Positions 1-64,000 of a DNA stretch of 64,000 nt are shown here, piece by piece. Made by a program: the position numbers and the translations under genes. Every line of letters begins with the position of its first letter. Within the stretch, counting starts at the first letter, position 1. The stretch covers positions 323,680-387,679 of the forward strand of contig CACJUN010000001.1 of NCBI GenBank assembly GCA_902596665.1. Reading direction: 5' to 3'. Source of the stretch: an uncultured SAR86 cluster bacterium. Its GTDB lineage: Bacteria; Pseudomonadota; Gammaproteobacteria; Magnimaribacterales; AG-339-G14. The notes below the pieces were generated by a model. The model had not been told where the DNA came from. It saw nothing but the letters and a program-made list of their open reading frames with translations, and did not search any database.

Positions 1-500
1 GAATATGTTTTATTGGAGAAAGGCCCTTCCCTAGCTTTTTAGAAAACTATATAAAAGATAAACCTGGAAAAATTGTTTGTGATAGGGGTAATAATATTGG
101 TACGCACAGAGGCCTTTCCTTTTATACATTAGGTCAAAGACAAGGATTGGGGATCGGTGGATTGAAAAATTATGATGAAAGACCTTGGTATGTAGTAGAA
201 AAAAAATTATCAGAAAATATTCTTGTCGTAGCTCAAGGTAACGATAATCAAAAGTTATTTGAAAAAAAATTATCTGTTAATTCTATTAATTGGATCTGTG
301 AACCTAATCTGACCAAACCTATAAAACTGGAAGCCAAAATTAGATACAGACAAGATGATCAGGAGTGCATCCTATCGAAAAAAGGTAATACGTTTAGTGT
401 AGAATTTAAAAAACCTCAAAGAGCCATAACTCCAGGTCAATCAATTGTCTTTTATCAGGATAATGTTTGTTTAGGTGGTGGAGAAATTTATAAGTCATGA
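1..500 (+). CDS. mnmA: tRNA 2-thiouridylase MnmA, C-terminal part (5' end outside window)
   Basis: The frame is open from the window edge. ICFIGERPFPSFLENYIKDKPGKIV..HRGLSFYTLGQRQGLGIGG..PGQSIVFYQDNVCLGGGEI resembles the C-terminal half of MnmA. The stop overlaps the purB ATG (ATGA). Confidence 0.85.
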   Translation, partial: ICFIGERPFPSFLENYIKDKPGKIVCDRGNNIGTHRGLSFYTLGQRQGLGIGGLKNYDERPWYVVEKKLSENILVVAQGNDNQKLFEKKLSVNSINWICEPNLTKPIKLEAKIRYRQDDQECILSKKGNTFSVEFKKPQRAITPGQSIVFYQDNVCLGGGEIYKS

Positions 501-1861
501 CTAAAGAATCGCTTTTATCAATATCTCCTATTGATGGAAGATATAAAAATAAAATTAAGGAACTCGAAAATTATTTTTCTGAATTTGCTCTCATCAAAAC
601 GAGAGTTGAAGTAGAAATAAGATGGTTACTATTTTTATTAAATACAAAAAGTTTTAAATTTTTACCTTCAACTAATAAAAATCAACATAAAAAAATTGAG
701 AAAATCTATTTAAATTTTAATTTGAAGGAAGCTTCAAAAGTTAAATCTATAGAAAAGATTACAAATCATGATGTAAAAGCCGTAGAAGTTTATATAGTAA
801 AGCAGCTTGAATCAGTGGGATTATCCAAACTGAGTGAATTTGTGCATATTTGTTGTACTTCTGAAGATATCAACAACCTATCTTATGCATTAATGGTTGA
901 AAGATATAGAACTGAATGTTTATTGCCAAATCTAAAGTCTTTTAATAAAGAAATTAATAAGATGGCTGTCAAATGGGCAAATATTTCTATGCTTTCCTTC
1001 ACGCACGGTCAAAAAGCTAGCCCTACTTCCCTAGGAAAAGAATTTAAGAATTTTTATCATCGAATTTCCTTCCATCAAAATAAAATTAATGAATCTAAAC
1101 AATCTGCAAAATTTAATGGAGCTGTGGGTAATTTTAATGCTCATCATGTACTAGATTTTAAAATTGATTGGCCAAAAATTACTAAAAAATTTATTTCTTC
1201 ATTCAATCTTGAATATTCTCTAATTTCATCTCAAATTGAATTTAAAGACAATCTAGTATTTTTATTATCTAACGTAGAAAATTTAAATAATGTATTGCTA
1301 GATTTATCAAAGGACGCTTGGCTTTATATATCTAAAGATTATCTTAAACAAAAAATTTCTTCGACCGAGGTAGGTTCATCAACTATGCCGCACAAAGTCA
1401 ATCCTATTGATTTCGAAAATGCTGAAGGAAATTTATCTTTATCAAATAGCTTAATTCCTGCTGTCAAAAATAAATTACAAATTTCTAGACTACAGAGAGA
1501 CTTATCCGATTCAACAGTCAGTAGAAATATTGGTCTTTGTTTTGCATATTTAGAAATTTCTCTTAAATCATTAAATAAAGGGCTTAAAAAACTTGAACCA
1601 AATAAGAAAAAAATTAAAGAGGAGTTACAGGAAAGTTGGGAAGTTTTAGCAGAAGCAATACAGACTGTCATGAGAAAAAATAAAATTTCTAATAGTTATG
1701 ACATCATAAAAAAATTAACTAGAGGGAAAGAACTAAGTGAAGAAACTTATCGCAACTTAATTGAAAATCTTCCTATTAATGAAGTAGATAAAACTAAACT
1801 TCTTAAGCTAACTCCTATACAATACACCGGCTTAGCTAGCTATCTAGCAAAATTAAAATAA
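497..1861 (+). CDS. purB: adenylosuccinate lyase
   Basis: 454 aa. It has the SPIDGRYKNK N-terminus, the fumarate-lyase signature GSSTMPHKVNP, and a length like E. coli PurB. Confidence 0.9.
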   Translation: MTKESLLSISPIDGRYKNKIKELENYFSEFALIKTRVEVEIRWLLFLLNTKSFKFLPSTNKNQHKKIEKIYLNFNLKEASKVKSIEKITNHDVKAVEVYIVKQLESVGLSKLSEFVHICCTSEDINNLSYALMVERYRTECLLPNLKSFNKEINKMAVKWANISMLSFTHGQKASPTSLGKEFKNFYHRISFHQNKINESKQSAKFNGAVGNFNAHHVLDFKIDWPKITKKFISSFNLEYSLISSQIEFKDNLVFLLSNVENLNNVLLDLSKDAWLYISKDYLKQKISSTEVGSSTMPHKVNPIDFENAEGNLSLSNSLIPAVKNKLQISRLQRDLSDSTVSRNIGLCFAYLEISLKSLNKGLKKLEPNKKKIKEELQESWEVLAEAIQTVMRKNKISNSYDIIKKLTRGKELSEETYRNLIENLPINEVDKTKLLKLTPIQYTGLASYLAKLK

Positions 1862-1886
1862 GTATTCATTGAGAAGAGGACTGTAA

Positions 1887-3491
1887 ATGCTTGATTATAA
1901 AAAGACTGTAGAACATTTTGAGCAATTAATAGCTAAAGGTGGAGATTTATACAAAAATATTTCTGCTGAAAATGCAGCTCGAATGGATTTACAAAATAGA
2001 TTCAAAACAGGCTTGGATATAGCTAAATATACTGCAGACATCATGCACAAAGATATGTCTGAATATGATGGAGATTCATCTGTTTATACTCAATCTTTAG
2101 GTTGTTGGCATGGTTTTACCGCTCAACAAATGATGATGGAGATAAAAAAATCCAGAGAAACTACTAACAAAAGATATGTTTATTTGAGCGGATGGATGGT
2201 CGCTGCTCTGAGATCTGACTTTGGCCCTCTTCCAGATCAAAGCATGCATGAGAAATTAGCTGTTCCAAACTTAATTAAAGAGATATATACATTTTTAAAA
2301 AGAGCCGATGCTGTTGAGTTACAACATCTATTCAATGAATTAGATGAAGTAAGAGAAAATGGTGGAGATGAATCAGAAGTGATATCCAAAATAGATAATT
2401 TTGAGACTCATGTCGTGCCAATAATTGCAGATATCGATGCTGGCTTCGGTAATGAAGAAGCAACCTATTTATTAGCAAAGAAAATGATTCAAGCTGGAGC
2501 GTGTTGCATTCAGATTGAGAATCAGGTTTCTGATGAAAAACAATGTGGGCACCAAGATGGAAAGGTTACAGTCCCTCACGAAGACTTTTTACATAAAATC
2601 AATGCAGTTAGATATTCCTTTTTAGAACTCGGTGTAGAAAACGGGTTGATAGTTGCTAGAACTGATTCTTTGGGAGCAGGACTTACTCAGAAAGTACCAG
2701 TAATGCAAGAACAAGGCGACTTGGCAGATCAATATAATTCTTTTCTTGAAACCGAAGAAATTACTAACCTTGAAGAACTAGATGAAAACGATATAACCAT
2801 CCATCAAAACGGTGTTTTAGTTAAACCTGTTCGTCTACCCAATGGCCTATACAGATTTAAAGAAGACACAGGTTTTGACAGAGTAGTCCTTGATTGTATT
2901 ACAAGCTTACAAAATGGAGCTGATCTTTTATGGATTGAGACAGAAAAACCGAACGTACAGCAAATTGCTGACATGGTTAATGCAATAAGAAAAGTCGAAC
3001 CTAAGGCTAAGTTAGTCTATAACAATTCCCCATCTTTTAATTGGACTTTGTCATTTAGAGAACAGGTTTACAAAGAATGGGTTAATTCGGGTAAAGATGT
3101 TTCGGCATATCCTGATCCTTCTTCGAATCCTAAAGGTTTAATGGATGTTAAATTTGACGATTCTGAACTGGCCTTAGAAGCAGATAATCTCATACAAACT
3201 TTCCAGAAAGATGCATCAAGAGAAGCAGGAATTTTTCATCATTTAATTACTTTGCCCACTTATCACGAAACAGCCTTGGGAACAGCAACATTAACTGAAG
3301 GTTATTTTGGTGATGAAGGAATGCTAGCTTATGTTAAAGGTATTCAAAGACAGGAAATAAGAAGAGATATGTCATCTGTAAAACACCAAGATCTAGCTGG
3401 TTCAACAATTGGTGATACTCACAAAGAATATTTTTCTGGCGATAAAGCACTTAAAGCAGGCGGAAAAGACAACACAATGAATCAGTTCTAA
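1887..3491 (+). CDS. aceA: isocitrate lyase (long, approx. 530-aa Pseudomonas-type)
   Basis: 534 aa with the isocitrate-lyase signature K-x-C-G-H (EKQCGHQDGK) and DAGFG. Confidence 0.9.
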   Translation: MLDYKKTVEHFEQLIAKGGDLYKNISAENAARMDLQNRFKTGLDIAKYTADIMHKDMSEYDGDSSVYTQSLGCWHGFTAQQMMMEIKKSRETTNKRYVYLSGWMVAALRSDFGPLPDQSMHEKLAVPNLIKEIYTFLKRADAVELQHLFNELDEVRENGGDESEVISKIDNFETHVVPIIADIDAGFGNEEATYLLAKKMIQAGACCIQIENQVSDEKQCGHQDGKVTVPHEDFLHKINAVRYSFLELGVENGLIVARTDSLGAGLTQKVPVMQEQGDLADQYNSFLETEEITNLEELDENDITIHQNGVLVKPVRLPNGLYRFKEDTGFDRVVLDCITSLQNGADLLWIETEKPNVQQIADMVNAIRKVEPKAKLVYNNSPSFNWTLSFREQVYKEWVNSGKDVSAYPDPSSNPKGLMDVKFDDSELALEADNLIQTFQKDASREAGIFHHLITLPTYHETALGTATLTEGYFGDEGMLAYVKGIQRQEIRRDMSSVKHQDLAGSTIGDTHKEYFSGDKALKAGGKDNTMNQF

Positions 3492-3665
3492 TTACTTAGG
3501 ACATTTTTTTGGATTGCCGCCACATATAGAGCATTCCAAATCACTATCGAGATTACTCATACCTCCACAAGATCCTTCTAAAGGCTTGTTATTTAGGATT
3601 AATCCCAAACTCAATCCTAAGATTGATAAGATCACAACGATAGATGCAAAGAAAAAAGTAGCCAT
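3492..3665 (-). CDS. nqrM: Na+-NQR maturation protein NqrM (57 aa, not in the ORF track)
   Basis: The minus-strand translation is MATFFFASIVVILSILGLSLGLILNNKPLEGSCGGMSNLDSDLECSICGGNPKKCPK. It has one TM helix plus the GSCGG and C-x2-C Cys cluster typical of NqrM/DUF539. It starts 2 nt after the apbE stop, which is the canonical nqr-apbE-nqrM order. Confidence 0.75.
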   Translation of the reverse strand: MATFFFASIVVILSILGLSLGLILNNKPLEGSCGGMSNLDSDLECSICGGNPKKCPK

Positions 3666-3667
3666 AT

Positions 3668-4636
3668 TTAGTGGATTATATCTTCAAAAGATGGAGTCAT
3701 TCTAATAGAAAATTCACCTTCTGACCTAAAAATAAATAAGGCTGCAATTGAATTATTAACTGCAAAATCAAATCCTTCCTTTAAACCCATAACATTCAAT
3801 GCAGTTGCTAAAGCATCTGCATCACCCGCATGTCGAAATTGTCCAGGCAAGGCTACAGAGACGGATGATAAATTATTTGAAATAGGAAAACCTGTCTTAG
3901 GGTCGATTGTATGTGAATAGCGCTTGTTATCTAAAGTAAAAAAATTTCTGTAATCACCTGAAGTTGCTACTGCCATATACTTTTCGTTGTCTTTTTTCGA
4001 TAAACACTCAATAGGTTTACTGATTTGAGTATCAGGATTTTCTATGCAGATAATCCAAGGAGATTTCTTTTTATTTCCTTTGATAAGTATTTCTCCCCCG
4101 ATATCAATAAAATAATTATTTAGATCTTGATCATCCAATAATCTAGCAATCTCATCAACTGCATAACCTTTAGCGATTGCAGAAAAATCAATTTCTAAAT
4201 GATCATTGGAGCTAGAGTCACATCCATTGGGAATAATATTCTCAATAGCTTCTTCCTCTGGTAGAGACATTCTTTTTACTGGTCCAAAACCCCAAAGATT
4301 TACCAGGCTGCCTGTAAAAATATTGAAGTTTTGATTTACAAACTCACATATTTCAATCGAATGATTTAGTAAATTAGTGAAATCAACATTGGTAGCTTGT
4401 TTCTCTTTTCTATTAAATCTCATTAAATAAGACTCACTTTTATAATTTGAAAAAAGCATATCAATTTCACGAAGTTTTAAATCAATAGATGATTGGATAT
4501 TATTTAAATTTGGAGAATCTGAAATTTTTATATTGTAGTAAGTTCCAAATATATATCCTTGGTATTGATTTTCATTAGGAACGCAACCAGTTAAAAGAAG
4601 TAAGGATGTTAAAAGATATCTAACTACCAAAGTCAT
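3668..4636 (-). CDS. apbE: FAD:protein FMN transferase ApbE (lipoprotein)
   Basis: 322 aa with the lipobox LLTGC. ApbE motifs [10 protein letters not shown] and [22 protein letters not shown] are present. It overlaps the nqrF end. Confidence 0.9.
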
Positions 4637-5849
4637 CGAACATGATGTTCTCAGGTTCTACTCCAAGGCTATCAAGCATTGTAAAACAAGCATCCATCAT
4701 TGGAGGAGGACCGCACATATAATATTCACAATCTTCTGGAGCAGGATGATCTTTGAGATAATTATCAAGTAAAACTTGATGAATGAATCCAGTCATACCG
4801 TTCCATTCATCTTCAGGTAAAGGATCTGATAGAGCTGCATGCCAGGTAAAATTCTCGTATTTTTCTTCCAATTTATTGAAATCATCAATATAAAACATTT
4901 CTTTTAAACTTCTAGCTCCGTACCAAAAAGTAATTTTTCTGGAAGAATCCAATCTCAAAAGCTGATCAAATATATGAGAACGCATAGGTGCCATACCCGC
5001 ACCACCACCAATAAATACCATTTCATTTGCGGTATCTTTAGCCATGAATTCTCCAAATGGACCGAAGATGGTTAAATTATCACCTGGTTTTAAATTAAAT
5101 AAATAAGATGAAGCTTCGCCTGGTGGAAAATTTGTTCCAGGAGGTGGACTTGCAATTCTAATGTTAAATTTCATTATCCCCTTTTCTTCAGGATAATTAG
5201 CCATTGAATATGCTCTTATGACAGGAACACCAACTGTAGCTACATTTTCAAAAACTTTAAATTTTTCCCAATCTCCTTTGTAAATGTCTTTAATATCGAA
5301 AGATTTATAATCTGCTTCATAAGGAGGTATTTCCATTTGAACATAGCCTCCTGCTTCAAAACCAACATTCTCTCCTTCAGGTAATTTCAAAACTAATTCT
5401 TTAATAAAAGTTGCCACGTTATCATTTGAGATAACAGTTGTTTCCCATTTTTTAACGCCAAAAACTTCATCCGGCACTGTAATTTTCATATCAGCCTTTA
5501 CAGGCACCTGACAAGAAAGTCTCCAGCCTTCTCTTTTTTCTTTATTGTTAAAATGGGCTTCTTCAGTAGAAAGTATTGAGCCGCCGCCTTCGTAAACTTG
5601 GCAACGACACTGAGAGCAAGTGCCCCCTCCTCCACATGCCGAGGAAAGAAATAAATTCTCTGAAGCTAAGGTCTGTAATAATTTTCCTCCTGCAGGGACT
5701 TTTATTGCTTTATCCTGATCTCCATTAATTTCGATAGTAACGTCACCAGTAGATACTAATCTTGATCTAGCAAACAAAATTACGAATATCATCAGGTTTA
5801 CTATTAATGCAAAAGTAACGATTCCAAATATAAGATCTAAATTAATCAT
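4620..5849 (-). CDS. nqrF: Na+-translocating NADH:quinone oxidoreductase subunit F
   Basis: 409 aa with an N-terminal TM helix, a 2Fe-2S ferredoxin Cys pattern ([12 protein letters not shown]) and an FAD/NAD(P)-binding C-terminal domain. Confidence 0.95.
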
Positions 5850-6461
5850 TTAAAGTATTATTCCTCCAAATGACATAAAACCAAAGGTCATCAAACCAAC
5901 AGTTATAAAGGTAATACCTAATCCTTCAAGTCCATCTGGAATATCGCTGTATTTTAATTTTTCTCTGATACCTGCTAAAAGAACAATAGCTAGAGCCCAG
6001 CCTACTCCGCCTCCAAGGCCATAAACAACACTCTCACCAAAGTCTAAATTCTTTTCTACCATGAATAGAGATGCACCAAGAATTGCACAATTTACTGTTA
6101 TAAGAGGAAGAAATATTCCTAAGGCAGTATAGAGCTTGGGAACGTATTTATCTAAAAACATCTCAAGTATTTGTACACATGCAGCAATAACCCCTATGTA
6201 ACTGATTAAACCGACAAATTCCAGAGATACATCTGGGAAACCGAGCCAAGTTAAAGCTCCATCTCTAAGTAAAAAGTTATAAATAATATTATTTAAAGGA
6301 ACAGTTATGGCTAGTACAACGATTACAGCAATTCCAAGACCAATTGCAGCTTCAATTTTTTTAGAAATGGCTAAAAATGTACACATACCAAGAAAAACAG
6401 ATAATGCTAGGTTCTCTATGAAAATTGAAGATATAAAAATAGATAGGTAATGCTCAAGCAT
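5850..6461 (-). CDS. nqrE: Na+-NQR subunit E
   Basis: Polytopic Rnf/Nqr E-type membrane protein. I prefer the start at MLEHYLSIF (6461) over the track start (6488), which runs into nqrD. Confidence 0.9.
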
Positions 6462-7128
6462 GATGTGTTTCCACCTCTTTAGGAGCATTTTTACTCATCA
6501 GGAATTCTTTTTCTTCAACTTGTTCGGTCTTCCATGATCTAAGTGCCCATATGAATAATCCAATTATTAGGAATGAACTCGGTGCCAGCAGAAAGAAGTT
6601 ATTACCAACATACCATCCACCATTTTGAGTAGTAATTAAAATATCAATTCCAAGTAGTTGACCAGAACCCAGTAACTCTCTGATAGCTCCAACAACAATT
6701 AGTATAAGACTGTATCCTAGACCATTTCCCAAACCATCTAAAAAACTAACCCCAGGAGTATTTTGCATAGCAAATGCTTCTGCTCTACCCATTACAATAC
6801 AGTTAGTGATAATTAATCCAACAAAAACAGATAATGTTTTGCTTGTTTCATAATCGTAAGCTTTTAGGAATTGATCCACCAAGATAACCAAAGAAGAAAT
6901 AATGGTCATTTGGACAATAATTCTTATATTAGTTGGGATTATGTTTCTTATTAGAGAAATAAAGAAATTTGATAGGCTAACAGTGATAGTCAAAGCAACA
7001 CACATTATAAGTGTTGGATAAAGCTTACTAGTAACCGCTAATGCTGAACAAATGCCTAATATTTGTAAGGCAATTGGATTATCCTTGAAGATAGGTGTCA
7101 ATAAAATTTCTTTGAACTTAGACATCAC
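6454..7128 (-). CDS. nqrD: Na+-NQR subunit D
   Basis: 224 aa polytopic membrane protein. The [17 protein letters not shown] motif is typical of NqrD/RnfE. Confidence 0.9.
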
Positions 7129-7900
7129 TTAATTTCATTTCTTTATTCTTTAGATTATTGATGAAAGGTCCAAATCCTTCATCGCCTAACCAAAATGCAA
7201 GAAGATTGGAGACTCCCTTACTGGTAATGGTTGCTCCAGACAAACCATCAACTTCATAAGAATAATCTGTGCTTTGCGGATTAGAAAAACCCTTAATAAC
7301 TGATATCTGAACTAAACCATTTTCATCAAAGACTTTTTTTCCATTCCAAAGTTTTTTCCAATTAGGATTGTCCACTTCAGCTCCTAATCCAGGAGTTTCT
7401 TTATGTTTATAAAACTCCAAGCCGACTATCGTATTTAAATCAGAATCAAGGGCAAGATAGCCATACAAAGTACCCCATAATCCATATCCTCTAACTGGGA
7501 GAATTAAGGTTTTCAATTCATTATTTCTATATTCAATATAGACCTTTGAAAGATTTTCTCTCACGCTTATCATAGCAATATCTTCTGAACCATTGAGAAC
7601 TGTGTGTTGAGAAGGATCTCTCAATATAGAATCTAGATCATATTGTTGTGGAGGAATGCCTGAGGGTTGTCCATCGTTAAGATTAACAATCACTTCCTCA
7701 ATCGAATCTAATGCTTCTTGAGATGAAGGATAAACTTCAAGTAATCTTGCTGCATCAATAATTTTGCTTTGTTGATCAAAAATTACATTTTGTTCTTGTT
7801 GATCTCTCAAGGATACAGCAACAGTGGATATAACAGCACCACAAACGATACATAAACCTACTCCAACCAGAATGATATTTAGAATGCTATCTTTCTGCAT
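7118..7900 (-). CDS. nqrC: Na+-NQR subunit C (FMN-binding)
   Basis: 260 aa with an N-terminal TM helix and the flavinylation motif region [13 protein letters not shown]. Confidence 0.9.
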
Positions 7901-9113
7901 AAATTACCTTATTTCTTCGATTTATATTTTGCTTAACAACGAAATAGTCAATTAATGGTGAGGTTAAATTCGCAAATAAAATTGCTAACATCATTCCCTC
8001 TGGAAAAGCTGGATTTACTACACGAATTAGAACAACCAAAACTCCTATTACGATTCCATAAATCCAACGTCCTTTGTTTGTATGCGATCCGGACACGGGC
8101 TCTGTAGCCATAAATACCATGCCAAAAGCATATCCACCCACCACCATGTGCCACCAAAATGGCATAGAAAACATTGGGTTAGTTTCACTTCCAATGATAT
8201 TGAAAAGATAGGAAGTAGCTATAGTTCCTAATAAAACTCCTGCGATTATTCTCCATGATGCTACTCTAGTGAAAAGGAGTATTGCTAATCCAATTAATAT
8301 AGCAAGAGTAGAAGTTTCGCCAATTGACCCTGGAATAAAACCTAGAAATGCATTTGACCAACTGTAAGATTCTGGAAGAAATTGATAACCAGATTCAGCA
8401 GAAAGACCTAAGATTGTTGCTGCAGAATAACCATCTACAGCGACCCATGATAGATCACCAGACCAAGATGCTGGATAAGCAAAATATAAGAAAGCTCTTC
8501 CTGTTAAGGCTGGATTCAAAAAATTCTTACCTGTACCACCAAAAATTTCTTTTCCTATAACTAAACCAACCGATATACCTAAGGCAACTTGCCAAAGAGG
8601 TGCATCTGGAGGACATGACAAAGCAAATAATACAGTTGTTACGAAGGCACCTTCACTAATTTCATGACCTCTCACAACAGCAAAAACAGCTTCCCAAAAG
8701 ATACCTACAATGAAAGTAACAATGTAAATAGGCATGAAAAAAACTGCACCATAAGCAATACAATCAAAAATGTTGTTAGGATTTAAACCAGAAACAAGTT
8801 CAATGATTGGCCAATGCCAATCTTTTGTAAATTCTTGACCCGCAGCATTTAAAGCCTCTATCGCAATTAAAGATTGATAACCTAAGTTATACATTCCAAA
8901 AAACATTGTTGGAAAAGTTGCCATCCATACAATCGCCATGACTCTCTGAATATCAGAACCATCTCTTACGTGAGTAATTCCAGAGGTTTTTCTAGAAGAC
9001 GAATAAAAGAGATTTTCAAAGACATCAAATAAAGGAAAATATTTTGACCATGCACCATCTTTTTGAAAATTTGGCTTGGTTTTATCTAAAAAATTTCTTA
9101 ACGGATCAGACAT
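7887..9113 (-). CDS. nqrB: Na+-NQR subunit B
   Basis: 408 aa polytopic protein with NqrB/RnfD-like sequence (VRDGSDIQRVM, TEPVSGS). Confidence 0.95.
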   Translation of the reverse strand: MSDPLRNFLDKTKPNFQKDGAWSKYFPLFDVFENLFYSSSRKTSGITHVRDGSDIQRVMAIVWMATFPTMFFGMYNLGYQSLIAIEALNAAGQEFTKDWHWPIIELVSGLNPNNIFDCIAYGAVFFMPIYIVTFIVGIFWEAVFAVVRGHEISEGAFVTTVLFALSCPPDAPLWQVALGISVGLVIGKEIFGGTGKNFLNPALTGRAFLYFAYPASWSGDLSWVAVDGYSAATILGLSAESGYQFLPESYSWSNAFLGFIPGSIGETSTLAILIGLAILLFTRVASWRIIAGVLLGTIATSYLFNIIGSETNPMFSMPFWWHMVVGGYAFGMVFMATEPVSGSHTNKGRWIYGIVIGVLVVLIRVVNPAFPEGMMLAILFANLTSPLIDYFVVKQNINRRNKVIYAER

Positions 9114-9117
9114 TTAT

Positions 9118-10470
9118 TTATCCTTCGTCCTCTATTAGTTTTAAATTTTCTCTTAAGATAGATCCATAATCATATTTGCTAGGACACACATAAGTAGCAA
9201 GACTTAAATCTTCTTCATCAAGTTCAAGAATGCCTAAATCTTGCGCTTCCTCTGTATCCCTTAGAACAATACTTTTAAGTAACTGAGTTGCCATAATATT
9301 GAAAGGCAAAACATCTTCATATACCCCTATAGGAACGATGGCTCTATCTGCTCCATTCATAGAGGTTGTATAGTTAAGAGGATTAATTTTTTCAAAAAAC
9401 TTTGTAAAAAAAACTGGTAAATAAGAATGTTTTTTTAAGTCAGGTCTAAACCAATTAAACAATTCTCTATCAACATCTTCGACTTCCCTTAAAACAGATA
9501 TTTGGTTATGAAAATGGCCCAAGAAAGATTCATTTTCAGCAGCATTTCGACCGGACAAAACTGATCCAGAAACTATTCTATTAGTCCCTTCAAGAAGTTT
9601 ATCTTTCAAAACTTCAATTAAATCAACGCCACTTATAGTTTCAAGAAGAAAAGGAGCCTTAACTTGAGGGCCTGCAACACTTACCAGCTTCCTGAATGAT
9701 AACCTACCGAAATTAAACATATGCCCAATATGACAAACATGTTGATAATTTATTGTCCAAACAGATTTATTTCTTCCTAATGGTGAAATGTAATGAATCT
9801 GTGTACCTACGTTTCCAGCGGGGTGTAAGTTATTCAACTCGTATAACCTTACTTTTTCGCTTTCTACAAATAAATTAGACCCTATTTTTGAAGAAATATG
9901 CACATATTTAGATGTTATTAAAGATATGATTTCGATTCCTTTATTAAAATCATCAAGATTTTGTTCAATAAATATTTCTGGATCAACCGATAGAGGACTA
10001 GTATCCAGGCATGATATGAATATCTCATCTAAGTTTTCGTCTATGTTTGGAACTTTTGAAAAGGGTCTTTTCTTAAAATTAGTCCATAATCCGCTTTCAA
10101 TTAAAATATCTCTTACATTTTCTTTATTAGCATCAAAGCTAGAAAGGTTTTCTATAAAAACTATTTCTTCATCATTGTTGTCAGTTTCAATTACGAGCGA
10201 TTCAAAGGCTCTCCTTTCTCCCCTATTTATTTCTATGACTTCACCTGAAATAGGTGCAACTAAAAATAAACCTGGGATTTTTTTATCCTCTAATAATTTT
10301 TGACCTTTTATTACATTATCACCAACCTTTACTAACATAGTCGGTTTCAAGTCATGATAATCTTTTCCTAAAACAGCAACTTTCTTAGTGATCTGTTTAG
10401 TAATTTCTAAATCGGTAACTTCTCCGGAAATGGGAATATCTAAACCTTTGGATATAGTGATATTTCTCAT
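9118..10470 (-). CDS. nqrA: Na+-NQR subunit A
   Basis: 450 aa soluble subunit at the head of the nqr operon. The N-terminus ITISKGLDIPISGE is typical of NqrA. Confidence 0.95.
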   Translation of the reverse strand: MRNITISKGLDIPISGEVTDLEITKQITKKVAVLGKDYHDLKPTMLVKVGDNVIKGQKLLEDKKIPGLFLVAPISGEVIEINRGERRAFESLVIETDNNDEEIVFIENLSSFDANKENVRDILIESGLWTNFKKRPFSKVPNIDENLDEIFISCLDTSPLSVDPEIFIEQNLDDFNKGIEIISLITSKYVHISSKIGSNLFVESEKVRLYELNNLHPAGNVGTQIHYISPLGRNKSVWTINYQHVCHIGHMFNFGRLSFRKLVSVAGPQVKAPFLLETISGVDLIEVLKDKLLEGTNRIVSGSVLSGRNAAENESFLGHFHNQISVLREVEDVDRELFNWFRPDLKKHSYLPVFFTKFFEKINPLNYTTSMNGADRAIVPIGVYEDVLPFNIMATQLLKSIVLRDTEEAQDLGILELDEEDLSLATYVCPSKYDYGSILRENLKLIEDEG

Positions 10471-11957
10471 TACAAAAAGTAAGGAAGGCGATTATATTTT
10501 ATTCCTGCTAGGCTTTTAATAACTCTTAGAAGTTGTACACAGTAACCTAATTCATTGTCATACCAGGCATAAATAACTATTTGTTTGTTATCACAAATAG
10601 TTGCTTCAGAATCAATGACACAAGCGTATCTACTTCCTACTAAATCAGATGAAACGATTTCTGAAGAATTCGTAAAATCAATTTGGTCTTTGTATATTGA
10701 ATGAAACGCTAATTTTCTAAAATATTCATTAGCTGTTTCTTTATCGCTAAGAGATTTATTTAAGGAAAGTTTAAGAATTGCCAATGAAACATTTGGAGTA
10801 GGAACTCTTATAGCATTTGCCGTTAATTTTCCTTTTAAGTTTGGAAGAATCTGACTTACAGCTGAGGCAGCACCAGTTTCTGTAATTACCATATTCAAGG
10901 CTGCACTTCTTCCTCTTCTGGATTTTGAATGATAATTATCAATTAAGTTTTGATCATTGGTGTAAGAATGAATCGTTTCAACATGTCCATTTTCAATTCC
11001 GTAATCATCGTCAAGAGCTTTTAAAAGCGGAACAATTGCATTCGTTGTGCATGATGCAGCACCAATAATCTTATCCTTACCATTTAGATCATTTTCATTT
11101 ACACCGTAAACGATATTTTTTAGAGGAGATTTAGTCGGAGCAGTTAACAAGACCTTATTGGCTCCTTTGGATTTTAAATGAGCAGATAAACCTTTCTCGT
11201 CTCTCCAGGCTCCTGAATTATCAATAATAACAGCGTTATCTATTCCATACTTTTTATAATCAATACGGGATGGATCTCCATCAATAAATTTGATGAGATT
11301 TCCGTTAATTACTAATCCATATTCATCTAAATCAACTCTAATGGTCCCTTTGAAATTTCCATGAACAGAATCTCTTCTCATTAATTCAGCTCTTTTGAAT
11401 AAGTCATCATCGCTTTTTTTTCTGACAACAACTGCTTTCAAAGATAAAGTTTCTCCTGATCCTGTATCCTCAAGTAAAAGCCTAGTAATTAATCTACCAA
11501 TTCTTCCAAAGCCAAAAAGTACTAGATCTTGAGGTTCCTGAAGAACTGGATTTTTATTACCAATAGCATCGGCAACTTGTTCTTTAACAAACTCTTCAAG
11601 AGATAAGGATTTGGAATCGAACATGTACCCTGCTGAGATAATTCCTACATCTATTTCACAAGGCCCCAGATCAAGATCTTTTAGAATATTTAAAACTTCG
11701 TAGGTTTCAAATTCACTGAGTTCATTTTTTTCTGTTTCTCTTACCAATCTATGTTCTTGCATAATTTGAGATACAGATAGGGTAATTAAAGGATTACCGT
11801 AAAGTAATATTCTAACGTTCTGTTCCCTATGAAGATTTCCAATCACAGGAATCATCTTCTCTACTAGAGATTGTCTTTTAATCCAATCGGAAAGATAGTC
11901 TTTTGGTTTGGATCTATCTCTCTTATCTGGATTTTGATCAGATTTTGTAGAAGCCAT
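10470..11957 (-). CDS. glyceraldehyde-3-phosphate dehydrogenase homologue, long form with approx. 150-aa N-terminal extension
   Basis: 495 aa with GFGRIGR Rossmann and SCTTNA active-site motifs. The stop overlaps the nqrA ATG (TAATG). Confidence 0.8.
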   Translation of the reverse strand: MASTKSDQNPDKRDRSKPKDYLSDWIKRQSLVEKMIPVIGNLHREQNVRILLYGNPLITLSVSQIMQEHRLVRETEKNELSEFETYEVLNILKDLDLGPCEIDVGIISAGYMFDSKSLSLEEFVKEQVADAIGNKNPVLQEPQDLVLFGFGRIGRLITRLLLEDTGSGETLSLKAVVVRKKSDDDLFKRAELMRRDSVHGNFKGTIRVDLDEYGLVINGNLIKFIDGDPSRIDYKKYGIDNAVIIDNSGAWRDEKGLSAHLKSKGANKVLLTAPTKSPLKNIVYGVNENDLNGKDKIIGAASCTTNAIVPLLKALDDDYGIENGHVETIHSYTNDQNLIDNYHSKSRRGRSAALNMVITETGAASAVSQILPNLKGKLTANAIRVPTPNVSLAILKLSLNKSLSDKETANEYFRKLAFHSIYKDQIDFTNSSEIVSSDLVGSRYACVIDSEATICDNKQIVIYAWYDNELGYCVQLLRVIKSLAGIKYNRLPYFL

Positions 11958-11969
11958 CTATATTAAAAT

Positions 11970-13097
11970 TTATAAAGATGCGTAGTTGCTTAAATGATAA
12001 TCAGAATTTCCGTATAAAGTTCTTATTGTGGTTAGTCTTTTAAAATAATGACCAATGTGCATCTCATCCGTTACTCCCATTCCACCGTGAAGTTGAATTG
12101 ATTCCTCTCCTATGTGTTTGCCAGATAGTCCGATTTGATATTTTAATGAGGCTAATGCTTTCTTTTTATCCTCAGTATTATCATTCATCTTTGCAGCACA
12201 CATTACTAACAAGGATTTAGATTGTTCGTAATGCATAAAATTATCTACCATTCGATGCTGCAAAGCTTGAAATTGACTAAGTTTTTGTTCAAATTGCTCT
12301 CTGGTTTTGGTGTATTCAAGGGTCATTTCATTCATTTTGCCCATAATGCCAACCGCCTCTGCACATATGCCTAATGTGGCAAGATCTATAGCATTATCAA
12401 TTGCATTAAAACCTTCATCCATTTCACCTAATAAAGATTCCTTAGAAACAGATACATTCTCAAGAGTCAATTCAGAAGCTTTACCACCGTCAATAGTTGA
12501 ATAATTTCTAAGGGAGACTCCTTTAGCATTTGTATCTACCAGAAAAAGAGAAATACCTTTTTCGTCACACTGATTGCCTGAAGTCCTAGCGGAAACGATT
12601 AAAGTATCTGAAGCAGATGCATTATGAACCAATGCTTTATAACCATCTAAGACAAAGCCATCATCAGATGGTGTGGCTTTGGTCAAGCAATCCGATAAAG
12701 TAAATCTACTTTGGGGCTCTATGTAAGCAAAAGTAATTATTTTTTCTCCGCTTATCATAGGATGCAAATAATTTGATTTTTGGTCGTCAGAACCTAGATC
12801 AGCAAGAATTTTTCCAGACAAAAGAATTGATGGGACATATGGTTCTACGATTAGACCTTTACCTAAATTCTCCATAATGACCATTACATCAACTGGACCA
12901 CCGTTATAGCCGCCATCATCTTCAGAAAATGGCATTCCCAGCCAGCCTAAACTACCAAAAGTTTTCCAATTTTCTTCATTGAAGCCCTTTTCAGAATCTA
13001 AGAATTTCTTTCTGTCATCAAAAGTATATTCTCTTTCAATAAATTGGTTGATACTGTCTTGAAGAAGCTGTTGTTCCTCTGTTAATGAAAAATCCAT
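11970..13097 (-). CDS. acyl-CoA dehydrogenase family protein (candidate non-catalytic partner subunit)
   Basis: 375 aa with an ACAD fold (QLHGGMGVTDE). It has Gly and Ala at the two positions where ACADs carry the catalytic Glu (LYGNSDYH; IDLATLG). Confidence 0.8.
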   Translation of the reverse strand: MDFSLTEEQQLLQDSINQFIEREYTFDDRKKFLDSEKGFNEENWKTFGSLGWLGMPFSEDDGGYNGGPVDVMVIMENLGKGLIVEPYVPSILLSGKILADLGSDDQKSNYLHPMISGEKIITFAYIEPQSRFTLSDCLTKATPSDDGFVLDGYKALVHNASASDTLIVSARTSGNQCDEKGISLFLVDTNAKGVSLRNYSTIDGGKASELTLENVSVSKESLLGEMDEGFNAIDNAIDLATLGICAEAVGIMGKMNEMTLEYTKTREQFEQKLSQFQALQHRMVDNFMHYEQSKSLLVMCAAKMNDNTEDKKKALASLKYQIGLSGKHIGEESIQLHGGMGVTDEMHIGHYFKRLTTIRTLYGNSDYHLSNYASL

Positions 13098-13115
13098 ATC
13101 TCTTTCCTGATTTAC

Positions 13116-14309
13116 TTATAAACCTAAAACTGCTTTAGCAATTACATTCCTTTGAATTTCATTACTACCACCGTAAATAGATACTTTTCTGTAATTTAAG
13201 TAATGAGGCATGACTGGTGCAGCGAAGTCAGGACCAATTCTTGATTCATTTGAAGCCAAATCTTCTTCGGTCATAAAAGGATGAGCATAGTAACCTACCG
13301 CTTCAACGAATAAATCAGATAATTCTTGCTGAAGGTCAGTTCCTAGAATTTTTAGGATTGATGATTCTGGTCCAGGATGACCTCCTGCTGACATTGCAGC
13401 AAGAGTTCTTAGTTCAGTATATTCAGCCGCAGTTAATTTGATTTCTAATCTATCAAGCTTGGACATGAACATTGCATCATCTTTTAAAGATCCTTCGCCT
13501 ACTTGAATTTGAGTAGTGATGTCTCTCAATCTATCTAGTTCCCTTTTTAGTGAAGGTATCCCAGCAATACCAGTTCTTTCATGAGCTAAAAGGAATTTAG
13601 CAATGCTCCATCCAAACCCTTCTTCACCAACTAAATTGGTTACAGGAACTTCAACATTATCAAAATAGACCATGTTAACTTCATGAGTTCCATCGATAGT
13701 TATAATAGGTTTAACTTCTACTCCAGGAGTCTTCATGTCTATCAACAAGAAACTTATACCTTCTTGTTTTTTTCCACTTCCATCTGTTCTTACTAAACAA
13801 AAAATCCAATCAGCATGTTGAGCTAAAGTTGTCCAGGTTTTAGCGCCATTAACGACATAAACGTCACCTTTTTTTTCTGCTTTTGTCTTCAGGGAAGCTA
13901 AATCAGATCCCGATCCTGGCTCAGAGTAACCCTGACACCACCAAATATCTCCATTAAGGATTTTTGGAAGATGAAATTCCTTTTGTTCATCTGAACCAAA
14001 AGTATAAATTACTGGCCCACACATGTTTACACCAAAAGGCATTAGCGTAGGTGTATTAGCTGCAGCTAATTCATTTTGAAATATGTGTTTTTGAGTAATT
14101 GTCCATCCAGTGCCGCCAAGTTCCTCAGGCCAATTTACTGCTAGCCAACCTTTGTCATTTAAGATTTTATGCCATTTAACAGTATCTTCTTTACTTAAAG
14201 GAATACCTTGATCTTGCTTCTCTTTAATTTCAGAAGGATAATTCTGCTCAATAAAACTTCTAACCTCTTGTTGAAATTCTTGATCTTCTTTAGAAAATGA
14301 TAAATTCAT
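13116..14309 (-). CDS. acyl-CoA dehydrogenase family protein
   Basis: It carries the WWCQGYSEPGSGSDLASL and VVNGAKTWTT motifs. I prefer the start at MNLSFSKEDQEF (14309); the track start is 14357. Confidence 0.85.
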   Translation of the reverse strand: MNLSFSKEDQEFQQEVRSFIEQNYPSEIKEKQDQGIPLSKEDTVKWHKILNDKGWLAVNWPEELGGTGWTITQKHIFQNELAAANTPTLMPFGVNMCGPVIYTFGSDEQKEFHLPKILNGDIWWCQGYSEPGSGSDLASLKTKAEKKGDVYVVNGAKTWTTLAQHADWIFCLVRTDGSGKKQEGISFLLIDMKTPGVEVKPIITIDGTHEVNMVYFDNVEVPVTNLVGEEGFGWSIAKFLLAHERTGIAGIPSLKRELDRLRDITTQIQVGEGSLKDDAMFMSKLDRLEIKLTAAEYTELRTLAAMSAGGHPGPESSILKILGTDLQQELSDLFVEAVGYYAHPFMTEEDLASNESRIGPDFAAPVMPHYLNYRKVSIYGGSNEIQRNVIAKAVLGL

Positions 14310-14388
14310 TAAAACACCTCTGTAGTTTAGGGCAAAATAGACGACGTCATTATACACAATGTAGCTGGATCTTAATAAGCAGAAACTA

Positions 14389-17301
14389 ATGAATTTAGAT
14401 CAAAAAAATATAATAATTTTTGAAAGCAAATACCAATTGGAGAGGTATAAAGTATCTAATCCTTCTTTTTTTGAAGATCTAGAAGTTTTAACAGATCTTG
14501 AAATTCTTCCATATGATAATTTTTCTCCTGATCCATCGCTTTTAGGTAAGCGTATTGAAACTCTTAGATCACAAATAGAGGATGAAGTTAGCCTTGCCTG
14601 TACTGCATCATCAATCATTCAACCTTTATTTGATAAAAAGTATATTTTTGAAAAAACATTCGAAATATCAAAAAATCAACAAATTGACTTAAGAAGATTA
14701 ATAAAATTTTTAATTAACTCCGGATACGAAAGAGCAGATTTAGTCGTAAAGAATGGGCAATATGCAGTTAGAGGGTCTGTAATAGATATATTTCCAAGTA
14801 ATTCAAAACTACCAATTAGAATTGATCTTTTTGATGATGAGGTCATATCAATAAAGTATTTCAAAAATGAAGATCAAATTACATTCAAAGAAATTGATTC
14901 ATATAAGTGTATTGCAGCTAAAGGATACGAATTAACAAACGAATCGATTGATATCTTTAAAAAAAATTGGAGAAATACCTTTCAGTCAGACGGGCCAGTA
15001 TTCGATAGTATTTTGAAAGGTAAAAATTTGGAGGGACTAGAACATTATTTACCTTTGTTTTTTTATGAAAGAACCTTTTTTAAAGATTATTTTAAAAATT
15101 ACAAACTTATCTTTATCAATAAGGCAAAAAAATATCTATCGGAATACTGGGACTTAATTAATGAGAGATATGAAGACTTTAAATTAGACTTAGACAGACC
15201 TCCTCTACCTCCTGAGATTTTATTTAATACTTTAGATGAAATTTCTTCATTAAGTTCTGAGAATTTAATTTTAAATATCCAGAAAAATAAAGATGAAATA
15301 GATACAAAAGACGATTACTCCTATGAAAGATTCTCGATAACAGAAAATATTGCTTTTGAAATTGACTCTAAAGTTGTTCATTTAGATCATGGAATTGGAA
15401 TTTACAGAGGATTAAAAAAATTAAACAACACGGAATGTTTGATCATTGAATTTGATCAAGGAGATTTAATCTATTTACCTGTTCACTCTATGAATTTGCT
15501 TTCAACTTACATTGGAATGGACGAGATAAAATTAGACTCAATAAGAAAAAGTAAATGGAATCAAAAAAAACAAAAGACTTTTGAAAAAGCATATGATTTT
15601 GCTGCTGAATTAATAGAATCAGAAGCAAAAAGATCAAATTATAAAAGATCTCCATTGGAGATAAATAAAGAAGGTTTTCAAAAATTTATTAAAAATTTTC
15701 CATATGAACTCACACCAGATCAGCTTAAATGTTCTCATTCTCTGATAAACGATTTTAATTCTCCCAAAATGATGGATCGATTAATTTGCGGTGAAGTTGG
15801 TTTTGGTAAGACTGAGATGGCATTGAGAGCTTCGTATATTTCTTACATGAATGGTTTTCAAGTTTGTTTGATGGTCCCAACTACTATTCTTGCGGAGCAA
15901 CACTATGAAACCTTTACAAAAAGATTTTCTGAATACGACGTTGATGTGGTTTTATTAACTAGAAATCTATCCACTCAAGAAAAAAAAGATGTTTACTCAA
16001 AGATCTTGAATCAGCCTAACCTAATTGTGATTGGCACTCATGCGTTAATGAACAATAAATTAGATTTCAATAATGTTGGTCTTTTGATTATTGATGAGGA
16101 ACATAAATTTGGAGTTAAACAAAAGGAAAAAATTAAATCATTAAAGGCACAAATAGATGTCATGTATTTATCAGCGACGCCTATTCCACGAACATTAAAT
16201 CTAGCCTTAACTGACTTAAAAGATTTTTCTATCATTGCATCTCCCCCTCATGGAAGAAAACCGGTTGAAACAATTGTTTCAAGAGAATCAAAGTCTTTCA
16301 TCAAAGAAGCAATAAGGCGTGAAACATTAAGAGGTGGGCAAACATTTTATGTCTGCAATAGAATCCATAAATTAGAAGAGGAAAAATATAAATTAACTCA
16401 AATATTTCCTGAAAAAAATATTGATATTGTTCATGGTCAAATGGATCCACTCAAGATAAAGGAAATATTAGATAATTTTAAAGAAGGAAATATTGATGTT
16501 CTTGTCTGTACAACTATTATAGAAAGCGGAATAGATATTCCTAACGCAAATACACTTATAGTGAAAGATGCAGATAATTTTGGCTTATCCCAACTTCATC
16601 AATTAAGAGGAAGAGTTGGTAGATCTCCGACACAGGCATATGCATATTTTTTTACTAATGAATTCAAAGATATAAAAGGTAAAGCAAAAGATAGAATCAC
16701 AGCTTTGCAATCAACGGATTCCTTTAATGCTGGGCTAGCCTTAGCAATGAGGGATCTTGAAATAAGAGGCGCAGGAGAAATCTTAGGAGAAAAACAAAGC
16801 GGTTTAGTTCATGATGTTGGTTTAAATCTTTTTAGTGAAATGATAAAAAAAGCTAAACATTTATTGAAAGGTATGCCTGAGGATAAAATCATAGATACAT
16901 CAATTAATTTGAACGTTCCAGCATATATAGAGAACGACTATCTTCCTCAAGCTGAGCTTAGACTAGAAATGTATAAAAGATTAGCAGAATGTAAAACACT
17001 GGATGAATTGGAAATTTTAAAAGATGAAATTGTTGATAGATTCGGTCCTTTTTCAACAACTTTCCAAAACCTTATAGAACTGACCAAACTAAAGATTATT
17101 TCTATGCCGCTGATGATTAAAAGAATAATAGGTACAAATAAAAGAATTGAATGTACGTTTGATTCTGAATCTCCGATCCTGGCTGATAATAAAACTAGTA
17201 ACGTATTAGTTTTTAATCCTCAAGAAGATAATTCAATTTTATTTTTACAAAATACATTCTCAACAATAATATCCAACCTAAAATTAGATGAAGCTAGCTA
17301 A
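14389..17301 (+). CDS. mfd: transcription-repair coupling factor Mfd (short, 970 aa)
   Basis: It has UvrB-like LPYDNFSP, SF2 helicase motifs GEVGFGKTE / DEEHKFG / QLRGRVGR, and a TRCF C-terminal domain. Confidence 0.9.
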   Translation: MNLDQKNIIIFESKYQLERYKVSNPSFFEDLEVLTDLEILPYDNFSPDPSLLGKRIETLRSQIEDEVSLACTASSIIQPLFDKKYIFEKTFEISKNQQIDLRRLIKFLINSGYERADLVVKNGQYAVRGSVIDIFPSNSKLPIRIDLFDDEVISIKYFKNEDQITFKEIDSYKCIAAKGYELTNESIDIFKKNWRNTFQSDGPVFDSILKGKNLEGLEHYLPLFFYERTFFKDYFKNYKLIFINKAKKYLSEYWDLINERYEDFKLDLDRPPLPPEILFNTLDEISSLSSENLILNIQKNKDEIDTKDDYSYERFSITENIAFEIDSKVVHLDHGIGIYRGLKKLNNTECLIIEFDQGDLIYLPVHSMNLLSTYIGMDEIKLDSIRKSKWNQKKQKTFEKAYDFAAELIESEAKRSNYKRSPLEINKEGFQKFIKNFPYELTPDQLKCSHSLINDFNSPKMMDRLICGEVGFGKTEMALRASYISYMNGFQVCLMVPTTILAEQHYETFTKRFSEYDVDVVLLTRNLSTQEKKDVYSKILNQPNLIVIGTHALMNNKLDFNNVGLLIIDEEHKFGVKQKEKIKSLKAQIDVMYLSATPIPRTLNLALTDLKDFSIIASPPHGRKPVETIVSRESKSFIKEAIRRETLRGGQTFYVCNRIHKLEEEKYKLTQIFPEKNIDIVHGQMDPLKIKEILDNFKEGNIDVLVCTTIIESGIDIPNANTLIVKDADNFGLSQLHQLRGRVGRSPTQAYAYFFTNEFKDIKGKAKDRITALQSTDSFNAGLALAMRDLEIRGAGEILGEKQSGLVHDVGLNLFSEMIKKAKHLLKGMPEDKIIDTSINLNVPAYIENDYLPQAELRLEMYKRLAECKTLDELEILKDEIVDRFGPFSTTFQNLIELTKLKIISMPLMIKRIIGTNKRIECTFDSESPILADNKTSNVLVFNPQEDNSILFLQNTFSTIISNLKLDEAS

Positions 17302-18124
17302 TTTCTTTCTTCTTTTGATACCTTTTAATCTCATTTCGGTTGAGCAAGATAAATTGGATGTTGATTTTCTTAGCGATGATGAGTACAGAATCGACTTAAT
17401 TTTTATTAAGTATTTAAAAGATGAGGAATTAAAAGAAAACTTTGAGAATCCAGTGGTGAATTTTGAAAGATTTTTTGTTGCTCTTGATGAATTCCAGTAT
17501 CCAAATTTAGATATCATCCCTACAAATTTTGAAATTCCTAAAGAAAATCAATCCATTGATATTCCATTTATTAAGAAAGAAACACAAAAAAAGACCATAG
17601 AAAAAAATATAATTACTCGAAAAAGAGAGTTTCCTAGAGAAATATTTCAGATAGATAAAAGAGACGATAATTTAATGAAAGAATTTAAGGATCTAATCAG
17701 GAGAAGTAGATACTTTAGATTCATTGGAGAACAATCTTGGTATCAACCTATACCAACAAAAGATAATTCATTTGAAATCTTTATTGATTCAACTATTGAA
17801 AGAGGTTCAAGGATTTATGGTTTTTTAAGACCTTACAAAGGGAGGTATTTGCACACTGATATCGAGATTTTTTTAGCAGAACAAATTCAAGAAAATGAAA
17901 TCTTAAGTATCGAAGAATCAGATAATAATAATCCAAATATAGAAGGTTATTTATTCAATAATACAGGTCTAGAATTACAAAAGAAGAGTTTGCCAAATTT
18001 ACAAGAAGAAGACCTAATTCCTATTTTTCAATTAAAAGAATCTAGAAGACTTAGATCGGGAGAAATTAATTATTTTGATCATCCAAAATTTGGATTACTT
18101 CTTTTAATAACTAAGCCGAGTTAG
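17288..18124 (+). CDS. secreted hypothetical protein, possibly CsiV-family (peptidoglycan-binding)
   Basis: 278 aa with a signal peptide. It sits immediately downstream of mfd, as csiV does in Vibrio and Pseudomonas as I recall. The C-terminal YFDHPKFGLLLLI is suggestive. The call rests on synteny and a weak motif only. Confidence 0.4.
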   Translation: MKLANFFLLLIPFNLISVEQDKLDVDFLSDDEYRIDLIFIKYLKDEELKENFENPVVNFERFFVALDEFQYPNLDIIPTNFEIPKENQSIDIPFIKKETQKKTIEKNIITRKREFPREIFQIDKRDDNLMKEFKDLIRRSRYFRFIGEQSWYQPIPTKDNSFEIFIDSTIERGSRIYGFLRPYKGRYLHTDIEIFLAEQIQENEILSIEESDNNNPNIEGYLFNNTGLELQKKSLPNLQEEDLIPIFQLKESRRLRSGEINYFDHPKFGLLLLITKPS

Positions 18125-19517
18125 TTTTTTCTAAGTTCTGAAGATGTTCTTTAAGTGCATTTTTAATCTTTAAATGATCTGAGTCATCCGAATCGAATTT
18201 TTCTAATTTTTGTATAGCTTGACTTAAATTTAGCCAAGGTCCTTTTGTGAATAATCGTTCGTTAATAAATTGAGAAAAATCTTCATTTTCATCGTCAGAT
18301 AATAAATCGGGTTTCTCTAAAGCTATAATTCTAGATGCTAATTCTCTGTATCTGCTGTCTTCAAATCCTTCCTTTAATTTTGTTTTATCTTGCCAAGTTG
18401 AAATATGAAATTTTTCCATCCAAAGCCTATCTGAATCACTAGGAAATCTTTCATATATTGCTTGATCAACATATTTTGGAGGCGGATAACTTTTTTGTTT
18501 TTTTATTAAAAGTTCGGAGAGTCTTTCTGAAAATTCGAAATTTTCTTTTAATAAGTTTGCCCTTCTCGTTAATTCTTTGATTGATAAATCAAGATATGAT
18601 GAAGGTTTAGAGATACTGCTTAACGGAGTAACTGGCATGCTTTTATTTATTGAAACTAATTTGAAAGCTCCGCCTTGAGTTCCTAATTGTTCTAAAAGTT
18701 CATGATCCTTAAGTTTAAATAATTCTTCTGGATTGAAATATAAATCACAAACAATTATTTGATTTTGATTCGAATTATTTTGTCCGCATGGGTAGATAGG
18801 ATAAACGTATTTATTTCTGCGTAACACCTCACCTAATAGGCAAAATTTTTCAGATCTTAATATATCTAAGTTTCCTTTCTTAGATGAACCTTGAATGAAA
18901 ATTTTCCATGCTTCGGGAGCCTTGTCCTTAATAATTTTTCCAAGTTCAACCATCAATATACAGTCCTCTAAAGCATCATGTGCTCCTTCAGCAGAAATAC
19001 CATTTGCTTCTGCTAAATCACTCAGTTTGAGGCTTAAATCACCATTTTCATTTTTACCTGTTTTAATTTCATCAGAATAAAAGTTTGCTAATAACTGAAA
19101 CAATACATACATGTCTGCTCTACCGTTATTATTTGTATTAGTTATATATGGATCCAATAAATACCAATAGAATTGTCGTCTAAGCAATTCCTCATCAAAC
19201 TTGTGACCGTTATAGGTTATGTGAACCAAATTTGAAGAATCTGACCATTGCAGCCAAGTTGAGTGGATCTCTTTTATCAGATCGTAATGAGTCTTGTTGC
19301 AATTTGAATTAAGAGTAGAAATCTTTTTATGAGTGAAATAAGCTCCCGGATCTGGAACTATCCATGGCAAAATTTGACATTCATCATCAATAGTATCAAT
19401 TTGATCAAAATTTTCAGACGTTAAAATTGACCCAATTTGGATAATTTGAGAAAAATTGATGTTTAAACCCGTTGTCTCAGTGTCATTGAAAACATATGAG
19501 ACATTCTTTTCAGGCAT
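18111..19517 (-). CDS. sbcB: exodeoxyribonuclease I
   Basis: 468 aa with a DEDDh exonuclease N-terminus (FNDTETTG, HDALEDC) and an ExoI-length C-terminal domain. Confidence 0.85.
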   Translation of the reverse strand: MPEKNVSYVFNDTETTGLNINFSQIIQIGSILTSENFDQIDTIDDECQILPWIVPDPGAYFTHKKISTLNSNCNKTHYDLIKEIHSTWLQWSDSSNLVHITYNGHKFDEELLRRQFYWYLLDPYITNTNNNGRADMYVLFQLLANFYSDEIKTGKNENGDLSLKLSDLAEANGISAEGAHDALEDCILMVELGKIIKDKAPEAWKIFIQGSSKKGNLDILRSEKFCLLGEVLRRNKYVYPIYPCGQNNSNQNQIIVCDLYFNPEELFKLKDHELLEQLGTQGGAFKLVSINKSMPVTPLSSISKPSSYLDLSIKELTRRANLLKENFEFSERLSELLIKKQKSYPPPKYVDQAIYERFPSDSDRLWMEKFHISTWQDKTKLKEGFEDSRYRELASRIIALEKPDLLSDDENEDFSQFINERLFTKGPWLNLSQAIQKLEKFDSDDSDHLKIKNALKEHLQNLEKTNSA

Positions 19518-19519
19518 GA

Positions 19520-20110
19520 TTATTTAAAATAAGCGTTTTCTGTATGTGAATGATCAGTTGAATCTATGATTCCGGTAATTTCAGGTACATTTTCTATAAG
19601 AGTTTTTTCAACGCCATCTTTTAGCGTGACGTCAATCATGCTGCAACCTTGACAACCGCCACCGAATTGAAGAACCGCTTTATTGTCATCAAGAACTTCA
19701 ACCAGACTAACCTCTCCTCCGTGCGATGCTAATGCAGGATTAATTTCACTATGTAAATAAAAATTAATCTTGTCTTCAATGGAGCTTTCATCCGATAAAA
19801 ATGGAGTTTTTGATTTCGGTGCTCTAATTGTCAGTTGACCTCCAAATTTATCTGGATGGTAATCAACTTTAGCATCCTCTAGGTATGGAAGACTTTTCTC
19901 GTCAAGAAAAACATTAAATGATTTATAGGTTTGAGAAAAATCAGTTGGGTCTTGTTCGCCTGGTTTGCAATAAACTATGCAAGTTTCTGCCCTATTTGAA
20001 CCAGGATCGGAAACAAAGATTCTTATGTTCGTGTCTTTTTCTTCAGAATCTTTTAGAAGATTACCTAAATATTCTTCTGCGCCCTCTGTGATTTCAACAA
20101 TATTTGACAT
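19520..20110 (-). CDS. nfuA: Fe-S biogenesis protein NfuA
   Basis: 196 aa with an A-type N-terminal domain and a Nfu C-terminal domain carrying GGGCQGCSM. Confidence 0.85.
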   Translation of the reverse strand: MSNIVEITEGAEEYLGNLLKDSEEKDTNIRIFVSDPGSNRAETCIVYCKPGEQDPTDFSQTYKSFNVFLDEKSLPYLEDAKVDYHPDKFGGQLTIRAPKSKTPFLSDESSIEDKINFYLHSEINPALASHGGEVSLVEVLDDNKAVLQFGGGCQGCSMIDVTLKDGVEKTLIENVPEITGIIDSTDHSHTENAYFK

Positions 20111-21036
20111 TAAAGTTTTGCATCAAGTTCAGGGACAGCTGTAAATAAGTCAGCAACCAGCCCATAATCTGCTACTTGAAATATAGGTGCGTCCTCATCT
20201 TTATTAATCGCTACGATAACTTTACTATCCTTCATTCCTGCTAAATGTTGAATAGCTCCTGATATTCCAACAGCTATGTATAGGTTTGGTGCAACAATTT
20301 TTCCTGTTTGTCCAACTTGGTAATCATTCGGAACAAAACCAGAATCTACTGCTGCTCTTGAAGCACCTATAGCAGCACCTAATTTATCAGCTACAGATTC
20401 CAGAATTTTAAAATTATCTCCATTTTGCATGCCTCTTCCACCAGAAATAATTACATCTGCAGAAGTTAATTCAGGTCTATCTGACTCAGCAATTTCTTCT
20501 TTTATGAACTCTGATATTCCAAGGTTATGGCTTTCTTGAAGATCAACAACCTCAGCACTTCCATCATTTTGTGCGGCATCAAAAGCAGTCGTTCTAACAG
20601 TGATGACTTTTTTTGAGTCGCTGTTTTGAACGGTTGCAATACAATTTCCAGCATAAATTGGTCTCTCAAAGGTATCGCTAGACTCAATTGCGGTGATATC
20701 AGAAATTTGAGCGACATCTAAAAGAGCGGAAACCCTTGGCATGTAATTTTTACCATTAGTTGTTGCTGGGGAAAGGATATGACTGTAGTCAGCAGAAATT
20801 GCAACAATTAGGTCTGCAATATTCTCAGCGAGACAATGCTCGTATTCTGGAGAATCTGCTACTAATACTTTTGCTACTCCGGATATCTTTGCAGCTTGAT
20901 CTTTTGCTCCAGAACAATTTGATCCGGCAACAAGAACGTGAATATCGCCTTCCAGATTAGTTGCAGCAGTTACAACATTATTAGTTGATGCTTTAATTTC
21001 TTCGTTATCGTGTTCAGCTATTACAAGTATGCTCAT
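20110..21036 (-). CDS. etfA: electron transfer flavoprotein subunit alpha
   Basis: 308 aa with the FAD-binding C-terminal motifs IISGGRG and [16 protein letters not shown]. Confidence 0.9.
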
Positions 21037-21785
21037 GTTATTACCTTTGCTTCATTTTTAAGTTTATCTACTAAATCATCTACAGTTTCTACAATTATTC
21101 CAGCTTCTCTAACTGGAGGAGGAGAAACTTTTAAAGTTTTATTCCTTGGCTCAATATCTACTCCTAAAGATCCAGCCTCTATTACATCGAGAGGTTTTTG
21201 CTTTGCCTTCATAATATTAGGTAAAGAAGCATATCTTGGTTCGTTCAACCTTAAGTCTGTAGATACTATACAAGGAAGATTGACAGAAATTGTTTGCAAA
21301 CCACCATCAACTTCTCTCGTTACAAGAGCCTTTTCTCCTTCAATTTTTAATTCAGAGGCAAATGTTGCTTGAGCATACCCAGTAAGAGCTGCCAACATTT
21401 GAGAGGTTTGGTTATTATCACCATCTATAGCTTGCTTACCCAGTATTACTAAGTCTGGAGACTCTTTTTCAACAACTCCTTTTAAAAGTTTTGCAATAGC
21501 TAAAGGTTCAACCTCAATGTCAGTTTCTACCAAAATAGCTCTGTCGGCACCGAGGGCTAAGGCAGTTCTTAATTGTTCTTGAGAAGCTGAAGACCCTACT
21601 GTCACAGCAATTATCTCAGTAGCAGTACCTCCCTCTTTTAATCTGACAGCTTCTTCTACAGCAATCTCGCAAAAAGGATTAATAGCCATTTTTACGTTAT
21701 TTAAGTCAACGCCCGATTCATCAGCTTTTGGCCTAACTTTAACGTTGTAATCAACAACTCTCTTTATTGGAACTAAAATTTTCAT
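21033..21785 (-). CDS. etfB: electron transfer flavoprotein subunit beta
   Basis: 250 aa. [18 protein letters not shown] is a typical EtfB N-terminus. It has a 4-nt overlap with etfA. Confidence 0.9.
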
Positions 21786-21827
21786 AATTTTTATATAGTG
21801 TTAAGGCGGAATATTACAAGAACTACA

Positions 21828-21869
21828 TATTCTAAAGGATTTGCTACTTGAAAGTAAGTCTTTAGAATA
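21828..21869. promoter_or_regulatory. perfect 10-bp inverted repeat in the etfBA / ETF-QO divergent region (candidate operator or 5'-UTR hairpin)
   Basis: TATTCTAAAG (21828-21837) and CTTTAGAATA (21860-21869) are exact reverse complements separated by 22 nt. An inner ACTT..AAGT pair is also present. Confidence 0.4.
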
Positions 21870-21888
21870 CTCTCATAGATTAGTAGGT

Positions 21889-23544
21889 ATGGAAGAAAAT
21901 CAAGTTGAAAGAGACGTCATGGAATATGATGTCGTTGTCGTAGGTGGAGGTCCATCTGGTCTATCCACTGCAATTAAGTTAAAACAATTAGCTGCTGAAA
22001 AAAATGCAGAATTAAGCGTATGTCTTATTGAAAAAGGCTCTGAAATAGGAGCACACATATTGTCTGGGAACTGTTTTGAGCCAAGAGCTCTTGATGAGCT
22101 TATTCCTGATTGGAAAGAAAAAGGAGCTCCTTTGAATTCTCCAGCAACAAAAGATGTTGTGAAATTCCTGATTAACGAAAATTTATCATTCAACATTCCT
22201 TTTCCCTCTTTTTTAATGCCTAATTTCAATAATCATGGCAACTATGTGATGAGTCTGGCTAACTTATGTAGATGGCTTGGTACTCAGGCAGAAAATTTAG
22301 GAGTAGAGATATTTCCAGGATTTACAGCTGCGGATGTGATCTTAGAAAACGATGTTGTTAAAGGAATTCTTACCGGTGAAATGGGAATATCTAAAGACGG
22401 TGAGAAAAAAGCTTCTTACCAACCCTCTATGGAATTAAGAGCTAAGTACACAATATTTGCAGAAGGATGTAGAGGTCACTTAGGGAAAAAACTTATTGCA
22501 AAATATGAGCTAGATAAAAATAAAGATCCTCAACATTATGGTATTGGATTCAAAGAAGTATGGGATGTCCCAGCTGAAGTACATTCAGAAGGTACCGTGA
22601 TGCATACTTTTGGTTGGCCGAGTAAATCAAAAGCTGGTTCATATTTTTACCATGGAGAGAATAATCAAGTCTACATAGGCCTAGTTGTTCCACTGGATTA
22701 TTCAAATCCACATTTAAGTCCTTTTGATGAATTCCAGCAATGGAAACAACATAAAGATATAAAAAAGATCCTAGAGAGTGGAACAAGAGTAGCTTATGGA
22801 GCTAGAGCACTCATCAAAGGAGGTTATCAATCTAGACCAAAAATGACTTTTCCTGGTGGACTTATTGTCGGTGACAATGCTGGAACACTAGTTTTCACCA
22901 AGATTAAAGGAACTCACACGGCAATGAAGTCTGGAATGCTTGCTGCAGAAACAGTATTTGATGCAGTTCAAAATAATAATCTAGATGCTGATTTAGAGTC
23001 CTATGAAGAAAAATTTGATTCATCTTGGATACAAACTGATTTGTATAAATCAAGAAATATGACGCCTCTTCTCCATAAATATGGAACGTGGATTGGAGGA
23101 ATTTTAATGGCTATCGAGCAATTCTTATTTAGAGGTCGTTATCCATTCACATTGACTCATAAAACACCTGACTATGCATGTATGAAAAAAGCAAGTGAGT
23201 GTGAAAAAATTGATTATCCAAAACCCGATGGAAAAATTAGCTTTGATAAACTATCTTCTGTTTTTCTTTCAAATACCAATCATGAAGAAGATCAACCTTG
23301 TCACTTAACTCTTAAAGATTCTTCTATTCCGATAAATGTAAATCTACCGACTTATGATGAGCCGGCTCAAAGATACTGTCCAGCTGGTGTCTATGAGGTT
23401 GTAGAGAAAGACGGAGAACACAAATTTCAAATTAATGCTCAGAATTGTGTTCATTGTAAAACTTGTGATATCAAAGACCCTAGCCAAAATATAGTTTGGA
23501 TAACCCCAGAAGGTATGGGTGGTCCTAACTATCCAAATATGTAG
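21889..23544 (+). CDS. electron transfer flavoprotein-ubiquinone oxidoreductase
   Basis: It has YDVVVVGGGPSGL FAD binding and a C-terminal 4Fe-4S region CPAGVYE..NCVHCKTCDIKDP. I prefer the ATG at 21889 (MEENQVERDVMEYDVVVVG); the track uses a TTG at 21841. Confidence 0.9.
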   Translation: MEENQVERDVMEYDVVVVGGGPSGLSTAIKLKQLAAEKNAELSVCLIEKGSEIGAHILSGNCFEPRALDELIPDWKEKGAPLNSPATKDVVKFLINENLSFNIPFPSFLMPNFNNHGNYVMSLANLCRWLGTQAENLGVEIFPGFTAADVILENDVVKGILTGEMGISKDGEKKASYQPSMELRAKYTIFAEGCRGHLGKKLIAKYELDKNKDPQHYGIGFKEVWDVPAEVHSEGTVMHTFGWPSKSKAGSYFYHGENNQVYIGLVVPLDYSNPHLSPFDEFQQWKQHKDIKKILESGTRVAYGARALIKGGYQSRPKMTFPGGLIVGDNAGTLVFTKIKGTHTAMKSGMLAAETVFDAVQNNNLDADLESYEEKFDSSWIQTDLYKSRNMTPLLHKYGTWIGGILMAIEQFLFRGRYPFTLTHKTPDYACMKKASECEKIDYPKPDGKISFDKLSSVFLSNTNHEEDQPCHLTLKDSSIPINVNLPTYDEPAQRYCPAGVYEVVEKDGEHKFQINAQNCVHCKTCDIKDPSQNIVWITPEGMGGPNYPNM

Positions 23545-24108
23545 TCAGTCCAATTTTCCAAGCGAAAATTCTTTATCGTTACTTTTAATAAATAATTCTT
23601 TATCCCTCTCGTAGGATTCGTCTACTAATTGATAAAAAACATTTCTACTGATTAGCCCTTCTAAGTTTTTTCTTACCTTTAAATATGGTGAAGGTTCTTG
23701 TGTATCTTTATCAATTTCAACTCTTAACTTATCTAGAGTATCTAAAAGTACAATATCGCCAACGTTGGTCTTGAACAAAAAAACTTCTTTATCGTTTTTA
23801 ATTTCTTTTTGGTAGGTAACGATAACGAAAGGCTTATCTTCAACTTCAATCCTAATTTTTTCTACTGGGGTAACAAGGTAGTAATTTCCATCCTCATCGA
23901 ATCTCAGCACCGTACTAAATAAACTAACCATTTTTTCGCGGCCTATAGGAGAATCCATAAAATACCATTTTCCATCTCTGGATATTTTCATCTGAACGTT
24001 TTCACATAAAGGAGGATTCCAATCATCGACAGGAGGAAGTGAACCTTCATTTTGAAGCTTCAAGATATCACTAAATAATTGAGCAGATGTTTTTGGGCCA
24101 GATTCCAT
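23545..24108 (-). CDS. DUF1285 family protein
   Basis: 187 aa. ISRDGKWYFMDSPIGREKMVSLFSTVLR..YYLVTPVEKIRIEVEDKPF resembles the DUF1285 consensus as I recall it. Confidence 0.65.
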   Translation of the reverse strand: MESGPKTSAQLFSDILKLQNEGSLPPVDDWNPPLCENVQMKISRDGKWYFMDSPIGREKMVSLFSTVLRFDEDGNYYLVTPVEKIRIEVEDKPFVIVTYQKEIKNDKEVFLFKTNVGDIVLLDTLDKLRVEIDKDTQEPSPYLKVRKNLEGLISRNVFYQLVDESYERDKELFIKSNDKEFSLGKLD

Positions 24109-24698
24109 TACAAAGTTAATAAATAAAAAGAACTAATTATAAAAACGATACCAGTAAATTTGTATATCCATGGAATGAAATTATTAAATTTATATAAAAA
24201 TCCTTTACTTGTGAGCAATAAAGACAAAAATGCAAACCACATAAAAGTGCTAACTGCTATAAACACAGCATAAAGAATTAGGATACTTAAAGGAGTATCG
24301 ATACTCACAATTGCAAAAAATAAGGTAACAGTAAATGTACTTGCCTGAAGATTAAGAAGATTTGTCATAAATCCAAGGGTAAAGTTTTTAGAGCTTGAAC
24401 GTGTTACTGTTTCTGATGGTCGGTCAGTAAAAAAAGAAGAAATTCCTAAATACATTAAATATAAAATAGCTATGGGTTTGAGAACAAGAAATATATTTTC
24501 TTGATATCTCATAATTAATTCCATTCCAAAAATAGAATAAAGACAATGAAAAAATTCACTAGTAGCAATACCTAAGGCAGTAAAAATAGATGCTCTCCTT
24601 GTAGATGATAGAGATTGTCTCAGTACAACAGCAAAATCAGGTCCAGGACTTATAACCGCTACAAGATGAATGGAAGCAATTAAAAGAAATTCAGTCAA
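24108..24698 (-). CDS. LysE family amino-acid exporter
   Basis: 196 aa with about 6 TM helices and the N-terminal ISPGPDF motif. Confidence 0.75.
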   Translation of the reverse strand: MTEFLLIASIHLVAVISPGPDFAVVLRQSLSSTRRASIFTALGIATSEFFHCLYSIFGMELIMRYQENIFLVLKPIAILYLMYLGISSFFTDRPSETVTRSSSKNFTLGFMTNLLNLQASTFTVTLFFAIVSIDTPLSILILYAVFIAVSTFMWFAFLSLLLTSKGFLYKFNNFIPWIYKFTGIVFIISSFYLLTL

Positions 24699-25687
24699 AA
24701 TATTTGGGGTTCTAATTCTAAATTAATGTTGTAATTCTCCAACACAGAGGCCTGGATATGCGAGGCAAGATCAAGAATATCCTCCGATTTCTCAGATTTA
24801 TTTTCTAGCACTAGCGAGTGTTTTTCAGACACTCTTGCATTATTCAATACAAAACCTTTTAGGCTTAATGATTCAATTAAAAAAGCTGCTGATATTTTTA
24901 CTTTATTATCAATGTATGAATAAAATTTAATCTTTGGAAGAATTTGTTTTATTTTTTCCAATTCATCCAATGAAATAATAGGATTTTTAAAAAAGCTGCC
25001 AACATTTGGATGTTCTTTTGGGTCTGATATTTTAGCTTTTCTTATTTTTAGGATATGTTTTCTGATGATAAACGGAGTAATCTCTTCTGCTTTTAAAAAG
25101 TTTAAATCTTCATACTCTAAGTTGGGTTGAAAATCTTTGGTTAATTTGAATTTAACTTTTATGACAATTAGAGAATCTTTATCTTGAAATATGCTTTGTC
25201 TGTATGAAAATTTGCAATCATTATTAGTAAAGCTAACCAAACTATTTGAATCCATATCAAAACAAATGACTTCATCAATAAAATCAGATACTTCGCTCCC
25301 ATAAGCTCCAATATTCTGAATAGGTGCAGCTCCAATGCTTCCAGGTATACCTGATAAATTCTCTAATCCGCAATAACCGTTTTCTAAGGACCAGAGCACA
25401 AAATCATCCCAATTTTTACCCGCTCCAACTGTAATTAAATTATCCTCGATTGATATTTCATTAAATGAAATTTTTATTACAAACTTGTTAAGCAAATTAG
25501 GCAGAACAACGTTGGATCCCTCTCCAAGGATACAAAAATTAATTTTTTTTGTTGAGGTAAAATTTTGAATATTTTTTAAGTCTTCAAGATCAAAGATTTC
25601 TATAAAAAACTTTGCAGTAGAATCAATTTTTAAAAGATTATTTTCTTTTAAGCTAAAGGATTTTTTTATTTTATTTGATAGTTTCAT
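24695..25687 (-). CDS. murB: UDP-N-acetylenolpyruvoylglucosamine reductase
   Basis: 330 aa with an FAD-binding domain (ILGEGSNVV) and GSFFKNP. Confidence 0.85.
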   Translation of the reverse strand: MKLSNKIKKSFSLKENNLLKIDSTAKFFIEIFDLEDLKNIQNFTSTKKINFCILGEGSNVVLPNLLNKFVIKISFNEISIEDNLITVGAGKNWDDFVLWSLENGYCGLENLSGIPGSIGAAPIQNIGAYGSEVSDFIDEVICFDMDSNSLVSFTNNDCKFSYRQSIFQDKDSLIVIKVKFKLTKDFQPNLEYEDLNFLKAEEITPFIIRKHILKIRKAKISDPKEHPNVGSFFKNPIISLDELEKIKQILPKIKFYSYIDNKVKISAAFLIESLSLKGFVLNNARVSEKHSLVLENKSEKSEDILDLASHIQASVLENYNINLELEPQIF

Positions 25688-26366
25688 TAGCTCTAATCAA
25701 ATCTTCTTCTGTATCTATTCCAAAGCTGCTCGTAGAAGATGATTTAAATGCTTTAATCTGATGACCGTTATCTAGAGCTCTCAATTGTTCTAAACTTTCT
25801 CGAATCTCGTTTTCAGATTGCTCATAATTAACGAATTTTTTTAAAAATTCACATCTATAAGCATATATTCCAAGATGATGATAAATAGAATCTGATGATT
25901 TAAAGTTTCTTGAAAATGAGGTTGCAATATTGTCAGTCACACTAATTTTCACTGTATTAGTATCATCTATATCTTCTTTTTTAAGTTCTTTGTATAAGGT
26001 TGCCATTTCGAAATCATCGTTGTAATTGTGTATCAAAGTATTGATATCATCATGAGATATAAATGGTTCATCTCCTTGAACGTTAATTATTAAATCTTCT
26101 TCATGACATTTTATTTTTGTTATTGCTTCGTTGATTCTATCTGTGCCTGTTTTATGATCTACTGAAGTCATAATCACTTGTCCGTTAAATTCTAGAACTT
26201 GATCTCTTATCTTCTCAGAATCTGTTGCAATAAATATAAAATCAGCATCAGATTTTCTACAAGATTCATACACCCATTGAATCATAGGCTTGCTACCAAT
26301 TTTCTTTAACGGTTTACCGGGTAATCTAGATGAGGACCATCTAGCAGGGATCACTACATAATTCAT
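25671..26366 (-). CDS. kdsB: 3-deoxy-manno-octulosonate cytidylyltransferase
   Basis: 231 aa with VIPARWSSSRLPGKPL and NVQGDEP. Confidence 0.9.
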   Translation of the reverse strand: MNYVVIPARWSSSRLPGKPLKKIGSKPMIQWVYESCRKSDADFIFIATDSEKIRDQVLEFNGQVIMTSVDHKTGTDRINEAITKIKCHEEDLIINVQGDEPFISHDDINTLIHNYNDDFEMATLYKELKKEDIDDTNTVKISVTDNIATSFSRNFKSSDSIYHHLGIYAYRCEFLKKFVNYEQSENEIRESLEQLRALDNGHQIKAFKSSSTSSFGIDTEEDLIRANETIK

Positions 26367-29134
26367 TTAGATTTAATTTCGGCTAAGAAATCTTGTTCAA
26401 AGTTATCTGAAACTTCAGCTTCTATCTTTAAATACCAATAATTCGTATGGTCTAAAAATGAGCATTTTATTGCATCTTTTTCTGTCATTACAGTAGGTTG
26501 ATTATCCATAATTTCAAAATCTACGCTGTGAAAGTCATGATGATCAGGAAAAGCGTATTCAGATAAGTCAAAACCCAGTTGTTTTAATAAATTAAAAAAA
26601 TTAGATGGGTTTCCAATTCCTGCGACTGCATTTACTTCTTTTTTTAAGGGCCAGTCGAAAATATCATATTCCTTCTGGCTTTTCATATGAACCCATTTGA
26701 AAGGACGATATTTCATTTCATATTTTGCAACTGAAGGCCATTTTCTATTTGAGCTGATTGTAAAATCGACTGTTTTAATTCTAGATTTTGGTTCTCTAAG
26801 TGGTCCTGCTGGAAGCAGAAGCTCGTTTCCAAACTTCCTATTTCCGTCAATCATTAATATTTCTATATCTCTTCCAAGAGAAAAGTGCTGCAAACCATCA
26901 TCGCTTAAAATGACATTGCTATCTGTATTTTCCATAAGATGTTTAGCAGCTTGTATCCTATTGGGTCCGATGACCACTGGACACTGAGAATTCTTAAACA
27001 TAATAGCCGGTTCATCTCCAGATTCGTCAATTGGGGTTTCTGAGTTTAGTAGCAATGGATAGGTTTTTGATTTACTCAGGTAACCTCTTGAAATTATTCC
27101 TGGTTTAAGACCTTGTTTTTTAAGTAATTTAGCAAGGTAAATAATTATAGGAGTTTTTCCTGTGCCGCCAACTGTCAGGTTACCAACAACTATCGTAAGA
27201 AGATTAGGTTTCCATGAATTAGAAATTTGATATCTTTTTTGTCTATTAAAGAGAAATTGGTATATCCATGAAAATGGAATAAGAAGTTTAGGCCAGAGAC
27301 TATTTTCGTACCATGCTTGTTCTAACTTTGAAACATAGGATTTTGATGCATCAATATTTACGAGGAGGTTAGAATTTGATTCAGCATCAATATTTACTGC
27401 ACCATCATCAAAATCAAATTGATTTCTATAGAGTTGAAAATAAGGACCTTCAGATAATATTAATTGGCTATGCTTACCTCTTTCAACTATTTCTCCACTT
27501 TGAAGAACTAATATTTCATCTGCTTGCTCTACCGTTGAAAGTCTATGAGCAATAGTAATTGTAGTTTTACCTTCTTTTAAGTTAGCAATCGCATCTGTTA
27601 TCAATCTTTCAGATTCAGAATCTAAAGCAGAGGTGGCTTCATCCAATATTAAAAAAGGTGAATTTTTTAAGATGGCTCTTGCAATGGCGATTCTCTGTTT
27701 CTGCCCTCCGGATAATAATGTTCCATTGTCGCCAATAACGGTTTTATAACCGTCAGGAAAAGATTCTATGAATTGATGAGCATTCGCTTTTTTTGCAGCT
27801 TCATAGACATCTTCTTCACTGGTATCGATATCTCCATAAAAAATATTATTAAAAATTGTGTCATTGAATAGAGTTATCTCTTGTCCTACATAGGAAATTT
27901 GATCTCTCAATGATTCCAGAGAAAGTTCTTCAATCCTTGTTCCATCTATAGAAATTCCGCCCTCTGTGGCATCATAAAATCTAGGGATCAAATTAATGAT
28001 GCTGCTTTTTCCTGCACCTGAGCTTCCAACAATAGCTAAATTAGAACCTTTTTGTAACTCAAAATTTATATTCTTGAGGGAATATTCTTCTGAACTTGGA
28101 TATTTAAGAGAGACATTATCAAATTTTATTTTTCCTTCAGAATTCTTAATAATTTTTGAGCCATCATCTTTTTCTGGAGTTTCATCAATTTGCTTAAAAA
28201 TATCTTCTGCTGCTGCAATACCTTTCTGGAACATAACATTAGTAGAAGATAATTGTCTGATAGGTTTTGCTAGCATTCCTGCACTACCAAAAAAAGCTAT
28301 AAATGTTCCTGATGACATTGATGTAATTACAGAGGGATCTAAGGCAAACCAAGTGATTAGAGCTAATGCCAGAGATATTATTAATTGAATGAGCGGAGAA
28401 GCAATTGAGTTTGTTGATTCTAATTTCAAATTTTGAATTCTATTAGCATCGCTTGCTTCATTAAATTTATCAATTTCAAGATTTTCATTACCGAAAATTT
28501 TTAATTCTTTATGAGCGTTTATAGATTCTGAACTAACATGAGTAACATCACCCATAGCAGATTGGATTTTTTTACTAAGACGTCTTAATCTTTTCCCAGC
28601 AATAGAAACAATGAAGCCAATCAAGGGTGCTGCAATAATTAATACCAGGGTTAATTTCCAATTTAAGTAAATTAAGTAACCTAATAGTCCTATTACTATC
28701 AACCCTTCTCTTATAGTAATTTTGACTGCATCAGTAACTGCACTACTTACCTGCATAACATTAAAAGTAATTCTGGATAATAAATGTCCACTGGAGGATT
28801 TATCATAAAAACTCACTGGCATTGAAATCAATGATTTGAATAAATCTACTCTCAAATTGTGAATTAATTTATTCGAAATAAAGGCCATAAAAAAATTTGA
28901 AAGATAAAAACCGATTCCTCTTATTAGGGCTATTGCTATAAGCGCAAGAGGTAAGATTGTTTGAACTGTTTGATTTGGATTTTCTATAAAATCAACTATT
29001 CTTCTTAACCATTCCGCTGCTCCTACTTGAGCCGCAGCAAATAATACAAATCCAAAAAAACTGATCAAGAAATAAGGAATGCTCGAAGAAACATAGCCAA
29101 AAAGACGTACAAGATATGAAGTATTGCTTTTCAT
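26363..29134 (-). CDS. msbA-lpxK: fusion protein: lipid A flippase MsbA (aa 1-~573) + tetraacyldisaccharide 4'-kinase LpxK (aa ~603-923)
   Basis: One uninterrupted 923-aa ORF. The N-terminal part has a 6-TM ABC exporter plus an NBD (GSSGAGKSS, LSGGQKQR, ILDEATSALD). After a roughly 30-aa linker it continues as LEQAWYENSLWPKLLIPFSWIY..VVGNLTVGGTGKTP..ISRGY, which aligns with the very N-terminus of E. coli LpxK. Confidence 0.85.
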   Translation of the reverse strand: MKSNTSYLVRLFGYVSSSIPYFLISFFGFVLFAAAQVGAAEWLRRIVDFIENPNQTVQTILPLALIAIALIRGIGFYLSNFFMAFISNKLIHNLRVDLFKSLISMPVSFYDKSSSGHLLSRITFNVMQVSSAVTDAVKITIREGLIVIGLLGYLIYLNWKLTLVLIIAAPLIGFIVSIAGKRLRRLSKKIQSAMGDVTHVSSESINAHKELKIFGNENLEIDKFNEASDANRIQNLKLESTNSIASPLIQLIISLALALITWFALDPSVITSMSSGTFIAFFGSAGMLAKPIRQLSSTNVMFQKGIAAAEDIFKQIDETPEKDDGSKIIKNSEGKIKFDNVSLKYPSSEEYSLKNINFELQKGSNLAIVGSSGAGKSSIINLIPRFYDATEGGISIDGTRIEELSLESLRDQISYVGQEITLFNDTIFNNIFYGDIDTSEEDVYEAAKKANAHQFIESFPDGYKTVIGDNGTLLSGGQKQRIAIARAILKNSPFLILDEATSALDSESERLITDAIANLKEGKTTITIAHRLSTVEQADEILVLQSGEIVERGKHSQLILSEGPYFQLYRNQFDFDDGAVNIDAESNSNLLVNIDASKSYVSKLEQAWYENSLWPKLLIPFSWIYQFLFNRQKRYQISNSWKPNLLTIVVGNLTVGGTGKTPIIIYLAKLLKKQGLKPGIISRGYLSKSKTYPLLLNSETPIDESGDEPAIMFKNSQCPVVIGPNRIQAAKHLMENTDSNVILSDDGLQHFSLGRDIEILMIDGNRKFGNELLLPAGPLREPKSRIKTVDFTISSNRKWPSVAKYEMKYRPFKWVHMKSQKEYDIFDWPLKKEVNAVAGIGNPSNFFNLLKQLGFDLSEYAFPDHHDFHSVDFEIMDNQPTVMTEKDAIKCSFLDHTNYWYLKIEAEVSDNFEQDFLAEIKSK

Positions 29135-29179
29135 GCCTAAAAAAAGGGTTATTTTACCTTTTTAGAAGAATTTTATCTC

Positions 29180-29851
29180 TTAGCCCTGTATTAAATTGAG
29201 CTTACCTTGTTCGAGTAAATATTTTGAATTTGGTTTAAATTTCAAATTTTCATCATGAGTAGCAATAACCACAGAAATATCAATCTCATTAAATACATTG
29301 TCTATCAATTCCATGACTTCATCAGAAGTATTTCTATCTAAATCTCCTGTCGGCTCATCCATGACTAATAATTTCGGTTTATTAATTAATGCTCTTGCAA
29401 TTGCACATCTCTGTCTTTCTCCGCCAGATAGTTGATCAGGTAAGTGATCTTTTCTGTCAGAAATTTTTAATTTCTCAATAAGAAAATTTGCAAAATCTTT
29501 ATCAAGATTATGAGCTATAGATCCTGGGAGAATGATGTTCTCATGAAGAGAAAATTCTTCTAAGAGATGATGAGATTGAAAAACTACACCAATATCATTT
29601 AGCCTTAAATTTGAGAGCTCTTTATCAGATAAAGATTCTATAAGTTTGTCTGCAAAAATCATTGAACCATTAGAAGGAATCTCTAGAGTACTTAAAATAT
29701 TTAAGAGAGTAGTTTTTCCAGAACCTGACTTTCCATAAATAATTATTCTGTCGTTAACATTGATTTCAAGGTTAAGGTTAATAAGAGGAGAAATGACATT
29801 GTCTCCAGTTTGATAATCTTTTCCAATGTCTTGTAATTTAACTAAGCTCAT
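29180..29851 (-). CDS. lolD: lipoprotein-releasing ABC transporter ATP-binding protein LolD
   Basis: 223 aa with GKSGSGKTT, LSGGERQRCAIARAL and DEPTGDLD. It overlaps (ATGA) the upstream LolC/E-type permease. Confidence 0.8.
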   Translation of the reverse strand: MSLVKLQDIGKDYQTGDNVISPLINLNLEINVNDRIIIYGKSGSGKTTLLNILSTLEIPSNGSMIFADKLIESLSDKELSNLRLNDIGVVFQSHHLLEEFSLHENIILPGSIAHNLDKDFANFLIEKLKISDRKDHLPDQLSGGERQRCAIARALINKPKLLVMDEPTGDLDRNTSDEVMELIDNVFNEIDISVVIATHDENLKFKPNSKYLLEQGKLNLIQG

Positions 29852-31083
29852 TATCTTAATATCTTAGCTGGGATAATTTTTGAAGCTGATCTTGCGGGAT
29901 AGATACTTGCAAAAGATGTTATCAATAATGATCCTAATATAATTGAAATAATCCACTCAATTCTTAAGTCTGTAGGAAGATAACTTATGAAATACCACTG
30001 CAAATAACCAGAAATAATGACATCAAAATATGATGAGGCTATAAAAAATGACATAAACAAACCTAAAAGGGTTCCAATAGATATTCCCCAAAAAGAGATT
30101 ATCAAACCAAGATATAAAAATATTTGAATAATTTTGATATCACTCATGCCTACTGTTTTTAGGATTGCAATTTGTTCCTTTTTTTCATTAAGCATCATCA
30201 TTAACATTGCAACTACATTAAAGGCTGCGATAACTATGATTAAACTAGTTAGCAGGAAAACTAAACTTCTTTCCATGCCAACAGCTCTCCAAAGAGTCCC
30301 AAACTGAGAACTCCAATCATTAGCTCTTAAAGGTTGTTCAGAATAATTCTGAGCTTTTATTAAAGCATCGTAAGTTAAATCTGGAGCATCAAAAAGATCA
30401 TCAAATTTAAGTCTTATGCCTGTCACATTTCCTGACAGTGAAAGAAGTTTTGAGGCATCATTAATATTTATGAAAGCATAATTTGAATCTAGATCATTAG
30501 ATCCCATGCTATAAATTCCAGAAATAGAGAAAACTTTCATTTTTGGATAAATTCCGGTTAGAGAAACTTTGGGATTTGGTAATAATAAAGTTATTTTATC
30601 TCCAATAGAAACAGATAGCTGTCTTGCTAATAAATCACCTAAAATTAAGTTAAAACTACCTTCTCTTAAATCATCAAATGATCCAACAAACATATTGTTT
30701 GGAACATTAGAAACATTCGATTCATAAGAAGGATCAACTCCATAAATAAGAGTTCCCTTTAATTTTGATTTAGAGCCAATAAGTGACTGAGTCTCTACAT
30801 ATGGTGCTACTCCTTCAAGTCTATCCATATCAGATAACGAATCAATTAGTTCGATTGGATTAGAAATTGATGAGTAACCGTAAATGTTTCCGTGAGGAAT
30901 TGAATTTAATATTTTCTCCTTTAACTCTTTTTCAAATCCATTAAATACCGAGGAAACAATTATGAGAACAGCTACACCCAAAGATACTGAACCCAAGGAT
31001 AACTTAGAAACAAAGGATAAGAATCCTTCCTTTTTAGAATTGAAATATCTTAGAGCAATAAAAAAAGGAAGGTTTTGTCTCAA
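29851..31083 (-). CDS. lipoprotein-releasing system permease, LolC/LolE family (only copy in the cluster)
   Basis: 410 aa. FIALRYFNSKK..SVFNGFEKELKEKIL is typical of the LolC/E N-terminus. There is a large periplasmic loop and a C-terminal FtsX domain. Confidence 0.8.
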   Translation of the reverse strand: MRQNLPFFIALRYFNSKKEGFLSFVSKLSLGSVSLGVAVLIIVSSVFNGFEKELKEKILNSIPHGNIYGYSSISNPIELIDSLSDMDRLEGVAPYVETQSLIGSKSKLKGTLIYGVDPSYESNVSNVPNNMFVGSFDDLREGSFNLILGDLLARQLSVSIGDKITLLLPNPKVSLTGIYPKMKVFSISGIYSMGSNDLDSNYAFININDASKLLSLSGNVTGIRLKFDDLFDAPDLTYDALIKAQNYSEQPLRANDWSSQFGTLWRAVGMERSLVFLLTSLIIVIAAFNVVAMLMMMLNEKKEQIAILKTVGMSDIKIIQIFLYLGLIISFWGISIGTLLGLFMSFFIASSYFDVIISGYLQWYFISYLPTDLRIEWIISIILGSLLITSFASIYPARSASKIIPAKILR

Positions 31084-31089
31084 TAGATT

Positions 31090-32541
31090 TTATTTAAGAG
31101 CGTTCTTTTTAGCTGATTCAAACATTTTACCTTTGTAAGGAGGCATCATGTTTTTCAATAAGTCAGAACTAAACTGAGTTAGAACTGATTTTTGATGACT
31201 GAATCTCTTAAAACCTTCATGACCATGATAGGAACCAATACCACTGTCTCCAACTCCACCAAAAGGCATATCTTCCTGACCGTAGTGCCACACAACATCA
31301 TTAATAGTTGCTCCTCCAGATGTGGTTCTATTAAGAATTTTATCTTGGGTATCTTTATTTTTACCAAAATAATATAGAGCTAAAGGCCTAGGTTTTGAAT
31401 TAACGTAGCTTATGGTTTCATCAATATCCTCATATTCCTTAATAGGCATAACAGGCCCAAAGATCTCTTCCTGCATGATTTTCATATCATCAGTAGGATT
31501 TAAGACAAAAGTTGGAGGAATCTTATGTCCTTCTTGTTGCTCAAAATCTTCATTTGCAGGATTAATTGTTTTAATTTCAGCGCCCTTTTCTTTTGCATCT
31601 TCGATAAGACTATTAATCCTCTCAAAATGTCTTTGATTAACAATTGAAGTGTAGTGTTCGTTGTATTTCATATCTGGATACATTTCAGAAACAGCTTTAG
31701 TGCTCTCATCTATAAATTCGTCAACTTTACCTTTAGGCATCATCATGTAATCAGGAGCAATGCAGATTTGACCTGCATTCATGGTTTTACCACGCATCAA
31801 TCTTGTAGCGGATAAAGAAACATCAGCAGTATCATCCATAATTACTGGAGATTTGCCTCCTAGCTCCAGTGTAACTGGAACAAGGTTTCCCGCGGCGGAT
31901 TGCATAACTTTTCTACCGTTGTTAGTTGATCCAGTAAAAAGTAAGTGATCAAAGTCTAAATTTCCAAAAGCCTCTGCCACATCAGGACCGCCTAGAAAAA
32001 CTTCAACTTCTGCTTTGTCGTAAAATTCATTAAACATCTTTTTAGTTAGATCTGATGTTCTCGGAGTTATTTCAGAGGGTTTAATCATTACTCTATTTCC
32101 GGCAGCAAATGCTTGTGCTATCGGGGAAATAATTAAATTTATTGGAAAATTCCATGGTTTAATCATTCCAATGGTTCCAAGTGGTTGATATTGAATTTCC
32201 GTCTTAGCACCCAATAAACGCATCATTAATCTTGCTACAAAGGGCTGACTTGAATTTGATTGTCTGGTTTCAGACTTCATCCACTTCTTAAGATTTTTGA
32301 TTGAATAATCAACACTTCCTAAGCTAGACATAACTTCTGATAAAAAAGTACTGTTTTTATCTCTAGTTCCATAATCTTCACTAATTGTATCTACTATCTC
32401 ATCAGAATATTTTTTTAACATCTGAGAGAGTCTATTTAATCTATCTAAACGTAATTCATAACTTGCAGGTCCTTCATCGATATGAGCCTTTTTTTGCAAA
32501 GCTAAAACTTCCTTCATTTCATCAAAAACAGAATCAGTCAT
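31090..32541 (-). CDS. NAD(P)-dependent aldehyde dehydrogenase (coniferyl-aldehyde-DH-like, ALDH3-type)
   Basis: 483 aa with VTLELGGKSP and catalytic Cys context NAGQICIAPDY. Confidence 0.85.
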   Translation of the reverse strand: MTDSVFDEMKEVLALQKKAHIDEGPASYELRLDRLNRLSQMLKKYSDEIVDTISEDYGTRDKNSTFLSEVMSSLGSVDYSIKNLKKWMKSETRQSNSSQPFVARLMMRLLGAKTEIQYQPLGTIGMIKPWNFPINLIISPIAQAFAAGNRVMIKPSEITPRTSDLTKKMFNEFYDKAEVEVFLGGPDVAEAFGNLDFDHLLFTGSTNNGRKVMQSAAGNLVPVTLELGGKSPVIMDDTADVSLSATRLMRGKTMNAGQICIAPDYMMMPKGKVDEFIDESTKAVSEMYPDMKYNEHYTSIVNQRHFERINSLIEDAKEKGAEIKTINPANEDFEQQEGHKIPPTFVLNPTDDMKIMQEEIFGPVMPIKEYEDIDETISYVNSKPRPLALYYFGKNKDTQDKILNRTTSGGATINDVVWHYGQEDMPFGGVGDSGIGSYHGHEGFKRFSHQKSVLTQFSSDLLKNMMPPYKGKMFESAKKNALK

Positions 32542-32564
32542 ATTTCCTCCTGTACATTACAATT

Positions 32565-33458
32565 CTAAACAGTTCTTTGTTTTTTGTCTTTCTCGTTGGA
32601 GCCTTTTATTGTGCTTTTGATGGCTTCCCAATCTTCATCCTTGAAAGAGCTCATCATCGAAAAAGTACCCCCACCAGTAATATATTGTGCTCCATCAATA
32701 GCAATAGTTTGACCTGTAAGGTATTCACAGCCATCTGCCATTAAGAAAGTTGCTAAATTACCAAGCTCATCCATTTTTCCTACTCTTCCTAACGGAACAT
32801 TACTTCTTTCTGCATCCTCAGAAATATCAGATTTTTTGTCCCCTGTTTGAGGCATCAACCTTGCCCAAGCTCCTTCTGTTGGAAATGGACCTGGAGCAAT
32901 AGAGTTTAATCTTATACCGTGAGGTCCCCACTCAACTGCTAATGACTTTGTCATGGCATTAATACCTGACTTTGACATAGCAGATGGAACAACAAATGGT
33001 GATCCAGTCCAAACCCATGTTGCTAGAATCGAGACAATACTTCCTTTATGACCAAGTTCTAACCATCTTTTACCAACAGCATTAGTAATATAGAAAGTAC
33101 CGTGGAAGACAATTGATGCAATTGCATTAAAACCATTTGGAGATAAATCTTTAGTTCTTGAAATAAAATTTCCAGCGGCATTATTTACTAATCCATCAAG
33201 CGGTCCTTCATTAAAAACATTTTCAATATTTTCTTCAATTGACATTGCGTCTCTAATATCAAGAGGGAAATAATTAACTTTTCCACCATGCTCAGACATA
33301 ATTTCATCAGCAGCATCCTTAAGAACGTTTTCCCTTCTGCCACAAATGTAAACTTCCGCTCCGTGCTTGACGAAGTGCCTAGTCATTTCTTTACCTAGAC
33401 CCGATCCTCCTCCGGTTACTAAGATTCTTTTTCCTTTTAATACATTTTTATCAAACAT
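32565..33458 (-). CDS. short-chain dehydrogenase/reductase, 2,4-dienoyl-CoA-reductase-like
   Basis: TGGGSGLG Rossmann motif and SDR core. I prefer the start at MFDKNVLKGKRILV (33458). The track start (33566) would overlap the upstream MFS gene by 116 nt. Confidence 0.8.
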   Translation of the reverse strand: MFDKNVLKGKRILVTGGGSGLGKEMTRHFVKHGAEVYICGRRENVLKDAADEIMSEHGGKVNYFPLDIRDAMSIEENIENVFNEGPLDGLVNNAAGNFISRTKDLSPNGFNAIASIVFHGTFYITNAVGKRWLELGHKGSIVSILATWVWTGSPFVVPSAMSKSGINAMTKSLAVEWGPHGIRLNSIAPGPFPTEGAWARLMPQTGDKKSDISEDAERSNVPLGRVGKMDELGNLATFLMADGCEYLTGQTIAIDGAQYITGGGTFSMMSSFKDEDWEAIKSTIKGSNEKDKKQRTV

Positions 33459-34680
33459 TAATTTCTCCCGCATGAAGCTTGTTAGTAAACTTTTTAGAAA
33501 AGTTAATAAACATGATAATGAGTACAGAAAGAATGGCAATAAATATAAAAGGATAATTTGGCGCAATCATATACAAAGGCATGGTTATGATAGGTGTCAG
33601 AAGATGACCCAATGGCATTACGCCTCCTAACAACCCGTTTATTAAACCCTGTTCATTTTTATTTACCGATAAAGACAACTGCGCTACATTTCCAGAACGT
33701 GTGAGAGCAGAGCCCACTCCATGTAAAGTTAGATACATAAACAAAACGTAAATACTCGGCGCAAACGCAATTCCTAAAAATGAAACTAACATTATCAGAG
33801 GTCCTGCTCTTAATAATAAATAAGGAGATAGTCTTAACCTATCAACTAAAAATAATTGAGTTAAAAGACCAGATATTGCTATTAATGAAAAACCAAATGC
33901 TACGTAAGGATATATATTCTCAATTTCAGGACTTAAATCTTGAAAATAAAGAGATGCTGTAAGTACCATGGTTGCATTCGACATACCCATAAAAGCGGCA
34001 ACGAACATCGACGGCCAAATTCTTTCATCTAGATAATTTATTTTTTTAACGGTTTTATCGACTTCTGTATCAACATGTGAGTTCTTCATTAATCTAAAAT
34101 TCATGTATCCAGCAATCAAGCCAGCAATACCAATGATTAAGAATGGAAGCGAGAAATCTCCAGCACTAAGCCACAGCACTAATCCAACAAAAATTGGACC
34201 TACAATCACACCAAATTGCCAGCCTGCATCAAAACGGGCAAATCCAGCTGTTCGTAGTTCAGGAGTAGTAATATCTGCAATCCTACCTCCTGCTGCTGGT
34301 CGAACGGCGCTCCCAAAAAGTCCATTTATTAATCTTGTTAATATTAATAAGGGAAGTACAAGATAGAGTGGGATTATTAATTGTCTCGCAGATTCAATTA
34401 ATGTCGTGATCAAGATAAGAGAGATTGCGAATCCAATCATTCCTATTAAAAAAATCCAGTGTCTACCGAATTTATCGCTTAAATCACCCCAAAATGGACT
34501 GGAAATCATCCAAGCAACAGCAGAAATAGAGAAAATTAAACCTACTTGGAACTCATTAAAGCCTAAATTTCTGACTTCCGGAGGAATTAAAATAAACATC
34601 GTTGATTGCCCAGCACCAACAAACGCCAAAGCTATTGCTAACAACCATATTGATCGAGGTGCGCTATTATTCGATTGCAT
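33451..34680 (-). CDS. MFS transporter
   Basis: 409 aa with about 12 TM helices and the MFS loop motif GDLSDKFGRH. Confidence 0.8.
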   Translation of the reverse strand: MQSNNSAPRSIWLLAIALAFVGAGQSTMFILIPPEVRNLGFNEFQVGLIFSISAVAWMISSPFWGDLSDKFGRHWIFLIGMIGFAISLILITTLIESARQLIIPLYLVLPLLILTRLINGLFGSAVRPAAGGRIADITTPELRTAGFARFDAGWQFGVIVGPIFVGLVLWLSAGDFSLPFLIIGIAGLIAGYMNFRLMKNSHVDTEVDKTVKKINYLDERIWPSMFVAAFMGMSNATMVLTASLYFQDLSPEIENIYPYVAFGFSLIAISGLLTQLFLVDRLRLSPYLLLRAGPLIMLVSFLGIAFAPSIYVLFMYLTLHGVGSALTRSGNVAQLSLSVNKNEQGLINGLLGGVMPLGHLLTPIITMPLYMIAPNYPFIFIAILSVLIIMFINFSKKFTNKLHAGEINV

Positions 34681-34687
34681 AGGATTA

Positions 34688-35254
34688 TTAATCTCTTGCT
34701 AAAGAGATAAGGAAGAAAGAATTTTTGCTGTGGGTAAAGCAGATAAATTCATCATAAGAAACTAGTGCATGAGACCACTCATGCTCATATTTAATTGGCT
34801 TGATTTCTTTAAAAGACTCAGAATTTTCTAAAAATACAAATTTATAACAATCAGAATAAATTTTATTTACTCTTTCATTAAATTTTCCTATTGCCTCATT
34901 ATTAATAAGATTCTTGTATTTAGATTTTGCATTAACTACTGAATCAAGCGATTTAAAGAAAGAATTGTTGGGCGGAATTTCAAGATAATTATCTACTTGA
35001 ACATTTTTAGATAGAAAAGGCCCATGATATTTAGGGAGATAATTAAAAAAATTCCCAGTTAATTGAAAATTAAAAAAAGGACTAGCCTTGTATATTTCTA
35101 ATAATTTTTTTGATGAATAAGTTTTATTATTATTTATAGAGAAGAAAGAAATTAAACATTGGAAATTTGTACCCAATCTAAGATAGTCAGTACCATTTAA
35201 AAGTAAATCTTCACTTTTATGTGAAGCAGATTTTTTACTTTTTTCAAATTCCAA
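34688..35254 (-). CDS. hypothetical protein with a C-proximal HExxH (HEWSH)
   Basis: 188 aa with no signal peptide. It overlaps the trpS stop by 11 nt. I recognise no family. Confidence 0.5.
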   Translation of the reverse strand: MEFEKSKKSASHKSEDLLLNGTDYLRLGTNFQCLISFFSINNNKTYSSKKLLEIYKASPFFNFQLTGNFFNYLPKYHGPFLSKNVQVDNYLEIPPNNSFFKSLDSVVNAKSKYKNLINNEAIGKFNERVNKIYSDCYKFVFLENSESFKEIKPIKYEHEWSHALVSYDEFICFTHSKNSFFLISLARD

Positions 35255-36227
35255 TTTTTTCCTTAATTTTCTCTAAATTTTTATTAGCCTCATCTCTGGC
35301 CTTAGTTTCTCCAGCCTCTAATGTATCTTCTATCAATTTAGGATTATTTATTAAATCAAAATATTTATCTCTAAGAGGAGATATTTCTTGATTAATTTTT
35401 GTAAATAATTTTTTCTTGGCATCCCCCCAACCAATTCCCTCTTCAAATTCTTTTGTTATCTCATTTATTTCTTCTTCATCGGAAAAGTGATTAAAGTACT
35501 GAAAAATAATTGAATCTTTTGTTTCTTTCTTTTCGCCAGGTTCTTTCGAATCGGTTTTAATTTTATTGATAGATTTTTGTAAAATTTTTTCAGATGAAAA
35601 TAAATCAATTGAGTTATTGTAACTTTTACTCATCTTTCTACCGTCTGTACCAGTCAATAAATCAAGCGATTCATCAATAATGGGTTCAGGTAATTGAAAA
35701 AAATTTTTATAAGTTTTGTTAAATTTATCTGCGATATCACGAGTAATCTCTAAATGCTGTTTTTGGTCTTTTCCTACAGGAACATACTTAGGATTGAACA
35801 TCAAAATATCTGCTGACATCAACACTGGGTAACTAAATAAACCATGAGATATACCGAAATCCTCATCGTTTTTATTTTCTTTGTTTAGATCAACTGCAGC
35901 TTTGTATGCATGCGCTCTATTAAGGAGTCCTTTAGGAGCCATACAGGATAAGATCCAATTTAATTCAAGTATTTGTGGAACTTTTGATTGTCTGTAAAAA
36001 AGAGAGTTTTTACTATCAAGTCCGCATGCTAACCATGTCGCAGCTATCTTCATGGAAGATTCTTTCACTGCGTCAGGATCGTTAACTTTTATCAAAGAAT
36101 GATAGTCAGCTAGAAAGAGATAGGATTTAAATTTCTTACTAAGTTGTATAGCAGGTTTTATAGCTCCAACGTAATTACCTAAATGAGGCGTTCCAGTAGT
36201 TGTAATACCTGTAAGAGAGGAATCCAT
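35244..36227 (-). CDS. trpS: tryptophan--tRNA ligase
   Basis: 327 aa with the class I motifs TGTPHLGNY (HIGH-type) and KMSKS. Confidence 0.9.
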   Translation of the reverse strand: MDSSLTGITTTGTPHLGNYVGAIKPAIQLSKKFKSYLFLADYHSLIKVNDPDAVKESSMKIAATWLACGLDSKNSLFYRQSKVPQILELNWILSCMAPKGLLNRAHAYKAAVDLNKENKNDEDFGISHGLFSYPVLMSADILMFNPKYVPVGKDQKQHLEITRDIADKFNKTYKNFFQLPEPIIDESLDLLTGTDGRKMSKSYNNSIDLFSSEKILQKSINKIKTDSKEPGEKKETKDSIIFQYFNHFSDEEEINEITKEFEEGIGWGDAKKKLFTKINQEISPLRDKYFDLINNPKLIEDTLEAGETKARDEANKNLEKIKEKIGI

Positions 36228-36238
36228 AGTGTAAGTAT

Positions 36239-36267
36239 AAAAAAAAACACCACAAAAGTGGTGTTTT
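36239..36267 (-). terminator. Rho-independent terminator 11 nt upstream of the trpS ATG
   Basis: The minus strand reads ACACCAC-UUUU-GUGGUGU (7-bp stem, extendable by A-U pairs) followed by a U9 tract. Confidence 0.7.
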
Positions 36268-36270
36268 ATC

Positions 36271-36368
36271 GAAGTTGAAGGGGTTCAGTGGGTTCTACTG
36301 ATGCAGGCGATTGACCCTTCTCCCTGCAGGTGGCTGAGTTTCCTCAGTTCTTCTCACCCTTCTTCTTC
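36271..36368 (-). ncRNA. unclassified G+C-rich structured RNA (four helices); trpS leader or independent sRNA
   Basis: This is the only G+C-rich non-tRNA island in the window. By-eye pairings are listed in the finding for this region. A terminator follows directly. Confidence 0.45.
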
Positions 36369-36430
36369 TCATCTTTTACTTCTGTTTAATCGTCTCGAGT
36401 TAATTAAATTTTGTTAAAAGACTGATATCT

Positions 36431-36458
36431 ATACTAATGATTTTTTTGTTCGATTCAA
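36431..36458 (-). promoter_or_regulatory. candidate sigma70 promoter for the structured RNA
   Basis: The minus strand has TTGAAT (36458-36453), a 16-nt spacer and TAGTAT (36436-36431), preceded by a long A/T-rich tract. It is a sequence-only guess. Confidence 0.3.
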
Positions 36459-36546
36459 TACCCAAAATGCACTTTTTAAGATTAATTAATTATTAAAAAA
36501 ATTTTTTATATTTATTTATAAAATAAAAAAGCAAATTGGTTAATTT

Positions 36547-37077
36547 TTAATCAATTTTAGATAAGATTTCTTCAATTGAGTCATATAAATTGAACATATT
36601 GAATGTTTTTTCATTAAAAAAACCTTCATCTTTTGCATTCTTAAGAAATATTTTTAAAGAATCATAAAAGCCGTTCGTGTTTAGAATAAAAATTGGCTTA
36701 TCTATAATTTGAAGTTGATTCCATGCCATGATTTCGAAGATCTCTTCATATGATCCAACTCCTCCTGGTAACAAAATAAAACAATCAGCAGCGTCTGACA
36801 TAAGTTTTTTTCTTTCATGCATGGTTTGAACAATTTTTAATTCTTGGATACCCTCATGGCCTGCCTCCATATCGAGTAATCTCTCAGTAATAACACCATA
36901 TATGTCACCTCCTGCAGAAAGGCAGCCGTTTGCAAGCTCATTCATTAATCCTAGCCCTCCTCCTCCATAAACAAGCTTATGATTAGCCATAGCAATTTGT
37001 TTACCTAATTCAAAGGCTGTTTCGGCATAGAGAGGATCCTTACCAATTGATGAACCTAGAAAGACGCAAATATTCAT
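36547..37077 (-). CDS. LOG family protein (TIGR00730; cytokinin riboside 5'-monophosphate phosphoribohydrolase-like)
   Basis: 176 aa with GGGGLGLM and PGGVGSYEEIFE motifs. Confidence 0.85.
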   Translation of the reverse strand: MNICVFLGSSIGKDPLYAETAFELGKQIAMANHKLVYGGGGLGLMNELANGCLSAGGDIYGVITERLLDMEAGHEGIQELKIVQTMHERKKLMSDAADCFILLPGGVGSYEEIFEIMAWNQLQIIDKPIFILNTNGFYDSLKIFLKNAKDEGFFNEKTFNMFNLYDSIEEILSKID

Positions 37078-37084
37078 TTTTTTA

Positions 37085-37176
37085 TGGCGGAGGGGGTGGG
37101 ATTCGAACCCACGAGGCCATTTCTGACCTGCTGGTTTTCAAGACCAGTGCATTCAACCAGACTCTGCCACCCCTCC
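37085..37176 (-). tRNA. tRNA-Ser (anticodon UGA), CCA encoded
   Basis: The reverse complement folds as a cloverleaf. Acceptor is GGAGGGG/CCCCUCC. The anticodon arm is CUGGU-CUUGAAA-ACCAG. There is a long variable arm. The T arm is GUGGG-UUCGAAU-CCCAC, with discriminator G and CCA. Confidence 0.9.
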
Positions 37177-37250
37177 TTTTTGGTTTGCTTATTCTATATG
37201 AGTTTCAGATCGATGAAAGATTTTAAAGGAAGCAATTATAATTTTTCCAA

Positions 37251-38483
37251 CTAAGATTGAAATTCTATAGCTGGATTACTGTTTCTTCTGATTTGCAAAA
37301 AGAAAATTGTAAGAATAATCAGATTTATAATTCCAGATATGCCTGCGATAGTGAATGCTAAAGTGTAATCTCCGTAAATATCAAAGAGATAGCCTCCCAG
37401 AAAACCTCCCAGGCCCATTCCTATCCAACCAAAAAATGAAGTGATGCTCATGGCTCTGGCTCCAAACTTTGCTGATACCATCATTCTTGTGCAGACTAAA
37501 ATACTAGACATGACGCCAGAATAGGTAAATCCAAACAAAGCGGCAATTAAATAGATGCCGAAAGGTGAAACTAAATGTGGGAACCAAACCACAAAAATAG
37601 TTTGCCCCAATGACATTAATATATAGCCGGGCAATGCTCCAATATAATCTCCAAGCATACCCCCAAAAATTCTTCCAAAGGCTCCACAAATCATTAAGAG
37701 CATTAACACAAATGTGGAAAATTCTAATGAGAAACCTTTATCGGTTAATAGTGGAACTAGATGCATTATCGGTACTGACATGCACACACAACAAAAAATA
37801 ACTGCAAAACTTATCCATACTACGACTGCTTTTTCAGATAAGGGAAAATCCCTTTCTTCTATTTCTGCATCTTGTCTCGCTCCTTCCCTCCATGGTGATT
37901 CCTGAATTAATAAAGCAATAGGTAAAGATATTGCCAAGTATATTAAAGCTAAATAAATATACGCATCTCTCCACCCTGATGCTTCTATCAATATACCACT
38001 GATGTGAGGAATAAATGCCTGCCCAACAGCGCCGCCAGATGCAGCAATACCTAATGCAAGACCAGGATTCTCTCTGAACCAGAATCCGACATTTGCATAC
38101 AAAGGTGAAAATAACAGAGCTGATCCAAAAGCTCCAAATAAAAAATATAAAAGGTAAAACTTATAAATTGAATCGAGTGAACTTAATGAGAATAGAATAA
38201 AGCCCATGCTTACAGCACCTGCTAGACCAAACCATTTAGTTCCATATTTATCTGCCACGTAACCCCAAAAAACACCGAATGCAGCTGATGAAAAAGATGC
38301 CACTGTGTAAGCAAAAGAGGTTTGTCCTCTAGACCAGTCAAATTCAAGAGACACTGGCTTTAAAAACACGGAAATTGAAGCCATAGATCCAAAAGCAAGC
38401 CCACTCAGAGTAAAAACAACAACGACCATAACCCAACCATAATTAATGCTGTTTTTTTGAAAAATATCTTGTAAGACTCGCAT
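37251..38483 (-). CDS. MFS transporter (oxalate/formate- or monocarboxylate-transporter-like)
   Basis: 410 aa with 12 predicted TM helices. GYVADKYGTKW is in the loop 2-3 position. Confidence 0.8.
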   Translation of the reverse strand: MRVLQDIFQKNSINYGWVMVVVVFTLSGLAFGSMASISVFLKPVSLEFDWSRGQTSFAYTVASFSSAAFGVFWGYVADKYGTKWFGLAGAVSMGFILFSLSSLDSIYKFYLLYFLFGAFGSALLFSPLYANVGFWFRENPGLALGIAASGGAVGQAFIPHISGILIEASGWRDAYIYLALIYLAISLPIALLIQESPWREGARQDAEIEERDFPLSEKAVVVWISFAVIFCCVCMSVPIMHLVPLLTDKGFSLEFSTFVLMLLMICGAFGRIFGGMLGDYIGALPGYILMSLGQTIFVVWFPHLVSPFGIYLIAALFGFTYSGVMSSILVCTRMMVSAKFGARAMSITSFFGWIGMGLGGFLGGYLFDIYGDYTLAFTIAGISGIINLIILTIFFLQIRRNSNPAIEFQS

Positions 38484-38489
38484 AAACTT

Positions 38490-38855
38490 CTACTCTAAAT
38501 CTAATGCATATTTTTTTAAAATCTCAATATCAATTATTGATGTAGATTTTTGATGGCTTTTTCTTAAGTAGACCATAGGTGCCTTTCCATTTTCGTATGC
38601 TTCAAGCCATCTATTTGCACAAACACACCACTTATCGCCTTCTTTTAATCCTGGAAAATCAAATTCTGGTCTAGGTGTGGATAAATCATTTCCCATACTT
38701 TTTGAAAATTCTAAAAAATCATTAGTTATCAACGTGCAAACTGTATGCGTTCCAAAATCTAATTGATCAGTATTACAAAATCCATCTCTGTAAAAACCTG
38801 TTATTGGATTTGTACAACATTCTTCTATATCTTCATTAAATATATTTTTTTGCAT
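38490..38855 (-). CDS. DUF2237 family protein
   Basis: NPITGFYRDGFC..GTHTVC..GDKWCVCANRW is the Cys pattern typical of DUF2237. The start is taken at MQKNIF (38855); the track start is 38873. Confidence 0.7.
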   Translation of the reverse strand: MQKNIFNEDIEECCTNPITGFYRDGFCNTDQLDFGTHTVCTLITNDFLEFSKSMGNDLSTPRPEFDFPGLKEGDKWCVCANRWLEAYENGKAPMVYLRKSHQKSTSIIDIEILKKYALDLE

Positions 38856-38856
38856 A

Positions 38857-39513
38857 TCATCTCCAGGGATCAAAATCTTTGAAATCGAAATAATTGATTC
38901 CAGATTTACTATTTAAAGAGTTGTTAACCACTTGCTTTGCAACTGCTTTGGCTGAGATGCTTCTAAATTTTTTTAAAGATCCATGTAAAAAAGGATCAAA
39001 AAAAATTGAAGCCAAATCGGCTAAAAGAATATCAAATCGATATTTATTCCCTCTTAAATGTCCAGGTTGGAATATATTTGTAGAATCAAATCCAATATTG
39101 ATAATTTCATTCTCTACGCGACCCTTGGTTTTTAAATAATAATTCCAAGAATGAGGATTGGCGCCAACTGCTGAAATAATCGATATATTTTTAGCACCAG
39201 CATCTTTTGCTTTTTTTGCTATTTCAAGTTGATAAGTAAAGTCTACTAAGCATAAATTATTCTTTAGGTTTTCATTCATAACGCCCATTACGTTGTGAAA
39301 ATAAAGTGGATACCCTAAGGAAAGAAATAGATTGTCTATTTTGGGGAAATCTAATTCTGATAGTTTATTGAAATCAACAATTAACTGTTCAGCGTCAACT
39401 GGTAAGTAATCGATATTTCTTCTGCTTATAGCTATGGTCTTACTATTTGTTGAACTTAATTCATTTAGTATTTCGTTTCCTAAAAATCCTGTTGAGCCTG
39501 CTAATAGATTCAT
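38857..39513 (-). CDS. NAD(P)H-binding atypical SDR (HTATIP2/NmrA-like)
   Basis: 218 aa with an N-terminal GSTGFLG Rossmann motif. Confidence 0.6.
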   Translation of the reverse strand: MNLLAGSTGFLGNEILNELSSTNSKTIAISRRNIDYLPVDAEQLIVDFNKLSELDFPKIDNLFLSLGYPLYFHNVMGVMNENLKNNLCLVDFTYQLEIAKKAKDAGAKNISIISAVGANPHSWNYYLKTKGRVENEIINIGFDSTNIFQPGHLRGNKYRFDILLADLASIFFDPFLHGSLKKFRSISAKAVAKQVVNNSLNSKSGINYFDFKDFDPWR

Positions 39514-39518
39514 CTTTT

Positions 39519-40454
39519 CTAATTATTAAAAACTACTTTAATACTGCCAGAATTTTTATCATCAGCTATACGAAAGGCTTCTTTGGCATCTTCCAGATTA
39601 AATCTGTGAGAAATGATAGTTTTTCCTATATCTGTGTTTTGAGATATTAATTTTGCTGCAACAGAAAAATCTCTTACCCCATTCGTAGAACTGTACATAA
39701 TAGAAGGAAATACTTGAATTTCGTTCATGATCATTCTCATTCCAGGTAAATTTATCCCGTTCAAAGGAATTCCCAAAAGAATGACCCAGGATCCAGGTTT
39801 GGCAGTTTTTGCAGATAATTCTAGGGTTTGATCATTTGCGACACAATCAACTACCCGATCATATTGTCCTGATAATTCTCCTGCTCCTAATTTAAGTCCT
39901 GCTTCCTTTTGATGATCATACTTTGCATACAGATCAACATGACAGCCTAAATGTTTAGCAGCAAGAACAGTACATAAACCAATTGTGCCGCCTCCAATAA
40001 CTGCTACTTTATGTCTTTCGTTTGTATTAGTTTTTATTAAGCCATGAAGGGATACTGCCAATGGTTCAACAAGACATCCATCTTGCAAAGGAACTTTCTT
40101 ATCCAGCTCAAACAAGCAATGTTCAGGAACAAGTATTTGTTCAGCCATCCCCCCATTTGATGATATGCCTAGACCCTCAGAATTATTTTTGCAAATATGA
40201 TAGTCACCTTTATGGCATAAATCACAATCCCAACAAGGAATGATAGGTTCAATTGCAACATGCTTACCATTAGGAGTTATCCCAGCTATTTCGTGTCCTG
40301 CAACGTGAGGGGAATGTGCTCCTGAATGTAATAAATGTAGATCACTACCACAAATTCCAGCCGAAACGATATCAACTAAAACACCGTCACCTTTTGGAGT
40401 TGGTGCGTTAGCGTTAAAGTTTACCTTTCCCTGTGCATATGAAACAGCTTTCAT
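39519..40454 (-). CDS. zinc-binding alcohol dehydrogenase family protein
   Basis: 311 aa with GICGSDLH and GHEIAG zinc-ligand motifs and GGGTIG NAD binding. Confidence 0.8.
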   Translation of the reverse strand: MKAVSYAQGKVNFNANAPTPKGDGVLVDIVSAGICGSDLHLLHSGAHSPHVAGHEIAGITPNGKHVAIEPIIPCWDCDLCHKGDYHICKNNSEGLGISSNGGMAEQILVPEHCLFELDKKVPLQDGCLVEPLAVSLHGLIKTNTNERHKVAVIGGGTIGLCTVLAAKHLGCHVDLYAKYDHQKEAGLKLGAGELSGQYDRVVDCVANDQTLELSAKTAKPGSWVILLGIPLNGINLPGMRMIMNEIQVFPSIMYSSTNGVRDFSVAAKLISQNTDIGKTIISHRFNLEDAKEAFRIADDKNSGSIKVVFNN

Positions 40455-40465
40455 GATCGAAGTGA

Positions 40466-40855
40466 TTACAATCTTTTAATCGCACATAATTTGTTTCCAG
40501 ATGGATCTCTTAGATAAGCTAAATAAATTTTAATCTCTTCGTATTGTCTGATTCCGGGTGGCTCTTCAATGGATACTCCACCATTTTCTACACCAACCTT
40601 GTGCCATTCATCGCCCATAGCTTCATCTTTTATATTAAAACCTATAGTGGATCCGTTACCTGAAGTGGCAGGTTGATTATCGATAGGTTCAGAAATACAA
40701 AAGGTCATTCCTTCTAAAAAATAAAAAAATCTTTTTTGACCTGTTAAATTTGGAAACAACCTACCTTCATCTGCACCTAAAACCCCCATGACTTTATCGT
40801 AGAATTTTTTTGATGCTTCTATATCGTTAGCACCCACCATTACATGACTAAACAT
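40466..40855 (-). CDS. VOC (glyoxalase/bleomycin-resistance) family protein
   Basis: MFSHVMVGANDIEASKKFYDKVMG is a typical VOC N-terminus. The start is taken at 40855; the track start is 40903. Confidence 0.7.
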   Translation of the reverse strand: MFSHVMVGANDIEASKKFYDKVMGVLGADEGRLFPNLTGQKRFFYFLEGMTFCISEPIDNQPATSGNGSTIGFNIKDEAMGDEWHKVGVENGGVSIEEPPGIRQYEEIKIYLAYLRDPSGNKLCAIKRL

Positions 40856-40931
40856 AATATCCTCCGTGTAACTTAAATTGACATAAAGAAAATGAATAAT
40901 CAATATGTAAAATCAACTAATCAGTGAAGTA

Positions 40932-42392
40932 ATGGGAGATTCAATGATTTATAAAAATACACATGAATTAATCGATTTAATTAGGGATAAAGAGATAACT
41001 TCAGTAGAAATTCTAGAAAATTTATTATCTCAAATAAATGCAAAAAACTCTGATGTAAATGCCGTGGTTACTCTGGATGCAGAGACAGCTATGGATAAAG
41101 CCAAAGAGGCTGACAAATTAACTGAGCAAGGAAAATCTTTAGGTCCTTTGCACGGCATACCGATGACCATAAAAGATGCATATGAAGTTGAAGGCATGGT
41201 ATCTACTGGAGGAGATCCAAATTGGAAGGATAACGTTCCCTCTAAAAATGCTGAAGCAGTTCAACGATTAGTTAATGCGGGAGCAATAATTTTTGGAAAA
41301 ACAAACGTACCGTATCACTCAGCTGATATTCAAAGTTACAACGATATTTATGGAGTAACAAACAATCCATGGGATTTGGAAAGAACTCCTGGAGGATCTT
41401 CTGGTGGATCAGCAGCAGCACTCGCTGCTGGTATGACTCCACTTGAGCTTGGATCAGATATAGGAGGTTCAATTAGGACTCCTGCTCATTTTTGTGGAGT
41501 GTTTGGGCATAAACCTTCCTACAATATTGTCTCAGAAGTTGGACATCTACCTCCTCCACCCGGCTTTATTCTGACTGGAAATGGATTATCAGTAGCTGGA
41601 CCATTAGCTAGAAGTCCAGAAGACCTTGAAATAGCAATGAATGTTTTGGCAGCACCTCAAGGTCAAGATGAGATAGCTTGGAGTATTAAGTTACCAAAAC
41701 CTAAAGTGACTGATATAACTAAACTTAAAGTTGCAGTTTGGCCTGAGGAAAAATCAGCAGAAGTTGATGAAGAAATAAACAAGTTAATCAGTGATACGGC
41801 AGAAGATTTGAGATCAGCAGGGGCAAAAGTGGAAACAGTTTCGCCTCCTTTTACTTTTGATGAAGTAGATGACTTATACAGTAAATTGGTGCACCCAATT
41901 ATGTCTGCAGGTGGAGATAAAGAAACTCTGGCAACTGCAGATGCTTTAGCTGAAGAGTTGGATGATTCAGACTTATCTGAGCTTGCAAAAATTACCAGAG
42001 GCGTTTCTCTGAGGGCGAGAGATTACGTTGTTAACAATGCAAGAAGGCATTTTATTAAGCAGAAATGGTTAAAGTTTTTTGAAAATTATGATGTGATGCT
42101 ATCTCCTGTTTGCGCTGTTCCTGCGTTCAAACATAATCATGATCCTTTAATTGAAAGAACCATTAATGTTAATGGAAAAGAAAAGCAGTATTGGCATACT
42201 ACCATCTGGGCAGGGCCTGTTGTTACAGCCAATTTACCTAGTACAAGCACTCCAATTGGGCTCACTTCGAGTGGTTTACCTGTAAATCTTCAAATAATTG
42301 GTCCCTACTTACATGACTTAACGTGCATTGGGGTAGCAAAAATGATTAGAGATCTGAGAGGAGGATTTAGGATTCCTCCCAACTTTCAATAA
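40932..42392 (+). CDS. amidase (amidase-signature family)
   Basis: 486 aa with the GGSSGGSAAALAAG signature and catalytic Lys context (MTIKD). An alternative ATG lies at 40944. Confidence 0.85.
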   Translation: MGDSMIYKNTHELIDLIRDKEITSVEILENLLSQINAKNSDVNAVVTLDAETAMDKAKEADKLTEQGKSLGPLHGIPMTIKDAYEVEGMVSTGGDPNWKDNVPSKNAEAVQRLVNAGAIIFGKTNVPYHSADIQSYNDIYGVTNNPWDLERTPGGSSGGSAAALAAGMTPLELGSDIGGSIRTPAHFCGVFGHKPSYNIVSEVGHLPPPPGFILTGNGLSVAGPLARSPEDLEIAMNVLAAPQGQDEIAWSIKLPKPKVTDITKLKVAVWPEEKSAEVDEEINKLISDTAEDLRSAGAKVETVSPPFTFDEVDDLYSKLVHPIMSAGGDKETLATADALAEELDDSDLSELAKITRGVSLRARDYVVNNARRHFIKQKWLKFFENYDVMLSPVCAVPAFKHNHDPLIERTINVNGKEKQYWHTTIWAGPVVTANLPSTSTPIGLTSSGLPVNLQIIGPYLHDLTCIGVAKMIRDLRGGFRIPPNFQ

Positions 42393-42395
42393 TTA

Positions 42396-43172
42396 TCATT
42401 TATACCAATCTAAATAAGATCCCATTACGGAAGAGAACTCCTCTTGCTCTGATAGATTGAGTAAATGATTAATGGATTTAGGATGAGTATCTTTGATATC
42501 TTGAGAAATTATATTGAATCCCTGTTTTTTTAAAATTTCTTGATATTTTCCTTCCCTTAAAAATTGAGAAAAATCACAAACATAAGAAATATCAGCCAAA
42601 GTTAAACAATCCCCTGAGATATATTCTGATTTAGAGAGAGCTGATTCAATTCCATCTAAATAAAATTCATAAGCTGACTTCATTCTGTCGTAAGTATATT
42701 CACTTAAAGATTCAATAGAGAGGATATAGACTTGGTGCTCTCTAGAAAAAACTAAATTTGCATCTAAAAAACTATCAATTCTTGAACTTAAGGATGGATC
42801 GTTTTTACCGTAGAGAGAGTCTGAGTTACCTAATCTTGCTACCGACCTCATAATACTGTTAGATTCAAAAACTCCGACTTTATCATCACCTACAAAAGCC
42901 GCGGGAACGGTTCCAAATGGATGAGCTTCTAAAAATTCGTCCGTCTTGTAAAGATTTCCTGAAAATCCTCTTTTTCCTTTTCGAGCGTGTGGACTAACTG
43001 ATTTTTCATTATCAGATAGAGCTTTAGCATCGTAATCCCATAACCAATTAGCAAGATTTTTTGGTTTATCTCCTATTACTTCAACATCTACGTTTGTAAA
43101 TTTTGCAGTAATTAAAGACTTCCAAACCCTTGGATTAGGTAGATAGGAAAAAATTCTTATTTTTGAAGTCAT
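42396..43172 (-). CDS. glutathione S-transferase-like protein
   Basis: 258 aa. A thioredoxin-like N-terminal region and a helical C-terminal region (LTLADISYVCDF) resemble GSTs. The call is weak and motif-level only. Confidence 0.5.
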   Translation of the reverse strand: MTSKIRIFSYLPNPRVWKSLITAKFTNVDVEVIGDKPKNLANWLWDYDAKALSDNEKSVSPHARKGKRGFSGNLYKTDEFLEAHPFGTVPAAFVGDDKVGVFESNSIMRSVARLGNSDSLYGKNDPSLSSRIDSFLDANLVFSREHQVYILSIESLSEYTYDRMKSAYEFYLDGIESALSKSEYISGDCLTLADISYVCDFSQFLREGKYQEILKKQGFNIISQDIKDTHPKSINHLLNLSEQEEFSSVMGSYLDWYK

Positions 43173-43174
43173 AA

Positions 43175-43753
43175 TTATTTAAGCTGTTTAAGAAAAAAAT
43201 GTTTCCGACATAAAGAAACATAAGATTCATTCCCTCCGATCATTATTTGATCGCCTTTTGTAATAATTTTTCCATCCTTTGAAACTCTAACAATCATAGT
43301 AGCTTTTCTTCCGCACCAGCATATTGTCTTAATTTCTTTAATATTATCTGCCCACGCTAAAAGAAATTTACTGCCTTCAAACAGCTCACCTCTAAAATCA
43401 GTTCTAATACCAAATGTCAGTACAGGAATATTTAAATTATCAGCAATTTCAGATAGTTGTTTGATTTGCTTTTTTTTTAAAAATTGGGCTTCATCAACTA
43501 AGACACATGAAATATTCTTTTTATAATTTTCTCTATGAAATAAATCTAATATATTTGTACCCTCATCAAAGATTTTTGCTTTTTTTGTAAGTCCTATTCT
43601 TGAGGTAATATTGCCCTTGCCTGATCTATTGTCTTTTTTTGATGTGATAAGAAGAGTATGCATCCCTCTTTCTTGGTAATTATGACTAGCCTGGAGCAAT
43701 GCCGTAGATTTACCAGCATTCATTGATGAATAATTAAAATATAATTTAGCCAA
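43175..43753 (-). CDS. tdk: thymidine kinase
   Basis: 192 aa with P-loop MNAGKST, VDEAQF and a C-terminal Zn ribbon C-x-C..C. Confidence 0.9.
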   Translation of the reverse strand: MAKLYFNYSSMNAGKSTALLQASHNYQERGMHTLLITSKKDNRSGKGNITSRIGLTKKAKIFDEGTNILDLFHRENYKKNISCVLVDEAQFLKKKQIKQLSEIADNLNIPVLTFGIRTDFRGELFEGSKFLLAWADNIKEIKTICWCGRKATMIVRVSKDGKIITKGDQIMIGGNESYVSLCRKHFFLKQLK

Positions 43754-43788
43754 GTCTAAAAGGTTAAAAATACAATATAATTGAATTA

Positions 43789-44409
43789 ATGAGTTTTTAC
43801 GAAAAAAAAATATTGCCTAAGGTTCTTGATTTGCTTTGCGGATCATCCCCTATTAATTATCAGAGAAAAAAAATTGTTCCTAAAGTAAGTGGCAATGTTC
43901 TTGAAATTGGAATTGGCTCTGGATTAAATCTTCCGCATTACAACGTATCTAATATAAGCAACATAACTGCTTTAGATCCAGCAGAAGAATTAACTGATAT
44001 CGCAAAAAAAAGAATTTCTGAATTAGACCTTGATATTGATGTAATAAACTGTGGAGCTGAAGAAATTCCACTAGAATCAAAATCCTTTGATTCAATACTT
44101 GTTACTTATACCTTGTGTTCTATTGAAAACTTAGACGATTCGATGAAGGAAATAAGAAGAGTGATGAAGGATGATGGAACTCTATTTTTCTGTGAACACG
44201 GGATTGCTCCTGACCTAAAAACAAAAAATTGGCAAAACAGGATAAATCCTATCTGGAAAAGGTTAATGGGTGGATGCAATATCAATAGGGACATACCTGA
44301 AATAATTTCTAACTCAAAATTAGAAATTGTAGATTTAGAGACAATGTTCCTTCCAGGCACACCTAGGATTGCTGGTTTTAATTATTGGGGAACAGCCAGA
44401 ACCAACTAG
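43789..44409 (+). CDS. class I SAM-dependent methyltransferase
   Basis: 206 aa with motif I VLEIGIGSG and post-I/II spacing typical of the Methyltransf_11 type. Confidence 0.75.
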   Translation: MSFYEKKILPKVLDLLCGSSPINYQRKKIVPKVSGNVLEIGIGSGLNLPHYNVSNISNITALDPAEELTDIAKKRISELDLDIDVINCGAEEIPLESKSFDSILVTYTLCSIENLDDSMKEIRRVMKDDGTLFFCEHGIAPDLKTKNWQNRINPIWKRLMGGCNINRDIPEIISNSKLEIVDLETMFLPGTPRIAGFNYWGTARTN

Positions 44410-44411
44410 AT

Positions 44412-44792
44412 TTAATAAATCAGACATCTGTAAGTAATTTGGCTTTTGTGCTTACCTGAGTCAAATGTTTCCTTTAACTCTCCCTTTTCAATATTCAGCA
44501 TCAAATTCCAATTGCCATAAGAATTATTTAAATTGGCAATTTTTTTATTAGCTTTAATAAATTTTTTACTCTTTCCTGTTATTTTGTATTTCAAAGGTGT
44601 CAGTTTAAATTTTTGAGGGTATTTTAGAATTTCATTTTTTTTAAAATCTATTTCATAAATTAATACCATCCTAGTCTGGTCAATGGTTTTTTTTCCTTTC
44701 TCGTAATGGATACTTTGAACATTCTCACAATTTAATTTCATATCCATTGAAAAAAGAAAGGGTGTGAATAAAAGAAGAATTAAATATTTCAT
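44412..44792 (-). CDS. small secreted hypothetical protein
   Basis: It has a signal peptide (MKYLILLLFTPFLFS) and is Lys-rich with 2 Cys. I recognise no family. The start is taken at 44792; the track start is 44828. Confidence 0.4.
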   Translation of the reverse strand: MKYLILLLFTPFLFSMDMKLNCENVQSIHYEKGKKTIDQTRMVLIYEIDFKKNEILKYPQKFKLTPLKYKITGKSKKFIKANKKIANLNNSYGNWNLMLNIEKGELKETFDSGKHKSQITYRCLIY

Positions 44793-44805
44793 TCCTAAAA
44801 TCCAA

Positions 44806-45777
44806 CTAAACGCCCTCTGAATTACCAAATGTCTTAGTAATATCTGGTCCCCATTGCATTCCTGCAGCTTCTGAAATGTCTATTACTCCTGGTTTTATTT
44901 GATTGTCAAACAAATCACCATCAGTTTGATGTTCATGAACGTGTCCATAGGGAGAACGCCAATAATCGAAAATTTGACTTCCTGCATAGTGTCTTCCTAT
45001 ACCCCATTCATGTTTATAACTTTTATCTTTTAGAGCTTCATGACCTAGAAAAATGTCATCCACTTCAACAACTTCATAGGCGCAGTGATTTAATCCACTT
45101 TTGAGATCTGATGAAAGATTACTCTGCAGTAAAAATGAATGATGATCAGTTAATTTTTTTCCAAGATCACATCTACAAAATAAAGCTACATAAATACCAG
45201 AGCCTTTACCAAGTTCCACTTTATCGGAAGGAATAAGACCTAAATGTTTGTTATACCAATCAAAAGAAACGGATGGATCACTAACGTTGATTGCTAGATG
45301 TCCCAGTTTTTTTATCTTAGAACTTCGAGGCTTACCAACTCTTCTTGGTTGGTTTTTTCTTGGGCTAGTTTCTTTTCCAATTCCTCCAGAATTAAATGGT
45401 TCTGCAATGAGATCTTTCTTATTAAACTTTTTCGTTTTCATGCCAAATATCACTTCAACTTTTAAGCCATCTGGATCGAGGGCTTCAACCACAAAACCTC
45501 CTCCCGGAGATTTTAATTTTTTTACTTCGCTGAAATCTTCTGACTTAGATAATTTATTTAAGTCGTTTATTGATTTTGCATAAAAAGCAGAACCAATAAA
45601 TTTCTTTTTTCCTTTTTTTGTCTTGTGTATAAATTTATGTGGACCCAATCCTTGCATGTAAAGTTCAGTATTAGTCTTTTTTGTAGTAACTAATCCAAAA
45701 TCTTTAAGAAATGCTTCCTGCTTATTTAAACTTGGTACTTGCAAAATAGGGTATGCAACATCTATAACTTTAATCAT
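44806..45777 (-). CDS. two-domain VOC family protein, extradiol-dioxygenase-like
   Basis: 323 aa with two glyoxalase-type repeats (LGHLAINVSDPSVSFDWY; H..H..E ligand candidates). Confidence 0.7.
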   Translation of the reverse strand: MIKVIDVAYPILQVPSLNKQEAFLKDFGLVTTKKTNTELYMQGLGPHKFIHKTKKGKKKFIGSAFYAKSINDLNKLSKSEDFSEVKKLKSPGGGFVVEALDPDGLKVEVIFGMKTKKFNKKDLIAEPFNSGGIGKETSPRKNQPRRVGKPRSSKIKKLGHLAINVSDPSVSFDWYNKHLGLIPSDKVELGKGSGIYVALFCRCDLGKKLTDHHSFLLQSNLSSDLKSGLNHCAYEVVEVDDIFLGHEALKDKSYKHEWGIGRHYAGSQIFDYWRSPYGHVHEHQTDGDLFDNQIKPGVIDISEAAGMQWGPDITKTFGNSEGV

Positions 45778-45800
45778 CTTTTTATTCTAAAATATTTTAA

Positions 45801-47264
45801 ATGTCCGACAAAATTTTTGATATTGGAATTATTGGTTACGGTCCAGTAGGTGCAACTTTATCTGCCTTACTATCCTCACTTGGGCTTAGTGTAGTTGTTA
45901 TAGAAAAAAATGAGGGAGTTAGTCCAACCGCAAGAGCAATTAACACTGATTCTGAGCAACTAAGAACATTTAATTTTCTTAATATTGCATCTAAAATTAT
46001 TTCTAATTCGAGAAAAGTCCACAGAGTTCATTTTACAGATTCAGAGTTCAATCCTTATTCAACGATTAATGTTCCCAAAGAAGATATTTTAGGGTGGCCT
46101 CCTACTCTTCTTTTTTACCAACCAGAACTCGAGACCATAATTAGAACAAACAATAGAAAATACAAAAAGTTACAAATTTTAGAAAATACTGAATTAATGA
46201 ATGTTGAGAACACAAATCCCATAAAATTAAATATTAGAAATTGTAGAGAATATTCATCAATTTATTGTAAATATCTTATTGGTTGTGATGGTGCAAATAG
46301 TTTTGTTAGAAAACACATTAAAGCAAGTTTGATTGATTTTGGTTTTGATCAAGATTGGATTGTTATCGATGCTCATACAACAAAAAAATTAAGTATTTCT
46401 AAGAATGAAGTGCAGCAAATATGTGATCCTAATCGATTAAAGACGTATGTTCCTGGCAGAAGAAATCATGAAAGATTTGAATTTAAGCTTCTAAAGGGAG
46501 AATCTGAAAAAGATTTCACAAGAAAGAAAGTATGGGAACTTTTATCTCCTTGGATAAATAGAAATAACAGCAAAATAGAAAGAGCTGTGGTTTATAAATT
46601 TCATGCCTGTATTGCAGATAAATGGAGAGATAAAAATATATTTATTGTAGGTGATGCTGCACATCAAATGCCTCCATTTCTTGGTGCTGGAATGGGAACA
46701 GGTATAAGAGATGCATTTAATTTAGCCTGGAAAATTTTTTTAGTAATAAAAGGCAAGGCTGGTGAGAACCTTCTTGAAACTTATCAACTAGAAAGAGAAC
46801 CTCATGCAAATTGGACTATTCAACAAGCTAAAATAATTGGTGAAATGATGGAGCAATATTCTTATAGAGAAAAAGGAGAAAAATATATTCCCTCTAATAC
46901 CGGCTATGGTGAAGTTTTCCCTCATTTAACATATGGATATTATGGAGATCCAACTGATGGACTTATCGCAACTCCATTTTGTAGATTTAATTTAGATGGT
47001 TCTAAAAAAGATAGCGATGGATATTTTGGATGGGATTTTGGATTGATTTCCAAAAAAAAACTAACAAAAGAAATAGATTTAATTTTAAAAAAATTGAACA
47101 TTAAAGTTCTAATAGTCAATCATCCTAAACTTAAAAATTATTTCAAGGATGCTAACTACTTATTAATAAGGCCAGATAAATACCTATTTTCTAGATCGAA
47201 AACCAACTCGGAATTAAAGGAAGCTTTAAGTGAATTAGAAAAACAGTTTTCTCTAATTACATAA
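45801..47264 (+). CDS. FAD-dependent aromatic monooxygenase (MhpA/PheA-like)
   Basis: 487 aa with GIIGYGPVGA, GCDGANSFVR and GDAAHQMPPFLGAGMGTGIRD motifs. Confidence 0.8.
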   Translation: MSDKIFDIGIIGYGPVGATLSALLSSLGLSVVVIEKNEGVSPTARAINTDSEQLRTFNFLNIASKIISNSRKVHRVHFTDSEFNPYSTINVPKEDILGWPPTLLFYQPELETIIRTNNRKYKKLQILENTELMNVENTNPIKLNIRNCREYSSIYCKYLIGCDGANSFVRKHIKASLIDFGFDQDWIVIDAHTTKKLSISKNEVQQICDPNRLKTYVPGRRNHERFEFKLLKGESEKDFTRKKVWELLSPWINRNNSKIERAVVYKFHACIADKWRDKNIFIVGDAAHQMPPFLGAGMGTGIRDAFNLAWKIFLVIKGKAGENLLETYQLEREPHANWTIQQAKIIGEMMEQYSYREKGEKYIPSNTGYGEVFPHLTYGYYGDPTDGLIATPFCRFNLDGSKKDSDGYFGWDFGLISKKKLTKEIDLILKKLNIKVLIVNHPKLKNYFKDANYLLIRPDKYLFSRSKTNSELKEALSELEKQFSLIT

Positions 47265-48279
47265 ATTTTTGTTTTGAAAAATTTTCAAAAATTTTATTAA
47301 TGGTCCTAGTAATGGAAAAACTTAAGAATCTAGAAAATCTATCCTGCATATTTTTTTTAGGTTTAAAAGAAACTTCAAAAATATCAAATTTCTTATTTTG
47401 CTCGATTAAGTAAGAATCACTAGTCTGAATTTTATCAACTAAACCAACATCAATAGCCTCAATACCCTGCCAAACTTCTCCGGTAGCAACTTTATTAACA
47501 TCCAAGGTTGGACGATATTTAGCGACATGATTTTTAAATAGCTCATGAATATTTGCCAAGTCATCTTTAAATTTTTCTCTACCTTCGTCAGTATTTTCTC
47601 CAAACATAGTTATTGTTCTTTTGTACTCACCGGCGGTATGCATTTCATATTCAATGTTATTTTTCTTAAGCAATTTATTAAAATTTGGAACAGCTCCTAT
47701 AACTCCAATAGAACCAATAAGTGCGAATGGTGAAGCAATTATTTTATCTGCTATACATGCCATCATGTAACCGCCTGAAGCAGCAACCTTATCAATACAA
47801 ACAGTCAATTTAATTTTTGAATCTTTAAGACGAGATAATTGAGCAGCTGCAAGTCCATATCCTATAACTGTCCCTCCTCCACTTTCTAAGTTCAATACCA
47901 CTTCCTGGCATTTGGTATCTGCATTAAGGATTGATGATATTTCTTCTCTTAACTCTTCGACTTGAGATGCCTCAATGTCACCATTGAAATTTAAAACAAA
48001 AATATGTTTTCTAGAAACCTTTTCCTTTTTTTTGTTCTTATTTTCTTTTTTTATGTTTTTTTCTAAAACTTTTCTCTCTTTAGCTGATAAAACTGAAAGT
48101 TTTAAGTCATCAGCAGTATTAGCGTATTTAGTTGAGAGATTTTTAACACGCAACCCTCCAGAAGAAGAACCGGAACTAGATTTTATGGAACTAATAACAA
48201 TTAAAATCGGTATAACGATAGCTACGGCTACTGTAAGTGCTTTTAATAAGAAGATTAAATACTCAAATAAGATTTCCAT
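47257..48279 (-). CDS. sohB: S49 peptidase SohB
   Basis: 340 aa with an N-terminal TM helix and the ClpP/crotonase-fold S49 core VAASGGYMMAC. Confidence 0.8.
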   Translation of the reverse strand: MEILFEYLIFLLKALTVAVAIVIPILIVISSIKSSSGSSSGGLRVKNLSTKYANTADDLKLSVLSAKERKVLEKNIKKENKNKKKEKVSRKHIFVLNFNGDIEASQVEELREEISSILNADTKCQEVVLNLESGGGTVIGYGLAAAQLSRLKDSKIKLTVCIDKVAASGGYMMACIADKIIASPFALIGSIGVIGAVPNFNKLLKKNNIEYEMHTAGEYKRTITMFGENTDEGREKFKDDLANIHELFKNHVAKYRPTLDVNKVATGEVWQGIEAIDVGLVDKIQTSDSYLIEQNKKFDIFEVSFKPKKNMQDRFSRFLSFSITRTINKIFENFSKQKFM

Positions 48280-48282
48280 AAT

Positions 48283-49524
48283 TTATATAAAAAGACTGAC
48301 TACTGTTCCGGTTAGGCAGGAGGCAAGTGTAGCAGCAAAAAGTGCTCTGAAAGCAATTTTTAATAACGTGCCTCTAATATCTGGACAAATTGCTGAAAGA
48401 CCTCCAAGAAGAATTCCTACACTAGATATATTTGCAAAACCACAGATTCCGTAAAGCATAATTAACTGACTTCTTTCGCTTAATACATTTGTATCTAAAT
48501 CTCTCAAATCATTGAAAGCAATTAGTTCGTTAAAAATTGTTTTTGTACCAAGAAGGTTTCCAGCAGGAATAATTTCAGCAAAAGGTATTCCCATTAACCA
48601 TGCAATAGGAGCAAAAATAAAAGCTGCTATCCTTTGAAGAGATATAGGCTCGCCATATACGTTTGGAAAGATACCTAAAATAAAATCTGCCAAAGCTACT
48701 AAGCTTAAAAAAACAATAAGAGAGGCAATCACAGATAGGAACATATTTAATCCATCTTTTGTGCCAACGCTAATAGCATCCATTGAACTCTCATACATTT
48801 TCAAATCTTCTTTCGCTGTTTTTAATTCAGTTTGTGCAGAAGGTATCAATATATTCGAAAACATAATTGCTGCGGGAACGGATAAAATAGATGCAGTTAA
48901 AAAATGACCAATGACCCCAGTAAATTTATCATCTAACCAAGTAATGTATAAAACCATGACGCTTCCAGCAATAGTCGACATTCCGACAGTCATGATAATA
49001 AGCAAATCCCTCTGATTCATTTTATTCAAATAAGGCTTAATCAATAGAGGAGCCTCTAATTGTCCTAAAAATATATTAGCTGTAGCAGCTAGCCCAATAG
49101 GTCCTTTTGCATCTAAAGGTTTCTCAAATAATTTTGCTAAAAGCTTTATCAGAAAAGGTAATATTTTCCAGTGCCACAACAAAGCAGAAAGAGCTGATAA
49201 GAAGATTAACATTGGCAAGAAAGTAAATGCGAAGATTGGTAAATTCTGATTATTAGAAACTTCGAAGGGTGCTTCCCCTCCACCAAGATAACCAAAAACA
49301 AATGAGCTCCCTTCAATTGCTGATAATCGTAATGACTCAACAGCAATGCTCATTACGTCAAAAAAGGACGATATAAACGGTATCTCTAAAAGGATAAAAG
49401 CTAAAGATGTTTGAATTAATAAAGCATAAATTATGAATTTAACTTTTATTTCCTGAATAGATTCACTGAAAGGAAGAGCAATCAAAATTAATGCAACAAT
49501 TCCTATGAGTGATTGAATAATCAT
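48283..49524 (-). CDS. NupC/NupG-family concentrative nucleoside transporter
   Basis: 413 aa polytopic protein. The C-terminal CGFANISSVGILLGG motif is typical of CNT transporters. Confidence 0.8.
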   Translation of the reverse strand: MIIQSLIGIVALILIALPFSESIQEIKVKFIIYALLIQTSLAFILLEIPFISSFFDVMSIAVESLRLSAIEGSSFVFGYLGGGEAPFEVSNNQNLPIFAFTFLPMLIFLSALSALLWHWKILPFLIKLLAKLFEKPLDAKGPIGLAATANIFLGQLEAPLLIKPYLNKMNQRDLLIIMTVGMSTIAGSVMVLYITWLDDKFTGVIGHFLTASILSVPAAIMFSNILIPSAQTELKTAKEDLKMYESSMDAISVGTKDGLNMFLSVIASLIVFLSLVALADFILGIFPNVYGEPISLQRIAAFIFAPIAWLMGIPFAEIIPAGNLLGTKTIFNELIAFNDLRDLDTNVLSERSQLIMLYGICGFANISSVGILLGGLSAICPDIRGTLLKIAFRALFAATLASCLTGTVVSLFI

Positions 49525-49526
49525 TA

Positions 49527-50438
49527 TTATTTTAATTTAATTTCAGCTAGCCTTTGATTTAAATAATCGTCTGCTGTTATTGGATCAGGATAGTGATTAT
49601 GACTACCTAACAAGGATTCAAGAGGCTTTATCAAAAAATCAGATCTAGGATGAAGAAAAAATGGAATAGATATTCTTTGAGTATTCATCTGTTCTCCATT
49701 TGTCACTCTATGAGTAGCAGAGACAAGATATTTATTTGTATATCTTTGCAACATATCGCCTACATTAACTACTATTTCATCCCTGGAAAAATCTGCTTTG
49801 AGCCATTTATCTCCATTAAGCACTTCAAGTCCTGGTTGATGCCCACCAATTAGAAGTGTTATGAAGTTAATATCTTCATGGGGAGATGCTCTTAAAGAGT
49901 CTGTATTAAAGTTTTCAATTTTAGGGTAATTGATTATTCTCATAATGCTGTTACCTTTTTCAATGATCTCATTGAAAAAGTTACTTTCTAAACCCAAGCC
50001 TATACCTATAAGCTCCATAATATCTCGACCTAAAAGATCAAACTGATTATATAAATCCAAAGAAAGTTTTTTATGATTTTTTAATTCATCGATCCATATA
50101 TTTTTTGGATTAGTTAAATTATCTCTCCCAACATGCCAAAACTCCTTTAAATCTGGTCGATCGTAATTTTTGGCAGTTTCTGTTTTGAACTTAGTAAAAC
50201 CTCTTGCTCCTCCAATGTCTGGGACTATGAACGATTCTTTTACTTTGTCAGGAAAATTAAAAAACTCCTGATAAATGTCTAAACAATTCGCAATTAAATC
50301 TTTATCAATGGTGTGATTGAAGAAGACACAAAAACCATAATCATGAAATGCATTTATGGTATCTTTTGCGAGAGATGTTTTATCTTTATCAAATAAGTCA
50401 AAATCTAGACGGGGAATACTTTCTTTACCTGAAATCAT
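49527..50438 (-). CDS. 2-oxoglutarate/Fe(II)-dependent oxygenase (isopenicillin-N-synthase family)
   Basis: 303 aa with the H-x-D..H facial triad context (PHEDINFITLL ... SATHRV) and NVGDML. Confidence 0.8.
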   Translation of the reverse strand: MISGKESIPRLDFDLFDKDKTSLAKDTINAFHDYGFCVFFNHTIDKDLIANCLDIYQEFFNFPDKVKESFIVPDIGGARGFTKFKTETAKNYDRPDLKEFWHVGRDNLTNPKNIWIDELKNHKKLSLDLYNQFDLLGRDIMELIGIGLGLESNFFNEIIEKGNSIMRIINYPKIENFNTDSLRASPHEDINFITLLIGGHQPGLEVLNGDKWLKADFSRDEIVVNVGDMLQRYTNKYLVSATHRVTNGEQMNTQRISIPFFLHPRSDFLIKPLESLLGSHNHYPDPITADDYLNQRLAEIKLK

Positions 50439-50439
50439 A

Positions 50440-51432
50440 ATGTCCGGAGATTATAGCAACAAAAATGTTTCAATCTTGAATGTTGGTAATGTTTTAGTAG
50501 ATATTGAAATAACTATATCTGACGATGAATTATCTAAATTGCCTATAAAAAAAAGTGGAGCAATAGAAATTGATGCAATTCAATTAAGTGAATACTTAGA
50601 TGTATATCGAGATCAAATAACAAACAGATATCTTGGCGGATCAATATTTACAACTGCTGCTACATCATCGGTTTTTAAGGTTGATAACACTTTTCTTGGT
50701 TCTGTTGGAAAAGATCGTGATTCAAAATTCTTAATAGACACCATGAATTCATATCCTATTAAAACTTATCTTAATGTAGATCTTCAGCAAACAGGTTGTT
50801 GTTTAATTTTTTTAACTCCTGATAAAGAGAGAACAATGGCAGCATGTCCTGGCGCAAGCAGTCAATTAACTCTTGCTAATTTTAGTGATTTGGAAACTAT
50901 AGATTATATATTTACTGACTTATATTCGCTTAATTCTGATATCAATAAAAAAACAATTAGTCACTTATTATCATCTAATAAAAATTTAATTCTCAGTCTT
51001 TCGGATATTAGCGTCATGAAAAAACATATGGATTTTATAAAAAAATACTCTGATCAAACCTTTTTAATAGCTGGCAATGAAAATGAAATGAAATTTCTTC
51101 AACAGTCTATGAAATCATCCTTCATTGAGAGCTCTGATAAATCAAATAAAGTATATTTAATAACCAAGGGTAATCTTGGCTCTGAAGTTATTCACAATGG
51201 TAAGTCATTTTTCTCTAATTCCATTGAAACTAAAATAGCTTCTTTAAACGGCGCAGGCGATACATTTCTTGGTGCTTTTTTAGGAAATTATCTTCAAAGT
51301 AAAGACATTCAGCAATCTGCAGATATAGCTAATTATTTCTCTCATTGTTCAATTCAAAGATTTGAAGCCTGTTTAGATTTTCCAAGCCTACTAAAAGCGA
51401 AAAACGCCGCAAAAGCGGCGTTTTCGTTTTAG
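50440..51432 (+). CDS. PfkB-family sugar/nucleoside kinase
   Basis: It has an N-terminal GNVLVDI and the C-terminal anion-hole motif NGAGDTFLGAF. The start is taken at the MSGDYSNK ATG (50440). The track start (50356) lies inside the divergent gene. Confidence 0.75.
   Translation: MSGDYSNKNVSILNVGNVLVDIEITISDDELSKLPIKKSGAIEIDAIQLSEYLDVYRDQITNRYLGGSIFTTAATSSVFKVDNTFLGSVGKDRDSKFLIDTMNSYPIKTYLNVDLQQTGCCLIFLTPDKERTMAACPGASSQLTLANFSDLETIDYIFTDLYSLNSDINKKTISHLLSSNKNLILSLSDISVMKKHMDFIKKYSDQTFLIAGNENEMKFLQQSMKSSFIESSDKSNKVYLITKGNLGSEVIHNGKSFFSNSIETKIASLNGAGDTFLGAFLGNYLQSKDIQQSADIANYFSHCSIQRFEACLDFPSLLKAKNAAKAAFSF
51401..51430. terminator. bidirectional intrinsic terminator embedded in the last codons of the PfkB gene
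   Basis: AAAACGCCGC-AAAA-GCGGCGUUUU (51401-51424) with U-rich flanks on both strands. It lies between the convergent PfkB and TonB-receptor genes. Confidence 0.6.
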
Positions 51433-51440
51433 ATTAAGTA

Positions 51441-54400
51441 TTAGAATCTGTAATAGAATCCAAATTTAACTTCATAAGTACTAGCATAAGGGCTTATGCT
51501 TGAACCTCTAGGAGAATATAGTCTGTCGTAGACATATCTTCCTTCATCATCAATCTCACTTAATCTAGCTACTTTTTGCATGCTAGGAAATCCAGGTTCT
51601 CTAAAAATTCCATATTTAGAATCTATTAAGTTACCTAGGTTTTTAATAACCATATAAATTTCTGCTTCATGATCTGGAACAAATCCAGGAAATTCTTGAG
51701 CAAGTTTCAGGTTAATGGATGTATTCCAAGCACCGTCGATTGAGTTTCTAGGACAATATTGGCCCCTTGGACATCCAGCCGCATCAGTTATAGCAAAGAA
51801 AGCTGCAGGACTTATGCCATCAAATACAACGTTAGGATCAGCTGCATTTGTTGGTACATAAAGTAAAGACTGATCAGTAAAAGCAGGTGTTTGCCCGTGT
51901 TCTTCACCATCGTAAGTATATGAGTAAGATCTACTTTGGAATCTATTGATGAATAAAGAAGCTTTAAATCTATATCCACCTTCAATAGTAACGGGCTGAT
52001 ATCTTAAAGATGCGGTAATTCTCTCAGGAATAACATGATTTGATTGAGCAACAGTAGGATTATTTCTATCTATAGTAGCTACTCCTGTAAAATTAGAGTA
52101 GGCAACTGATGAAGTCATTGGTGTTACATCTTGAAGCGAAGTGTTTGCATAACCAATTGAAAATCTAACGTCACTTTCTCGCCAAAGCTTACTCAATGAT
52201 AATGAATAGGTTAAACCAACAGGACTTTGACTAGAATTTGTAAGTTGAAAATCAAACGGTCCAAAACAAGTAAATGAATCTCTAGCGTTACCTCCTGCAC
52301 AGTTATAGTAAGGTCTTCCAGTGAAATCTGTTTCACCAGTTGGAGAGACGTTAATATCATTAATTATTGCTGGATTTTCAACTTCAGTTGCGATTACGTC
52401 CATGTTGAATAAAAGATCTTCAACTCCAAAACTAGAATTTAAACCTAAAGCAAACTTGTGGACGATTGGTACTTCAAAACTAGAACTAGTTGTGTTGGTA
52501 TCTGTATCTGCAGATCCGCTTTGAACTTTAGCAACTAAAGAACATGGTACGGCATAACCTGGACCTGCATCGGAAGGTGCACCCGTATCACTGTTACACA
52601 TTGGCTCAGTAAAGATTTTCATATTTCTCTGATTAACTTGAATTGCTGTCACACCATCATTAGAGAACATATTGGAGTACCAAACATTAGGATTACCTCC
52701 AGAGAAGCCTCCGTAACCACCGTAAACATTAGTGAATTCAGTTACTTGAGTGTTGAATCCAATACGAAGCATTAAAGCATTAGCACCGTCATGAGTAATT
52801 GTGTTTGAATAACCGTAAGCAGCTTTAAAAACTGCATTTTCTGCGGGTTTTCCATCCACCATGTAAGTGTCGTATCTAAGTCCGATGATAAATTCTGTAT
52901 TATCAAGTTGAATTTCATCTTGGAAGAAAATGGTAGCTAGACCATAACCCCAATCTGCTGCAGCAGCATTTTCATTTAATGAGGGAGTGTTTCCAAAATA
53001 AACTCTTGCTAACCCTGCATCAAAATCATCAATACCGCCATAGAAATCCCATTCACCATTTAGAGAATGTTGCATGAATAAATTAAAAATATTTGTATCT
53101 TCAAATTCAATTCCATAAGTTAAAAGATGATTGTCAACTAAGTGATCAAGAGAGAATTGAAGAATAGTTGTAGCATAATCCATTTTATTAGCTTGTCTGG
53201 AGTCATCCGTACCACCTAAATAGACAGTTCCTTCGGAATTATTTGCTGGATTCACAACATCAATTTGGAAGTCTCCAAAAGGTCCGCCCAATCCAATTTG
53301 CCTATTATCAACGTCTCTGTACCCTACTCTTAATTCACTACTTAAATTGTTAGATATTTGAGAGTAAAGCTCCAAGTTAAGAGCAAGCATTTCGTGGCCT
53401 CTTTCATAAAAGTGCTTGCTGAATTCAAATTCACTTGGTGAAGAGTCCGAGGCTTGGTTGTTAAAACCATCGTTGTAATTAAATGTAATTGATAAAGAAT
53501 TATTTTCGTCAGCTTCTACATCAAACTTTGCAAGAAATTTATTATCGTAACTGTCTAATGCTCCACCAATTGACCCTGGATCAAAGCCATATTTGTTTTT
53601 GGCAATATCTACAATCCTTGTAAAATCTGCTGCACTTAAGAAATCTAACTCAGAAGGAGCGCCAGAACCTTGAGGTCCAAAAGGATCAACATCAACATCA
53701 TCGTATCTTTCTACGGATATAAAGAAAAAGGCTTTGTCTTGGACAATTGGACCACCAAGAGTGAATCCGTATTTATTTTCTTCATAAGGCACCGTGTTTC
53801 CTTTTTCACCATCAATTTCGGTTCCAACTAAATCGTCACCAGCGTACTCATAGTATGCGCTTCCGCTTATCTCATTAGTTCCAGATTTAGTAACCGCATT
53901 AATTACACAGGCTGAAAAACCACCGTATTTGACATCAAATGGAGCAAATTCAGCAGATACCTGTTTTATTGAATCAAAAGAAAAGGGTAATCGATTTGTA
54001 GGATAACCATTGCTGTTTAATCCAAAACCATCATTCATTGGTATCCCATCAATTGAAAAAGTATTGTATCGAGGATTTTGCCCATTACATTGCAGACCTC
54101 TGTATGCTGAAGATGAAGTAATATCAACGTAAAGTCTTGGATCTTCTGCAAGAACTTCCTTAATATCTTTATCATAAGCTACAGCAGCATCAAGGTCCTC
54201 AGCGTTAAATACTTTATTTGGACCTAAGGCCACTTGTGCTTGCGCTAACTGTTCTCCTGTTACTACAAGAGACTCGAAGTCAGACAGTACAACATTTAGA
54301 GATAAAGTCTGGCCCAAATTTAAGAAAACATCTTGATAAATCTGTGAGCCTACACTTGAGGTTACAGTCACAGTATAAGGACCTCCAACTGCAAGGTTTG

Positions 54401-54605
54401 TTAACACAAAAACACCTGCTTCATTACTAGAGGTGGTGCTCGACTTATTTGTGGAATTATTAACAATAGTTATTTCAGCATCTTCTAAAGCATTACCAGA
54501 TAGATCGGTTACAACACCCTTAAAGTTTGATGTTGTTTCTACGGCAAATAGAAAACTACTTAAAAAAGCTATCAGAAATAATTTAATTAAATTTTTGGGG
54601 ATCAT
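51441..54605 (-). CDS. TonB-dependent outer-membrane receptor, Oar-like, with N-terminal carboxypeptidase-regulatory-like domain
   Basis: 1054 aa with a signal peptide. FKGVVTDLSGNALEDAEITIVN..AGVFVLTNL indicates a CarboxypepD_reg-type domain. The barrel is long and ends in an aromatic residue (..YYRF). A strong AAGGAG SD is present. Confidence 0.85.
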   Translation of the reverse strand: MIPKNLIKLFLIAFLSSFLFAVETTSNFKGVVTDLSGNALEDAEITIVNNSTNKSSTTSSNEAGVFVLTNLAVGGPYTVTVTSSVGSQIYQDVFLNLGQTLSLNVVLSDFESLVVTGEQLAQAQVALGPNKVFNAEDLDAAVAYDKDIKEVLAEDPRLYVDITSSSAYRGLQCNGQNPRYNTFSIDGIPMNDGFGLNSNGYPTNRLPFSFDSIKQVSAEFAPFDVKYGGFSACVINAVTKSGTNEISGSAYYEYAGDDLVGTEIDGEKGNTVPYEENKYGFTLGGPIVQDKAFFFISVERYDDVDVDPFGPQGSGAPSELDFLSAADFTRIVDIAKNKYGFDPGSIGGALDSYDNKFLAKFDVEADENNSLSITFNYNDGFNNQASDSSPSEFEFSKHFYERGHEMLALNLELYSQISNNLSSELRVGYRDVDNRQIGLGGPFGDFQIDVVNPANNSEGTVYLGGTDDSRQANKMDYATTILQFSLDHLVDNHLLTYGIEFEDTNIFNLFMQHSLNGEWDFYGGIDDFDAGLARVYFGNTPSLNENAAAADWGYGLATIFFQDEIQLDNTEFIIGLRYDTYMVDGKPAENAVFKAAYGYSNTITHDGANALMLRIGFNTQVTEFTNVYGGYGGFSGGNPNVWYSNMFSNDGVTAIQVNQRNMKIFTEPMCNSDTGAPSDAGPGYAVPCSLVAKVQSGSADTDTNTTSSSFEVPIVHKFALGLNSSFGVEDLLFNMDVIATEVENPAIINDINVSPTGETDFTGRPYYNCAGGNARDSFTCFGPFDFQLTNSSQSPVGLTYSLSLSKLWRESDVRFSIGYANTSLQDVTPMTSSVAYSNFTGVATIDRNNPTVAQSNHVIPERITASLRYQPVTIEGGYRFKASLFINRFQSRSYSYTYDGEEHGQTPAFTDQSLLYVPTNAADPNVVFDGISPAAFFAITDAAGCPRGQYCPRNSIDGAWNTSINLKLAQEFPGFVPDHEAEIYMVIKNLGNLIDSKYGIFREPGFPSMQKVARLSEIDDEGRYVYDRLYSPRGSSISPYASTYEVKFGFYYRF

Positions 54606-54702
54606 GTTTATTCGCTCCTTTAAATAATGATGAATTTTAATTAAAAATTTATATATCTATGTTACAACTTAGAAAATTTATTAGGTTAATTTTTTAATTA
54701 TA

Positions 54703-55929
54703 TTAAATATATTTTTTTAGAACTTCAGGATATATGAAATTTCCGTCTTCTGTTTGATAATTTTCAAGTATGGCCGCAAGAGTTCTTCCTATTGCTAATC
54801 CAGAGCCATTTAATGTATGACAAAACTCATTACCTTTGTCAGCTTTATATTTCAAATTAGCTCTTCTCGATTGAAAATCAGTAAAATTTGAACAAGATGA
54901 TATTTCTCTATAGGTATTCTGACTTGGAAACCAAACTTCCAGATCAACTGTTTTTGCAGAAGAAAATCCAGTATCACCTGATGATAGGATGACTTTTCTA
55001 TAAGGTAACTCAAGTAACTCAAGAATTTTACTTGCATCCTCTATTAATTTTTTATGCTCATCTTCGGATTTATCTGGATGACAGATCTTAACGAGTTCAA
55101 CTTTATCGAATTGGTGTTGTCTTATTAAGCCTTTCGTATCTTTGCCGTAGCTGCCAGCCTCACTTCTAAAACAAGGTGAATGGCAGACGTATTTGATGGG
55201 TAATTGCTCTAATCTAAGTTTTTCATCCCTGTGAAGATTAGTAACAGGAACCTCCGCTGTCGGAGCTAAATAAAGATCAGGAGTTTCAGTCAGTTTGAAC
55301 AAGTCTTCCTCAAATTTAGGAAGTTGTCCTGTACCAATTAAAGAAGACTTATTTACAATATAAGGAACATACAGTTCCTCATAACCATGAATATTTGCAT
55401 GGGTATCAATCATAAACTGTCCAATTACTCTGTGTAATTTTGCTAGTTCTCCACTTAGAACAGTAAATCGACTTTTGGCAATTTTTACTCCCCTACCCTG
55501 ATCAGTTTTTTCAACAAAAACAGAATGGGACTTAGGCTCAAAAGAAAATTCCGGAATATTACCAATTTCCTCAATGATATGATTTGACGATTCATCTTCT
55601 CCAAGAGGAACGGAATCATCCAAAAGGTTAGGGATGTCCAGAAGAAACTCGTCAATATTAAGTTGAATAGATTGAAGTATTTCCTTATCTTGTTTAACAA
55701 GTGCGGATAAAGATGAAGCTTTATCTTTTAAATCATCATTATCCTTAGACGAAGAAATTTCTTTTGATAATTTATTTAAACTTTCCTGGTTAGTTTGCAG
55801 ATTAACCTGAGCTATTTTTCTTTCCTCCTCAAGCTTATTCCATTTATCAATATTGAGAACGTAACCTCTTGAGGATAGATTTTTTTTTACTAATTCCGGT
55901 GATTGGATTAAAAGTTTTTTATCTAGCAT
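54703..55929 (-). CDS. serS: serine--tRNA ligase
   Basis: 408 aa with an N-terminal coiled-coil arm and class II motifs (FRSEAGS, GSGLAIGRTLAAILEN). Confidence 0.9.
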   Translation of the reverse strand: MLDKKLLIQSPELVKKNLSSRGYVLNIDKWNKLEEERKIAQVNLQTNQESLNKLSKEISSSKDNDDLKDKASSLSALVKQDKEILQSIQLNIDEFLLDIPNLLDDSVPLGEDESSNHIIEEIGNIPEFSFEPKSHSVFVEKTDQGRGVKIAKSRFTVLSGELAKLHRVIGQFMIDTHANIHGYEELYVPYIVNKSSLIGTGQLPKFEEDLFKLTETPDLYLAPTAEVPVTNLHRDEKLRLEQLPIKYVCHSPCFRSEAGSYGKDTKGLIRQHQFDKVELVKICHPDKSEDEHKKLIEDASKILELLELPYRKVILSSGDTGFSSAKTVDLEVWFPSQNTYREISSCSNFTDFQSRRANLKYKADKGNEFCHTLNGSGLAIGRTLAAILENYQTEDGNFIYPEVLKKYI

Positions 55930-55931
55930 GC

Positions 55932-56549
55932 TTAATTAAGAAATATTTTTTCTGTCTTGTCTGAAACTTCTGGTTCAAATGATACCTTTTTATCTAATTG
56001 TTCGTATTTAAATAAATTGATAGTAGATATTCTTTCAAAAAGATCTTCATAAATTATTTTTATTATTTTTTTATTTTCAAAATCAATCTTTATATTTTTA
56101 AGGTAAAAATTGTCTAACGGATCAGAATATAGACAAGATCCATCAGAGCAATTTGCTTTAGAAAAAAAATCACAAATTAAATTTGGCTTGTTAAACAATA
56201 AAAATGCTGGCGATTGATTTGTTAATTCACCTGACTCTTCTATTATTAATTGATCCATTTCAAGATCATGCCTAAAAATCATATTCTTATTGATTATTAA
56301 TTCCTCTTTAGGTGCTGAAGATGAGACCTTTATCTTCTCATAATCTCTGTAAATATTGCCTGCAATAAGATCAGATGAATCATTAAAATTCTGTTCATAC
56401 GTTACTTGGAAAGTTATATTTTCATTCAAAAATAATTGCACTTTTGAAATATCGCAAGCTACCAAACTAAAAGAATTTAAAATTAAAAATGAAAATATAG
56501 ATGATTTAATCAAGTTCAACTTTTTGAGATAAAACTTCTCTGTTCCCAT
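55932..56549 (-). CDS. lolA: LolA-like outer-membrane lipoprotein carrier homologue (with lipobox LVAC-D)
   Basis: 205 aa located between ftsK and serS, as lolA is in E. coli. The pattern F.V.Y.Q...G......P..L is loosely LolA-like. The start is uncertain: the ATG at 56549 overlaps ftsK by 44 nt, and in-frame TTG codons lie at 56519 and 56513. Confidence 0.55.
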   Translation of the reverse strand: MGTEKFYLKKLNLIKSSIFSFLILNSFSLVACDISKVQLFLNENITFQVTYEQNFNDSSDLIAGNIYRDYEKIKVSSSAPKEELIINKNMIFRHDLEMDQLIIEESGELTNQSPAFLLFNKPNLICDFFSKANCSDGSCLYSDPLDNFYLKNIKIDFENKKIIKIIYEDLFERISTINLFKYEQLDKKVSFEPEVSDKTEKIFLN

Positions 56550-58869
56550 TGGAGTTCATTTCACTTACGATTCCTGCACTTTCCATCGTTTCTATTAATC
56601 TTGCTGCTCTGTTGTAACCTATTCTAAATTTTCTTTGGACAGCTGATATAGATGCTCTTCTAGAATCTATAACAAATGCAACTGCCTGATCATAAAACTC
56701 ATCTTTCTCTTCATCGGATTCGCCATTTGGTCCTTCTGAAGATTCTGGAGATTTTGTGACTTCTTCTAAATAATTTACAGATTGTCTGTTTTTCCAATCC
56801 TCGACTACTCTAATAATTTCTTCCTCGCCTACATACGCACCATGAACTCTCAAAGGAATCGATGTGCCTGAACCTATATAGAGCATATCCCCTTTTCCAA
56901 GAAGTTGTTCTGCGCCAACTTGATCTAATACAACTCTTGAATCCATTGAAGAGGCAACATTAAAAGCCATCCTTGCAGAGATATTTGCTTTAATTAAACC
57001 GGTAATTACATCAACAGAAGGTCTTTGTGTTGCTAGAAGCATATGAATACCTGCTGCTCTAGCTTTTTGAGCAAGGCGTGCGATTAGATGTTCTACTTTT
57101 TTTCCAACCACCATCATTAGGTCAGCTAATTCATCAACTGCAATTACTATTAAAGGAAGTTCTTCTAATTCAGGAGGATTATCATCTTCTTTTTCTGGGT
57201 TTCTTTTCCATAGAGGATCCGTTAAAGGCTCACCATCCTCTCTGGCTTTTCTTATTTTTGAGTTTAGACCATTTAGATTTCTTACAGAAAGTGATGCCAT
57301 AAGTCGGTATCTTTTTTCCATTTCATTTACACACCATCTGAGACCATTAGCTGCCTCAGACATATCGGTGATAACTGGACATAGTAAATGAGGCAAATCC
57401 TCGTAAACAGATAATTCAAGCATTTTAGGATCAATGAGAACGAATTTAACTTGATCGGGAGTTGCTTTATAAAGGATGCTCATCAACATGGAATTTAAAG
57501 CAACTGACTTTCCTGAACCTGTTGTTCCCGCAACTAACATATGTGGAAGTCCAGCAAGATCTTCAACCACTGGAACACCCTCAATGTTTTTACCAAAAGC
57601 CAAAGATACAGAGCTTTTTGCATCTTCGAATAATTTTGAGGCAATTATCTCGCTCAGCAATACGTTTTCTCTTTCTGAGTTAGGAACCTCAATACCAATT
57701 GTTTCCCGACCTTCTATTACCTCTACAATTCTTATGCTTCCAACGCCAAGAGATCTGGCTAAATCCTTATTCAAATTAGAAACTTGTGAAACCTTAATAC
57801 CTTTTGGCAGTTCAACTTCAAATCTTGTTACAACCGGTCCGCGCATAGTCTCTTTGACAACTGCATATTCACCTTCAGGGCCAGTAATTTTGAATTCAGC
57901 CAACTTAGTAATTAACGCCTCTTTTAAGATTTCAAGTTCATACTTCTCCTTTGATGATATTTCTTTTCCAGTAGTCTCTTTTTCATCAAGTAATCCAATT
58001 TTAGGCATATCGCCTGGAGCAGGATCCTTAAATAATTCCTGCTGTTTTTCTTTGTGAACTTTTTTCCCTTCTTCAACTTTTTTCTCTGCAGGAACAATTT
58101 TAGGTTCTGGCATATCATTGATCTTAGCTTTGTGCGCATCCAAAAATTTTTGTCTGCTATTTTTTTCTTTTCTTTTATCTAAAAAAGTTTGAACGTTTTC
58201 TCTAAAAGACTGTGAAGATTTTTTGATATAAAAAGAAGAGTTAACAATAAAGTCTAAAAGTTTTGATATAAAATTTTTCCAATTTATCTTAAAAAATGCC
58301 GTGATCCCCAATAGAAATAAAAATACTACGAAGATAGTGGCGCCAACTTTATTTAAATACAAAATTAATGGAGAAGAAGTAATTTTTCCTAAAATTCCTT
58401 CGGAGCCTTGAGGAAAATAATTTTCTCCAAAGTTGAAATGAATTGCTACAAGAGCACTCGAAGAAATAGCTATTAGCACTAATCCAAATGGCATGGCAAT
58501 AAAGAATCTTACCCAAGAAGATTGAGTTACTATCTCTTTGGTCTCTTTGTTAAACAAATAAGCAAAAGCAACTAAATAAAATAAAGAAGGAACTATCCAA
58601 GCTACAACACCAAAAAAAGAATAAAGAAGATCACTAATCCATGCTCCAATCAATCCAATTGCATTTTGATATGAAGTTTCACCTACAATGTTTTGTGTTG
58701 TCCAAGCTGCATCTTCTCTAGTAAACGAAGCCAGTGAGATTGTGCTTATAATAGCTACTAAAAGCAAAAAAAGTATAAAAGCATCAACTAAGTAAGTTTT
58801 TATTGATGGGCTTAAAGATATAGAATTGAATCCGTTAAAAGATCTTTTATTTGATTTGCGTTTGTTCAC
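56506..58869 (-). CDS. ftsK: DNA translocase FtsK
   Basis: 787 aa with N-terminal TM helices, a linker, a motor domain (GTTGSGKS Walker A) and a C-terminal gamma winged helix (ISAVQRKFRIGYNRAARLIE). Confidence 0.9.
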   Translation of the reverse strand: MNKRKSNKRSFNGFNSISLSPSIKTYLVDAFILFLLLVAIISTISLASFTREDAAWTTQNIVGETSYQNAIGLIGAWISDLLYSFFGVVAWIVPSLFYLVAFAYLFNKETKEIVTQSSWVRFFIAMPFGLVLIAISSSALVAIHFNFGENYFPQGSEGILGKITSSPLILYLNKVGATIFVVFLFLLGITAFFKINWKNFISKLLDFIVNSSFYIKKSSQSFRENVQTFLDKRKEKNSRQKFLDAHKAKINDMPEPKIVPAEKKVEEGKKVHKEKQQELFKDPAPGDMPKIGLLDEKETTGKEISSKEKYELEILKEALITKLAEFKITGPEGEYAVVKETMRGPVVTRFEVELPKGIKVSQVSNLNKDLARSLGVGSIRIVEVIEGRETIGIEVPNSERENVLLSEIIASKLFEDAKSSVSLAFGKNIEGVPVVEDLAGLPHMLVAGTTGSGKSVALNSMLMSILYKATPDQVKFVLIDPKMLELSVYEDLPHLLCPVITDMSEAANGLRWCVNEMEKRYRLMASLSVRNLNGLNSKIRKAREDGEPLTDPLWKRNPEKEDDNPPELEELPLIVIAVDELADLMMVVGKKVEHLIARLAQKARAAGIHMLLATQRPSVDVITGLIKANISARMAFNVASSMDSRVVLDQVGAEQLLGKGDMLYIGSGTSIPLRVHGAYVGEEEIIRVVEDWKNRQSVNYLEEVTKSPESSEGPNGESDEEKDEFYDQAVAFVIDSRRASISAVQRKFRIGYNRAARLIETMESAGIVSEMNSNGNREVLSQKVELD

Positions 58870-58903
58870 TAGTTTTTAGGTATTTTAACATTTTTAAAGA
58901 TAG

Positions 58904-59845
<942 letters not shown>

Positions 59846-59868
59846 TTCTTCCTCATAGTCTTCACTAT

Positions 59869-60598
59869 ATGAATAAGTACAAATATTTAGAAACTAAACT
59901 TAATAGCGGTGTTTTCTATATTGAGTTAACTCGAAAGAAGTCTATGAATGCTCTTAATACAAAAACTCTTGATGAATTAAAAAAAGTATTTTTTAGAAGC
60001 TTCAGAGAACAGCAAAATTAAAATCATAATTCTTCATTCCAATGAAAATAATTTTTCTGCTGGAGCAGATATAAAAGAAAAATTAAAGAGAAAAAATAAC
60101 TTAGAAAGATGGCAAAAGAATTATGGTAAAGAATGCATAGAAGCTATTCTCTCTACTCCTCAAATAACTATCTGTGTAACTAATGGCTATACATTAGGAG
60201 GAGCCGCAGTAATCGCAACAGCTTGCGATTTCAGGATTGGCAACAAAGATACAATTATTGGTTATCCAGAAATTGTCTTAGGGATGAATCTAAATTGGCT
60301 TGGTCTGCCTTTACTTCAAAATATTGTAGGGTCCACAAAGACAAAGGAAATGGTTATCTCTGGGCAAAATTATTCCACGGATGAATTAAGTAAATATAAT
60401 TTTTTTGATGATCTGTTTGATGAAGATGACAAAATTAAAATTATCAATAAATGGGTAAAGAAATTTAAATCAAGATCTCCTTTAGCTTCTCAAATGATTA
60501 AAAGAAGTATTAATGTTCTAGCTTTCCATGATGCCCTTGCAATTATGCATATGGATTATGATCAATTTCTATTGACTCAAAATTATTCAGACAGCTAA
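59869..60598 (+). pseudogene. enoyl-CoA hydratase/isomerase (crotonase) family gene interrupted by a +1 frameshift in a T6 run
   Basis: Frame 1 (59869-60021) gives MNKYKYLETKLNSGVFYIELTRKKSMNALNTKTLDELKKVFF then RSFREQQN*. The next frame from 59990 gives FLEASENSKIKIIILHSNENNFSAGADIKE...GYTLGGAAVIATACDFRIG... through to 60598. Deleting one T of T6 (59989-59994) joins them into one crotonase. Confidence 0.7.
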
Positions 60599-61558
60599 TT
60601 TTGTTTTCATAGATTGATATTCTTCTACCATTTGGTCGACAACATCTTTAACAGGAGGAGCATTTTTTATCGTTCCAATACCTTGACCGGATCCCCAAAT
60701 GTCCTTCCATGCTTTCGAAGAATTATCTTTCATAGCTGAACCAGAAGAACCAAAATTCATATCATCTTTACCAGAAACTGGTAGATTGTCAGGATCTAAT
60801 CCAGCTTTAACTACGCTGGGCTTTAAATAGTTTCCATGCACACCAGTGAATGTTGAGGAGTACATGATATCGTCAGCGGCACTTTCAACTATCATTTGTT
60901 TATATCCTTCTGAAGCATTTGCTTCTTGAGTAGCAATAAACCTGGTGCCAACATAGGCAAAATCGGCACCCATTGCCTGAGCTGATAACACAGAGGAACC
61001 TTGAGATATTGATCCAGATAAAGCTATTGGACCATCAAAAAATTCTCTAACTTCACTAACCAAAGCGAATGGGCTTAATGTGCCTGCATGTCCTCCGGCT
61101 CCAGCACAAACTAATATTAAGCCATCAGCGCCTTCATCAATTGCTTTTTTTGCGTGTCTTATGTTTATAACATCATGCATGACGACCCCACCATAACTAT
61201 GAATCGCATCCACGACGAATTTGGGGGCTCTGAGGCTTGTGATTATCATTGGAACTTTATATTCAACACAGACTTCAACATCATGTTCTAATCTATCATT
61301 AGACTTATGGCAGATTTGATTTACTGCAAACGGAGCTGCTGGTGAATCAGGGTTATCTTTGGTATGTTGTTCTAGTTCTGCAGAAATCCTTTGAAACCAT
61401 TTCTCTAGTTCTTCAGCAGGTCTAGCATTCAAAGCAGGAAAACTTCCTACAATACCTGCTTTGCATTGTGCAATTACAAGTTCTGGATAAGAAACCGTAA
61501 ACAAAGGCGCTCCTATAACTGGTATTCTTAAATCTTTTAATAATTCTTTAACTTCCAT
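60587..61558 (-). CDS. nitronate monooxygenase (NMO/2-nitropropane dioxygenase family, FMN TIM barrel)
   Basis: 323 aa with IPVIGAPLF.., AGADGLILVCAGAGGHAG and GADFAYVGTRF. Confidence 0.8.
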   Translation of the reverse strand: MEVKELLKDLRIPVIGAPLFTVSYPELVIAQCKAGIVGSFPALNARPAEELEKWFQRISAELEQHTKDNPDSPAAPFAVNQICHKSNDRLEHDVEVCVEYKVPMIITSLRAPKFVVDAIHSYGGVVMHDVINIRHAKKAIDEGADGLILVCAGAGGHAGTLSPFALVSEVREFFDGPIALSGSISQGSSVLSAQAMGADFAYVGTRFIATQEANASEGYKQMIVESAADDIMYSSTFTGVHGNYLKPSVVKAGLDPDNLPVSGKDDMNFGSSGSAMKDNSSKAWKDIWGSGQGIGTIKNAPPVKDVVDQMVEEYQSMKTKLAV

Positions 61559-61576
61559 TAACTTACTCCTTCAGAT

Positions 61577-61699
61577 TTATTGAGATGAAACATAAAGAAC
61601 AATCGCAGCTGTTACAGCTAAAATGACAACTACAGATACGATTGCATCAAATTTGCTATCTTCTTTATCAGTTTTCTTCTCATAAAATTCATCGTTCAT
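61577..61699 (-). CDS. candidate 40-aa single-pass membrane peptide (not in the ORF track)
   Basis: MNDEFYEKKTDKEDSKFDAIVSVVVILAVTAAIVLYVSSQ has a charged N-terminus and one TM helix. The ATG lies 3 nt after the upstream stop and is preceded by TAGGGTAAATT. The peptide fills the only gap between two same-strand genes. Confidence 0.35.
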   Translation of the reverse strand: MNDEFYEKKTDKEDSKFDAIVSVVVILAVTAAIVLYVSSQ

Positions 61700-61702
61700 A
61701 AT

Positions 61703-62710
61703 TTACCCTAAATTAACTCTAATTCTTCCAACCTGATTACCTTTTAAAATCTTTTCAACTTCGTCTGATAAAGATTCAAGATAGACCTCTTTTGTAATTT
61801 TTTCTAAATCAATCTTCCAACCGCTAGAAAAATTGTTCCAAATTTCTTTTTTTACTTCTAATAAAGACTCAGCAGAATCAATACCTATCAGAGTAACTCC
61901 TCGGAGAATAAAAGGAAAAACACTTGTTTCTAGTTTATCGCTCGCGACATTACCGCAGCATGTTATCACTCCTCTTTGTGAAGTTTGGCTAATGAAATTT
62001 GATAAAATGTTTCCTCCGACAGTATCGACTCCGCCTTGATAAATCCCTTTTTGAAGAGGCTTTCCTTGCTCTTCCATATCACTTCTCATAATCACTGAAG
62101 ATGCGCCTAACGATTCAAGATATTCAATTTGATCTTTTTTTCCAGTTAATGCAGTAACCTTAAACCCCAATTTAGATAAAACCATAACAGCTACTGAGCC
62201 AACTCCTCCAGAAGCTCCAGTGACTAGGACATCTCCAGAATCTGGCGTTAAGTCATTTTGAAGTAATTTTCTAACACATAGACCTGCGGTTAGACCGGCT
62301 GTTCCAATCGACATTGCTTCAGCTTCACTTAATTCATCGGGAAGAGATATAGCCCAAGAAGCTGGGATTGAAATATATTGACCAAAGCCTCCATATGTAT
62401 TCATTCCAAGATCGTAGCCGGTAACAATAATCTTATCTCCCTTTTTGAAATTAGATGAGTTACTTTCAACTACTTCACCAACAGCATCTATTCCAGGAGT
62501 ATGTGGATAATTTCTCGTAACACCTTTGTTGCCTGATGCGGAAAGAGCATCTTTATAATTTAAAGACGAGTAGGATACTTTGATAAGTAAATCATTTTCC
62601 TCAAGATTAACTGTAGATAGAATTTCTATTGAATTGCAAAAACCGGAGTCTGTCTCTTGAGTTAAGAAAGCTTTGTACTTTATATCTTCCATGAAGAGAG
62701 TATTAAACAT
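61703..62710 (-). CDS. YhdH/AcuI-family quinone oxidoreductase-like MDR (acrylyl-CoA reductase type)
   Basis: 335 aa. SSLNYKDALSASGNKGVTRNYPHTPGIDAVGEV aligns well with E. coli YhdH. GASGGVGS provides NADPH binding. Confidence 0.8.
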   Translation of the reverse strand: MFNTLFMEDIKYKAFLTQETDSGFCNSIEILSTVNLEENDLLIKVSYSSLNYKDALSASGNKGVTRNYPHTPGIDAVGEVVESNSSNFKKGDKIIVTGYDLGMNTYGGFGQYISIPASWAISLPDELSEAEAMSIGTAGLTAGLCVRKLLQNDLTPDSGDVLVTGASGGVGSVAVMVLSKLGFKVTALTGKKDQIEYLESLGASSVIMRSDMEEQGKPLQKGIYQGGVDTVGGNILSNFISQTSQRGVITCCGNVASDKLETSVFPFILRGVTLIGIDSAESLLEVKKEIWNNFSSGWKIDLEKITKEVYLESLSDEVEKILKGNQVGRIRVNLG

Positions 62711-62908
62711 GAATAAAAGACTTTTTTAAAGCGATCAAAATATGAAATTCAAGGTTATTGACATACTAGTAAAAAATGTATGCATTTGGAGCATTTTTCA
62801 TACAAAAATGTTTCAAAAGTGTATGATGCGCCTTATAAATGCTTAAAAATAGTGCACTCAAGTGAATATTTATAGTGTTTAATAGTTTTTTCTCTTAAAG
62901 GAGCTTAT

Positions 62909-63550
62909 ATGAAAAATTTACAAACGTTTGTTATAGCCCTTCCTTTGCTAATAGTATCATCACTAGCAAGTGCTGTTTCTGTTTCTGGAAACATAGCCCT
63001 TACTTCTGACTACATTTGGAGAGGATGGACACAAAGTGCAGGAGGACCAGCTGTAAGTGGAGGTTTTGATCTTTCCACTGATAGTGGTTTTTACATTGGA
63101 ACTTGGGGTTCTAGTGTTCAATTTGGTGATGCAACAACCAGCGATTTAACTGAATTAGAACTAGACGTATACCTAGGTTACAGCACTGATATTGCTGACA
63201 ACATTTCTTTAGATGTTGGATACATAACATACACTTACCCTGGTGCCACAGATGCTAATTTTGATGAAGCTTACATAGGTTTTGATATCTATGGCTTTGG
63301 AATTAGCTATGCTTCAGGTATGGATAGTGCCGCTGACTATGCTCAAATATCTTACGGTATTGATGCTGGTCCAGGTAGCTTCTCTGTTTCTTATGGTGAT
63401 TACGAGGATACAAGTAACGACTTTCTCATCGGTTACGACTGGGGAGTTGGTGGTGATTTTGGAATCGGCGTATATTATTACGACCTTGAAACTGAGGATG
63501 GAACCATGGACGACAGTGGTGTGACTCTTACTATTAGCTACGCACCGTAA
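62909..63550 (+). CDS. TorF-family putative outer-membrane porin (TIGR02001/Gcw_chp)
   Basis: 213 aa with a signal peptide. The TSDYIWRGWTQS motif resembles the family's SDYRFRGISQT. It has alternating beta-strand character and a strong AAAGGAG SD. Confidence 0.7.
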   Translation: MKNLQTFVIALPLLIVSSLASAVSVSGNIALTSDYIWRGWTQSAGGPAVSGGFDLSTDSGFYIGTWGSSVQFGDATTSDLTELELDVYLGYSTDIADNISLDVGYITYTYPGATDANFDEAYIGFDIYGFGISYASGMDSAADYAQISYGIDAGPGSFSVSYGDYEDTSNDFLIGYDWGVGGDFGIGVYYYDLETEDGTMDDSGVTLTISYAP

Positions 63551-63564
63551 ATCAGAAAAGATTT

Positions 63565-63596
63565 AAAAAAACCCTCTTTTATAGAGGGTTTTTTTA
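63565..63596. terminator. bidirectional intrinsic terminator between convergent genes
   Basis: A7-CCCUCU-UUUAU-AGAGGG-U8. The U tract overlaps the stop codon of the minus-strand gene. Confidence 0.7.
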
Positions 63597-64000
63597 TTCT
63601 CTAATAACAAATCCAATCTCCTCTTGAAGTTGCTCTAAGTCTGTTTCTTTCATAGAACCTTTCTTAAGAAAAAAGTCTTCAACAACATTTGGAAAAAAAA
63701 TATAACTTAATACATTTTCTAATCTTTGAGAAAAATCTTTTATTTTATTTTCTTTGCAAAAAGATTTTAATCTTGATTTAGCTGAATCTAGATCTTCTTG
63801 GATGTGTTCATCCAGTTTAATTTTTTTTGCAAGTTCAGAAAGGTTCTTATTTATTTTTCCAGGAACCTTTCCATATTTTCCTAAAATTAAATTTACTGTT
63901 TCAATATTAAGATGTTTATATCTTTCTTCATCGAGAACATTAAACAAAGCTTGTGCTCCGACTATTTGGGAACTCGGGGTTACTAATGGAACAAACCCTA
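63594..64000 (-). CDS. oxaloacetate decarboxylase alpha / pyruvate carboxyltransferase-like protein, C-terminal part (5' end outside window)
   Basis: The frame is open to the window edge. GFVPLVTPSSQIVGAQALFNVLDEERYKHLNIETVNLILGKYGKVPG matches the conserved PYC_OADA domain. The protein ends about 135 aa later without a biotinyl (AMKM) domain. Confidence 0.75.
   Translation of the reverse strand, partial: GFVPLVTPSSQIVGAQALFNVLDEERYKHLNIETVNLILGKYGKVPGKINKNLSELAKKIKLDEHIQEDLDSAKSRLKSFCKENKIKDFSQRLENVLSYIFFPNVVEDFFLKKGSMKETDLEQLQEEIGFVIRE

Follow-up and report, generated by a model that had tools for sequence, protein, structure and literature searches.

A fusion of MsbA and LpxK in SAR86 and other uncultured Gammaproteobacteria

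MsbA and LpxK are both essential and heavily studied antibiotic targets and, to our knowledge, have always been treated as separate proteins. Fusions do occur in the lipid A pathway, as in the bifunctional LpxC/FabZ of Bacteroidota, whose two enzymes share a branch point on one acyl-ACP pool. [quoted passage not shown] The E. coli msbA and lpxK genes are co-transcribed (PMC10328246).

We analysed a 64-kb stretch of SAR86 DNA (hereafter, the window), for which an original prediction, made from the sequence alone, had proposed that MsbA and LpxK are fused in a single, apparently uncharacterised polypeptide. The fusion in the window was confirmed, and full-text literature searches on MsbA, LpxK, fusion and SAR86 lipid A recovered no description of an MsbA-LpxK fusion; what they returned concerned the operon of E. 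coli, valAB of Francisella or fusions unrelated to this one. The locus shares with E. coli the order msbA, lpxK and then kdsB, the same motifs, and end-to-end identities of 43% and 37% for MsbA and LpxK, respectively. Unlike in E. coli, there is no stop/start between the two genes, 30 extra residues bridge their products, ycaI, ycaQ and ycaR are absent from the fusion locus, and kdsB lies directly downstream of it with a 4-nt overlap. As in LpxC/FabZ, linked envelope genes have merged into one polypeptide, but LpxK and MsbA are several pathway steps apart.

The MsbA half matched the solved MsbA structures collinearly and over their full length (E. coli, Salmonella and Vibrio, 3B5W-3B60 and 5TV4; also 9BD6 and 7MET), with E-values of 1e-139 to 1e-162. 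The LpxK half resembles the structures of Aquifex aeolicus LpxK (4EHW, 4EHX, 4ITL and 4LKV) in having the same two-domain P-loop kinase, the same residues and an N-terminal amphipathic helix; 4EHW and 4EHX were its nearest solved relatives. No PDB chain containing both parts was found in structure-sequence searches with both halves.

The fused reading frame and its two halves

The features of the locus are the following:

26363..29134, minus strand: msbA::lpxK fusion ORF, with an ATG start and 923 aa plus stop codon; intact in 11 other SAR86 single-cell genomes
27416..29134, minus strand: MsbA half, aa 1-573, an ABC exporter with a six-helix membrane domain and a nucleotide-binding domain (NBD), from TIGR02203, the E. 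coli MsbA alignment and pN/pS
28277..29068, minus strand: ABC_membrane domain, aa 23-286 (Pfam), with equivalents of lipid A-binding residues by alignment
27629..28078, minus strand: ABC_tran nucleotide-binding domain, aa 353-502 (Pfam)
27326..27415, minus strand: linker, aa 574-603 (DFDDGAVNIDAESNSNLLVNIDASKSYVSK), from the alignment limits against E. coli MsbA and LpxK
26366..27325, minus strand: LpxK half, aa 604-923, from PF02606 (1.9e-94), TIGR00682, the E. coli LpxK alignment and pN/pS
27221..27301, minus strand: N-terminal helix of LpxK for membrane association, aa 612-638 (SLWPKLLIPFSWIYQFLFNRQKRYQIS), with a basic patch after it, from AF2, hydropathy and the A. aeolicus alignment
27152..27184, minus strand: LpxK P-loop GNLTVGGTGKT, aa 651-661, holding catalytic K660 and T661, from the alignment to A. 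aeolicus LpxK
25671..26366, minus strand: kdsB (CMP-Kdo synthetase), whose start overlaps the fusion stop codon by 4 nt (ATGA)

MsbA and LpxK thus lie, as predicted, in one uninterrupted ORF of 923 aa, with both halves complete in Pfam, NCBIfam and E. coli alignments; the intact product has a predicted mass of about 105 kDa. All the motifs quoted in the original prediction were found in the ORF, including the MsbA end (..SEGPYFQLYRNQF), the N-terminal membrane-associating helix of LpxK (LWPKLLIPFSWIY) and its P-loop (GNLTVGGTGKTP). The predicted 4-nt overlap of kdsB with the fusion stop is also present, so both genes are probably translationally coupled.

The MsbA half scored 669.3 bits with the NCBIfam MsbA equivalog TIGR02203 (cutoff 602; aa 9-574, profile positions 3-571 of 572). 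Its score with the narrower enterobacterial model NF008381 (593) was below the cutoff of 867, as expected for a distant gammaproteobacterial host. Residues 22-573 align to E. coli MsbA 27-580 of 582, with 43% identity, and follow the architecture of a half-transporter, with a type I exporter membrane domain and then an NBD with all its motifs: Walker A GSSGAGKS (aa 370-377, nt 28004-28027, including K376), Q418, LSGGQ (474-478), Walker B D498/E499, and H530 just downstream of ABC_tran. The Walker A and B, Q-loop, signature and H-loop motifs were invariant across 17 fusion representatives. Additionally, R72, R142, K290 and R293 align with E. coli MsbA R78, R148, R296 and K299, basic residues that bind lipid A in E. 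coli (R78, R148 and K299 its glucosamine phosphates, according to cryo-EM and crystal work), and R72 was invariant in all fusion alignments (A2, A3 and A4). Equivalog score, architecture and lipid A-binding residues all identify this half, at the sequence level, as an MsbA.

Likewise, the LpxK half scored 316.9 bits with Pfam PF02606 (cutoff 27; aa 616-920, profile positions 3-327 of 328) and 255.3 bits with the lpxK equivalog TIGR00682 of NCBIfam (cutoff 91.95), and residues 604-920 align to E. coli LpxK 2-321 with 37% identity. The catalytic and lipid-binding residues of A. aeolicus LpxK have been described (PMC6286764), and K51, T52, R72, D99, E100, R119, D138, D139, H143 and H261 are all matched in the fusion, by K660, T661, R683, D707, E708, R726, D745, D746, H750 and H865, respectively. 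These ten residues were invariant in the SAR86-clade alignment, and most also in distant fusions; across alignments A2, A3 and A4, the P-loop, E708, D745/D746 and H865 were invariant and D707 nearly so.

The N-terminal helix of LpxK was predicted by AF2 at aa 614-638, with NRQKRYQ next to it, and aligns with the N-terminal amphipathic helix of A. aeolicus LpxK, which is required for activity (PMC6286764). The helix is rich in aromatic residues and its highest 18-residue Kyte-Doolittle mean is 0.96, which is too weakly hydrophobic for a transmembrane helix. Unlike in A. aeolicus, the N-terminus of this helix is not free, but tied to the cytoplasmic NBD, so that both helix ends must be cytoplasmic; the proposal that the topology is compatible, with both parts facing the cytoplasm, holds. 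Profiles, catalytic residues and the membrane helix thus all mark this half, as far as sequence comparison goes, as an LpxK.

Reality of the fusion and nature of its product

The alignment to E. coli MsbA stops at fusion residue 573, the MsbA end that had been proposed, and E. coli LpxK begins at 604, indicating that aa 574-603 are a true inserted linker; in pairwise alignments, neither of the two E. coli proteins offered a counterpart to this segment. As anticipated, it spans about 30 residues rich in Asn, Asp and Ser (14 of 30 are D, N or S). The linker was the least conserved stretch (0.46, while values elsewhere in the domains were 0.63-0.94) and the richest in indels, with 64 distinct junction segments, all in frame, among 119 aligned SAR86-type sequences. 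Across fusions, linkers were variable, acidic or rich in Pro, Ala and Ser, with a length of approximately 21-52 aa (median 29), and could not be aligned between clades. In the AF2 monomer, aa 572-599 showed pLDDT values below 50 and no secondary structure, compared with mostly 75-93 for the LpxK half, and the model (pTM 0.46) contained no confident arrangement or interface between halves. The linker is thus a fast-evolving spacer that is predicted to be disordered.

The possibility that msbA and lpxK are in truth distinct genes, whose stop/start junction was lost through an assembly or sequencing artefact, a concern already raised by the original prediction, was addressed with independent assemblies instead of reads. 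The same uninterrupted 923-codon ORF was present in 11 further SAR86 single-cell assemblies (12 of 12 including the window genome), despite a synonymous divergence of about 26% among copies (pS ~0.26), and their linkers differed by substitutions only, with no indel or stop codon. The MsbA and LpxK halves had pN/pS values of 0.03 and 0.06, respectively, and the linker had a value of 0.34. The only apparent exception was a 99%-identical relative (L001, a 1.14-Mb contig) with separate gene calls of 547 and 230 aa. However, what sets L001 apart from the window is a pair of single-base homopolymer indels (CCC to CC, TTT to TTTT) that both fall outside the linker, and nearby genes, lolC among them, are broken as well. 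The 547-aa matches at 99% identity (P0005 and P0009) were ruled out as an unfused allele, since their contig, assembled from long reads and polished with pilon, carries these two homopolymer indels. Because about 287 distinct fusions were also recovered from many assemblers and environments, an artefact is vanishingly improbable; this reading is effectively refuted, and chance or error is excluded. The frame is uninterrupted across independent genomes and evolves as coding sequence, as expected from a true single-polypeptide fusion.

A single ORF could nevertheless yield two proteins, if LpxK were freed by internal initiation or by proteolysis of the linker and the fusion served as transcriptional or translational packaging. 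The linker is disordered and would thus be accessible to proteases, 36 of 289 anchored sequences (12%) contain a Met in the linker, and one OM182-family MAG separately annotates a 338-aa LpxK starting at a linker Met and identical to aa 623-960 of an OM182 fusion. Conversely, the window and its SAR86 relatives contain no in-frame ATG, GTG or TTG at aa 540-693, and the ATT and ATA codons within this interval are not preceded by a Shine-Dalgarno-like sequence. An internal ATG, GTG or TTG start giving a complete LpxK was discarded after scanning aa 540-720 for in-frame start codons, since none occurs before L694, leaving only rare ATT or ATA starts as candidates. Moreover, 88% of fusions lack a linker Met, so internal initiation is not the general rule, and the linkers show no conserved cleavage motif, as those of different clades cannot be aligned. 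We consider the release of two proteins distinctly unlikely.

It could also be argued that one half has lost its enzymatic role, with LpxK, for instance, retained only as an appendage of MsbA for the membrane or for lipid sensing and the true kinase encoded elsewhere. The window is a 64-kb part of the genome, and a second lpxK or msbA could lie outside it. However, no msbA or lpxK paralogue was found within these 64 kb, and the best 120 matches of the first search were nearly all fusions, with no free LpxK. Both halves exceed their equivalog cutoffs, their catalytic residues are invariant or nearly so at ~32% identity, and the low pN/pS values (0.03 and 0.06) likewise argue against this reading, making the loss of either role very unlikely. 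Rather, the sequence data indicate that both halves are under strong purifying selection, with the known catalytic residues kept. Together, our results point to what is, quite probably, a genuine, vertically inherited gene fusion encoding one bifunctional inner-membrane protein.

Distribution and origin

Searching for MsbA-length exporters with a C-terminal LpxK domain, as the original prediction had suggested, returned hundreds of them. We recovered about 287 distinct fusion proteins from public data (289 anchored sequences minus two later judged spurious), down to ~32% identity. The first homolog search yielded more than 115 fusion clusters at 53-58% identity, and a further search about 16 additional 50%-identity clusters, down to 32%; another 78 or so clusters lay on contigs that reached 5.9 Mb in the search table and, counting cluster members, 7.2 Mb. 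A profile built from the most divergent fusions (P0152, P0158, P0173, P0190 and P0218) retrieved mainly double-NBD ABC proteins, the sole fusion being P0218, whose contig keeps the same gene order, aldh-lolCD-comEC-exbBD-fusion-trm112-kdsB. Named carriers were SAR86, OM182, Ca. Azotimanducaceae and other Pseudomonadales, with the caveat that taxon labels from cluster look-ups are coarse (Gammaproteobacteria, Pseudomonadota, Pseudomonadales, Ca. Azotimanducaceae or OM182). The GC content of the fusion locus ranged from 32% to 73%. The MsbA-LpxK fusion is therefore widespread in uncultured Gammaproteobacteria and not special to the window genome. Genome streamlining as the sole cause was ruled out, because some fusions sit on 3-7 Mb contigs and at GC contents of 58-73%.

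We also observed a fusion of MsbA with a Wzy_C (O-antigen ligase-like) domain (P0182), another merged pair of envelope genes with a different partner.

In related Gammaproteobacteria, the cluster has the order lolCDE-(comEC)-exbBD-msbA-lpxK-(ycaR)-kdsB-murB, and the unfused relatives carry msbA and lpxK adjacent and co-oriented, with the same synteny as the fused ones. In E. coli, the two genes have a 4-nt overlap, and in one Porticoccus genome just one in-frame TAG and 15 nt lie between them, indicating that one point mutation or indel suffices to fuse them. The linker would then probably consist of the old MsbA tail, intergenic bases and the LpxK head. On a rough tree, the fused or unfused state switched approximately 7-10 times. 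This repeated gain or loss suggests a nearly neutral or mildly useful arrangement, with little selective difference between the fused and unfused states, and an easily gained device for co-expression and co-localisation rather than for substrate channelling.

Proposed function and implications

The fusion protein would dimerise through its MsbA part, as any MsbA, presumably placing two LpxK domains on flexible leashes per transporter. By our estimate of the geometry, the length of the leash would allow the N-terminal amphipathic helix of LpxK to sit next to the transporter in the cytoplasmic leaflet. LpxK would convert tetraacyldisaccharide-1-P into lipid IVA and MsbA would flip Kdo-lipid A or core-lipid A once completed, with both activities probably running as in the separate proteins. 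The benefit may be that two essential lipid A proteins are co-expressed at a fixed 1:1 ratio and co-localised, with LpxK recruited to the membrane. Direct substrate channelling is unlikely. WaaA, and probably the late acyltransferases too, act between the LpxK and MsbA steps, leaving tethering without an obvious kinetic logic.

In the original prediction, the fusion would tether lipid IVA formation to the exporter. A functional coupling could be envisaged in which the transport cycle of MsbA and the kinase activity of LpxK exert mutual control, or in which the tether concentrates new lipid IVA at the exporter, so that lipid A would be made in step with its export. Such a coupling would be in keeping with the persistence of the fusion across lineages differing widely in GC content and genome size, and with a minimum linker length of about 21 aa, as might be expected if LpxK had to reach the membrane beside MsbA. 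However, kdsB lies directly downstream, indicating that Kdo transfer by WaaA intervenes between LpxK and MsbA; AF2 predicted no interface between halves; and frequent gain and loss, together with close unfused relatives of the same synteny, argue against obligate mechanistic coupling. We regard a functional coupling of the two halves as unlikely. Improbable as well is that the fusion acts as a natural 'Rosetta stone' for a physical and regulatory MsbA-LpxK partnership general to Gram-negatives. If this were true, the same complex would arise non-covalently from the separate, translationally coupled proteins of E. coli. LpxK would act beside the flippase, at its lateral face, and LpxK activity, which is the proposed second control point of the Raetz pathway, would be gated by the MsbA transport cycle or the reverse, with synthesis matched to export capacity.

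The preferred reading, a bifunctional protein from a readily formed fusion, offers a clean example of adjacent, translationally coupled genes that readily flip between the fused and unfused states. It also exposes an annotation gap, because the databases give these proteins single-function names: NCBI and JGI label the fusions as MsbA only and UniRef labels at least one as LpxK only, so that lpxK or msbA can be called absent by mistake when pathways are reconstructed for SAR86, OM182 and related bacteria. By holding both ends of the LpxK N-terminal helix on the cytoplasmic side, the fusion would provide independent topological evidence that this helix is monotopic. It would also supply a natural construct with which the structure of LpxK could be studied at a real membrane. 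A covalent MsbA-LpxK protein thus occurs, abundantly, in some of the commonest ocean bacteria, and raises the testable idea that enzymes of lipid A synthesis may cluster at the flippase.

A single reading frame for MsbA and LpxK

In the window, with a GC content of approximately 33%, the lipid A flippase MsbA and the lipid A 4'-kinase LpxK are encoded by one gene.

Features of the msbA::lpxK gene and its junction with kdsB
26363..29134 (-): msbA::lpxK fusion ORF, 923 codons, an uninterrupted reading frame
Fusion aa 23-286: ABC_membrane domain (Pfam)
Fusion aa 353-502: ABC_tran domain (Pfam)
Fusion aa 574-603, nt 27326-27415 (-): linker DFDDGAVNIDAESNSNLLVNIDASKSYVSK, delimited by the E. coli alignments
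Fusion aa 616-920: LpxK domain, essentially full-length (Pfam, profile 3-327/328, E = 1.9e-94)
kdsB (-): start overlapping the fusion stop codon by 4 nt (ATGA; ORF call)

Residues 9-574 belong to the MsbA equivalog TIGR02203 (669 bits, cutoff 602) and residues 617-911 to the lpxK equivalog TIGR00682 (255 bits, cutoff 92) of NCBIfam. Residues 22-573 aligned with positions 27-580 of the 582 residues of E. coli K-12 MsbA (43% identity), and E. coli LpxK, from its residue 2, aligned with the fusion starting at residue 604 (37% identity). Because the first alignment ends at residue 573 and the second starts at 604, residues 574-603, without counterpart in either E. coli protein, constitute an inserted linker. 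The ORF, Pfam, NCBIfam and alignment data thus confirm the originally predicted 923-aa protein joining MsbA to a full LpxK, and the alignment limits bear out its linker of about 30 aa. A PDB search with both halves retrieved MsbA structures and A. aeolicus LpxK separately, and no chain combining the two parts. Two antisense ORFs within the gene (96 aa, window 26697-26987 (+); 130 aa, 27996-28388 (+)) are most likely chance ORFs.

The shared ATGA agrees with the predicted 4-nt overlap with kdsB. The genes 3' of the fusion (window 23545-26366 (-)) are closely packed, with overlaps of 17 nt between murB and kdsB, 4 nt between a LysE-family gene and murB, and 1 nt between a DUF1285 gene and the LysE gene. 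This overlapping string, kdsB-murB-LysE-DUF1285, is compatible with a streamlined genome and translational coupling throughout.

Conservation was read from three alignments of 17, 33 and 14 fusions (A2, A3 and A4). Invariant columns in the MsbA half include the Walker A (G370, G373, G375, K376), Q418, the signature motif, D498/E499 and H530; additionally, the lipid A phosphate-binding ring of E. coli MsbA (R78, R148 and K299) is matched in the alignment by R72, R142 and R293. In the LpxK half, the P-loop (G651, N652, G656, G657, G659, K660, T661) and E708, R726, D745/D746 and H865 are likewise invariant, and D707 is nearly so. By alignment, K660, T661, D707, E708, R726, D745, D746 and H865 correspond to A. 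aeolicus K51, T52, D99, E100, R119, D138, D139 and H261, whose mutation lowers the kcat of LpxK by 10^3 to 10^4 (review PMC6286764).

Independent genomes and distribution of the fusion

A genome scan assigned the window to a SAR86 cluster bacterium, with 100% identity to single-cell genome AG-908-F10. It also matched residues 1-923, at 94-100% identity, in 11 other independent SAR86 single-cell assemblies, and the intact 923-codon ORF was present in every assembly re-translated; amino-acid substitutions were the sole differences among their linkers, with no indels or stop codons. Nei-Gojobori comparisons of 66 genome pairs yielded pN/pS values of 0.03 for MsbA, 0.34 for the linker and 0.06 for LpxK, with a pS of approximately 0.26 in all three regions, indicating that the linker behaves as coding sequence under relaxed constraint rather than as a spacer between genes. 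The sole datum suggesting that the fusion could be an assembly or sequencing artefact was a 547-aa protein, 99% identical, on the 1.14-Mb contig L001. However, the assembly behind this contig is long-read and pilon-polished, and has a broken lolC too. The linker DNA of the contig is in frame and unbroken, and its differences from the window are two homopolymer indels of one base each: CCC to CC within the membrane domain and TTT to TTTT in the LpxK helix. These account for the split, and we rejected the apparently unfused protein as a sequencing error. With the junction intact in independent assemblies and the single split copy so explained, the fusion is not an artefact.

The SAR86 contig L001 (ena:ERZ28548080 kelso_4 contig_6071_pilon; locus 1808-6527, 99% identical to the window) contains single-base homopolymer indels splitting each of lolC, msbA and lpxK. 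Its gene calls P0005 and P0009 look like those of separate genes, and a presence/absence survey would be misled by them.

The proposed search for MsbA-length exporters with a C-terminal LpxK was productive. A first homolog search, at the 90% identity cluster level, found more than 115 clusters (919-950 aa, 53-58% identity) that share the three-domain architecture. About 16 more full-length fusion clusters (912-1146 aa, identity down to 32%), all with ABC_membrane, ABC_tran and LpxK, came from an exhaustive library clustered at 50% identity, and a profile built from these distant fusions retrieved about 78 additional clusters (938-1003 aa). Several of the latter lie on contigs of 3-5.9 Mb, with cluster members on contigs of up to 7.2 Mb; the GC content of fusion-bearing loci ranges from 32% to 73%, and carriers are named as SAR86, OM182, Candidatus Azotimanducaceae, 'Pseudomonadales bacterium', and unclassified Gammaproteobacteria or Pseudomonadota. 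The cluster numbers, contig sizes, GC range and variety of carriers indicate that the fusion is widespread among mostly uncultured Gammaproteobacteria, independently of genome streamlining.

Database labels each leave one half of the fusion unnamed: 'lipid A export permease/ATP-binding protein MsbA' or 'lipid ABC transporter permease' at NCBI, 'subfamily B ABC protein MsbA' at JGI, and 'Tetraacyldisaccharide 4'-kinase' for A0A520S093 in UniRef.

The most divergent fusion, P0218 (1146 aa, L030:7001-10441, 70% GC), continues for about 185 residues past the end of LpxK; this extra stretch matches no Pfam family, and trm112 and kdsB are the next genes. The long-read contig has low coverage (labelled '3x'), so an error could account for the extension. 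In another LPS-related fusion from the representative library, P0182 (976 aa), an N-terminal Wzy_C domain (O-antigen ligase/WaaL-like, aa 175-328) precedes a complete MsbA-like ABC exporter (aa 423-899).

The linker and its origin

The linker shows the lowest conservation of the alignment (0.46 versus 0.63-0.94 for the remaining domains) and many indels, with 64 distinct junction segments among 119 aligned SAR86-type sequences. Among 287 fusions (289 anchored sequences, two of them later judged spurious), its length is approximately 21-52 aa (median 29), it is enriched in E, D, P, A, S and T, lacks Cys, and cannot be aligned between clades. In an AlphaFold2 model based on the 33-sequence alignment, residues 572-599 had pLDDT values below 50 and no secondary structure, whereas the LpxK half mostly reached 75-93; the monomer pTM was 0.46, so no arrangement between the MsbA and LpxK halves can be given with confidence.

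Whether LpxK could be made on its own by internal initiation was judged from the start codons. In the window fusion, in-frame ATG, GTG and TTG codons are absent from residue 540 up to L694, a stretch that begins where the MsbA nucleotide-binding domain ends and continues past the LpxK P-loop, and the ATT/ATA codons of the linker have no Shine-Dalgarno-like sequence upstream. Elsewhere, P0426 (MFL2529474.1, 338 aa), a separately annotated LpxK from a Ca. Azotimanducaceae MAG (OM182 family), begins at a linker Met of the 960-aa OM182 fusion P0316 and is 100% identical to its residues 623-960. It may reflect a real fission, a start annotated internally because of an error upstream, or a gene call on a fragment. 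As a linker Met occurs in only 36 of the 289 anchored sequences (12%), internal initiation is conceivable in some lineages but is not general, and does not apply to the window fusion.

E. coli transcribes msbA and lpxK together (PMC10328246), and the two genes share 4 nt. In Porticoccus sp. GCA_041603575.1 (L029:5843-5900), the two genes are separate yet in one frame, with a single TAG plus 15 nt between them (...QRQFTDETGQPV-stop-YSGCAMSISSALQQAWY...), and one substitution at this TAG would fuse them through a linker of about 23 aa; in another relative, one indel would be enough for a fusion, with about 28 aa of linker. Judging from these junctions, the linker looks to be made up of what was once the MsbA tail, the bases between the genes and the head of LpxK.

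On a neighbour-joining tree of MsbA halves from 80 fusions and 44 standalone proteins (85% identity filter), Fitch parsimony gave eight fused/unfused transitions (7-10 in 30 bootstrap replicates) versus about 37 with shuffled states, a rough count given the tree method, the biased sample and possible errors among standalone gene calls. The state is therefore inherited within clades, yet has changed repeatedly.

Distant carriers show the order exbB-exbD-[msbA::lpxK]-(trm112/ycaR)-kdsB-...-murB-rne, in some cases preceded by lolCDE and comEC/ycaI, and unfused relatives share this synteny with separate msbA and lpxK genes. The SAR86 order, aldh-lolC-lolD-[fusion]-kdsB-murB, is a pared-down form of the distant carriers' cluster.

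A proposed tethered kinase

AlphaFold2 predicted a helix at residues 614-638, in keeping with the membrane-associating helix originally proposed alongside the P-loop. The region, SLWPKLLIPFSWIYQFLF, is aromatic-rich and, with a top 18-residue Kyte-Doolittle mean of 0.96, is too weakly hydrophobic for a transmembrane segment; the basic patch NRQKRYQ follows. The predicted combination of amphipathic helix and basic patch is shared with A. aeolicus LpxK, where the helix is needed for activity (review PMC6286764).

The MsbA part would form a homodimer with nucleotide-binding domains hanging well below the membrane. The LpxK helix would have its N-terminus joined to the C-terminus of this domain and its C-terminus leading to the cytoplasmic kinase; with both ends held cytoplasmic, it could not span the bilayer and would rest within the cytoplasmic leaflet. 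At full extension, 21-30 linker residues would cover roughly 70-100 Å, about our estimate of the reach from the distal end of the nucleotide-binding domain back to the membrane surface; that no linker among the 287 fusions is shorter than about 21 aa is compatible with such a constraint. From the homodimer, tethered helix and linker reach, we would expect each MsbA dimer to carry a pair of LpxK domains that move independently and act on one shared patch of the leaflet.

Direct substrate channelling between LpxK and MsbA is unlikely: kdsB, directly downstream, indicates that Kdo is made, and at least WaaA must act on the LpxK product before it can become a substrate of MsbA. Fixed 1:1 co-expression, co-localisation and membrane recruitment are the likely benefits, and the fusion is probably a modest device for co-expression and co-localisation.

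Full-text literature searches found no description of an MsbA-LpxK fusion, consistent with the original statement that no characterisation was known, and a 2024 SAR86 isolate paper mentions neither msbA, lpxK nor fusions. As far as we could check, the fusion is uncharacterised and mislabelled; it cannot be called undiscovered, because its architecture is visible in sequence databases. Each factual element of the original prediction proved correct, and its interpretation was essentially right. The fusion is real, conserved and widespread, placing two textbook proteins in an undescribed covalent arrangement that is useful to LPS biochemists and for annotation. Alone it overturns nothing; it offers a neat topological inference on LpxK, as a natural support for the monotopic model of this kinase.

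Follow-up and report, generated by a model that had tools for sequence, protein, structure and literature searches.

The window analysed here, a stretch of 64,000 nucleotides from the genome of an uncultured SAR86 cluster bacterium, contains a gap of 319 nt upstream of the gene for tryptophanyl-tRNA synthetase (trpS, 35244..36227, minus strand; PF00579, E 2.6e-58). An earlier note, made from the letters of the DNA alone, had described in this gap an unidentified RNA with four helices and an intrinsic terminator, and had offered two readings: a cis-acting leader or attenuator for trpS, or an independent small RNA whose terminator insulates trpS. We asked what this RNA is and which of the two readings fits. 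The gap had also been called the largest non-coding one in the window. It is the largest that is truly non-coding, but a larger apparent gap lies at 59846..60283, and the 319-nt gap ranks first only because the other one is a broken enoyl-CoA hydratase gene. The RNA is G+C-rich, as had been noticed, but it is not the only such stretch besides the tRNA: a few 100-nt stretches of coding sequence equal it at 0.50-0.52.

Identity of the RNA

A search with Rfam cmscan, a check that the earlier note itself had proposed, showed that positions 36270..36420 of the minus strand match IMES-5 (RF02995) with 141.2 bits (E 4.7e-28), well over the gathering score of 96.1. The match covers model positions 1-150 of 150 and is not truncated, so that the RNA can no longer be called unidentified. 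All pairs of the IMES-5 consensus were placed on the window RNA in the cmscan alignment, with 5 non-standard pairs flagged. The window RNA has the upper-case consensus letters at the unpaired motifs AACUCGAGAC (in a loop), GGGUGA, AGGGU, AACCC and, at the 3' end, CCCCUUCAACUUCG; AGAAGAAGAAGGGUGA is also among the conserved single-stranded IMES-5 motifs found in it. There is no structural difference between the two. The window RNA is a member of IMES-5, a family of small RNAs from the sea that was already catalogued; its carrier here is a SAR86 bacterium. Over 36150..36650, Rfam at E <= 1 showed nothing beyond IMES-5 and IMES-1, and no T-box, riboswitch or leader family.

The IMES-1 model (RF02034) also aligned with the window RNA from end to end, but with 29.1 bits (E 2.4e-4) it did not reach its gathering score of 81. 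The window RNA thus shares the architecture of IMES-1 but is not a member of it by score. In both families, a two-part 5' hairpin with a loop of the form A-A-(6-nt palindrome)-A-C is followed by a purine-rich linker and GGGUGA, and then by a helix, P1, closing three hairpins, a pseudoknot between the loops of P3 and P4, a CUCGA-like 3' tail and an intrinsic terminator. IMES-1 differs in being longer, with 191 positions and a much larger P2, and its usual palindrome, CUGCAG, and usual pseudoknot, GAGA:UCUC, are both unlike those of the window IMES-5. It is occasionally found in tandem copies.

IMES-1 was reportedly found in 2009 to be exceptionally abundant in marine metatranscriptomes, and IMES-5 is said to have been described from marine environmental sequences, without known function, in a 2017 survey of 224 candidate RNAs. 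The main text of that survey does not mention IMES, and the literature searched gave no readable account of either family. The finding of the scan is in itself ordinary, as the family is catalogued in Rfam, and the idea that the RNA regulates trpS does not hold. What is added to the known IMES-5 is SAR86 carriers with a fixed gene order, covariation of the pseudoknot and a palindromic loop that suggests dimerisation.

The 29 homologous loci all come from SAR86-type genomes, and 9 of 10 clade representatives from SAR86 genomes pass the IMES-5 gathering score (113-133 bits). The carriers of IMES-5 are SAR86, a group that ranks among the most abundant uncultured bacteria in surface ocean water, and the RNA has a fixed genomic address there. 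About 90 matches of the genome scan, each of exactly 97 nt and in high-GC genomes, were discarded; one that was examined lay inside an aldehyde dehydrogenase gene. A phage origin was rejected as well: IMES-5 is absent from viral contigs, and the IMES-1 pattern there consisted of false positives and one contig-end fragment.

Fold and covariation

The four helices that had been paired by eye on the minus strand, P1 to P4, were all found in place, and the MFE fold and the covariation agree on a structured RNA. P1 is formed by GAAG-AA-GAAGGG (36357..36368), which is followed by a conserved UGA, and CCCUUC-AA-CUUC (36271..36282), in the consensus structure as in the MFE fold. P2 is the hairpin CUGAG-GAAA-CUCAG (36334..36347), with a GAAA loop. 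P3 (36302..36328) pairs UGCAGG (36328..36323) with CCUGCA (36307..36302), and P4 is UCAGU-AGAACCC-ACUGA (36285..36301); its stem had been recognised, but the 4 bp given for it are part of a 5-bp stem, 36301..36285. A conserved 5' hairpin, P0 (36420..36374), had been overlooked. P0 is a two-part hairpin in the Rfam consensus structure, with two-sided changes in both stems and a loop of 10 nt, AACUCGAGAC, at 36401..36392. The MFE fold of 36420..36270 alone gave the same helices at -36.9 kcal/mol (z = -2.96), and z was -4.06 once the terminator was added to the folded sequence.

Loci are counted here out of 30 (29 homologous loci and the window), and pair statistics refer to 26 distinct homologues. 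They were taken from an anchor-based, N-padded and curated alignment (A3), which was fitted to the structure; a plain MAFFT alignment (A1) and a covariance-model realignment (R1, A2) were set aside, as P3 and P4 were mis-registered between clades. In A3, 90.5% of the pair cells were standard, compared with 72.3 +/- 0.9% in shuffled alignments, none of which (0/500) reached that value, and 37-50% with slid partners. The earlier note had proposed a search for covariation in the regions upstream of trpS in relatives, and the 26 homologues showed two-sided changes at 25 pairs in total. Among them are 6 pairs of helix 1 and 5 pairs of helix 2 of P0, all five pairs of P2 (93.1% of cells paired), all five pairs of P4 (94.6% of cells paired) and three of the four outer pairs of P3, the fourth of which deviates only in one unpaired sequence. 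The P3 stem has 9-10 bp in every clade of the Rfam alignments, with differing sequences. The 5' strand of P1 did not vary in any homologue, in part because the search pattern demanded it; being invariant, P1 yields no covariation evidence for or against it. Compensatory changes in P0, P2, P3 and P4 are seen across the 29 homologous loci, and the structure is more than chance.

A contact between the loops of P3 and P4 had been proposed, and it is borne out. GGGU in the P3 loop (36317..36314) and ACCC in the P4 loop (36293..36290) co-vary, forming a pseudoknot that spans 36290..36317. Within IMES-5, it is paired at 99%, with one double change and four changes from U:A to U:G. Across the families, the pairing is found as GGGU:ACCC, GGGU:GCCC, GGUU:GACC, GAGA:UCUC, GAAAU:AUUUC and GAAGA:UCUUC, and the mean complementary run between the P3 and P4 loops of IMES-1 is 4.5 nt, against 2.5 +/- 0.13 nt in shuffled loops. 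These results show that the pseudoknot co-varies both within and between IMES-5 and IMES-1. This support adds to the Rfam match; a covariance model cannot encode a pseudoknot.

Two further pairings, noticed by eye, of GGUG in J1/2 with CACC in J2/3 and of GGGUGA with the 3' end of 16S, were dropped together because J2/3 is not conserved in other clades. The idea that the RNA codes for a small protein was also rejected: other clades lack its ATG, and the changes track base pairs, not codons.

Transcription of the RNA and its relation to trpS

A candidate promoter for IMES-5 had been proposed at 36431..36458 (minus strand), and it is present, with a -35 element TTGAAT (36458..36453), a 16-nt spacer and a -10 element TAGTAT (36436..36431), downstream of an A/T-rich tract. 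It scores 8 of 12, under the 9-of-12 threshold of the scan. Its position is kept in 28 of the 30 loci, with a -35 of the form TTGnnn, a spacer of 16-17 nt and a -10 of the form TAnnnT that ends 9-12 nt before position 1 of the Rfam model. We infer that transcription starts near 36424. The intrinsic terminator, likewise proposed before, was confirmed by the terminator scan at 36239..36267 (minus strand). It consists of AAAACACCAC-UUUU-GUGGUGUUUU and a U run, with a 10-pair stem that includes 4 G-C pairs, a 4-nt loop and 9 U in all. A terminator follows the RNA in 21 of the 30 loci, with compensatory variants of the stem (CACCGC/GCGGUG, CACCUU/GAGGUG). When 189 nt are folded together, the RNA domain and the terminator form next to each other with 3 nt between them, and the MFE and centroid structures are the same.

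The trpS ATG, at 36227, lies 11 nt past the U tract. In the window and in 17 SAR86 loci, the RNA, its terminator and the trpS ATG share one strand and are no more than 44-49 nt from each other. All 27 loci of sufficient length have trpS as the next gene on that strand; both points speak for a leader. The order of genes in the SAR86 carriers is fixed as tRNA-Ser, (LOG), IMES-5, (ligT), trpS, and synteny extends over the entire block that surrounds IMES-5, which means that the adjacency to trpS need not be functional. A convergent LigT-like gene (PF02834) on the opposite strand comes between the RNA and trpS in 13 of the 29 homologous loci, and so in about half of the lineages. Twelve of these 13 loci reach trpS, and there trpS is preceded by an upstream region and an SD of its own and starts with GTG or TTG; all nine of the 30 loci that have no recognisable terminator after the RNA are among these 13. 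No TrpRS gene was found in 64 IMES-1 loci (443 kb). Given the intervening ligT, the separate SD of trpS in those loci and the fact that IMES-1 never adjoins trpS, a stand-alone small RNA is favoured over a trpS leader. Together with the conserved position of the promoter, these data support the second reading of the earlier note, an independent small RNA with a terminator that insulates trpS, and speak against the first. LigT itself was considered as a conserved partner gene and rejected, being absent from IMES-1 loci. That trpS adjoins the RNA in every locus that is long enough could be due to function and not simply to synteny.

The sequence between the terminator and trpS had drawn the remark that TATACT (36234..36239, minus strand), which overlaps the last U of the terminator, could make trpS leaderless if used as a -10 hexamer. 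This has gained comparative support: TATACT-N6-ATG is invariant in 17 of 17 close-spacing SAR86 loci, whereas the N6 varies, no SD is present and TrpRS identity goes down to 57%. These data suggest that the trpS mRNA is probably leaderless, with a -10-like TATACT 6 nt before its ATG. The locus is in this respect a case of extreme genome compaction, the U tract of a terminator overlapping the -10 element of a probably leaderless gene.

Overall, these results are best explained, with good confidence, by a stand-alone IMES-5 small RNA gene in a gammaproteobacterium of the SAR86 clade, with a product that is most likely trans-acting and dimeric and a terminator that insulates trpS. From sequence, we infer a scheme of transcript ends, trans action, dimerisation and leaderless trpS expression, as follows. 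Transcription of IMES-5 would begin at a sigma-70-type promoter belonging to it (-35 at 36458, -10 at 36436, start at about 36424) and stop at its own terminator, with the U tract running to 36239, to give an RNA of about 185 nt. Its 5' domain, P0, would present the loop AA-CUCGAG-AC, and its 3' domain would form a four-way junction, with P1 closing P2, P3 and P4, compacted by the 4-bp pseudoknot. The RNA, as a folded particle that is probably in complex with protein, most likely works in trans and not as a trpS leader, and two molecules are most likely joined by Watson-Crick pairing of their palindromic P0 loops into a kissing-loop homodimer. The terminator would double as an insulator of trpS in this lineage, and trpS would be started from the -10-like TATACT.

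It is conceivable that co-transcription is merely passive: the RNA would be stand-alone and highly expressed, trpS would be promoterless here and fed by read-through of the terminator, and TATACT would be an A/T-rich spacer. The 11 nt from the U tract to the ATG are too short for a conventional promoter and leader, and reading of the window sequence found no -35 element upstream of TATACT. SD-independent translation of a read-through trpS mRNA is conceivable too, because starts that lack an SD are the rule in this genome, with an SD-like motif at 12 of 52 ORFs. Yet the spacing of exactly 6 nt between TATACT and ATG in 17 loci is the canonical geometry from -10 to start for a leaderless mRNA, and the terminator should be efficient because of its 10-pair stem and 9 U. 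We thus give passive co-transcription some chance, though a small one, and retain the leaderless reading.

The RNA could also be a trans-acting regulator tied to tryptophan metabolism, with IMES-5 and IMES-1 placed near trpS and an indoleamine 2,3-dioxygenase (IDO) gene since they regulate or respond to tryptophan. IMES-5 adjoins trpS in all SAR86 loci, and in the major IMES-1 lineage an IDO gene (PF01231, 298.8 bits; IDO identity 59-100%) lies divergently upstream in at least 18 loci. But the coincidence of trpS and IDO came to light only in retrospect, each of the two associations is limited to one lineage, and IMES-1 has unrelated neighbours in other clades (LamB/YcsF, FabI, MFS, OAD-beta and pyruvate kinase). 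Furthermore, IDO was not found in the IMES-5 loci, just as TrpRS is absent near IMES-1, and the IMES-5 block is syntenic throughout. We consider a tryptophan regulator quite unlikely; the link of the IMES RNAs to tryptophan metabolism, drawn from the trpS and IDO neighbours in two lineages, is a weaker reading that could be added to that of a symmetric homodimer.

As a leader or attenuator, the RNA would sense tryptophan, tRNA-Trp or TrpRS and set the read-through of the terminator into trpS. The locus does resemble T-boxes, leader-peptide attenuators and thrS-type operators, in which a structured RNA and an intrinsic terminator stand upstream of a same-strand aminoacyl-tRNA synthetase gene, and the IDO gene near IMES-1 in one large lineage would be a second tryptophan-related neighbour. 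Unlike leaders of the trp or trpS type, this locus has no Rfam leader match at E <= 1 and no terminator/anti-terminator alternative, the domain and the terminator folding independently. It also has no conserved leader ORF; other clades lack the sole frame of the RNA that opens with an ATG. IMES-1 could not regulate IDO in cis because the IDO gene is divergent, and Rfam gives the type of IMES-5 as 'Gene; sRNA'. With ligT intervening and the terminator absent altogether in 9 of the 13 ligT-separated loci, a cis-acting leader is very improbable.

The palindromic loop of P0

The centre of the P0 loop is a palindrome, CUCGAG (36394..36399, minus strand), which co-varies as a palindrome and is a candidate site for dimerisation by kissing loops. 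Hexamer types were counted on a motif-free MAFFT alignment. CUCGAG is invariant in 29 of 30 IMES-5 copies, and IMES-1 has CUGCAG, CUUAAG, UUGCAA, CUAUAG or CUCGAG at the same column, so that five palindromic types occur in one block of alignment columns in the two families. The subgroups with these palindromes all reach the IMES-1 gathering score. Two more hexamer types, TTACAA and CTAAAG, were rejected as spurious, as they came from a regular expression that fixed two positions. The loop hexamer was self-complementary in 232 of 234 cells (99.1%), compared with 81.4 +/- 1.7% in shuffles (0/500) and 21-59% when slid. The central pair of the palindrome was GC in 47 cases, CG in 23, UA in 6 and AU in 1, and the outer pair was CG in 74 and UA in 3.

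The switching of the loop among five palindromes suggests that IMES-5 molecules pair with each other as a kissing-loop homodimer, and the loop-loop duplex of CUCGAG was predicted at -9.5 kcal/mol. Pairing of the palindrome within the molecule, with the 3' tail, was rejected: the tail CUCGA is constant while the loop changes, and the two do not co-vary. A covarying palindrome must mean pairing across chains because adjacent nucleotides cannot pair within a chain, as reasoned in a cryo-EM study, and inference from covariation of a loop palindrome was confirmed structurally for OLE and GOLLD (bioRxiv 10.1101/2024.12.08.627333). Palindromes that switch in evolution are common to the loops of the IMES families and to symmetric kissing loops of the OLE and GOLLD type. 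In OLE L9.3, GOLLD L21a and the HIV-1 DIS, as in IMES-5, a self-complementary stretch lies in a hairpin loop and is flanked by unpaired adenines. The loop of the HIV-1 dimerisation initiation site is AAGCGCGCA. IMES-5 differs from these RNAs in its size of about 150 nt and its unrelated sequence; the likeness, proposed here from the base changes, is one of mechanism and does not make IMES-5 a member of their families. That IMES-5 and IMES-1 are symmetric homodimers joined through the P0-loop palindrome, each monomer being compacted by the P3/P4 pseudoknot, is a proposal to which we give an even chance.

If true, the dimer would extend the natural RNA-only homo-oligomers, OLE, ROOL and GOLLD, a class that came to light only recently, to RNAs of about 150-190 nt from very abundant uncultured ocean bacteria, and it would be the first structural handle on the IMES RNAs. 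The prediction links the small RNAs of these bacteria with the young field that studies natural assemblies made of RNA only. Two loop variants have only 4 of 6 self-pairs, namely CUAGAG in locus L010 and GUGCAG in loci L132 and L185.

Identity and fold of the RNA

The minus-strand spacer between the LOG-family gene (PF03641, 36547..37077) and trpS (PF00579, 35244..36227) is 319 nt long, and its G+C content is 14-18% in the distal 130 nt and about 50% in the proximal 150 nt, in a window of 33% G+C. The earlier note had described helices P1-P4, loop motifs GGGU and ACCC, a terminator and a promoter TTGAAT-16-TAGTAT here, and all of them were found at their places in the sequence, the terminator also by scan. 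The same note took the RNA to be unidentified and set an Rfam cmscan beforehand as the check on this. The scan of the whole window returned two gathering-level matches, tRNA-Ser and IMES-5 (RF02995). The IMES-5 match (36270..36420, minus strand) spans model positions 1-150 of 150 and scores 141.2 bits (gathering score 96.1; E 4.7e-28), which by that note's own standard decides against a novel RNA. In a sensitive scan of 36150..36650, the sister family IMES-1 (RF02034) aligned end to end below threshold (29.1 bits vs 81, E 2.4e-4), and no riboswitch, T-box or leader model matched.

P1-P4 is the 3' multistem domain of IMES-5; a two-part 5' hairpin, P0 (36420..36374, minus strand; loop AACUCGAGAC), had been overlooked. 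When 36420..36270 was folded alone, the same four helices and the extra 5' hairpin were obtained (MFE -36.9 kcal/mol, z = -2.96), and with the terminator included z was -4.06, the RNA domain and the terminator being independent and 3 nt apart. The structured RNA is thus real and well supported, and belongs to an already catalogued family. To the Rfam match we add an assignment to SAR86 with a fixed gene order, covariation support for a pseudoknot, a covarying loop palindrome that predicts homodimerisation, and a leaderless-trpS signature. The sole apparent non-coding gap in the window exceeding the IMES-5 spacer is explained by an enoyl-CoA hydratase gene apparently in fragments (59869..60598, plus strand), of which 59869..60021 matches the ECH_1 profile at positions 3-37 and 60284..60598 matches it at 136-224. 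The gene is either a pseudogene or interrupted by a frameshift or an error of sequencing.

We searched species-representative genomes with a pattern made from the P1 strands, and 120 loci were returned. Genuine IMES-5 homologues were found at 29 loci, with 31-36% G+C and the P0 loop motif, and all 29 carriers were titled SAR86 cluster or were SAR86-labelled Gammaproteobacteria assemblies. About 90 exact 97-nt matches in high-GC genomes were discarded; the one examined lay within a gene for aldehyde dehydrogenase. Of ten clade representatives, nine passed the IMES-5 gathering score over their full length (113-133 bits). Several single-cell genomes of SAR86 are nearly identical to the window (TrpRS identity 94-97%).

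Because both MAFFT and covariance-model realignment mis-registered P3/P4 between clades, we used an anchor-based, N-padded alignment, whose rows without padding are the real sequences. In this alignment, which is fitted to the structure, standard pairs occupied 90.5% of pair cells among 26 distinct sequences, vs 72.3 +/- 0.9% in shuffles (none of 500 equalled the observed value) and 37-50% with slid partners. Both sides were altered in 25 pairs, with such changes in both P0 stems, P2, outer P3 and P4. P1 was invariant across homologues, an invariance in part imposed by the search pattern.

Transcription signals and the relation to trpS

Among the 29 homologous loci and the window, 28 of 30 carried a promoter layout of -35 TTGnnn, a 16-17 nt spacer and -10 TAnnnT, ending 9-12 nt ahead of Rfam model position 1. 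The promoter is thus conserved by position; its surroundings diverged between loci, with an A/T-rich tract upstream. A terminator was found in 21/30 loci, with compensatory variants.

The next same-strand gene was trpS in all 27 loci of sufficient length, in two arrangements. In the window and 17 loci (TrpRS identity 57-97%), the order is RNA, terminator, trpS, and trpS lies 44-49 nt past P1. In 13 other loci (L001, L010, L012, L020, L037, L045, L053, L058, L065, L070, L088, L101 and L107; TrpRS identity 52-55% in full-length matches), an opposite-strand gene for a LigT-like 2H phosphoesterase (PF02834, E ~1e-14; 181-202 aa) stands between IMES-5 and trpS and converges on IMES-5. This gene is absent at the site in the window lineage. 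The 12 of these 13 loci that reach trpS place it 656-691 nt from the RNA, where it begins with GTG or TTG behind a Shine-Dalgarno (SD) sequence, GAGGAG, GGAG or AGGA. Nine of the 13 lack a terminator after the RNA, and in these nine the stop codon of the LigT-like gene is 5 nt from the RNA.

The constant adjacency might be read as that of a cis-acting leader of trpS, one of two readings offered by the earlier note. This is disfavoured by the LigT-like gene that intervenes in 13 loci, with trpS having its own start signals in the 12 that reach it, by the 64 IMES-1 loci (443 kb), none of which contained a TrpRS gene, and by the lack of an anti-terminator alternative, the RNA domain and terminator folding separately. 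Together with the promoter and terminator, these data favour the other reading, an independent small RNA: IMES-5 is most likely a stand-alone gene, and its adjacency to trpS is best explained by a gene order that has been kept in a compact genome. The syntenic block is tRNA-Ser, (LOG), IMES-5, (ligT), trpS, a 188-aa ORF and MFS.

Within this block (window 37075..37176, minus strand), the LOG-family ATG (37077) follows the 3' end of tRNA-Ser(UGA) (37085) after only 7 nt, so the gene presumably shares a transcript with the tRNA or is started inside it. Several SAR86 clades have no LOG gene, and there the tRNA is directly upstream of the IMES-5 promoter. The 188-aa ORF (34688..35254, minus strand) shares 11 nt with the end of trpS and recurs behind trpS, at 28-95% identity, in the majority of SAR86 loci; neither it nor a 218-aa ORF (38857..39513, minus strand) had a Pfam match.

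We also analyzed the start of trpS, which the earlier note thought might be leaderless with TATACT as its -10. TATACT (36239..36234, minus strand) overlaps the terminator's last U and lies exactly 6 nt before the trpS ATG, the canonical -10-to-start distance. In the window (36225..36239, minus strand) and the 17 close-spacing SAR86 loci TATACT-N6-ATG was invariant, with variable N6 and no SD, and the invariance of TATACT suggests that trpS mRNA would be leaderless in these lineages; against this, no -35 element was evident upstream of TATACT. SD-like 4-mers at -18..-4 were rare, preceding 12 of 52 ORF starts in a crude count of longest-ORF starts (window ORFs of at least 150 aa), and therefore the missing SD of trpS is not by itself diagnostic of a leaderless mRNA. 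Passive read-through from the RNA promoter is a live alternative for trpS expression and could operate alongside a leaderless start. Initiation that is SD-independent and leaderless may be common in this genome. TATAAT-N7-ATG occurs at one further window gene at least (43789, plus strand).

Loop-loop pairing within the RNA and a proposed pairing between molecules

In IMES-5, the P3-loop GGGU and P4-loop ACCC were paired in 99% of cells. A single double change, in L007, replaced G:C by U:A, U:A became U:G four times, and the pairing was broken once, in L058, so that IMES-5 alone gives thin evidence for a pseudoknot. We compared 67 IMES-1-like metagenome sequences, fetched by a pattern avoiding both loops. 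Their P3/P4 loops read GAGA:UCUC, GAGAU:AUCUC, GAAAU:AUUUC, GAGAG:UUCUC and GAAGA:UCUUC, and the mean complementary run was 4.5 nt, vs 2.5 +/- 0.13 nt with loop letters shuffled. When IMES-5 and IMES-1 were pooled, the complementary run reached 4 nt or more in 43 of the 44 distinct loop combinations. These differing but complementary loops in both families support the loop-loop contact that the earlier note had raised.

The centre of the P0 loop in the window is a palindrome, CUCGAG. The search pattern left the hexamer position free in IMES-1, and when 5' regions from 55 IMES-1-like and 23 IMES-5 sequences were aligned by plain MAFFT, the hexamer fell into one column block. Most IMES-1 sequences carry CUGCAG; CUUAAG and UUGCAA mark IMES-1 subgroups, CUAUAG occurs in IMES-1 locus L214, and CUCGAG is found in IMES-5 and in the IMES-1-like locus L232. 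Every palindrome subgroup had representatives above the IMES-1 gathering score (91-196 bits). Counted over column pairs 1-6, 2-5 and 3-4, 99.1% of hexamer cells were self-paired, vs 81.4 +/- 1.7% in shuffles (0/500) and 21-59% in slid versions. Four types were seen at the central pair (GC 47, CG 23, UA 6, AU 1) and two at the outer pair (CG 74, UA 3). Only two hexamers were imperfect, each with 4/6 self-pairs: CUAGAG in IMES-5 locus L010, and GUGCAG in L132, which scores under the IMES-1 gathering score, and L185. Errors of assembly or decay of the copies could account for them, or they could be true exceptions.

A single chain cannot fold back into three directly adjoining pairs without a loop between the strands, and the palindrome must therefore pair with another molecule. 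Its partner is not the conserved 3' tail CUCGA, which stays constant while the loop changes. Duplex energies were predicted at -9.5 to -9.9 kcal/mol where the palindrome is rich in G+C, at -5.4 to -6.0 kcal/mol where it is rich in A+U, and at about -4 kcal/mol (-3.6 and -4.1) for the two non-palindromic types. The same argument from palindrome covariation was made for OLE L9.3 and GOLLD L21a and confirmed by cryo-EM (bioRxiv 10.1101/2024.12.08.627333). From the covariation and this precedent we propose that IMES-5 and IMES-1 form a kissing-loop homodimer, in which two RNA molecules would be joined via their palindromic P0 loops.

Neighbours and copies of IMES-1

An indoleamine 2,3-dioxygenase (IDO) gene (PF01231, 298.8 bits; IDO identity 59-100%) lay about 85-140 nt upstream of the IMES-1 RNA in at least 18 loci (among others L122, L123, L136, L153, L154, L164, L167, L171, L178, L193, L195, L205, L226, L229 and L231) of the largest IMES-1 lineage, whose loop is CUGCAG. 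This gene is divergent and therefore not in cis with IMES-1. The tryptophan-related neighbours are thus two, IDO for IMES-1 and trpS for IMES-5, and the remaining IMES-1 clades have unrelated neighbours. We noticed this tryptophan link after the fact, and treat it as no more than a lead.

L232, from a SAR86 relative, holds at 298-489 (minus strand) an IMES-1-class RNA (124.8 bits) with the IMES-5-type palindrome. Its flanking proteins are 67-70% identical to the products of window genes at 21.0-24.1 kb, and the RNA site corresponds to window 23544/23545, where two convergent genes abut with no spacer. Tandem pairs of IMES-1 about 300 nt apart, with a terminator on each copy, were present in L123 (1388-1579 and 1691-1882), L161, L184 and L205; in the three loci read, L123, L161 and L205, both copies carried CUGCAG.
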